This document shows, one piece after another, positions 1 through 7,182 of a stretch of 7,182 nucleotides of DNA; the first letter of the stretch is position 1; every line of letters begins with the position of its first letter. This stretch comes from Pseudomonas phage 17897. The translations under genes and the position numbers were made by a program. The stretch is taken from the sequence record OR621025.1, one strand, 5' to 3'. The notes under the pieces are model-generated. The model saw only the letters and a list, made by a program, of their open reading frames with translations. It had not been told where the DNA came from and searched no databases.

Positions 1-12
1 TTCGCATAATGT
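1..12. repeat. Terminal direct repeat copy 1: TTCGCATAATGT. It matches the XerC-binding arm plus the first 3 nt of the central region of proteobacterial dif sites (...TTCGCATAA|TGTATA...).
   Basis: The window has an identical 12-mer at 7171-7182. From memory, Xanthomonas inovirus attP cores read TATACATTATGCGAA, the reverse complement of TTCGCATAATGTATA, and the Pseudomonas dif XerC arm reads GATTCGCATAA. Confidence 0.7.
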
Positions 13-115
13 GCAGACGTTACGTTAGGCGCAGCCCGACCGAGGGGAGAGTCACCAGTCCGGAGAATCGCTCAGCGTCCGGACTGGTGATTTACACGTA
101 ACGTCCGTTATGCGA
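2..115 (+). other. Long nested imperfect hairpin (cruciform-capable). The pairings are 2-9 with 108-115 (tcgcataa/ttatgcga) and 16-25 with 96-105 (gacgttacgt/acgtaacgtc). An asymmetric 6-nt/2-nt internal loop lies between them. There is an inner perfect 13-bp inverted repeat, 52-64 with 78-90.
   Basis: Reverse-complement matches were verified base by base. In the packaged plus-strand ssDNA this would fold into a stem whose base is a dif-like XerC-arm duplex. Confidence 0.7.
52..90. repeat. Perfect 13-bp inverted repeat TCACCAGTCCGGA / TCCGGACTGGTGA with a 13-nt loop. It is the inner stem of the junction hairpin.
   Basis: Seen directly in the sequence. Confidence 0.9.
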
Positions 116-124
116 TGCCGCTTT

Positions 125-248
125 GGTACCGTTGCAGGATCCTGCAGAACGACCTGGTCGAAAATATTGGTACCATTTTTCGGTGGCAGTGGTACCATTT
201 CCGTCGAGCTCGAGCACGACCTGGTCGAGAATACGGTACCAAAAGGAG
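125..248 (+). promoter_or_regulatory. Iteron or operator-like array immediately upstream of the 254 gene. Four GGTACC hexamers lie at 125, 169, 191 and 235, spaced 44, 22 and 44 bp apart (about 4, 2 and 4 helical turns). There is a 14-bp perfect palindrome TGCAGGATCCTGCA (133-146). Two 26-bp direct repeats, ACGACCTGGTCGARAATAYGGTACCA (149-175 and 217-241), each contain the palindrome CGACC-T-GGTCG. A 10-bp palindrome TCGAGCTCGA lies at 204-213. The RBS AAGGAG is at 243-248.
   Basis: The repeats and palindromes were counted by hand. The helical phasing of the GGTACC copies is the notable point. This is a candidate repressor or initiator binding array, or an origin. Confidence 0.6.
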
Positions 249-253
249 CCGCC

Positions 254-514
254 ATGCTTGTCAAACTCCCCGATGAATCCCCCGACTTCGTAGAGAAACT
301 CAAGGAACAGACCGGTGCGACCACGGCTGCCGGTGCCTATCGGTTCGCTGCTGAGCGGTACGGGTCGCTGACCTATCAGCTCAAGCAAGCCATGGATGAA
401 CTGGCGAGGTTGCAGACCCGGTGCAACGTCCAGCAGCAGATCATCGACAACGCCCGCGCCTCTGCCTCTTCGCTGCTTGACCACGTCGCCCAAGGCGATC
501 TTCTCCAGGGCTGA
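254..514 (+). CDS. Hypothetical 86-aa protein. It has a possible ribbon-helix-helix-like N-terminus ([19 protein letters not shown]...) followed by a helical, coiled-coil-like C-terminus.
   Basis: ATG at 254 follows AAGGAG with a 5-nt spacer. The longer track ORF (110..514) would run through the repeat array and is unlikely. The stop is TGA at 512-514. Confidence 0.6.
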
Positions 515-568
515 ACGTCCCTCCGAACTTTCCCTAGTCAGGTGCCGCGCTCCCGGCTCGTCGGATCA

Positions 569-605
569 GCTTCGCCGATCCGGCGAACGGAAGCACGGGC
601 GAAGC
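569..605. other. GC-rich stem-loop: GCTTCGCC (569-576) pairs with GGCGAAGC (598-605). There is an alternative inner hairpin CGCCG-atc-CGGCG (573-585).
   Basis: Inverted repeats seen directly. Part of the intergenic hairpin cluster 515-725. Confidence 0.6.
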
Positions 606-644
606 GAACACTTGACGTTGCACCCCCTGAAACAGCCTCCGCAA

Positions 645-679
645 GGGAGGGAGGGGAAGCTCTATCTCCCCTGCCTCCC
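645..679. other. Imperfect 14-bp inverted repeat. The purine-rich arm GGGAGGGAGGGGAA (645-658) pairs with the pyrimidine-rich arm CTCCCCTGCCTCCC (666-679), with 12 of 14 complementary positions.
   Basis: Seen directly. The strand-asymmetric purine/pyrimidine arms recall packaging-signal and origin hairpins of filamentous phages. That link is inference. Confidence 0.5.
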
Positions 680-705
680 GAGCCCTCGGCGGCAAGAGCG
701 GGATA

Positions 706-724
706 GTAAGGGCAGCGCCCTTAC
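706..724 (-). terminator. Perfect hairpin GTAAGGGC-agc-GCCCTTAC at the 3' end of the minus-strand unit. The stop codon of the 721..918 ORF lies within the stem.
   Basis: 8-bp GC-rich stem with a 3-nt loop. The following U-tract is weak (tatccc), so an intrinsic-terminator role is plausible but not certain. Confidence 0.45.
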
Positions 725-918
725 GACTTTCTGATGCGCTTGCAGCTCACTACGAATTCAGCTTTTGGCATCGCATCGACGGACCGCCAGGCTTTTACGA
801 TTTCTTGGCCGATTTCTTGCCCGGCTTGCATGCACGCCTCTTGCGTGGCGAATCCGTCGATTAGGTGTGTTTCTCGTTGACTGCCAAGCGTGACTAGCAC
901 AAACAGCATCCATTCCAT
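721..918 (-). CDS. Hypothetical 65-aa protein. It has a hydrophobic N-terminus ([13 protein letters not shown]) followed by a soluble domain of about 50 aa. It lies downstream of the repressor and is transcribed in the same direction.
   Basis: A strong RBS AGGAG sits 5 nt upstream of the ATG on the minus strand (plus-strand CTCCT at 925-929). A hairpin follows immediately after the stop. Confidence 0.6.
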
Positions 919-966
919 GAGGGCTCCTGGGTGGCTTTGCGGGACTCTCGATCTGGCCCCGGAGGG

Positions 967-1010
967 GTGGGGGTGCTGTTACACCCCCACTTTACCGCAC
1001 GATCGTGCGG
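967..1010. other. Two adjacent hairpins between the repressor and the 65-aa ORF. The first is GTGGGGGTG-ctgtta-CACCCCCAC (967-990, 9-bp stem, followed by TTTA on the plus strand). The second is the 16-bp perfect palindrome CCGCACGATCGTGCGG (995-1010).
   Basis: Seen directly. They may act as a plus-strand read-through terminator that protects the repressor from antisense transcription. They may also be origin or packaging structures. Confidence 0.5.
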
Positions 1011-1018
1011 CGGTCGGA

Positions 1019-1372
1019 CTAGCGAAGAGCCTCTTGCTCGTACCCGAACAGCACTCCTTTCAGGGCTATCCGTGCTTGATTCCTGATCTCCGCCGGCAGG
1101 GCTTCGAATCTCCGCAATATCGGACGCATGTCGTCAGATATCAGTAGTTCGCTCTCGTCCATCAAGAGTTCGTCTGTGGTCACGCCCAGCACCTTGGCCA
1201 TGGCCAGGGCTTTGTCTGCGGACGGCATTCCATGGCCCGCTTCGTAGCCCGTATAGCTGGACTTGCTCACGCCTGCGGCCTCGTACACCTGCTGTTGTGT
1301 CAAGCCTCGGGCGGCCCGAAATTTTTTCAGGTTTGCTGCAAGGGTCATTTGTCGCTCTTTGAGTGTTTTCAT
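1019..1372 (-). CDS. XRE-family (Cro/C1-type) helix-turn-helix transcriptional repressor, 117 aa. The stop is fixed at 1019. The preferred start is the ATG giving MKTLKERQMTLAANLKKFRAARGLTQQQVYEAAGVSKSSYTGYEAG... In-frame alternatives lie upstream: ATG at 1459 (MDKGHH..., AGGA 2-3 nt upstream) and TTG at 1474 (the track start).
   Basis: Classic HTH_XRE signature (GLTQQQV.EAAGVS...Y...E). It is divergent from the Rep gene, as in phage immunity regions. The 29-aa upstream extension is low-complexity with a lower GC3, and it overlaps a good rightward promoter (-10 CATAAT at 1457-1462). No SD precedes the 1372 ATG, so the transcript may be leaderless or weakly initiated. Confidence 0.8.
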   Translation of the reverse strand: MKTLKERQMTLAANLKKFRAARGLTQQQVYEAAGVSKSSYTGYEAGHGMPSADKALAMAKVLGVTTDELLMDESELLISDDMRPILRRFEALPAEIRNQARIALKGVLFGYEQEALR

Positions 1373-1432
1373 GACTGGGTCAGCGTAGGTGCTGGCTGTT
1401 TGTACAGTTCCAGAATCCTGTGCATTTTCCCC

Positions 1433-1462
1433 TTGATTCTTGTGATGACCCTTGTCCATAAT
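1433..1462 (+). promoter_or_regulatory. Candidate rightward promoter for the Rep operon: -35 TTGATT (1433-1438), 18-bp spacer, -10 CATAAT (1457-1462). A tandem TTGATA-TTGACA pair (1486-1497) lies just downstream.
   Basis: Hexamer matches to the sigma70 consensus seen directly. Its position in the divergent repressor/Rep intergenic region is what one expects. Confidence 0.4.
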
Positions 1463-1506
1463 CCTGCCAATCAACTACCGAAATGTTGATATTGACAGGG
1501 ATTTTC

Positions 1507-2643
1507 ATGTTCATCGACTGGCTTAGCGTTTCACAAGAGCACCTTCACGACCTCCCGGTCGTGTGCGACGTGTTCACGCTCACAGTCGATGCCAATACCC
1601 ATGAGGTTCTGAGTACCCGCCAGCCGTGGTTCAAGCATGAGGGCAGTTACTCCACGTCGATCAAGATCAGTGTCCAGGGTCGTAAGGTTCGTGTTGAGGG
1701 GAATCCCAGCCGAATCGACCGCCAAGACAATCTTTTTGGCTACGTCACCATCGAGCAGTGCATTGCCGTCTACAACCAGCTTTTGGCTGAGTACGGCCTT
1801 CCCGCTTTCACCAGGTGCACTGAAATCCATCTCCGCGACGGTGCATCCGGCGCTCGCCCTGGCGATTGGGTTGCTGATGGATGCGCTATCGACCGCATCG
1901 ACCTGACGACGAATGTTTCCGTAGGGGAGGGCAACGTCCTCGCCTACCTGCGCGGCCTGTCTACCCAGCGTATTGGCCACTCTGTTGGCTACCTGTATCC
2001 GAATGGCCGGACCGTTGATTGGACTGCTGCCGGTAAAAGGAAAGGTGGTGTCCGTCTCCAGTATCGAAAGGCGTACGACAAAGCCTTTGAAATGGGCGAG
2101 CACCTTCGCCCGCGCGTTCTGCGCATGTTCGGCGATGAATCGCCAGAGCTGGCCTACGTGGACCAGCTGATTTCGTACTGCAACCAGCATGGCGTTGTGC
2201 GGCAAGAACAGGAGCTGAAACAGGAGTTCCTGAGCCGTGAAGGTCTTCGCTACTGGGGCCTTTTCAACGAAAACCGTCTCCGCGACATACACGATGAATT
2301 CCTGGCGGTGGACAAGAAACTGAAGGTAACGGCCATGGACCTTGCGACCATTTCTCAGCAACTGATTGCCGAGGGTGTTGTTACCAGCACCTATGCGGCC
2401 AACATGACCGCGATGGTCGCTATCAATTGGAGCAACGGGCAGCCTTTCGACAAGAACAACCGTTCCCTCCAGAAACATCGTGCACGTCTTCGTCAGATCG
2501 GTATCGACATCGCTAACCCTTGCGATACCAGCCGCTTCACGCCCGTCATTGTGCGCCAGGCTCGGGAGGTTACGAAAACCTACGATCTTCCGATTCCGGA
2601 CTGGTATCGCCGTCCTGTTGGCCATCTGCGGTTGGTGGCCTGA
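1507..2643 (+). CDS. Rolling-circle replication initiation protein of the Rep_trans / phage pII-CRI type, 378 aa. An alternative start is the ATG at 1483, which adds 8 aa.
   Basis: From memory, the motifs AIDRIDLTTN and GYLYPNGRT...VRLQYRKAYDKAFE resemble the conserved RxDxAxD and TLYxGSR...RIYDK active-site region of pT181 RepC-like Rep_trans initiators. These are also found in Pf3- and Neisseria-type inovirus Reps. ATG 1507 is preceded by AGGGA at 1496-1500. It is the first gene of the plus-strand operon, divergent from the repressor. Confidence 0.8.
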   Translation: MFIDWLSVSQEHLHDLPVVCDVFTLTVDANTHEVLSTRQPWFKHEGSYSTSIKISVQGRKVRVEGNPSRIDRQDNLFGYVTIEQCIAVYNQLLAEYGLPAFTRCTEIHLRDGASGARPGDWVADGCAIDRIDLTTNVSVGEGNVLAYLRGLSTQRIGHSVGYLYPNGRTVDWTAAGKRKGGVRLQYRKAYDKAFEMGEHLRPRVLRMFGDESPELAYVDQLISYCNQHGVVRQEQELKQEFLSREGLRYWGLFNENRLRDIHDEFLAVDKKLKVTAMDLATISQQLIAEGVVTSTYAANMTAMVAINWSNGQPFDKNNRSLQKHRARLRQIGIDIANPCDTSRFTPVIVRQAREVTKTYDLPIPDWYRRPVGHLRLVA

Positions 2644-2715
2644 CGTGCTCGCCCCGACTCTCGAAGCCCTCGCGCTGTTCGCCGGTGCCGCCACTCTGAT
2701 TCACGCACTGGGCGT

Positions 2716-2964
2716 ATGGGCGCGCTCATGAGAACGGTCAGTTTCCAGGGTGCGACCCTCTCGGCCAGTGAACGCCGCTCGCTTGAGCTTCGCCAGCGTG
2801 CCATGGCGGCGGTGAATCAGTCCGTGTTGCAACAGCAAGTTGCGGCCACGCTCCAGGCCCTGGAGCAGCACAAAGAGCAGGGCGGCAAGCCCGAAAAGGT
2901 CTGGTCCACGATCTCCAACGAAAAGGGCACGCCGTTCCTAGGCGACGTGTTCGGGTGGCCGTGA
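2716..2964 (+). CDS. Hypothetical 82-aa protein, Q/A-rich and helical (...ERRSLELRQRAMAAVNQSVLQQQVAATLQALEQHKEQ...). An alternative start is the ATG at 2728.
   Basis: The ORF lies directly downstream of Rep. Its stop TGA (2962-2964) overlaps the ATG of the next gene (TGATG). Confidence 0.55.
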   Translation: MGALMRTVSFQGATLSASERRSLELRQRAMAAVNQSVLQQQVAATLQALEQHKEQGGKPEKVWSTISNEKGTPFLGDVFGWP

Positions 2965-3062
2965 TGAAGCTCAAACGTCTTCGCTGCCCTCGTTGTGGCC
3001 GTTTCGTTTGTGTCGGTCTTCGTATCTGCACTCATTGTGATGCTTATGGGCGGTGGCTCTGA
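2964..3062 (+). CDS. 32-aa Cys4 zinc-ribbon microprotein MKLKRLRCPRCGRFVCVGLRICTHCDAYGRWL, with CxxC-x11-CxxC and a basic N-terminus.
   Basis: It is not in the ORF track because it is too short. It is bounded on both sides by TGATG stop/start overlaps (2962-2966 and 3060-3064). This places it in a translationally coupled chain of four genes. Confidence 0.55.
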   Translation: MKLKRLRCPRCGRFVCVGLRICTHCDAYGRWL

Positions 3063-3325
3063 TGGCTATCGAGATCAACCGCCAGTCGTACCTGTCGCTC
3101 CGGTCCTCGTTGGAGCTTGAACTGCTCGATGCCGGTATCGACTCGCCGGACCTGCTGAGCCGGCTTATGCGCCACGTGCTTGCCGCCGAATCCGCGACCC
3201 GCGCTGAGTCGCAAACCGTTCGCCGTGCGTTCGTCACGGCCCGTAGAAACCCGCTGCTGGGCGCAATCCCTCAGCACTCCCAGGGGCGCACAAATCGCCC
3301 GTATATCCGCAAGAGGAAACCCTAA
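3062..3325 (+). CDS. Hypothetical 87-aa protein (MAIEINRQSYLSLRSSLELELLDAG...RPYIRKRKP) with a basic C-terminal tail.
   Basis: ATG at 3062 overlaps the preceding TGA. The track start GTG 3053 is less likely. Its stop TAA overlaps the ATG of the ssDNA-binding gene (TAATG at 3323-3327). Confidence 0.6.
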   Translation: MAIEINRQSYLSLRSSLELELLDAGIDSPDLLSRLMRHVLAAESATRAESQTVRRAFVTARRNPLLGAIPQHSQGRTNRPYIRKRKP

Positions 3326-3633
3326 TGCCCTTCGTCTATCTCGGCCTGACTCGTGACGCCGGAACATCGAAAAAGACCGGCAACGCCTATGACATTTCGG
3401 TCGTGCACTTCGCTGTCGATGCGACGCAATCGACTCGGCCTGATCGCAAGTTTGCCCTCGGTCTGGAGCCTCAGAATCTGCCGATCGCGCCGGAAGCGGT
3501 GAGCCAGTTCCAGCGTGTTGAGCCGTTGAGTTCGGTCAACTTCGAGTTCGAGCCGGACCCTCGGAACATGCAGCGCAACCGTATTTGCGGCGTTAAGCCG
3601 GTGCCGAAAGCGGCTGCTCAGACGGCGTCGTAA
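3325..3633 (+). CDS. Gene-V-like ssDNA-binding protein, 102 aa.
   Basis: Strong RBS AAGAGGAAA at 3311-3319. It sits immediately before the coat module. The N-terminal segment ...LTRDAGTSKKTGNAYDISVVHFAVD resembles, from memory, the Pf3 gene 5 protein ...FTDSVRQGTSAKGNPYTFQEGFLHLED. The flexible Pro/Ala/Lys C-terminal tail (KPVPKAAAQTAS) is like Pf1 g5p. Confidence 0.7.
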   Translation: MPFVYLGLTRDAGTSKKTGNAYDISVVHFAVDATQSTRPDRKFALGLEPQNLPIAPEAVSQFQRVEPLSSVNFEFEPDPRNMQRNRICGVKPVPKAAAQTAS

Positions 3634-3669
3634 TTCTGGCTAATTATTAAGAATCAGGGGTGATCGAAA

Positions 3670-3813
3670 ATGGAAGCGGCAATGCAACTTTTAAGTTCGG
3701 TCACTTTTGAAAGTCTCACGGCGGTATACGGTTCCGGGTTTATCTTGACCTTTGCCGCATATGCCGTGGGTTTAAAAGTAGGAATCGTACTAAGTGCGAT
3801 CCGCAAACTATGA
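3670..3813 (+). CDS. 47-aa hydrophobic, single-TM protein MEAAMQLLSSVTFESLTAVYGSGFILTFAAYAVGLKVGIVLSAIRKL. It is a candidate pVII/pIX-type minor coat protein or a PfsE-like superinfection-exclusion peptide.
   Basis: SD GGGGTGA at 3655-3661 lies 8 nt before the ATG. It is not in the ORF track (too short). Its position between the ssDNA-binding and major coat genes matches gVII/gIX in Ff phages and PfsE in Pf4. Confidence 0.55.
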   Translation: MEAAMQLLSSVTFESLTAVYGSGFILTFAAYAVGLKVGIVLSAIRKL

Positions 3814-3825
3814 AAGAGGTGAATC

Positions 3826-3960
3826 ATGGCTGATATTTTCGGTGCGGTAGACTTTTCCAGCGTTTCCACCTGGGTCGTAAGTGCCGGTGTTGCGATCATC
3901 GGTATTGCGATGGCGTTCAAAGGGATCGACCTGGGCAAGCGCGGCGTTAAGAAGGCCTAA
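3826..3960 (+). CDS. Major coat protein (pVIII-like), 44 aa, with no signal peptide: MADIFGAVDFSSVSTWVVSAGVAIIGIAMAFKGIDLGKRGVKKA.
   Basis: RBS AAAGAGGTGA at 3812-3821, with an in-frame stop immediately upstream. It has an acidic N-terminus, a hydrophobic core and a basic C-terminus (K, KR, KK). This is the textbook inovirus coat layout. The length and signal-less form match the Pf3 coat. A strong terminator follows. Confidence 0.85.
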   Translation: MADIFGAVDFSSVSTWVVSAGVAIIGIAMAFKGIDLGKRGVKKA

Positions 3961-3969
3961 GGGCCAGGG

Positions 3970-3997
3970 CAGGGGGCTGAAAGGCCCCCTGTATCTT
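3970..3997 (+). terminator. Intrinsic terminator after the coat gene: CAGGGGGC-tgaaag-GCCCCCTG followed by TATCTT.
   Basis: Perfect 8-bp GC stem with a T-rich trail. It is positioned as the post-gVIII terminator that boosts coat mRNA in Ff phages. Confidence 0.7.
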
Positions 3998-4120
3998 ATG
4001 GAACCCTCTCAACTTACATTCACAGCGGCGGACCTTGCGCTGGTAGTTCACGCCCTGGTCTTCCATGGCGGGGTATTGGCAGCATGGGCATTTATCGCCG
4101 GTATGCGGCAGCGTTTCTAG
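3998..4120 (+). CDS. Possible 40-aa hydrophobic peptide MEPSQLTFTAADLALVVHALVFHGGVLAAWAFIAGMRQRF. It overlaps the pIII start by 37 nt.
   Basis: The ATG comes right after the terminator. No SD is present. It is TM-like. It may be real or may only be the 5' leader of the pIII gene. Confidence 0.3.
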   Translation: MEPSQLTFTAADLALVVHALVFHGGVLAAWAFIAGMRQRF

Positions 4121-5490
4121 CGTTCTCGTTTTTTCTCTCCTCTGAAGTTTCGTACTCCGCGACTCGAAAGAGCGTCACCGTGCCTAGTGCAAGTGTTGTT
4201 GCGCGCGGTGGCGGCTCTCCTTCTGTTTCCGGCCCATCTTTAAAGATTCCTGGCCAGCCTGGCGTTGAATACATTCCTCGATCTGGCGGCGGGGCTTCTG
4301 GCGTTCCCATCAAGATTATCCCGACGATTGATTTCTCTATTCCTAGGACGATCAAGGGGGGTGTTTCGTCGCTTAAAGGTGGTGTTGCTGGTGTTGCTGC
4401 CACCGCTGCGATGGCAATGGCTCTGGATAAGATTGGCGGTTTTATTGATGAAAACGGAAAGCCTGTAATCAAGAAGCCGCAAGGGGAAGTTCCGATTGAT
4501 GTATTTGGCTATAGGAGTTCTGCCTGGAGCTTCTGCAATACGTCTATATATCCGTCTCCCATGGGTTATATGGCATGCGCTCAGCCGCGCATAGAGTCTT
4601 ACGTGAGTTCTACTATTTCTTACAAGCTTCAGCCGGTCCCAAATAGTAGCGGTTATCGTGTCCTTTGGACTAATAACAAGACTGGTCAAGAGTCGCAGTT
4701 CTATGTTGAGGCGGTAGGTAATTGTCCGGGAATTTTGGTTGATTCGACCTGCTATCAGGAAGAGGTAATAAGCCCTTTCACTGATTCGGATTATGACAGC
4801 CTGACCGATACGTTGTCGGGGGTGGTGGACCCGAATTGGCTCAAGGACTTGTTAACTGCGACTTGTGAGGGGTCTTTGAATCCGGCTGCGTGCTATGACC
4901 AGATGTCTGAAACGACGCACCTTAGCGGCCCGTCCTCGGTGACGGGGCCTAAGACTTCAAGCACGACGACAACCACGAATCCTGATGGCACTACCAGCAC
5001 GACGACGAAGGACACTCAAACTAAGTATGAGATTAAGTATGGCGATAACTATATCGACTATACGGAAACGACCACGACTACGACAACGAAAGACGGTGAT
5101 AAAACTGAAGAGACGACTACGACTGACACTGACGACGTGACGGCAGAAGTTCCTCCCGAAGAGAAAGAGGAGGAGGGTGGTAGCTTTGAAGACTCTGAAT
5201 TTCCGGAAGTTAAGCCGTTCTATGAACAAAAATATGAGGATGGGCTGGAGGGTGTATGGCGTGACAAGCGCGCCGAATTTGAAGATACGGAGTTCATGAA
5301 ATTTCTCCAGGGGTTCATTCCGTCGTTTTCGGGGCGGTGTCCGGCATTTGGGCTGGATATGAATATTGCGTCTTGGGCGAACTATGGTTATCAGCAATTC
5401 GGGTCTATCTGCTATGTGCTTGATTTCGTGAAGGCGATTCTTATGGTTTCGGCCTTGTTCTTGTGTCGCGCTCTGATTTTCGGAGGTTGA
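4084..5490 (+). CDS. pIII-like minor coat/adsorption protein, 468 aa. It has an N-terminal signal peptide (MGIYRRYAAAFLAFSFFLSSEVSYSA), a Gly-rich segment, a Thr/Asp/Glu-rich linker and a C-terminal membrane anchor (FGSICYVLDFVKAILMVSALFLCRALIFGG).
   Basis: The domain architecture and its position after the coat gene and terminator fit pIII. The downstream pVI-like gene starts 2 nt after its stop. Confidence 0.85.
   Translation: MGIYRRYAAAFLAFSFFLSSEVSYSATRKSVTVPSASVVARGGGSPSVSGPSLKIPGQPGVEYIPRSGGGASGVPIKIIPTIDFSIPRTIKGGVSSLKGGVAGVAATAAMAMALDKIGGFIDENGKPVIKKPQGEVPIDVFGYRSSAWSFCNTSIYPSPMGYMACAQPRIESYVSSTISYKLQPVPNSSGYRVLWTNNKTGQESQFYVEAVGNCPGILVDSTCYQEEVISPFTDSDYDSLTDTLSGVVDPNWLKDLLTATCEGSLNPAACYDQMSETTHLSGPSSVTGPKTSSTTTTTNPDGTTSTTTKDTQTKYEIKYGDNYIDYTETTTTTTTKDGDKTEETTTTDTDDVTAEVPPEEKEEEGGSFEDSEFPEVKPFYEQKYEDGLEGVWRDKRAEFEDTEFMKFLQGFIPSFSGRCPAFGLDMNIASWANYGYQQFGSICYVLDFVKAILMVSALFLCRALIFGG
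4957..5182 (+). repeat. Low-complexity Thr-rich coding repeat (ACN codons: ACGACGACAACCACG...ACGACCACGACTACGACAACG...ACGACTACGACTGACACTGACGAC). It is followed by an acidic Glu/Lys stretch and encodes the pIII interdomain linker.
   Basis: Seen directly in the sequence. It is a likely hotspot for in-frame length variation. Confidence 0.7.
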
Positions 5491-5491
5491 T

Positions 5492-5830
5492 ATGGCTGGG
5501 GTTTTTAAGTTCTTTACTGCGCTGCTTGCTAAGATTGTTGGATTTGCAAAATGGCTGCTGCTGGTGTTCGCTCAGATATTTAAAGATGCGTGGAATATGG
5601 TTACGGATGTTGTTTGCTGGGTGTTTGAGCAGACGCTTTCTATTGCGGCCTCGGCACTGGATGCAATCGCGATACCGTTCAACCCGCAAACATATTATGC
5701 AATGATCCCAGCGGAGGCGGCTAACATGCTGGGCTATGTGGGTGTGCCTCAGGCTATAACGCTTATTGTCGGCGCTCTGGTCGTCCGATTCCTGTTGCAA
5801 ACTATCCCGTTTGTCCGCTGGGGGTCGTAA
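5492..5830 (+). CDS. pVI-like minor coat protein, 112 aa, multi-TM hydrophobic (MAGVFKFFTALLAKIVGFAKWLLLVFAQIF...).
   Basis: RBS GGAGG at 5483-5487. Its TAATG overlap with the Zot start and its size and position match pVI of Ff phages. Confidence 0.75.
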   Translation: MAGVFKFFTALLAKIVGFAKWLLLVFAQIFKDAWNMVTDVVCWVFEQTLSIAASALDAIAIPFNPQTYYAMIPAEAANMLGYVGVPQAITLIVGALVVRFLLQTIPFVRWGS

Positions 5831-6990
5831 TGATTAACTTGATCCTGGGCCAGCCTGGTGGCGGAAAGTCTCATGAGGCTGTTGTCTATCATGTTGTTCC
5901 GGCGTTGAATCAAGGGCGAAAGGTCATCACGAATTTGGCCCTGGATATGGACAAATTCAAAGCGTTTTTTCCGGAGTCTTGGCATTTGATTGAGCTTCGG
6001 GACTCTACTGTTGAAGTTTTCGAGAATGAAAGTGGCGAGGAGGAGAGTAGGGTAGTACGCCCGTTTAGCCGGGCTGACCACTATGCGGACCCTTGGCGGC
6101 ATCCTGAAGAGGGATTCGGGCCGTTGTATGTGATCGATGAATGTCACCTTTCGATACCGCTGCGCGGCACGCCTGTGCCGGTTGAGGAGTGGTATTCGCT
6201 TCATCGTCACGAACTGGCCGATGTGCTGTTGATCACTCAGAGTTACGGCAAGATCAACCGGGCAATTCGTGACCTTGTCCAGGTCGTGTATCGCTGTAAG
6301 AAGGCTACGGCTTTCGGCACCAATGATCGCTATATCCGCAAGGTCCAGGACGGTCTGCGCGGCGAGGTCGTGAATACCAGCATCCGGGAGTATCAGAAAC
6401 AGTTCTACGGATTCTGGAAGTCGCATACGCGGTCCTCGGCCGCAGGCCAGGAACTGGCCGCTAATGACATTGTGCCGATCTGGAAGCGCTGGCCGTTCAA
6501 AGGTGCTGCGCTGTGCTTCCTGATCGTCATCTGTCTGTCGACGTGGAACGTCACGCGGGAAAAGAAGCATGCGCCGCCGCCCAGGGTTCAGCCGGTGGCT
6601 GCGAGTGTCGACTCTGCGCCTGTAGGTGCGGCTCCAGCTGTTCCAGCGGCTCCGGTGATCGAGGCCAAGCCTCGGGGGCCTGAGCAGAAGTTACATCCGT
6701 TCCAGGGGCTGTCTATGCATCTGATCGCAACCATGCGTGGTAAGCGCTTTCGGGATGGTGTTGAGGAAGAGTTTCTGGGCGGTTTTATCCAGCTCGCGAA
6801 TAACGGGCAGCCGGTCAGTAAGGTGTCGTTTGATGACTTGCGCACCGCGGGTTATTCGATCACTTGGGAATCGCCGACGGTCGTTTCGCTGACGTATAAG
6901 GGCTTCGATATCGGTTACGTGGTAACGGATATGCCGCTGGTATCCGCAGCAAAGGACATCGCAGTAACCACGCCTGTGCAGGCGCCTTGA
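5830..6990 (+). CDS. zot: Zot/pI-family morphogenesis (assembly) ATPase, 386 aa.
   Basis: Walker A GQPGGGKS near the N-terminus. Walker B-like LYVIDECH. Single TM (AALCFLIVICLSTW) at about residue 220. A Pro/Ala-rich periplasmic linker follows, then a C-terminal domain. This matches the pI/Zot topology. Confidence 0.9.
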   Translation: MINLILGQPGGGKSHEAVVYHVVPALNQGRKVITNLALDMDKFKAFFPESWHLIELRDSTVEVFENESGEEESRVVRPFSRADHYADPWRHPEEGFGPLYVIDECHLSIPLRGTPVPVEEWYSLHRHELADVLLITQSYGKINRAIRDLVQVVYRCKKATAFGTNDRYIRKVQDGLRGEVVNTSIREYQKQFYGFWKSHTRSSAAGQELAANDIVPIWKRWPFKGAALCFLIVICLSTWNVTREKKHAPPPRVQPVAASVDSAPVGAAPAVPAAPVIEAKPRGPEQKLHPFQGLSMHLIATMRGKRFRDGVEEEFLGGFIQLANNGQPVSKVSFDDLRTAGYSITWESPTVVSLTYKGFDIGYVVTDMPLVSAAKDIAVTTPVQAP

Positions 6991-6997
6991 GGGAATT

Positions 6998-7022
6998 GGG
7001 AGGGCTCCCGCTTGCGGGAGGG
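6998..7022. other. GC-rich inverted/direct repeat GGGAGGGCTCCCgcttgcGGGAGGG just after the Zot stop.
   Basis: CTCCC/GGGAG arms with a direct repeat of GGGAGGG. It may be a terminator or an origin-associated structure. Confidence 0.4.
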
Positions 7023-7170
7023 ACCCGATTCCCGGCGGTGCCTGTGTTCTCGATTAACCCCTTTGACGGTCGTTCCAGGGTCAGCCCAAAGGCTCCAGGC
7101 CCTGGATATCTTCGCCCGTTGCCCAGCGTCGATTTCAGCGTCGGATGGTTCGGGGGTTCGCATCTCTGGC

Positions 7171-7182
7171 TTCGCATAATGT
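7171..7182. repeat. Terminal direct repeat copy 2: TTCGCATAATGT. A partial extra TTCGCAT lies 9 nt upstream at about 7156-7162.
   Basis: Exact match to nt 1-12. The sequence reads ggTTCGCATctctggcTTCGCATAATGT. Confidence 0.7.

Follow-up and report, generated by a model that had tools for sequence, protein, structure and literature searches.

Gene Content of the Phage

The window, which is the whole 7182-nt stretch of DNA analysed here, is a single complete inovirus unit, the filamentous phage Pf 17897 of Pseudomonas aeruginosa, and one phage unit accounts for 7170 nt of it. This phage has already been published with a length of 7182 nt, a GC content of 55.6%, and terminal repeats of 12 nt, as the representative of group 7 with its integration listed as "intergenic region" (Evseev et al. 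2023, PMC10675462). The GC content was 55.6% in the window and 65.7% in the host flanks. The features are listed in Table 1.

Table 1. Features of the 7182-nt window, numbered from its first nucleotide.
Feature	Position	Strand	Details
Left 12-mer copy, attL	1–12	+	Host GA immediately upstream
attP site 1, counterpart of CTXphi attP1	1–30	+	XerC arm 1–9; spacer TGTGCAGACG 10–19; XerD-like arm TTACGTTAGGC 20–30
Forked hairpin of the (+) single strand (predicted)	2–115	+	Fold −33.8 kcal/mol; z = −5.7
attP site 2 (inverted), counterpart of CTXphi attP2	91–118	−	GCATCGCATAA 118–108; spacer CGGACG 107–102; TTACGTGTAAA 101–91
Repeat-rich spacer	117–253		Four GGTACC palindromes; two copies of ACGACCTGGTCGARAATA; 11-nt perfect inverted repeat 122–132/233–243
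86-aa ORF	254–514	+	phrog_8031, E = 8e-38
65-aa ORF downstream of the repressor	721–918	−	
HTH_3 Cro/C1-type repressor	1019–1372	−	Pfam HTH_3, E = 8e-17
Rolling-circle Rep, G2P/Phage_CRI family	1507–2643	+	PF05144 and PF05155
Small phage ORFs	2716–3325	+	82 aa (phrog_7248); 35 aa (weak zinc-ribbon match); 87 aa (phrog_6290)
RstB-like ssDNA-binding protein	3325–3633	+	PF07459, 30.2 bits (cut-off 26.2); phrog_929, E = 3e-33
47-aa hydrophobic ORF, candidate pVII/pIX-type minor coat protein	3670–3813	+	
44-aa major coat protein	3826–3960	+	phrog_3354, E = 1e-25
pIII-like receptor-binding minor coat protein	4084–5490	+	Thr-rich linker; phrog_4544, E = 3e-128
pVI-like minor coat protein	5492–5830	+	Pfam DUF2523
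Zot/pI assembly ATPase	5830–6990	+	PF05707, E = 8e-25; phrog_197, E = 3e-77
Right 12-mer copy, phage–phage junction (tandem or replicative-form), not attR	7171–7182	+	

An earlier note on this DNA had described a complete inovirus with a repressor, Rep, an ssDNA-binding protein, coat proteins, pIII, pVI, and Zot, and all of these were confirmed by Pfam and PHROG. The Zot/pI ATPase, the coat proteins together with a rolling-circle Rep, the canonical gene order, and a genome size within 5–12 kb were those of Inoviridae/Tubulavirales. The complete strand bias that the note had claimed outside the repressor unit was also found, as the two ORFs of this unit were the only ones on the − strand. The repressor occupies the position of CTXphi RstR. 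Furthermore, the best matches of Rep were If1 gpII and inoviruses of Alteromonas and Vibrio cyclitrophicus, and the search at E < 1e-5 returned no CTXphi match. The major coat protein had no signal peptide, with an in-frame stop 3 nt upstream of its ATG. For the 86-aa ORF, no meaningful match was returned by a sequence search of the PDB.

The phage had been said to have neither integrase nor secretin, and this was borne out. Pfam gave no recombinase or secretin match for any sense ORF or any of the long antisense ORFs, and PHROG gave no integrase for the ten sense ORFs. In addition, no XafT-like protein was detected, and the ORFs scanned gave no further Pfam match. A tRNA-type att site was rejected, because an Rfam scan of the full 7182 nt was empty at E ≤ 1 and ARAGORN predicted neither a tRNA nor a tmRNA gene.

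Two non-coding regions were also considered. The repeat-rich spacer 117–253 is possibly a regulatory site; it is probably not a Rep-specific origin, since phage NEU2023 has the same region yet an unrelated Rep. The Ff-type nick motif TTCTTTAATAGTGGAC had no match in the window with up to 3 mismatches. Between convergent ORFs lies a covarying structured element (537–725, + strand), which is common to Pf1 and Pf4, with an identity of about 84% to the central part of Pf4 PA0719 and Pf1 orf110. It is a candidate minus-strand origin or packaging signal; the Pf replication paper mapped no origin in the matching region. A PA0719-like protein encoded by 537–722 was rejected, because the differences were spread evenly over the codon positions (8/12/11), the amino acid identity (69%) was lower than the nucleotide identity, and the matching frame overlapped ORF 254–514.

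Insertion at the Host dif Site

The identical 12-mers reported at the two ends were confirmed. The sequence TTCGCATAATGT occurred exactly twice, at both ends of the window and on the + strand, while 0.04 matches were expected per shuffle when at most one mismatch was allowed. The terminal repeat is not due to chance, because it constitutes 12 of the 28 bases of P. aeruginosa dif, GATTCGCATAATGT ATATTATGTTAAAT (Carnoy & Roten 2009, PMC2731167). Specifically, it comprises nine nucleotides of the 11-nt XerC-binding arm (TTCGCATAA) and the first three central nucleotides of dif (TGT). The 12-mer is thus part of dif, and the position at the host dif is newly recognised for Pf 17897. The ends of the published record appear to have been trimmed at this repeat.

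The flanking sequence was inspected for the option, one of two raised in the note, that the window was cut exactly at attL and attR. This option was right for the left end, where host GA is followed by the 12-mer and then by phage, so that the contig there has a dif/phage hybrid. However, it failed at the right end, where the phage starts again after the 12-mer: the 43 nt past the window are identical to window 13–55, and they are followed by exactly 100 N and then by 55 nt equal to window 7128–7182. Beyond this gap, the phage end (GC + TTCGCATAATGT) is joined to ATATTATGTTAAAT, which makes a perfect dif, GCTTCGCATAATGTATATTATGTTAAAT. Jointly, the left and right junctions rebuild the PAO1 dif 28-mer exactly. 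Therefore, the window ends at an internal phage–phage junction, and the true attR lies beyond the 100-N scaffold gap. Read from the sequence, the left hybrid site carries a 10-bp spacer and the right side is a re-created dif.

The arrangement in strain 17897, assembly GCA_022553095.1, is either a tandem array or a prophage plus a replicative form. The phage–phage junction comes from a short-read scaffold, and the same junction is expected from a tandem array and from a free replicative form. Being inserted at dif with no recombinase of its own, Pf 17897 has, at the sequence level, the properties of an IMEX.

Proposed Two-Site attP and Predicted Hairpin

The phage carries two inverted dif-like sites with unequal spacers of 10 and 6 nt, as in the CTX type. 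The XerD-like arm of site 1, TTACGTTAGGC, matched the dif arm TTATGTTAAAT at 7 of 11 positions. In the predicted fold, the arms of the two sites, 70 nt apart, pair with each other. The outer stem (2–11/106–115) consists of the XerC arm and TG, nt 12–15 (TGCA) are bulged on the top strand only, and a further stem (16–25/96–105) consists of four spacer bases and the inner XerD arm. A distal hairpin is formed by 51–91. In the subgroup of Pf 17897, the duplex part of the XerD arm extends over only 6 bp up to the fork (top TTACGTTAGGC, bottom-derived TTACGTGTAAA). The identity with dif is confined to the XerC arm TTCGCATAA and TGT; on the XerD side of the central region, the phage bottom strand reads CGTCCG and that of dif TATACA, with no shared bases.

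The forked-hairpin attP on (+) ssDNA was supported in silico by the fold, by covariation, and by a G·T bias. Among six Pseudomonas phages, pairing was kept at 100%, with three pairs changed on both sides, compared with 23–45% in slid controls. The analysis was extended to IMG/VR, GenBank, and GTDB, where 64 distinct hairpins were compared. In 63 of the 64, the site-2 spacer was 6 nt long, and the site-1 spacer ranged from 8 to 12 nt over the whole set. The four spacer bases adjoining the XerD arm were paired in 242 of 256 cells, with at least five covarying 4-mers. Moreover, G·T accounted for 115 of the mismatches on the + strand and A·C (a G·T as seen on the − strand) for 5, and this bias to the packaged strand indicates that selection acts on the single strand, although the hairpins are related and not independent, so that there were fewer evolutionary events than the covariation and G·T counts suggest. 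Relatives with a short hairpin had the stem TTACGTTAAAT, which agreed with the dif XerD arm at 10 of 11 positions.

The chromosomal arrangement of the relatives was also recorded. One of them (L069) is a true tandem array of two 7.6-kb copies that are 96% identical, and mixed arrays were found in two others (L055 and L061). A full dif stood at the end of nine prophage contigs. The relatives occur with two host dif variants, and the terminal repeat tracks each of them. A scan of genome contigs with a 17-base pattern gave at least 120 matches, which were mostly chance; among the matches listed, the only genuine ones were L155 (Stutzerimonas stutzeri), L165 (a Pseudomonadaceae MAG), and L218.

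Proposed Integration Mechanism and Alternatives

Taken together, Pf 17897 is probably a CTXphi-type Xer-exploiting element, which lysogenised at dif through a hairpin of its (+) ssDNA and the host XerC/XerD. Its lack of an integrase would then most likely be explained by insertion at dif by the host recombinases. In the packaged (+) strand, site 1 would pair with the inverted site 2, and the stem would imitate dif: the XerC arm would be duplex and the XerD arm partly so, and in the central region the bottom strand would have the canonical 6 nt and the top strand a 4-nt bulge. Host XerC would cut the top strand after TTCGCATAA and exchange it with the top strand of dif, and the common TGT would stabilise this exchange. 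We propose that no second exchange follows, because phage and dif have no base in common on the XerD side of the central region, and that the junction would be resolved by replication after the single XerC exchange. The left hybrid site may be dead because its 10-bp spacer masks it in duplex DNA, while the functional dif re-created on the right would be able to accept further copies. New phage DNA would arise from Rep-driven rolling-circle replication between tandem copies and not from excision. We infer for this phage that integration depends on XerC/XerD, proceeds by exchange of a single strand, and is irreversible, and that tandem copies give rise to new phage. In the life cycle of CTXphi, dif is re-created on the right, the left site is masked, and tandem insertions are the rule (PMC4439123; PMC4246890), which predicts exactly the layout seen for Pf 17897.

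Among the other explanations, the one to be taken most seriously is integration of the VGJphi type, in which the double-stranded replicative form recombines reversibly with dif by XerC through site 1 alone and the hairpin serves another purpose, such as a packaging signal or minus-strand origin. Such duplex integration would leave the same attL and attR sequences as those observed. Functional hairpins do exist in the intergenic regions of filamentous phages, for example the packaging signals of Xanthomonas phages (bioRxiv 10.1101/2023.12.30.573655), and the distal hairpin 51–91 could be a packaging signal. However, VGJphi has a single 29-bp attP, whereas Pf 17897 and its relatives always have two inverted sites, and a duplex site 1 would have a spacer of 8–12 bp (10 bp in Pf 17897), a spacing of the sort that inactivates the CTXphi sites in duplex DNA. 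In addition, the covarying bases are the very spacer bases that pair sites 1 and 2, and the XerC arm itself lies in the stem, which would be needless for an unrelated hairpin. As the G·T bias also reflects selection on the single strand, the VGJphi-type route is considered improbable.

Evseev et al. (2023) proposed "host-encoded integrases" (PMC10675462), and a tyrosine integrase acting in trans, from a helper prophage or as another host enzyme, might target a sequence that overlaps dif. Pf 17897 has no recombinase of its own, and P. aeruginosa genomes often carry integrase-bearing Pf prophages (PMC7549136). Nevertheless, the targets known for Pf integrases are tRNA, tmRNA, or direct-repeat sites (PMC7549136). 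The repeat of Pf 17897 matches exactly the XerC arm and the XerC-side central bases, the phage has XerC-like and XerD-like arms at dif-like spacing, and across the family the repeat follows each of the two host dif variants; this explanation is therefore very unlikely. Even less can be said for a circular replicative-form or episome contig, offered by the earlier note, whose ends would overlap by 12 nt with no chromosomal insertion. The phage-end/phage-start junction is present in the assembly, and the database entries of the relatives WX_Y and NEU2023 are genomes of free phages. But the window corresponds to 4172–11353 of its locus (L001) inside a 339-kb chromosomal contig, with host genes of 65.7% GC on both sides and half of dif on each, so that this reading was refuted and its chance is practically nil.

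Comparison with Known Phages

The CTXphi-type reading places Pf 17897 beside CTXphi, RS1, Ypfphi, and CUS-1phi, with which it shares the lack of an integrase, insertion at dif, two inverted dif-like sites, and the (+) ssDNA hairpin, predicted here. In CTXphi, attP1 has a 12-nt spacer starting with TGT and attP2 a 7-nt spacer, and the two inverted sites, about 90 nt apart, form a forked hairpin (PMC3089051). In both phages, identity to dif stops after the XerC arm and the central bases on its side, which read TGT, and both have a dif re-created on the right. The tandem arrays of CTXphi have a counterpart in the relative L069 and may also exist in strain 17897. The gene order is also the same, with a divergent repressor, Rep, an RstB-like protein, coat, pIII, pVI, and Zot, and no secretin. 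On the other hand, Pf 17897 has a Pseudomonas host, a hairpin of about 115 nt compared with about 150 nt, and spacers of 10/6 nt compared with 12/7 nt. The central bottom strand is fully paired in its predicted hairpin, with a top-strand bulge of 3–5 nt, whereas that of CTXphi is a mostly unpaired bubble, and the XerD-arm duplex of the Pf 17897 subgroup measures only 6 bp, whereas 9 of 11 positions can pair in CTXphi. Furthermore, its Rep is nearer to If1 gpII than to RstA, it has no toxin genes, and its major coat protein has no signal peptide.

The phages VGJphi/VEJphi and TLCphi/phiLf/Cf1c are likewise integrase-less, mostly filamentous, and inserted at dif by host XerCD. However, their attP is a single double-stranded site of 28–29 bp and they can excise, while Pf 17897 has two inverted sites, and the one used has a 10-nt spacer. 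Accordingly, it shows neither the single duplex attP that marks the VGJ type, roughly 29 bp long and with a spacer of some 7 bp, nor the features of the TLC type, an attP without XerD arm and XafT, as XerD-like arms are present.

The closest counterparts in P. aeruginosa are Pf 36-2, 42-1, 97-1, WX_Y/WX-Y, and NEU2023, which are inoviruses that likewise lack an integrase, measure about 7 kb, and share the attP hairpin, terminal repeats of 11–12 nt, and the gene order. The relationship is mosaic, as at most 34% of the window aligned to any of these nearest phage records, in line with the view that the phage is distant from Pf1, Pf3, and Pf4. The Rep was 46–64% identical to the Rep of the relatives, and that of NEU2023 was unrelated. 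The published accounts of Pf 36-2/42-1/97-1 and of phage Y (PMC10675462, PMC12456005) made no mention of dif, Xer, or a hairpin attP. Culture supernatants contained DNA of phage Y (WX-Y), according to the same account (PMC12456005). The Primolicivirus phages Pf1, Pf4, and Pf5 have the same host and the structured element of about 190 nt, and no nucleotide similarity to the window was found outside this element. They differ in that Pf4 and Pf5 have their own tyrosine integrase with tRNA, tmRNA, or direct-repeat targets, and Pf1 is non-integrative (PMC7549136).

Implications

In the review of Das (2014), the CTX-type class comprised only CTXphi, its satellite RS1, Yersinia Ypfphi, and E. coli CUS-1phi. 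Our results raise the prospect, which we judge evenly balanced, of a sizeable unrecognised CTXphi-type inovirus family in P. aeruginosa and its relatives, integrating as ssDNA at dif in tandem or mixed arrays and sharing with the integrase-bearing Pf1/Pf4 the covarying (+)-strand element, annotated PA0719, perhaps as a minus-strand origin or packaging signal common to Pseudomonas inoviruses. The roughly 64 distinct, architecturally uniform Pseudomonas hairpins would offer natural variation from which the rules of Xer hijacking could be approached, such as the spacer lengths, bulge versus bubble, and the XerD-arm duplex needed. Integration at dif would also explain the lack of integrase and the "intergenic region" location of groups 4–7 (Evseev et al. 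2023), as well as why repetitive sequence kept the integration site of phage Y from being mapped by PCR (PMC12456005). Such prophages should not excise, and arrays of them should build up at the replication terminus of P. aeruginosa, a major pathogen. In short-read assemblies, they should be collapsed or broken. Prophage calling is affected by all of these points.

Insertion at dif

The Zot gene of the window lies on a 339-kb contig of assembly GCA_022553095.1, and the window corresponds to nt 4172-11353 of L001, the locus cut from that contig. The identical end 12-mers described in the earlier note were confirmed: TTCGCATAATGT occupied nt 1-12 and 7171-7182, and the window contained no further copy. 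The left junction read ...cctttaGA / TTCGCATAATGT / gcagacg.... On the 3' side, L001 continued with 43 nt equal to window 13-55, exactly 100 N, and 55 nt equal to window 7128-7182, which joined directly to ATATTATGTTAAAT. The dif site of P. aeruginosa PAO1 is GATTCGCATAATGT ATATTATGTTAAAT (PMC2731167). Of the 11-nt XerC arm of dif the 12-mer contained 9 nt, followed by the first three central-region bases, and the 26-mer TTCGCATAATGTATATTATGTTAAAT occurred once in L001 (11540-11565). The junction sequences and the match to PAO1 dif therefore place the phage inside dif.

The earlier note had proposed either a circular contig or a prophage cut exactly at attL and attR. The circular contig was ruled out by the embedding of the window in the 339-kb contig. 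The exact cut held on the left, at attL; on the right, the phage end adjoins a phage start, so that the interpretation was partly right. Inspection of the flanking host sequence, which the note had suggested, revealed dif halves around the phage in L001 (GA on the left and ATATTATGTTAAAT on the right). The scaffold gap (L001 11397-11496) lay between 55-nt repeats of the phage start and phage end, which resemble the k-mer overlaps produced when an assembler meets a repeat. Such overlaps imply that reads backed both the phage-to-phage and the phage-to-dif joins, so the strain would carry prophages in tandem or, alternatively, a prophage together with a circular replicative form, which short reads cannot tell apart.

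Gene Content

The GC content was 55.6% in the window and 65.7% in the flanks. The genes between the two 12-mers formed the standard inovirus set (Table), and the scanned ORFs, long antisense ORFs included, gave no match to a recombinase or secretin domain, which agreed with the claim of a complete inovirus having neither integrase nor secretin. No tRNA gene or Rfam family was found in the window, nor was a (+) origin in a scan for the Ff-type nick motif (up to 3 mismatches).

Table. Genes and attachment-site features of the window
Feature	Position (nt)	Strand	Remarks
Site 1	1-30	+	TTCGCATAA / TGTGCAGACG / TTACGTTAGGC; spacer 10 nt
Hairpin stem 1	2-11/106-115	+ ssDNA	XerC arm + TG
Hairpin bulge TGCA	between the two stems	top strand only	
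Hairpin stem 2	16-25/96-105	+ ssDNA	four spacer bases + TTACGT
Fork, then distal hairpin	51-91	+ ssDNA	
Site 2	118-91	-	GCATCGCATAA / CGGACG / TTACGTGTAAA; spacer 6 nt, canonical for a dif site
65-aa ORF	721-918	-	after repressor
HTH_3 repressor	1019-1372	-	divergent from Rep
Rep, G2P/Phage_CRI	1507-2643	+	
Three small phage ORFs	between Rep and RstB-family gene	+	
RstB-family ssDNA-binding protein	3325-3633	+	PF07459, 30.2 bits (cut-off 26.2); phrog_929, E = 3e-33
47-aa hydrophobic ORF	between RstB-family and major coat genes	+	
Major coat protein	3826-3960	+	44 aa
pIII-like protein	4084-5490	+	
pVI-like protein	5492-5830	+	DUF2523
Zot/pI	5830-6990	+	

The major coat protein had no signal peptide, and an in-frame stop lay 3 nt 5' of its ATG; in related PHROG families the N-terminus is longer by 35-38 aa. 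The design is Pf3-like and suggests membrane insertion independent of a signal peptide. A 35-aa ORF (2955-3062, +) overlapped the ends of both adjoining ORFs and contained four cysteines (CPRC...CTHC), with weak zinc-ribbon matches under the Pfam cut-offs. In the pIII-like gene, ACGACGAC and ACGACTACGAC recurred as the units coding for a Thr-rich linker (4950-5125), and slippage at these units could alter the linker length. The stretch separating the repressor gene from the divergent Rep gene contained the direct repeats TCCAGAATCCTG and TCCATAATCCTG (1409-1466), which overlapped the sole sigma-70-like promoter match (1433-1462, +) and are candidate operators. Furthermore, nt 117-253, 5' of ORF 254-514, were dense in repeats: GGTACC four times (125, 169, 191, 235), two copies of ACGACCTGGTCGARAATA, and a perfect inverted repeat of 11 nt (122-132/233-243). 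This region looks regulatory rather than like a Rep-specific origin, because it is also present in NEU2023, whose Rep is unrelated.

Structured Element at nt 537-725

The window shared an element of about 190 nt (537-725, +) with Pf1 (orf110) and Pf4 (PA0719). Nt 537-722, flanked by convergent ORFs in the window, showed about 84% nucleotide identity to the middle of these genes and a lower amino-acid identity (69%). The 31 differences were spread evenly across codon positions (8/12/11); the Pf1 and Pf4 annotations treat the region as protein-coding, yet its substitutions had no codon pattern. Family loci, Pf1 and Pf4 yielded 31 distinct homologues, and the element had no Rfam match. In a 16-sequence alignment, 97.3% of the cells were paired (36-48% in slid controls), 18 of the 53 predicted pairs had changes on both sides, and the covariation score was reached by none of 500 shuffles. 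About 60 G·U cells assigned the structure to the + strand. A PA0719 start-codon mutant produced replicative form normally (PMC12328805). The element may reasonably be supposed to act as a minus-strand origin or as a packaging signal common to these phages.

Predicted Attachment-Site Hairpin

The predicted ssDNA fold of nt 1-125 was a forked hairpin (-33.8 kcal/mol, z = -5.7) matched by none of 200 shuffles. The fold was likewise predicted for six Pseudomonas phages and for silverpheasant213, which is metagenomic. In a six-sequence alignment, all 132 pair cells were paired, compared with 23-45% in slid controls, and three pairs had two-sided changes (A-T/G-C, C-G/G-C and G-C/A-T/G-T). A pattern scan of IMG/VR gave 129 sites on 119 contigs. 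For 107 of the sites, an XerC arm in inverted orientation lay no more than 200 nt away, at a spacing of either about 79 nt or about 103-107 nt; two matches at about 123 nt were discounted as spurious.

Among 64 distinct hairpins, which are related to each other so that counts exceed the number of independent events, 63 had a site-2 spacer of 6 nt and 62 had a top-strand bulge of 3-5 nt, with site-1 spacers of 8-12 nt. Beside the XerD arm, four spacer bases were paired in 242 of 256 cells, and these 4-mers differed by lineage (AACG, GACG, GGGA, GGCG, CAGG). The stem of the short-hairpin class has TTACGTTAAAT, identical to the dif XerD arm at 10 of 11 positions, which indicates that TTACGT in the window is the inner XerD arm. 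Stem mismatches were G·T on the + strand in 115 cases and A·C, the appearance of a - strand G·T, in 5. This excess points to selection for pairing in the strand that is packaged, a requirement of the CTX model. In the short-hairpin class, an extra TTCGCATAA preceded either site 1, by about 185 nt, or the re-created dif (loci L024, L037, L082, L086, L089, L093, L123, L126, L072, L015, L049 and L105).

Comparison with CTXphi

In El Tor CTXphi, attP1 is AGTGCGTATTA-TGTGGCGCGGCA-TTATGTTGAGG (12-nt spacer) and attP2 is AATGCGTATTA-TACGCCA-TTATGTTACGG (7-nt spacer). The two are inverted about 90 nt apart and form a 150-nt forked hairpin in (+) ssDNA, which is recombined with dif by XerC alone (PMC3089051). 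The window shared this two-site design, with TGT common with dif on the XerC side and no bases in common on the XerD side. However, in the predicted fold of its subgroup just 6 bp of the XerD arm were duplex ahead of the fork, and the central region was duplex with a one-sided bulge instead of a bubble. Its Rep was also closer to gpII of If1 (45% identity), and to inoviruses of Alteromonas and Vibrio cyclitrophicus, than it was to RstA.

The main alternative is that the phage integrates as duplex DNA through site 1, the hairpin being unrelated to integration. This would leave unexplained the covariation of XerC-arm and spacer bases between two separate sites, as well as the kept spacer length of site 1, which is expected to be inactive in duplex DNA. 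With hairpin integration, Pf 17897 would depend on host Xer, would be exchanged by XerC only and would insert irreversibly.

Relatives and Prophage Arrays

The sequence is already published: Pf 17897 represents group 7 of Evseev et al. 2023 (PMC10675462, Table 2), and the window agreed with it in length (7182 nt), GC content, host species (P. aeruginosa) and terminal repeats of 12 nt, and likewise had no integrase. That study entered the integration site as "intergenic region" and stated that integrase-less Pf phages "may" use "host-encoded integrases", naming neither dif nor a hairpin. All Pf prophages in the set of Fiedoruk et al. 2020 had their own integrase and were set against XerCD/dif phages of other genera (PMC7549136). 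The literature searched appears to contain no recognition of the integration mode of Pf 17897. The closest phage-collection records (WX_Y, 36-2, silverpheasant213, 42-1, 97-1 and NEU2023) each covered at most 34% of the window; the IMG/VR contig L034 was 96% identical across 6.9 kb.

Contig L069 carried two 7643-nt copies (96% identity across 5.8 kb) and is a true tandem array. Different family members with differing attP spacers lay head to tail in L055 (1298 and 8365) and L061 (minus strand, 3302 and 10522); these are mixed arrays at dif and recall the TLC-RS1-CTX arrays of V. cholerae. A complete dif, in the Pseudomonas form or as TTCGCATAATCTATATTATGTTAAAT, ended nine prophage contigs. In CTXphi, a functional dif is re-made on the right, masking affects the left site when the DNA is duplex, and tandem insertions are frequent and required for new single strands by rolling-circle replication (PMC4439123, PMC4246890). 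The arrays and the dif at contig ends are the outcome predicted by this life cycle. By its predicted integration mode, Pf 17897 would be a new, Pseudomonas-borne CTX-type IMEX.

Follow-up and report, generated by a model that had tools for sequence, protein, structure and literature searches.

Positions 7168-7170 joined to 1-119 of the Pf 17897 sequence are probably the attP of a CTX-type IMEX (integrative mobile element exploiting Xer), that is, of a filamentous phage that would use the host XerC/XerD and folded ssDNA, and we give this reading a probability of roughly 0.75. Every sequence-level feature of a CTX-type IMEX that we checked is present. The CTX-type mechanism itself is known and has already been proposed outside Vibrio (YpfPhi), and the Pseudomonas case is a new member; no report of dif integration or of a folded attP in Pseudomonas phages was found in the literature.

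Source of the sequence and integration in the chromosomal dif site

The window, by which we mean the whole stretch of 7,182 nt that was analysed, is the P. aeruginosa prophage Pf 17897 with cuts at attL and attR (1-12 = 7171-7182). The two copies form a 12-nt terminal direct repeat, ttcgcataatgt, which is the 12-mer TTCGCATAATGT; the copy at 7171-7182 was absent from the preliminary description of this DNA. A previous study listed Pf 17897 as a group-7 prophage of 7,182 nt with 12-nt terminal direct repeats and without an integrase, termed its insertion site an "intergenic region", and offered only the suggestion that integrases of the host may serve these phages (Evseev et al., Viruses 2023; PMC10675462); the words attP, hairpin and inverted do not occur in its text, and XerC occurs solely in one reference title. 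BLAST against phage records gave patchy matches, every one to P. aeruginosa filamentous phages. The closest record for the attP region was Pf 36-2 (OR621019; 96.6% identity over window positions 1-119), a linear deposit in which each end is annotated as a 12-nt repeat_region, and window positions 537-722 were about 85% identical to Pf1-like phages. The same attP junction runs uninterrupted through the circular virion-derived record NEU2023.

The Zot gene was located on a chromosomal contig of 339 kb (GCA_022553095.1; locus L007), and an exact lookup of the Zot protein returned one chromosomal contig only. In this locus attL is located at 4170-4200 and attR at 11537-11567. At the left junction, host sequence ...TTTAGATTCGCATAATGT (4170-4183) is followed by phage sequence GCAGACGTTACG (which begins GCAGACG), and at the right junction phage sequence ...CTGGCTTCGCATAATGT is followed by host ATATTATGTTAAATTAAAT. 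Here the phage arm GGCTTCGCATAA is joined to host ATATTATGTTAAAT, regenerating dif as GGCTTCGCATAA-TGTATA-TTATGTTAAAT. The host dif, read from attL and attR together, is GATTCGCATAA-TGTATA-TTATGTTAAAT (that is, GATTCGCATAATGTATATTATGTTAAAT), a canonical dif. These chromosomal junctions therefore identify the host site as canonical dif and place the crossover inside TTCGCATAA-TGT, i.e., the XerC arm plus TGT, a 12-mer that has three copies in the 21-kb chromosomal locus versus 0.05 expected. The phage centre departs from dif after TGT, the dif homology being confined to the bases adjoining the XerC arm, and relatives with TGA instead of TGT have an 11-nt direct repeat. No tRNA or tmRNA was found within the 21 kb around the prophage. 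The XerC arm that the preliminary description had recognised at the element boundary is thus also the arm of the host dif in which the prophage sits; the host is Pseudomonas, and not Xanthomonas, from whose inoviruses that description had drawn its parallel.

A second attR, at locus L057, likewise regenerates dif, and the evidence from host flanks comprises these two loci, two attL flanks in IMG/VR and four GenBank prophage records. In L007 the first phage copy runs straight into the phage start again before a scaffold gap, so that the locus contains a tandem, at least in part, in which the attP junction is intact. Arrays of 2-4 elements at dif were present in 8 IMG/VR contigs. The Pseudomonas-type attP pattern had no match in the GTDB species-representative genomes.

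Two inverted dif-like sites in attP

The ends of the window cut inside the site, and the intact attP is obtained by joining 7168-7170 to 1-119. It has the following parts:

7168-7182, + strand: phage-borne XerC arm of site 1 (GGCTTCGCATAA plus TGT), at the attR side of the prophage; 7171-7182 repeats 1-12
1-12, + strand: crossover core at the attL side, 9 nt of the XerC arm (TTCGCATAA) plus TGT, as at the L007 junction
10-19, + strand: central region of site 1, TGTGCAGACG, 10 nt; TG(T) homologous to the dif centre TGTATA
20-30, + strand: XerD-like arm of site 1, TTACGTTAGGC; 7/11 to the dif arm TTATGTTAAAT
31-89, + strand: forked interior with small hairpins at 28-36 and 40-47 and the main hairpin at 51-64/78-91
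90-101, - strand: XerD-like arm of site 2, reverse complement TTACGTGTAAAT; 10/11 to dif if one base is bulged, 7/11 ungapped
102-107, - strand: central region of site 2, reverse complement CGGACG, 6 nt; no homology to the dif centre TGTATA
108-119, - strand: XerC arm of site 2, reverse complement GGCATCGCATAA; pairs with 7168-7170 plus 1-9, with one T.T mismatch (1/116)

Site 1 on the + strand consists of GCTTCGCATAA, a 10-nt centre and TTACGTTAGGC, and site 2 on the - strand of GCATCGCATAA, a 6-nt centre and TTACGTGTAAA(T). Their XerC arms match dif at 10/11 (site 1, GCTTCGCATAA) and 9/11 (site 2, GCATCGCATAA), their XerD arms are 59 nt apart, and the exact 8-mer TCGCATAA occurs at only three places in the window, namely both termini and the inverted copy at 108-115. 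In the prophage, bases 1-12 are host-derived or exchanged. At 7/11 the XerD-like arms are weak for a single site, and the case for them comes from their invariance and spacing: TTACGTTA in the arm of site 1 and ATTTACACGTAA in the arm of site 2, the latter left free by the search pattern, are both invariant in 30/30 variants. The preliminary description had placed the XerD arm at 16-25, a segment that indeed pairs exactly with 96-105; as a XerD arm it fails, since 16-26 (GACGTTACGTT), at 6-bp spacing, matches the dif XerD arm at only 2/11, and the arm lies at 20-30 instead. GAGAAT at 63-68 extends into the loop of the main hairpin. Rfam, tRNA and promoter/terminator scans of the attP region gave no matches.

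Predicted fold of the + strand and its covariation

Both pairings named in the preliminary description, 2-9 (tcgcataa) with 108-115 and 16-25 (gacgttacgt) with 96-105, are exact reverse complements and are used by the predicted ssDNA fold, and a third perfect inverted repeat, of 13 nt, is present at 52-64/78-90. The fold of 1-130 had a free energy of -34.2 kcal/mol (z = -5.9; 0/200 shuffles as good). With the true circular junction (7164-7170 plus 1-123) it was -37.8 kcal/mol (z = -6.1), the junction adding three base pairs around the T.T mismatch (GGC 7168-7170 / GCC 117-119). The 6-nt/2-nt bubble that had been drawn for the centre is not what the fold predicts: T10.G107 and G11-C106 are paired, the bottom strand is paired throughout from 96 to 115, positions 16-19 of the site-1 centre pair with 102-105, and the sole bulge, of 4 nt (12-15, TGCA), is confined to the top strand. 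The window and five divergent relatives have a common fold topology (z from -5.9 to -7.7); in 4/6 folds the bottom-strand pairing is continuous with a bulge on the top strand only, and the other 2/6 have one extra unpaired base per strand beside the XerC arm. These predictions support the view that the + strand may form one XerCD-type substrate with an irregular centre.

A scan of IMG/VR with the Pseudomonas-type pattern gave 56 stretches with 30 unique variants. The pattern fixed the XerC-arm stem and the TTACGT core, so that their invariance is partly ascertainment; it left free the TA that follows TTACGT, which is invariant in the 30 variants. The bottom spacer is 6 nt in 29/30 variants and the top spacer 10-12 nt. 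In an alignment of 20 variants, 93.8% of the cells are paired versus 25-35% with slid partners, 12 base pairs are changed on both sides, and the doubly changed cells number 78 versus 24.5 +/- 4.3 in shuffles (0/500 reach 78), shuffle statistics that overstate independence because the variants are related. Covariation is seen in the four pairs that separate the bulge from the XerD core (GACG/CGTC, GGGA/TCCC, GGCG/CGCC or TGCC; alignment columns 19-21 vs 106-108). In the inner hairpin (helix 3) the sequence is replaced wholesale with the pairing kept, 9/13 pairs changing on both sides; its pairing of 84.9% is an underestimate owing to misregistration of this hairpin by MAFFT in some rows, for which the individual folds were relied on instead. 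In some relatives the 6-nt centre of site 2 starts with TG, and such centres might work as duplex sites; no integrant at a TG-starting site 2 was seen in these relatives.

Gene content

Pfam and PHROGs scans assigned the following genes:

1019-1474, - strand: HTH repressor, divergent, RstR-like (Pfam and PHROGs)
1483-2643, + strand: rolling-circle replication initiator of G2P/RstA type (PF05155 and PF05144; phrog_702, E = 2.5e-110)
3325-3633, + strand: RstB-family protein (PF07459, 30.2 bits vs cut-off 26.2; phrog_929, E = 3.4e-33)
3826-3960, + strand: major coat protein (Pfam and PHROGs)
4084-5490, + strand: pIII-like protein (Pfam and PHROGs)
5492-5830, + strand: DUF2523 protein (Pfam and PHROGs)
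5830-6990, + strand: Zot (Pfam and PHROGs)

RstB is the ssDNA-binding protein of CTXphi and is needed for its integration; the RstB-family gene is context for attP and lies outside attP itself. The preliminary description had stated that no tyrosine or serine recombinase is encoded, and this was borne out: the scans covered every plausible ORF as well as the long antisense ones and detected no integrase, resolvase or transposase. We infer the dependence on host Xer from the target site. No DUF3653-type factor (XafT) was matched in any ORF, antisense included, and no XafV homologue was matched by the Pfam and PHROGs scans. ORF 254-514, which carries the label "7NUV-like DNA-binding" in a relative, matches only PHROG 8031, a family of unknown function; it has no significant PDB sequence match and no Pfam match, and there are no grounds for regarding it as a Xer cofactor.

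An unrelated XerC arm in the host dif, integration at a tRNA or beside a co-resident integrase, and an unfavourable ssDNA fold had been named beforehand as findings that would speak against a folded attP; each was looked for, and none was observed.

Spread of the asymmetric two-site arrangement

Two relaxed scans of IMG/VR were made with the outer XerC-arm bases free, one requiring the long spacer and the other the short spacer. Together with the earlier loci they gave 99 unique elements that have XerD-like arms, found by scoring, on both inverted sites. The short-spacer scan mostly re-found the same elements on the opposite strand and was still usable for the test for symmetric elements; the TG at the start of the centres was fixed by the search patterns, and no TG statistics were drawn from the 99 elements. 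All 99 elements are asymmetric, with 6-7 nt in one site (95/99) and 8-13 nt in the other, and no short/short or long/long element was found (0/99), though each scan could have found them. Their XerC arms include GCTTCG-, AGTTCG-, ATTTCG-, GATTCG- and GGTGCG-CATAA and others, the inverted partner tracking the arm, and elements of the same layout with the enterobacterial arm GGTGCGCATAA are also among the results of the relaxed scan.

When the two strands of an element are compared, the one whose 5' site has the long spacer gives the better fold in 64 cases and its complement in 32 (mean -1.6 kcal/mol), a bias that is weak in the Pseudomonas family alone (16 vs 9). G.T pairs number 1.69 on the packaged-sense strand vs 0.57 on the complement, and a strand-specific, mostly unpaired GAnAAT is present in 42/99 elements versus 2 on the complement and 2.2 in shuffles. 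Judged from these scans, the asymmetric two-site architecture is widespread in inovirus-sized contigs rather than rare, which weakens the earlier statement that attP is an ordinary dsDNA site in most other inoviruses.

Which site recombines

Wherever the junctions could be read, site 1 follows either the host XerC arm (AGAT-TCGCATAA) or that of the element before it, and the right half of the host dif invariably comes after the arm that belongs to site 1 (GGCT-TCGCATAA). Site 2 keeps its own arm in front of it in 66/66 instances and is never joined to host sequence. The site joined to the host is the long-spacer site, with a duplex centre of 10-12 bp, and not the inverted site with the 6-bp centre. 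The + strand codes for all structural genes and is therefore, following established inovirus biology, the packaged strand; the use of site 1 would be expected if the substrate were the folded + strand with top-strand cleavage by XerC, and is hard to reconcile with duplex recombination. Neither site would seem apt as a duplex, site 1 having an over-long 10-nt centre and site 2 having CGGACG versus TGTATA.

An alternative is a VGJphi-type route, in which XerC would recombine the dsDNA replicative form with dif at site 1, the inverted copy and the hairpin being irrelevant to integration. Such recombination would leave identical prophage junctions, it would be in keeping with the many Xer-exploiting phages, Xanthomonas ones included, that use a duplex attP, and it is possible on sequence grounds, the arm duplexes being alike in the folded and duplex forms and the centre alone being different. 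We nevertheless consider it unlikely, as the site-1 arms are 10 nt apart (8-13 nt in relatives), the would-be XerD arm at 6-bp spacing resembles dif at only 2/11 and has first bases that vary and covary with the opposite arm, and the conserved inverted XerC and XerD arms at the canonical 6-7 nt in 99 elements would be left unexplained. Further, the 12-bp centre of CTXphi attP1 was reported to be non-functional as a duplex owing to its spacing (PMC4246890), and a recent preprint states that all VGJ-type elements carry XafV, while no Xaf-type activation factor was detected in our Pfam/PHROGs scans.

Proposed mechanism and possible roles of the hairpin

What stands of the CTXphi-style folded attP put forward in the preliminary description is supported by the fold, the covariation in 12 pairs, the spacer geometry, the asymmetry of the 99 elements and the crossovers at site 1; its XerD arm and its bubble had been mis-drawn. 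In the mechanism that we propose, site 1 (10-nt centre) and the inverted site 2 (6-nt centre) would anneal on the packaged + strand, the G2P/RstA-type initiator supplying the + ssDNA substrate. The product would be a dif-like duplex of roughly 28 bp, made of the XerC arm, a 6-nt bottom-strand centre and the XerD arm, with a 4-nt top-strand bulge and the forked hairpin as its cap. Host XerC, as the only catalyst, would cleave the top strand after TTCGCATAA and exchange it with the top strand of chromosomal dif, and TG(T) pairing beside the cut would guide the strand exchange. Replication would turn the pseudo-Holliday junction into a prophage with a dead hybrid site (10-bp centre) at its left border and the regenerated dif at its right. 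Integration of this kind would be irreversible, and virions would be produced from tandem copies, with which the phage-phage junction in L007 and the arrays in IMG/VR would be consistent.

Ff phages use ssDNA hairpins for packaging and minus-strand priming, and packaging hairpins have been reported for Xanthomonas filamentous phages. The 115-nt hairpin could accordingly be primarily a packaging signal and/or a minus-strand origin, in which the dif-like arms are paired incidentally. The covariation of the inner hairpin and the strand-specific, mostly unpaired GAnAAT in 42/99 elements would agree with such a role, which may fit the interior (31-89) and does not fit the base of the stem, with its XerC/XerD-like arms and 6-7 nt bottom spacing; the arms also track different dif types across many families, and as a sole function we regard this role as improbable. 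The Xer-substrate and packaging/origin roles are compatible, and the latter competes with the former only where it is claimed to be the sole role. Indeed, it is possible, and we put it forward tentatively, that the 115-nt element is a multifunctional ssDNA module, in which the stem base would be the Xer substrate and the interior hairpin, with its strand-specific unpaired GAnAAT loop, a -10-like hexamer, would serve minus-strand priming or packaging, and that the long/short spacer rule (8-13 vs 6-7 nt, never symmetric) is general to folded attP sites across proteobacterial inoviruses.

Extrusion of the attP inverted repeat as a cruciform from the supercoiled replicative form is conceivable, and the sequence would be alike for a cruciform and an ssDNA hairpin. 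That the folded substrate is such a cruciform, and not free ssDNA, is very improbable in our view: the repeat is imperfect (bulge, mismatches and a forked 59-nt interior), which would disfavour extrusion, the strand asymmetries in G.T pairs (1.69 vs 0.57) and GAnAAT (42 vs 2) point to selection on one strand, and published work names ssDNA as the CTXphi substrate (PMC3442271; PMC4246890). Short terminal overlaps are common in circular assemblies, and the terminal repeat could on that account be the assembly overlap of a circular contig with a chance similarity to dif, a reading refuted by the chromosomal context in L007, where the element lies inside the 339-kb contig with a host left flank and the dif right half at its right end, and contradicted by the description of the prophage with 12-nt direct repeats in the source paper (PMC10675462).

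Pf phages are clinically relevant through biofilm and chronic infection, and placing the 7-kb Pf phages among the CTX-type IMEXs would give them a concrete and testable integration mechanism. From it we predict that single prophages cannot excise and that virion production needs tandem or mixed arrays. Further, we predict hybrid phages and remodelling of arrays at the P. aeruginosa terminus, as in cholera evolution. The 99 elements and the spacer rule may provide a sequence signature for folded attP sites in other bacteria, and if the spacer rule is general, ssDNA integration of the CTX type would be a major route of inovirus lysogeny and not a peculiarity of Vibrio and Yersinia.

Comparison with known systems

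The classical Pf prophages (Pf4, Pf5) share the host species, the filamentous nature and a Zot-like assembly ATPase with Pf 17897. Pf1-like prophages measure about 10-13 kb, carry the gene for a tyrosine integrase of their own and use tRNA, tmRNA or direct-repeat sites (PMC7549136); Pf 17897 differs from Pf1-like phages (Primolicivirus) in its 7.17 kb, the lack of an integrase and the dif target, with no tRNA or tmRNA in 21 kb.

Phages of the VGJphi type and of the Xanthomonas phiLf/Cf1c/XacF1 type are also integrase-less filamentous phages that target dif by means of a XerC-arm match; reverse-complemented, the Xanthomonas core TATACATTATGCGAA gives this XerC arm. Their attP is a single duplex site that spans about 29 bp (PMC4246890), and phiLf-type phages encode a DUF3653 protein. 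In the Xanthomonas phages the dif homology extends through the whole centre TGTATA, unlike in Pf 17897, and their single-site layout, like that of the VGJ type, differs from Pf 17897, in which the crossover site has a 10-nt centre and a conserved inverted partner. Elements of the TLC type (XafT, XerD-first, attP without a XerD arm) differ as well, Pf 17897 having XerD-like arms and dif homology on the XerC side.

Closer likenesses are found in YpfPhi of Yersinia pestis, for which an inverted pair of XerC/XerD sites was proposed from sequence to act like the CTXphi attP and which restores dif at its 3' end and forms arrays of 2-4 tandem copies (PMC4266046), and in CUS-1phi of E. coli K1, which has been treated as CTXphi-related (PMC3442271). 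Both have other hosts, dif arms and gene content, and, judged from the texts consulted, their status is as predictive as that of Pf 17897.

For the comparison with CTXphi, its genuine attP was taken from IMG/VR by a 15-mer search, in which loci L069 and L070 were genuine and the rest mostly chance matches:

CTXphi attP1: XerC arm AGTGCGTATTA, 12-nt centre, XerD arm TTATGTTGAGG
CTXphi attP2: XerC arm AATGCGTATTA, 7-nt centre, XerD arm TTATGTTACGG

Pf 17897 and CTXphi have no nucleotide similarity beyond the dif-like motifs. The two sites are 59 nt apart in Pf 17897 vs 90 nt in CTXphi, the hosts and dif arms are different (Pseudomonas, TTCGCATAA, vs CTXphi, GTGCGTATTA), and, unlike in CTXphi, the bottom centre of Pf 17897 is fully paired in the predicted fold with a clean 4-nt bulge as its irregularity. 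Again unlike CTXphi, Pf 17897 has its attP immediately downstream of zot and lacks toxin genes. In agreement with the CTXphi spacers measured here, previous studies of CTXphi described a 12-bp centre in attP1 and 5-7 bp in attP2, neither site being usable as a duplex, with specificity arising from the bases beside the XerC arm (PMC4246890; PMC3442271). When folded by the same tool, the CTXphi attP adopted the topology of the Pf 17897 attP (z = -7.5), its XerC-arm stem being followed by a top-strand bulge of 5 nt after TG, another stem and a forked interior. The CTXphi attP(+) is likewise used without a phage recombinase, at dif, and with two inverted dif-like sites; in both phages one site has an over-long centre with TGT homology beside the XerC arm (12 nt in CTXphi, 10 nt in Pf 17897), the centre of the other site is 6-7 nt, and the outer XerD-arm bases diverge from dif. 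Finally, the RstR-like repressor, RstA-like Rep, RstB-family protein and Zot of Pf 17897 form a CTXphi-like gene set, and arrays of elements at dif are common to CTXphi and the relatives of Pf 17897.

Tandem arrays and mosaic exchange

Elements of this group occur head to tail. Eight IMG/VR contigs, those of loci L026, L028, L034 and L057 among them, carry 2-4 elements at a single locus; the copies of the L034 array are identical and spaced 7,643 nt apart, while the L026 and L028 arrays contain differing attP variants. Each array junction consists of the XerC arm plus TG of the previous element, followed by the own centre of the next element. At the chromosomal locus L007 (GCA_022553095.1, 11339-11540), the first prophage copy leads into an intact phage-phage attP junction. 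After it come 57 nt from the beginning of the phage, roughly 100 N, the final 42 nt of the phage sequence and then attR. This region is a tandem array (or collapsed repeat) that the assembly left unresolved.

Window 537-722 is about 85% identical to Pf1-like phages (the PA0719/"putative toxin"/DUF5447 region) and the rest of the genome is unrelated to them, which is sequence evidence of mosaic exchange between two Pf lineages. Among the related records, phage 5a-DAzarov (PQ758391) is filed under Caudoviricetes, yet it is an inovirus of the window's group; its CDS 4674-4814 ("hypothetical protein") overlaps the attP hairpin (4718-4831) and is unlikely to be a real gene.

Repeats and hairpin outside the attP region

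The following features lie in the stretch that separates the attP hairpin from the first ORF, in that ORF, and after zot:

146-166 and 213-233: direct repeat of 21 nt, AG[A/C]ACGACCTGGTCGA[A/G]AATA, in the stretch after the attP hairpin
254-514: small protein, PHROG 8031, function unknown
7013-7028: small hairpin CTCCCG-CTTG-CGGGAG, just 3' of the zot stop codon

The stretch from the attP hairpin to the first ORF, whose ATG is at 254, also has several copies of the palindrome GGTACC (window 120-250). Pf 36-2, the closest record for the attP region, has the same layout with GCTAGC replacing GGTACC (window 120-250 versus L001 120-250). Both palindromes and the 21-nt repeats look like iteron- or operator-type sites, and their specificity appears to switch in step with the adjoining small protein. 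The hairpin at 7013-7028 could be the plus-strand origin, because CTTG has been reported as a recognition sequence at the replication origin of the Xanthomonas phage phiLf. Pf 36-2 lacks this hairpin, and in it 9 nt separate the end of zot from the terminal repeat.

Recurring details of the predicted attP fold

The hexamer GAnAAT (window 63-68) is located in the inner hairpin's apical loop, where it is mostly unpaired. As GAAAAT, GACAAT, GAGAAT or GATAAT it was found in the interior of 42 of the 99 unique related elements on the packaged-sense strand; the complementary strand carries it in 2, and shuffled sequences gave 2.2 +/- 1.4. Since its sequence resembles a -10 hexamer, GAnAAT may be a determinant of minus-strand priming or of packaging. 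The Vibrio cholerae phage CTXphi does not carry it. The XerC-arm stem contains a T.T mismatch at window 1/116 (T.G in some variants), and a mismatch recurs at the equivalent position in unrelated families, e.g. cgcTtcGCATAA ... TTATGCgcTgcg. The arms of CTXphi attP(+) have likewise been described with unpaired bases (PMC3442271).

Follow-up and report, generated by a model that had tools for sequence, protein, structure and literature searches.

Arc and Mnt of phage P22, as well as CopG and other autoregulatory ribbon-helix-helix (RHH) repressors, are small proteins that read DNA with an N-terminal strand and bind short palindromic operators lying over their own promoters. Their dimers cooperate on one face of the DNA, and their specificity comes from a few strand residues. 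The locus described here appears to follow the same plan, as judged from comparison of its relatives. It differs from these systems in that a C-terminal helix, predicted to be 61 residues long, takes the place of the compact RHH end, in that two pairs of sites are set exactly 44 bp apart where Arc, Mnt and CopG use adjacent half-operators, and in that one operator seems to double as a TG-extended −10 element. No significant sequence or fold match to these proteins was obtained.

TraM (F, pED208) and Aux2 of pLS20 consist of an N-terminal RHH part and a long oligomerising helix, an arrangement that may also apply here, and several phased sites likewise lie beside an ssDNA-processing site; traM is autoregulated. 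The sites of TraM are GANTC motifs approximately 12 bp apart, and the 8-mers of the present array lie 44 bp apart. Our replicon is a rolling-circle inovirus and hence, in contrast to the TraM and Aux2 systems, lacks a relaxase, an oriT and a coupling protein: no relaxase or T4CP is encoded in the DNA analysed, which carries a G2P/Phage_CRI Rep and Zot instead. Neither PDB sequence searches nor Foldseek searches yielded a match to TraM or Aux2.

ParR, ParG and omega are RHH centromere-binding proteins of similar layout. In ParR/parC, ParG and omega of pSM19035, repeat arrays also lie by a small self-repressing RHH gene and specificity has diversified. A repeat array of this partition type, at or around the putative promoter of the protein's own gene, is recognized here by comparison only. 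Unlike these systems, our locus has no evident gene for a partner ATPase, its module is dispensable in close relatives, and its four sites are widely spaced, whereas theirs are contiguous iterons of 7–11 bp.

The immunity region of CTXphi (RstR operators, ig-2) likewise belongs to a dif-integrating inovirus, and its repressor/operator specificity varies as well. However, the RstR-like XRE repressors belong to the HTH proteins and act between rstR and rstA, and the XRE module of the phage studied here (1019–1474 plus the Rep promoter) is separate from the array and shows no co-variation with it.

The array and its surroundings

Pf 17897 (group 7) is an inovirus prophage of P. aeruginosa without an integrase (Evseev et al. 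2023, PMC10675462). Neither the array nor the 86-aa protein is discussed for Pf 17897 in that paper. The window, by which we mean the whole stretch of DNA that was analysed, comprises 7182 nt of this natural, dif-integrating prophage of Pseudomonas aeruginosa. It has a GC content of 55.6% and carries the 12-nt repeat TTCGCATAATGT at both ends. Its layout is CTXphi-like, with an attP hairpin, the array, the 86-aa gene, XRE, Rep and the structural genes plus zot. The features to which we refer below are the following:

1–115, plus strand: attP hairpin with two inverted dif-like XerCD sites (context, outside the operator)
124–131: candidate operator site O1, TGGTACCG, with core GGTACC at 125–130; 44 bp before O2 in all related arrays
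133–146: spacer palindrome TGCAGGATCCTGCA, kept in close relatives at most
150–160: secondary motif CGACCTGGTCG, copy 1, with its ACCWGGT core at 152–158
168–175: candidate operator site O2, TGGTACCA, covering the would-be −35 position of the O3 promoter; the next base is T, giving TGGTACCAT
190–198, plus strand: candidate operator site O3, TGGTACCA at 190–197, which together with T198 reads TGGTACCAT, the predicted TG-extended −10 element
204–213: spacer palindrome TCGAGCTCGA, variable, and lying in another interval in GCTAGC-type arrays
217–227: secondary motif CGACCTGGTCG, copy 2, with its ACCWGGT core at 219–225
234–241: candidate operator site O4, CGGTACCA; it falls within the predicted 5′ leader, shortly before the Shine-Dalgarno sequence
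243–248, plus strand: Shine-Dalgarno sequence AAGGAG, separated from the ATG by 5 nt
254–514, plus strand: gene of the 86-aa protein, predicted to bind DNA (N-terminus MLVKLPD; phrog_8031)
1019–1474, minus strand: XRE repressor gene
1483–2643: gene of a G2P-type Rep (G2P/Phage_CRI)

The hexamer GGTACC occurs four times, at 125–130, 169–174, 191–196 and 235–240, with spacings of 44, 22 and 44 bp. These are the spacings given in the preliminary description, and there are no other copies in the 7182 nt, for which 0.95 copies were expected. The hexamers extend to 8-mers, which read TGGTACCG, TGGTACCA, TGGTACCA and CGGTACCA in this order, and TGGTACCA has no copy in the window outside the array. 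Other elements of the preliminary description were also found where it had placed them, namely a 14-bp palindrome, a pair of CGACC-T-GGTCG palindromes and a third palindrome, as well as the att hairpin (1–115) next to the array and the 86-aa ORF downstream of it (ATG at 254). The attP hairpin ends 9 bp before O1. Two direct repeats of 26 bp each had been reported too. The repeats are there, but their lengths are unequal: one comprises 27 nt (149–175) and the other 26 nt (216–241), with a 1-nt indel between them (ATATTGG versus ATACGG), so that an ungapped repeat search returned 21 nt alone (146–166/213–233, 90% identity). Nine palindromic hexamers fall into the 126-bp array, which is the window maximum for such stretches (mean 1.6, sd 1.5), and at least four non-overlapping copies of one palindromic hexamer per 120 bp were generated in 8 of 4000 first-order Markov simulations.

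Related phages occur in complete P. aeruginosa genomes as circular 'plasmids' of ~7 kb, i.e. as replicative forms. One plasmid record resembles a duplicated mini-element without structural genes and retains the module of array and gene.

Conservation of the array in relatives

The comparison with relatives had been set beforehand as the test of the array. Viral contigs were scanned for the conserved attP arm, giving 35 loci, and we used a generic pattern, TGNTANCA-N36-TGNTANCA-N14/16-TGNTANCA-N36-TGNTANCA, whose hits L066, L068, L069, L071, L080 and L084 were false positives consisting of ordinary tandem repeats. The hexamers and their spacing proved to be conserved while the spacers diverge: upwards of 40 distinct arrays from relatives each comprise four sites, and their outer spacing stays at 44 bp. 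This value was exact in the 26 distinct arrays lying before family members and in nine further Lys4-type arrays. The central spacing in the relatives' arrays is either 22–24 or 32–34 bp. An invariant outer distance of 44 bp together with central groups that are one helical turn apart is what a same-face constraint predicts, and the earlier proposal that the sites lie on one face of the DNA is borne out in this respect.

In close relatives, the four GGTACC hexamers at 44/22/44 are kept and the interleaved palindromes drift. In L018, for example, CGACCTGGTCG has become CGTCCAGGGCG and TCGAGCTCGA has become TCGTGCTCGA; TGCAGGATCCTGCA is variable in L001 and L018 and absent from the other classes. 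Phage 36-2 and others with the same att arm have four TGCTAGCA sites at 44/24/44 and a diverged small protein downstream. We inspected the DNA of eight diverged family members and found four TGCTAGCA sites at 44/24/44 in seven of them. The eighth, L056, has the variant sites TAGTAGCA, TGCTAGCA and TGCTATCA at unchanged spacing. Five of the eight carry two or three extra sites with 44-bp spacing just after the stop codon. Most relatives have four sites upstream of the gene and two or three downstream of it at 44- or 55-bp spacing; the window has no sites downstream of the 86-aa gene. When 11 diverged GCTAGC-type arrays were stacked, the invariant columns were essentially limited to the four 8-mers.

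A second motif, CCWGG/ACCWGGT, recurs within the 44-bp intervals in every specificity class, positioned roughly one-third and two-thirds across each interval. The motif copies are arranged as direct repeats in window-type arrays and as inverted repeats in those of the GCTAGC type. A central TCGA is also conserved across the specificity classes. Of the interleaved palindromes to which the preliminary description had drawn attention, the ACCWGGT/CCWGG core thus recurs, whereas TGCAGGATCCTGCA and TCGAGCTCGA are not conserved. We also considered reading ACCWGGT as inside-out GGT/ACC half-sites, but dropped this idea because GCTAGC-type arrays keep ACCWGGT as well.

Several phages (L012, L015, L020, L023 and L027) share the att arm and have neither the array nor the gene, and some relatives with the same att arm carry other cassettes at the position of the array. 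We conclude that the module is accessory and that it is not an origin, a packaging signal or an integration element.

Co-variation of the sites with the 86-aa protein

Comparisons among related phages separate the array from the other candidate regulators. The Rep and XRE proteins of L007 are 99 and 97% identical, respectively, to those of the window, yet this phage has GCTAGC sites and an MLLTIRD-type (T4/R6) protein. L018, L016 and L001 have GGTACC arrays and an 86-aa protein that is 99–100% identical, with an XRE that is merely 39–64% identical; a window-type Rep was not detectable in these three. L053 and L056 encode a Rep_1-family Rep, and the array is still present.

Each further operator class sits directly upstream of a family member with its own N-terminal strand type:

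TGCTAGCA: MLLTIRD (T4/R6)
TGATATCA, four copies: MHLIVRD (H2/I4), in L059 and independently in Pseudomonas sp. KNUC1026 (L085)
TGTTAGCA/TGCTAACA: MPTIMIRH, in L065
Mixed TG[ACG]TA[GCT]CA at 44/22/44: MLVNLRD, in L067
TGMTAKCA: LTLR(D/E), in L056, L061 and L087

Between the classes only the third and sixth base pairs of TGNTANCA differ, and residue 4 of the strand, along with residues 2 and 6, varies together with them across at least five classes. The correspondence between residue and base is not strictly one-to-one, since proteins with T4 go with either C or A as the third base of the 8-mer. Proteins with K4 go with TGGTACCA in 10 of 10 lineages (the window type plus L090–L092 and L094–L099). 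These nine diverged Lys4 lineages, whose proteins are 47–98% identical to the query P0086, were taken as a prospective test. All nine have GGTACC arrays with an outer spacing of 44 bp and a central spacing of 23 or 32–34 bp, and most of them also have extra sites after the gene.

Comparison across the classes points to strand side chains that read a short symmetric operator. It shows that the sequence of the sites tracks the predicted N-terminal strand of the 86-aa protein and not Rep or XRE. The preliminary description had seen in the array either a multi-site operator or an iteron-type origin and had named the XRE repressor, the 86-aa protein and Rep as candidate binders. The conserved hexamers and spacing and the co-variation with the 86-aa protein support a multi-site operator. 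The origin has to be given up: the sites do not follow Rep, as seen in L007, and the array is missing from relatives with the same att arm. As for the binders, the 86-aa protein, whose strand co-varies with the sites, fits; Rep and XRE do not (L007).

The 86-aa protein and its family

AlphaFold modelled the monomer (43-sequence alignment, pLDDT 89) with residues 1–9 extended, a helix at 10–20, a loop at 21–24 and a second helix of 61 residues at 25–85. No strand was assigned in this model, which is expected where the strand pairs in the dimer alone. The turn before helix 2 contains four nearly invariant residues among the 43 members (T20, G21, T24 and S26), and these correspond to the conserved turn of the G-x-S/T type, with a small or hydroxyl residue contacting phosphate, that RHH proteins have at the start of helix 2. 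With hhalign, the turn segment was set on helix A, turn and helix B of Arc at a probability of 0.8%, which is not significant, and nothing significant was obtained against CopG. The best Foldseek matches in the PDB were RHH proteins (VapB11, NikR, FitA-DNA, ParD and PrpA), all with E >1. The Pfam family FitA-like_RHH was matched by 3 of the 43 members with E values of 0.026–0.16, short of the cutoff. Searches of Pfam, NCBIfam and PADLOC with the family yielded nothing above threshold, a PDB sequence search gave coiled-coil noise alone, and an Rfam search gave no match. The homologue in 36-2 was annotated as '7NUV-like' by its depositors, 7NUV being the tetramerisation domain of pLS20 Aux2, a TraM analogue. 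We therefore regard an RHH fold plus a coiled-coil stalk as a well-motivated, though statistically unsecured, prediction for the 86-aa protein.

The proteins of GGTACC-type and GCTAGC-type arrays both match phrog_8031 (~1e-37), and BLASTP of one against the other found no similarity. A C-terminal tip of GQGD followed by a hydrophobic residue or residues (GQGD-hydrophobic) is conserved in all classes. A profile search retrieved 78 family members, and an exhaustive profile search retrieved 208 clusters at 50% identity (E up to 0.001). Among the best 150 of the 208 clusters, the commonest strand type is Lys4 with non-Arg6, the window's own, and the second is Thr4/Arg6. Some gene calls in this region run through the array (ORF 110–514) or use the wrong strand (NEU2023).

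Promoter and proposed autorepression

The base after site 3 is T in 26 of 26 distinct arrays, and it varies at the other sites. Site 3 reads TGNTANCAT throughout, which is a TG-extended −10 element (TAnnAT); the predicted −10 in the window is TACCAT at 193–198. Arrays with the longer central spacing have a −35-like hexamer (TTGACT, TTGCGC or TTGCTC) 16 bp upstream of the −10. In L096 and L099 the promoter scan reports a single candidate, TTGACT-16-TACCAT/TACTAT, whose −10 is preceded by TG and falls inside site 3. In the window the −35 position is taken by O2 and no −35 is present. A scan of window positions 1–1600 for consensus sigma-70 promoters found none in 1–600 and none in the array, which leaves the TG-extended −10 and the relatives as the grounds for a promoter. 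A sigma-54 promoter was looked for by eye and rejected, as the GG–GC distance is 11 or 13 instead of 12 and window-type arrays lack the −12 GC.

Taken together, the sequence comparisons make it likely that the GGTACC 8-mers are the operators of the 86-aa protein and that occupancy of the array represses the protein's own promoter. We infer the geometry of the RHH dimer and tetramer, the transcription start and the sign of regulation as follows. An RHH dimer would insert its N-terminal two-stranded ribbon (residues 2–6, MLVKLP) into the major groove at each 8-mer, where residue 4, here a Lys, would read the third and sixth base pairs. The 61-residue helix would form a coiled-coil stalk joining dimers that sit 44 bp apart on one face of the DNA helix, so that O1 would be paired with O2 and O3 with O4. 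Given a helix length of ~9 nm and a distance of 15 nm (44 bp) between the dimers, two stalks could reach each other in an arch at their conserved GQGD tips. Transcription would proceed from TGGTACCAT (190–198) and start at approximately 204–206, with a leader that holds O4 and the Shine-Dalgarno sequence. Protein bound to O2 and O3 would block access to the promoter, with O1 and O4 contributing cooperativity. Since O3 coincides with the predicted −10, O2 lies over the −35 position and O4 is in the predicted leader, occupancy of the array would be expected to shut off the promoter, and the 86-aa gene is probably subject to negative autoregulation. The CCWGG/ACCWGGT motifs and the central TCGA fall outside this model, and the downstream sites of many relatives are more than simple promoter occlusion needs.

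Other explanations of the array

The explanation that competes most with autorepression, and also overlaps with it, is that the array and the relatives' downstream sites form a cis-acting centromere-like or DNA-pairing site, with autoregulation as a by-product. A complex of RHH and coiled-coil parts would then bridge DNA or recruit a partner through the GQGD-hydrophobic tip, and would stabilise the episomal replicative form, partition it or make it incompatible with others. That most relatives have arrays flanking the gene (four sites upstream, two or three downstream) suits such a role, as do the many DNA specificities, which would be expected under selection for incompatibility or immunity, the C-terminal motif kept in all classes and the layout shared with the centromere-binding RHH proteins ParR, ParG and omega. 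The ~7-kb circular 'plasmids' of P. aeruginosa and the retention of the module in the apparent duplicated mini-element point the same way. On the other hand, no ParA/ParM-type NTPase is evident in the window (six listed ORFs scanned against Pfam), the window lacks downstream sites, and close relatives with the same att arm do without the module, which is hence dispensable. We therefore consider a centromere-like or pairing site rather unlikely as the main function. Nevertheless, the downstream sites, the diversification of specificity and the retention in the mini-element leave room for a role in cis pairing or incompatibility. One tentative form of it, to which we give a similarly low chance, is that the module constitutes a stand-alone, NTPase-less 'centromere/incompatibility' system of dif-integrating inoviruses in which coiled-coil tetramers would bridge operator pairs 44 bp apart, and in most relatives also the arrays before and after the gene, into a loop. 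The looped complex would then govern the maintenance or the mutual exclusion of episomal replicative forms, and selection for orthogonality would have made a natural code of operator classes, with one strand residue per base pair.

The remaining explanations fare worse than autorepression by the 86-aa protein. Inoviruses need ssDNA signals for replication origins and packaging, and the dyad-rich stretch could act in this form, within the packaged or rolled-off plus strand, as a second long hairpin beside attP serving as a minus-strand origin or packaging signal. Positions 116–252 indeed fold at −31 kcal/mol with z = −4.85 (z = −8.5 for 1–252), but such a z-score is expected, as any identical palindromes pair with each other. 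Mirror complementarity outside the 8-mers is 0.43–0.64 (~0.375 by chance), confined to the conserved motif pairs and without convincing compensatory changes; the motifs run direct in window-type arrays, as opposed to inverted in GCTAGC-type ones. Moreover, a pure DNA fold does not predict sites that co-vary with protein strand residues, and the region is missing altogether from relatives that share the att arm. An ssDNA function is thus very improbable. We assign an equally slim chance to the array being an accessory sequence of XerCD at attP, comparable with the arms of cer and psi, at which the bound protein would give the synapse its shape during integration, excision or the resolution of multimers. 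A multi-site, same-face design would suit an architectural complex of this kind, and O1 follows the attP arm after 9 bp in the window and within ~15 bp in L002, L052 and L059. This adjacency is not conserved, however, which disfavours an accessory role in Xer recombination: a gene of ~78 aa lies between attP and the array in L050, L054, L055, L057, L065 and L087, the array directly follows zot with no dif-like arm between them in L053 and L056 (Rep_1-type), and phages that lack the module keep the attP arm.

Repeated sites near the replication and immunity region also bring to mind Rep iterons or an operator of the XRE (RstR-like) repressor, though none of the analyses lent support to either. 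The comparison of L007 with the window rules both out, as GCTAGC takes the place of GGTACC next to the same Rep (99%) and XRE (97%), and GGTACC arrays occur with unrelated Rep proteins and with XRE proteins of 39–64% identity, just as other arrays occur with a Rep_1-family Rep; we regard this origin of the array as hardly credible. Finally, the many six-cutter sites inside 120 bp (KpnI, BamHI, PstI, SacI and XhoI) are reminiscent of a cloning polylinker, or might have clustered by chance. The probability of either is negligible: the window is the natural prophage Pf 17897, the array is found in dozens of independent prophages, replicative-form plasmids and metagenome contigs, and clusters of this density were as rare in the simulations as reported above (8 of 4000), all of which refutes a polylinker or chance cluster.

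Implications

The proposed switch is of a familiar kind, and the family of proteins that would operate it is undescribed and widespread in filamentous phages. The array analysis corrects gene calls in this region, namely ORF 110–514 and the strand in NEU2023. It also sets the module of array and 86-aa protein apart from the XRE immunity switch and from replication. The operator classes would constitute a natural series of orthogonal repressors and operators that are one symmetric base pair, and mainly one residue, apart, which may be useful for studies of RHH recognition and as genetic parts. For a family that PHROGs lists as of 'unknown function' and that has no entry in Pfam or NCBIfam, our findings suggest a concrete and testable function. 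The members of this family form about 200 clusters at 50% identity, and filamentous prophages of P. aeruginosa that are common in the clinic carry it.

attP and the adjacent slot

The same 12 nt (TTCGCATAATGT) are found at both ends of the window, on the 1-115 side and at 7171-7182. Two inverted dif-like XerCD sites lie within 1-115, a stretch that forms a long hairpin when folded as single-stranded DNA. Together, 1-115 and 7171-7182 are a CTXphi-type attP and the prophage junction. The paper that describes Pf 17897 gives its integration site merely as an 'intergenic region' (PMC10675462).

At the position of the array, about 30-130 nt past the att arm, a different cassette was observed in four relatives with near-identical structural genes (loci L009, L011, L024 and L030). 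It consists of two 13-bp palindromes, CGTTACCGTAACG and CGTTACGGTAACG, located 5' of a gene for an unrelated protein of ~117 aa that combines a coiled coil with the basic motif RGRPRK...AERQRLYRQR. Other relatives have a terminator-like hairpin alone at this slot. We also observed an additional ORF of ~78 aa between attP and the array in many relatives (loci L050, L054, L055, L057, L065, L067 and L087), the product of which has a coiled-coil C-terminus (...LDGEGAELDDLLARLQ...); the window lacks this ORF.

The array and its annotation

CCWGG/ACCWGGT motifs are located approximately one-third and two-thirds along each 44-bp interval in all related arrays (150-160 and 217-227 in the window), and the array centre carries TCGA. 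Both the motifs and the central TCGA are kept across the classes of relatives despite their differing operator sequences, and the autorepression model accounts for neither. They may bind a host factor, form a hairpin in the leader RNA or provide secondary sites of protein contact.

We noticed that the array misleads gene callers. An in-frame ORF (110-514) starts at position 110, crosses the array and enters the real gene of 86 aa, and partial database entries of 109-135 aa, such as the family proteins P0001 and P0005, contain translated array sequence. In the NEU2023 record (locus L001), a minus-strand CDS of 168 aa covering array and gene (1550-2056) is annotated in place of the 86-aa gene.

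Another observation concerns NZ_CP124661.1 (locus L088), a circular 'plasmid' of 7695 bp. Its rep and small-ORF annotations are duplicated, the module of array plus gene is present twice, and the 6.1 kb inspected showed no structural genes. Its appearance suggests a dimer in which two ~3.85-kb units, each a mini-element or satellite of these phages, are joined head to tail.

Downstream of the small gene

Past the small gene, where relatives have downstream operator sites, the window has a GC-rich stretch rich in hairpins (537-722). This stretch is ~85% identical to an internal segment of PA0719, a gene of Pf1/Pf4-like prophages that show no other relationship to this genome. It could represent either a cis element common to both or what is left of a recombination event. 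It is followed by one further ORF:

721-918, minus strand (as the XRE repressor): 65-aa ORF separating the small gene from the XRE repressor

Its PHROGs matches are solely of unknown function (phrog_20786, E 2e-5).

Operator reading and exchange of regulators

In the wider family (P0079-P0222), position 6 of the N-terminal strand is a residue other than Arg, such as L, P, T or Q, where position 4 is Lys, and is Arg where position 4 is Thr, Gln, Ile, Met or Asn. This coupling of the two positions suggests that family members may read the 8-mers in two alternative modes. With regard to the location of these genes, the slot after the att arm is one at which small regulators are swapped, each together with its own sites.

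Follow-up and report, generated by a model that had tools for sequence, protein, structure and literature searches.

An optional 98-bp cassette with a 32-codon zinc-ribbon reading frame between coupled genes of a CTX-like Pf prophage

In Pseudomonas aeruginosa, a small CTX-like Pf prophage that lacks an integrase carries in its replication operon, at the junction of two coupled genes, an optional cassette with a 32-codon open reading frame (hereafter micro-ORF) that contains a zinc-ribbon motif. On balance, and by a modest measure, we favor the reading that this ORF is the functional cargo of a promoter-less cassette and is expressed by translational coupling. The cassette (92-98 bp) sits exactly within the stop-start overlap of the flanking genes, ORF78 and ORF87, in the Rep-to-ssb operon. 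Its left end reuses the Shine-Dalgarno element and the ATG that serve ORF87 in cassette-free phages, and its right end provides a second such junction, GGTGG followed by two bases and TGATG. Because both ends carry the junction, we infer that ribosomes ending ORF78 would go on to the microgene and, after translating it, start again on ORF87 and ssb. Judged by its charge, fold class and position in the replication module, the peptide would most likely act as a dispensable modulator that binds nucleic acid or else a protein, of phage or host, engaged in replication or regulation. For nucleic-acid binding in particular, our confidence is about half of that placed in a functional peptide.

The window, that is, the whole stretch of 7,182 nucleotides analyzed here, is 100% identical to a contig of GCA_022553095.1, and the genes, cassette, repeats and promoter match described below lie on its plus strand. 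The operon begins with Rep (1483..2643), an RstA/gpII-like replication initiator (Pfam G2P_X_C, 7.9e-19; Phage_CRI, 6.7e-6), which in public assemblies (gene calls in L041 and L175) is a protein of 378 aa starting at ATG 1507. Just upstream lies a sigma-70-like promoter match (1433..1462; TTGATT, an 18-nt spacer, CATAAT) that likely drives the whole Rep-to-ssb operon; it is a consensus match only, being the one site found in 900-4100 against 1.4 expected from shuffles, and the same scan returned no promoter-like site within the gene chain. CTXφ is laid out with a divergent XRE-type repressor, a gpII/RstA Rep, RstB, a Zot-type assembly gene and no integrase (PMC10675462). The prophage in the window shares this layout with the CTXφ rstA-rstB module, but in CTXφ rstB follows rstA with no gene in between, whereas the prophages studied here have two to five small ORFs at that place (ORF-h, ORF78, ORF87 and optional ones at J1, J2 and J3). 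We name these junctions J1 (Rep/ORF-h), J2 (ORF-h/ORF78) and J3 (ORF78/ORF87).

The initial annotation described a chain of four coupled genes, and the sequence bears out both its overlaps (TGATG at 2962-2966, TGATG at 3060-3064 and TAATG at 3323-3327) and its four ORFs (2716-2964, 82 aa; 2964-3062, 32 aa; 3062-3325, 87 aa; 3325-3633, 102 aa). The four genes do overlap in this way, but the chain is longer, as a conserved 28-aa ORF joins it upstream. Similarly, the 82-aa ORF exists, but the conserved start of this gene is ATG 2728, giving 78 aa, and not ATG 2716, which arises via a synonymous GTA/GTG variant within the 28-aa ORF. The resulting ORF78 (2728..2964; PHROG 7248; pN/pS 0.42) begins in relatives at the ATG equivalent to 2728. 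The stop-start chain exceeds chance, and the ORF78/ORF87 (TGATG) and ORF87/ssb junctions are maintained across 74 related loci.

Compared with phage WX_Y, the cassette at J3 is a clean 98-bp gap (2962..3059), whose boundaries are ambiguous by 5 nt (equivalently 2967-3064) because TGATG is repeated. It is framed by direct repeats that are imperfect (85% identity, 98-nt spacing in a repeat search). The left copy, 13 bp long (GGTGGCCGTGATG, 2954..2966), comprises the Shine-Dalgarno-like GGTGG, the ORF78 stop and the micro-ORF start, and the right copy (GGTGGCTCTGATG, 3052..3064) comprises the Shine-Dalgarno-like element of ORF87, the micro-ORF stop and the ORF87 start. Alignments of all relatives break at the left repeat. 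The cassette is missing from 60 of the 74 related loci (81%), where ORF78 and ORF87 are joined directly by TGATG in the ancestral junction GGTGGCCGTGATGGCT; this agrees with the earlier suggestion that the micro-ORF lies outside the inovirus core. The 14 family loci that carry it include none of the 38 from IMG/VR and neither of the two related GenBank phages, and carriers occur in at least 11 independent assemblies from different projects, Logan assemblies of raw runs included.

Four alleles of the cassette were found (98 bp TAT, 98 bp TAC, 92 bp and 95 bp), in which the length changes of 6 nt and 3 nt are independent and both in frame. As far as the four known alleles go, all retain the five cysteines, His24, Pro9 and Gly12 as well as both stop-start overlaps, and they have the core GGTCTTCGTATCTGCACTCATTGTGATGC in common; the micro-ORF is intact in every carrier found. 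Conservation in related phages, on which the initial annotation had staked its proposal, thus has two sides: Cys spacing and frame are kept wherever the ORF is present, but the ORF is absent from 60 of the 74 loci. The substitutions between allele groups affect two synonymous and three non-synonymous codons, a pattern that cannot be told from neutrality. In a comparison of three haplotypes, ORF78 differs by 15.5% and ORF87 by 5.9%, the cassette at only 2 of 288 sites. A uniformly "very young" cassette was considered and dropped, given the 92-bp allele group; the cassette has been maintained over about 6.5% of sequence divergence. Carriers are not monophyletic, the replication gene and the structural genes found with the cassette come in different versions, and recombination has moved the cassette among phage backgrounds with different Rep and structural modules.

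The cassette also stands out by its composition, with a GC3 of 0.42 against 0.76-0.80 in the flanking genes and a T3 of about 0.52-0.53, which is atypical for the phage (P = 0.001 under resident codon usage). As to its origin, blastn-short against the rest of the window and the relatives gave no similarity, nor did a distant blastn against phages, and a Smith-Waterman comparison with shuffles gave P = 0.18.

The micro-ORF (2964..3062) encodes the 32-aa peptide MKLKRLRCPRCGRFVCVGLRICTHCDAYGRWL, with a net charge of about +7 and the arrangement C-x2-C-x10-C-x2-C. The spacing first reported for it, CPRC-x11-CTHC, needs correction: the residues are C8-P-R-C11, then x10, then C22-T-H-C25, and a fifth cysteine stands at position 16. 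The first of the two CxxC knuckles, which are 10 residues apart, is a canonical CPxCG. The claim of a zinc-ribbon motif itself holds, and composition does not account for it: in shuffles of the insert, C..C-x8-14-C..C in an open frame appeared in 0.05%, and CP.CG…C..C in 3 per 10^6. In Pfam the peptide scored 19.1 bits against Zn_ribbon_3 (E = 8.6e-4; gathering cut-off 27), 17.9 against UPF0547 (cut-off 29) and 17.0 against DZR (cut-off 27.3), all below cut-offs that are barely attainable for a sequence of 32 aa. Its best full-span PDB match is the zinc ribbon of bL32 (E = 0.016). In every significant match among 1.84 billion representative proteins, several stretches were matched; of six top hits compared with Pfam, five (38-48% identity) proved to be multi-zinc-ribbon proteins. 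Single-sequence AlphaFold gave a compact model (pLDDT 71) with strands at 5-7 and 14-16; zinc mini-domains make up many of its best Foldseek matches, none of which has E < 1. The product is a very basic peptide with the sequence of a C4 zinc ribbon, and it is predicted to bind zinc.

The same hCPxCG-x9/10-hCxxC(G/D) pattern, and the length, are common to Zn_ribbon_3 (PF13248), DZR (PF12773), UPF0547 (PF10571) and the micro-ORF. Unlike such generic C4 zinc ribbons, the micro-ORF is a stand-alone protein of 30-32 aa with nothing attached, and it has no orthologue in the collections searched. A search with tblastn, which had been proposed as a check, gave no true match in GenBank phages and likewise none in plasmids, and a tandem-duplicated query found none among 5.8 billion proteins. 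Back-translated patterns had no match in IMG/VR. Eight hits in GTDB representative genomes were all to unrelated B-box or zinc-finger proteins, and 115 pattern matches in JGI metagenomes were all ordinary zinc-ribbon modules of the same layout within larger proteins. These first patterns required CPRCG and were therefore blind to the CPLCG allele; a second scan of IMG/VR with the conserved stretch GLRICTHCDA found nothing. No homologue was thus seen outside the J3 junction in the collections searched. Exact look-ups of five start and allele variants returned neither a match nor an annotation, in line with the description of the ORF as unannotated, and no paper in the literature searched connects inoviruses with zinc ribbons.

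By its sequence context the micro-ORF is very probably translated. Its ATG 2964 has a Shine-Dalgarno-like GGGTGG 5 bases upstream (-7.3 kcal/mol), inside the 3' end of ORF78, it overlaps stop to start with both same-strand neighbours in all alleles, and the pairing at ATG 3062 of ORF87 (-10.5 kcal/mol) ranks among the strongest 5% of positions in the window. Neither a promoter nor a terminator belongs to the cassette itself, its sole hairpin being weak and no better than in shuffles. The frame upstream of the micro-ORF is open for a minus-one frameshift fusion to ORF78, and no slippery site was seen. That the precise embedding of the ORF between two overlaps argues for its translation, as had been proposed, is half an argument. 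Any insert at J3 must pass ribosomes on to the next TGATG, because otherwise ORF87 and ssb lose their coupling; what the embedding reveals is hence selection for expression of the downstream genes and not for the peptide.

This leads to the main alternative, which we consider rather doubtful: that a foreign fragment of about 85-98 bp entered the TGATG junction and that its peptide is made and does nothing useful. Such a fragment would survive because it is open in the right frame and brings a new terminal TGATG, so that ribosomes reach ORF87 and ssb. If TGATG provides microhomology at both ends, about one insert in three would have a suitable length class; 43% of shuffles are open, and chance would yield a bridging ORF in about 14% of such insertions. 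Indels that keep the frame are equally expected if ribosome flow alone matters, the substitutions are not distinguishable from neutral ones, and most relatives do without the cassette. However, chance is very unlikely to put a canonical CPxCG…CxxC into a bridging insert (3e-6 to 5e-4), so that, at the least, the fragment must come from a sequence that truly codes for a zinc ribbon. An idle peptide also fits poorly with the retention of all metal ligands across 6.5% divergence, with the spread of the cassette into several backgrounds and with the clear purifying selection on other cassettes of the same operon.

It is much less probable that the 98 bp act as DNA or RNA, for example as a hairpin for attenuation or a spacer that sets the ratio of ORF78, ORF87 and ssb, with the ORF being incidental. 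The cassette does contain a weak terminator-like hairpin (2983-2999), and it raises the Shine-Dalgarno pairing of ORF87 from -7.3 to -10.5 kcal/mol. Nevertheless, the 5 terminator-like sites are no excess over shuffles (3.1 ± 1.8), the z-score of the single-strand fold is -0.13, Rfam gave no match, and a non-coding role leaves the frame-preserving indels and the zinc-ribbon motif unexplained.

Very improbable, too, is the idea that a hydrophobic peptide in the +1 frame (…NVFAALVVAVSFVSVFVSALIVMLMGGGS…, GTG 2995-3120, 41 aa) is the real product, a small PfsE-like membrane protein, and the Cys motif its by-product. The +1 frame is more hydrophobic than the zinc-ribbon peptide predicts under resident codon usage (P = 0.002) and its GC3 of about 0.6 fits the structural genes of this phage; when codons for this peptide are resampled, 1.4% of the draws give a Cys4 motif in the other frame, but only 2.7e-4 of them give CP.CG…C..C. 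The frame has no ATG and no Shine-Dalgarno element (-1.6 kcal/mol at GTG 2995), and it extends 19 codons into ORF87 in a different frame. In the second allele group its "helix" gains L>R, S>P and F>C, whereas no motif residue is lost from the zinc-ribbon frame; the hydrophobic peptide is not conserved across alleles, and homologue searches with it were empty. Finally, the absence of the cassette from GenBank phage records and IMG/VR might suggest an error of assembly or sequencing, or a single mutation confined to one genome. This is refuted by the occurrence of the same cassette, in four alleles and several backgrounds, in at least 11 assemblies that come from different projects and include Logan assemblies of raw runs; together with the 100% contig identity, this makes the cassette a natural one.

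Several known systems resemble parts of the reading that we favor, a functional peptide delivered by a coupled cassette. The best full-span structure matches, with RCPRCGRFVCVGLRICTHCDAYG aligned (E = 0.016-0.03), are bL32 in its zinc-ribbon form, Nop10, RpoP/Rpo12 and eL37, whose zinc ribbons are very basic and bind nucleic acid; the E of the bL32-type match is marginal and the likeness limited to the knuckles, and the micro-ORF lies in a phage operon. Mu Com and P2 Ogr/P4 Delta are short basic Cys4 phage regulators that bind nucleic acid or RNA polymerase. They are about twice the length of the micro-ORF with a different Cys spacing, and the searches made gave no sequence match to Com, Ogr or Delta; they are functional analogues only. 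Tiny genes coupled by stop-start overlaps are known from the Ff phages (gene V -> VII -> IX -> VIII), but those are core virion genes in all relatives, whereas the micro-ORF is optional and lies in the replication module. The cassette is moron-like in its presence/absence polymorphism between conserved genes, its deviant base composition and its dispensability for the core life cycle. Classical phage morons bring their own promoter and terminator; the cassette, in contrast, copies the stop-start junction and relies on translational coupling. In size the micro-ORF is close to PfsE (PA0721) of Pf4, a 30-residue microprotein that binds PilC and excludes superinfection (PMC8764522). PfsE likewise belongs to a P. 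aeruginosa filamentous phage, and its accessory function is proven. It is, however, hydrophobic, has a YxWGW motif and no Cys, adjoins the coat genes and is conserved in Pf4-like phages; the micro-ORF product is basic and Cys-rich, lacks YxWGW and has no sequence similarity to it.

Relatives of the prophage carry two further optional small-gene cassettes, at the neighbouring junctions J1 and J2. Together with ORF-h, their small ORFs have pN/pS values of 0.15-0.23, and the J1 and J2 cassettes are clearly under purifying selection. The optional ORF at J1 is a 55-aa Cys4 protein, to which the micro-ORF at J3 shows no similarity. A broader and more tentative proposal is that the Rep-to-ssb junctions J1-J3 are landing pads for promoter-less "plug-in" microgene cassettes and that the J3 peptide is active. 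Each cassette would bring a Shine-Dalgarno-plus-stop-start adaptor that copies the junction it occupies, and cassettes would assort independently via recombination between phages. The orphan zinc-ribbon protein of 30-32 aa at J3, missed by all annotation pipelines, would then have a host- or phage-directed activity, as a replication or lysogeny regulator, an exclusion factor or an anti-defence factor.

Pf prophages influence the virulence and biofilms of P. aeruginosa, and PfsE, with its strong effects on the host, indicates that peptides this small matter in Pf biology. The locus adds two peptides that no pipeline annotates, the optional zinc-ribbon microprotein and the universally conserved hydrophobic one of 28 aa, and shows the replication operon of this common prophage family to be a patchwork of very small optional genes. 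An active zinc-ribbon peptide would offer a compact and easily synthesised handle on phage replication, lysogeny or phage-host conflict; if the ORF is a relay only, the cassette would exemplify how translational coupling limits the insertions acceptable to a compact genome.

Among the neighbouring genes, the product of 3325..3633 (102 aa), joined to ORF87 via TAATG, matches Pfam CTX_RstB (PF07459; 30.2 bits, above the gathering cut-off of 26.2) and PHROG 929 "RstB" (3.4e-33), and on these two matches its designation as an RstB-like ssDNA-binding protein is reasonable. ORF87 (3062..3325; PHROG 6290; pN/pS 0.31) is found in P. aeruginosa only. Its predicted structure has helices at 7-23 and 29-62 and a disordered basic tail, with no significant fold match for the model, and a resemblance to a ribbon-helix-helix protein would be unsupported speculation. 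Neither ORF78 nor ORF87 had a match in Pfam, NCBIfam or PDB. The unannotated 28-aa hydrophobic microprotein, ORF-h (VLAPTLEALALFAGAATLIHALGVWARS, 2645..2731), had no entry in a collection of 15 billion proteins. It starts with a GTG 1 base past the Rep stop at 2643, with a Shine-Dalgarno pairing of -8.4 kcal/mol, and its stop overlaps ATG 2728 of ORF78 as ATGA. ORF-h is kept in all family loci regardless of Rep type, and its pN/pS is 0.23 against 1.9-2.4 in shifted frames.

The window is a complete small filamentous prophage of P. aeruginosa and is 100% identical to part of JAJPNG010000008.1 (GCA_022553095.1). It encodes a divergent XRE-type repressor (1019-1474, minus strand), a gpII/RstA-type Rep (1483-2643), a run of small ORFs, an RstB-family ssDNA-binding protein (ssb, 3325-3633) and, as a last block, the coat, g3p-like, g6p-like and Zot-like genes; its gene content includes no integrase. 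This gene order and the lack of an integrase match the small Pf prophages described as 'groups 4-7' (Evseev et al., 2023; PMC10675462). This is a very common family: 1,455 blocks of the assembly collection have its 44-aa coat protein in their index.

Within the run of small ORFs lies a 32-aa ORF (micro-ORF, 2964-3062, +), best classed from its sequence as an accessory phage microgene whose product would be a minimal zinc ribbon. The initial annotation had placed it in a chain of coupled genes, and both the ORF sizes and the three stop-start overlaps (2962-2966, 3060-3064 and 3323-3327) are exactly as it gave them. The spacing between its Cys pairs, reported as eleven residues, is in fact C-x2-C, ten residues, C-x2-C, and a fifth Cys is present at position 16. 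The preceding gene, read as 82 aa from ATG 2716, most likely starts at ATG 2728 (ORF78, 2728-2964, 78 aa), the start conserved in relatives; ATG 2716 exists only because an overlapping ORF encodes Val by GTA, not GTG. This overlapping ORF (ORF-h, 2645-2731, +) also moves the beginning of the chain further upstream. It encodes a 28-aa hydrophobic product (V/M-LAPTLEALALFAGAATLIHALGVWARS), begins 1 nt past the Rep stop and meets ATG 2728 in an ATGA overlap. ORF-h is kept in every family locus regardless of the Rep type preceding it, with a pN/pS of 0.23 (about 2 in shifted frames), yet it is unannotated and has no entry in a 15-billion-protein collection. As the sole promoter-like site that we found lies in front of Rep, the whole run appears to form a single operon whose genes are tightly coupled.

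Phage WX_Y is 91% identical across the micro-ORF region except for one clean 98-bp gap that takes out exactly the micro-ORF, so that a single TGATG links ORF78 to the following gene (ORF87, 3062-3325). The same junction is found in phage 36-2 and in 38/38 related IMG/VR loci, and the alignments of all relatives stop at 2966 and restart at 3052. The ends of this optional cassette (2962..3059) form an imperfect 13-bp direct repeat, GGTGGCCGTGATG (2954-2966) and GGTGGCTCTGATG (3052-3064). The ancestral junction survives as the left copy, whose Shine-Dalgarno-like GGTGG and ATG are now used by the micro-ORF, and the right copy supplies ORF87 with a new Shine-Dalgarno element, stop and start. The corresponding pairing energies are -7.3 (micro-ORF) and -10.5 kcal/mol (ORF87), against a window median of -4.1. 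The composition of the cassette is foreign relative to its neighbours (GC3 0.42 and T3 0.52, versus 0.76-0.80 and 0.10-0.15 in the flanking genes). Similarity extends past the 13-bp repeat: the final eight codons of the micro-ORF (D-A-Y-G-R-W-L-stop) are close to the final seven of ORF78 (D-V-F-G-W-P-stop), with 16/23 nt matching by eye between 3040-3064 and 2940-2966 when one codon gap is allowed. The end of the cassette may thus have arisen as a copy of the ORF78 end that has since diverged.

Using exact-protein look-ups of neighbouring genes, we recovered carriers of the cassette in public assemblies. Overall it is present in 14/74 family loci, a proportion that is not a population frequency because the sampling is non-random. 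Three haplotypes, represented by the window itself (A), by L044 and L048 with a different 374-aa Rep (B), and by L176 and L177 in a third background (C), have cassettes with one synonymous difference (TAT/TAC at 3047), while their flanks differ by 5-18%. Carriers are also interspersed with non-carriers when ORF87 and ssb are compared, and together these observations indicate that recombination moved the cassette between backgrounds within this group. A second carrier group is the lineage with the ORF87 version P0021 (22 contigs), which has a different structural module. It harbors a 92-bp version encoding MKRLRCPLCGRFVCIGLRICTHCDAYGRWS in 7/7 places among the matches listed, one of them with an additional in-frame GTT. 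This version is separated from the 98-bp form by one 6-nt indel and six substitutions; two codon changes are synonymous and three non-synonymous (R>L at a variable knuckle position, V>I, and a C-terminal L>S). The resulting 6.5% divergence is comparable to that of the flanks (5-11%), so the cassette is more than a recent accident.

Given the frame-preserving indels, start signals and copied junction, the micro-ORF is probably read by ribosomes. The initial annotation had argued as much from its embedding, an argument that goes only halfway; nor do these features show that the peptide is useful. Any insert at this junction must bring ribosomes to a new TGATG, or else ORF87 and ssb are uncoupled; embedding and frame conservation are thus equally expected of a functionless ORF that merely ferries ribosomes onward, and the few substitutions between alleles fit either case. 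We nevertheless consider such a passive relay rather unlikely, because the insert codes for a textbook zinc ribbon over its full length, the metal ligands are retained in all known alleles, and the cassette has reached several backgrounds. We lean towards a functional accessory microprotein, and the remaining alternatives to both carry small weights. Judging by its net charge (about +7), its fold class, composed mostly of nucleic-acid binders, and its position in the replication module, the peptide would most likely bind nucleic acid or a protein involved in replication or regulation.

In shuffles of the insert, the frame stayed open in 43% of cases, but the Cys4 motif arose in 0.05% and the CP.CG…C..C motif in 3 of 10^6. 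The micro-ORF product matches Pfam Zn_ribbon_3 (E = 8.6e-4, under the family cut-off), and among solved structures it aligns best, over its full span, with the zinc ribbon of ribosomal protein bL32 (E = 0.016). HMMER returned 19 significant matches among 1.84 billion representatives, none of them an orthologue; each had several matched stretches, and 5/6 of those checked against Pfam were multi-zinc-ribbon repeat proteins. The AlphaFold model is modest (pLDDT 71), its nearest structures being mostly zinc mini-domains, none significant. We favour the zinc-ribbon frame as the probable meaningful frame of the insert. As a complication, the +1 frame reads as a hydrophobic helix because third positions are T-rich, a feature that the codon usage of the phage itself would rarely produce (P about 0.002) but that might be expected of a T-rich donor. 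We reject the +1 frame: it has no start signal (-1.6 kcal/mol), searches found no homologue of its product, and in the second allele group it takes L>R, S>P and F>C, whereas the zinc-ribbon frame retains all motif residues. A structured element fails as an explanation (fold z-score -0.13, no Rfam match).

Scanning the relatives for Cys motifs, we found a 55-aa acidic Cys4 protein (CSYCG-x22-CPAC) inserted directly after Rep, for example at L033 2349-2516 (GC3 0.54) and in phage 42-1 (OR621020.1 2883-3047), where it is unannotated in the GenBank record; in P. aeruginosa genomes it is annotated merely as 'hypothetical', and it has no detectable sequence similarity to the micro-ORF. The junction between ORF-h and ORF78 can likewise carry a 58-aa membrane-type ORF (MNMKTRIFLRTLRFVAYNWWLPFLLGNVFALVGF…; L033 2601-2777), present in 17/74 loci. 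Purifying selection acts on both (pN/pS 0.18 and 0.15, respectively), and each is bounded by short imperfect repeats copying the local stop-start signal. Most combinations of the three insertions occur, including the 55-aa ORF with the micro-ORF (L192-L198); only the 58-aa ORF together with the micro-ORF is missing. Small genes at such junctions are demonstrably real in this family, which raises the prior for the micro-ORF. Its assortment of tiny optional genes makes the operon a mosaic and suggests a general pattern of promoter-less cassettes plugging into coupled junctions. The micro-ORF cassette resembles a moron in being an accessory gene, but lacks a promoter or terminator of its own. Its nearest biological precedent is PfsE, a functional Pf-phage peptide of similar size, unrelated in sequence and chemistry (PMC8764522). 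Protein-collection look-ups found no annotation of the micro-ORF peptide or ORF-h, and the literature searched held no link between inoviruses and zinc ribbons.

Elsewhere in the prophage, the DNA of 537-728 (+) shares 85% identity with a stretch inside PA0719 of Pf1/Pf4-type prophages, although these are in other respects unrelated to the window. Protein identity in the annotated frame is just 69%, a pattern pointing to a constraint that is non-coding or acts in another frame, for instance an origin or a recombination or packaging signal. Within the g3p-like gene (4084-5490), most relatives align with a replacement or a gap at 4466-4780, with both flanks about 93-95% identical, and this stretch looks like a swapped receptor-binding segment. 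The window ends (1-119 and 7082-7182) correspond to the repeat_region/attachment end annotated in phage 36-2 (96.6%) and to the termini of several relatives. Tandem pairs of such prophages are present in some genomes (L045, L047, L196/L197).
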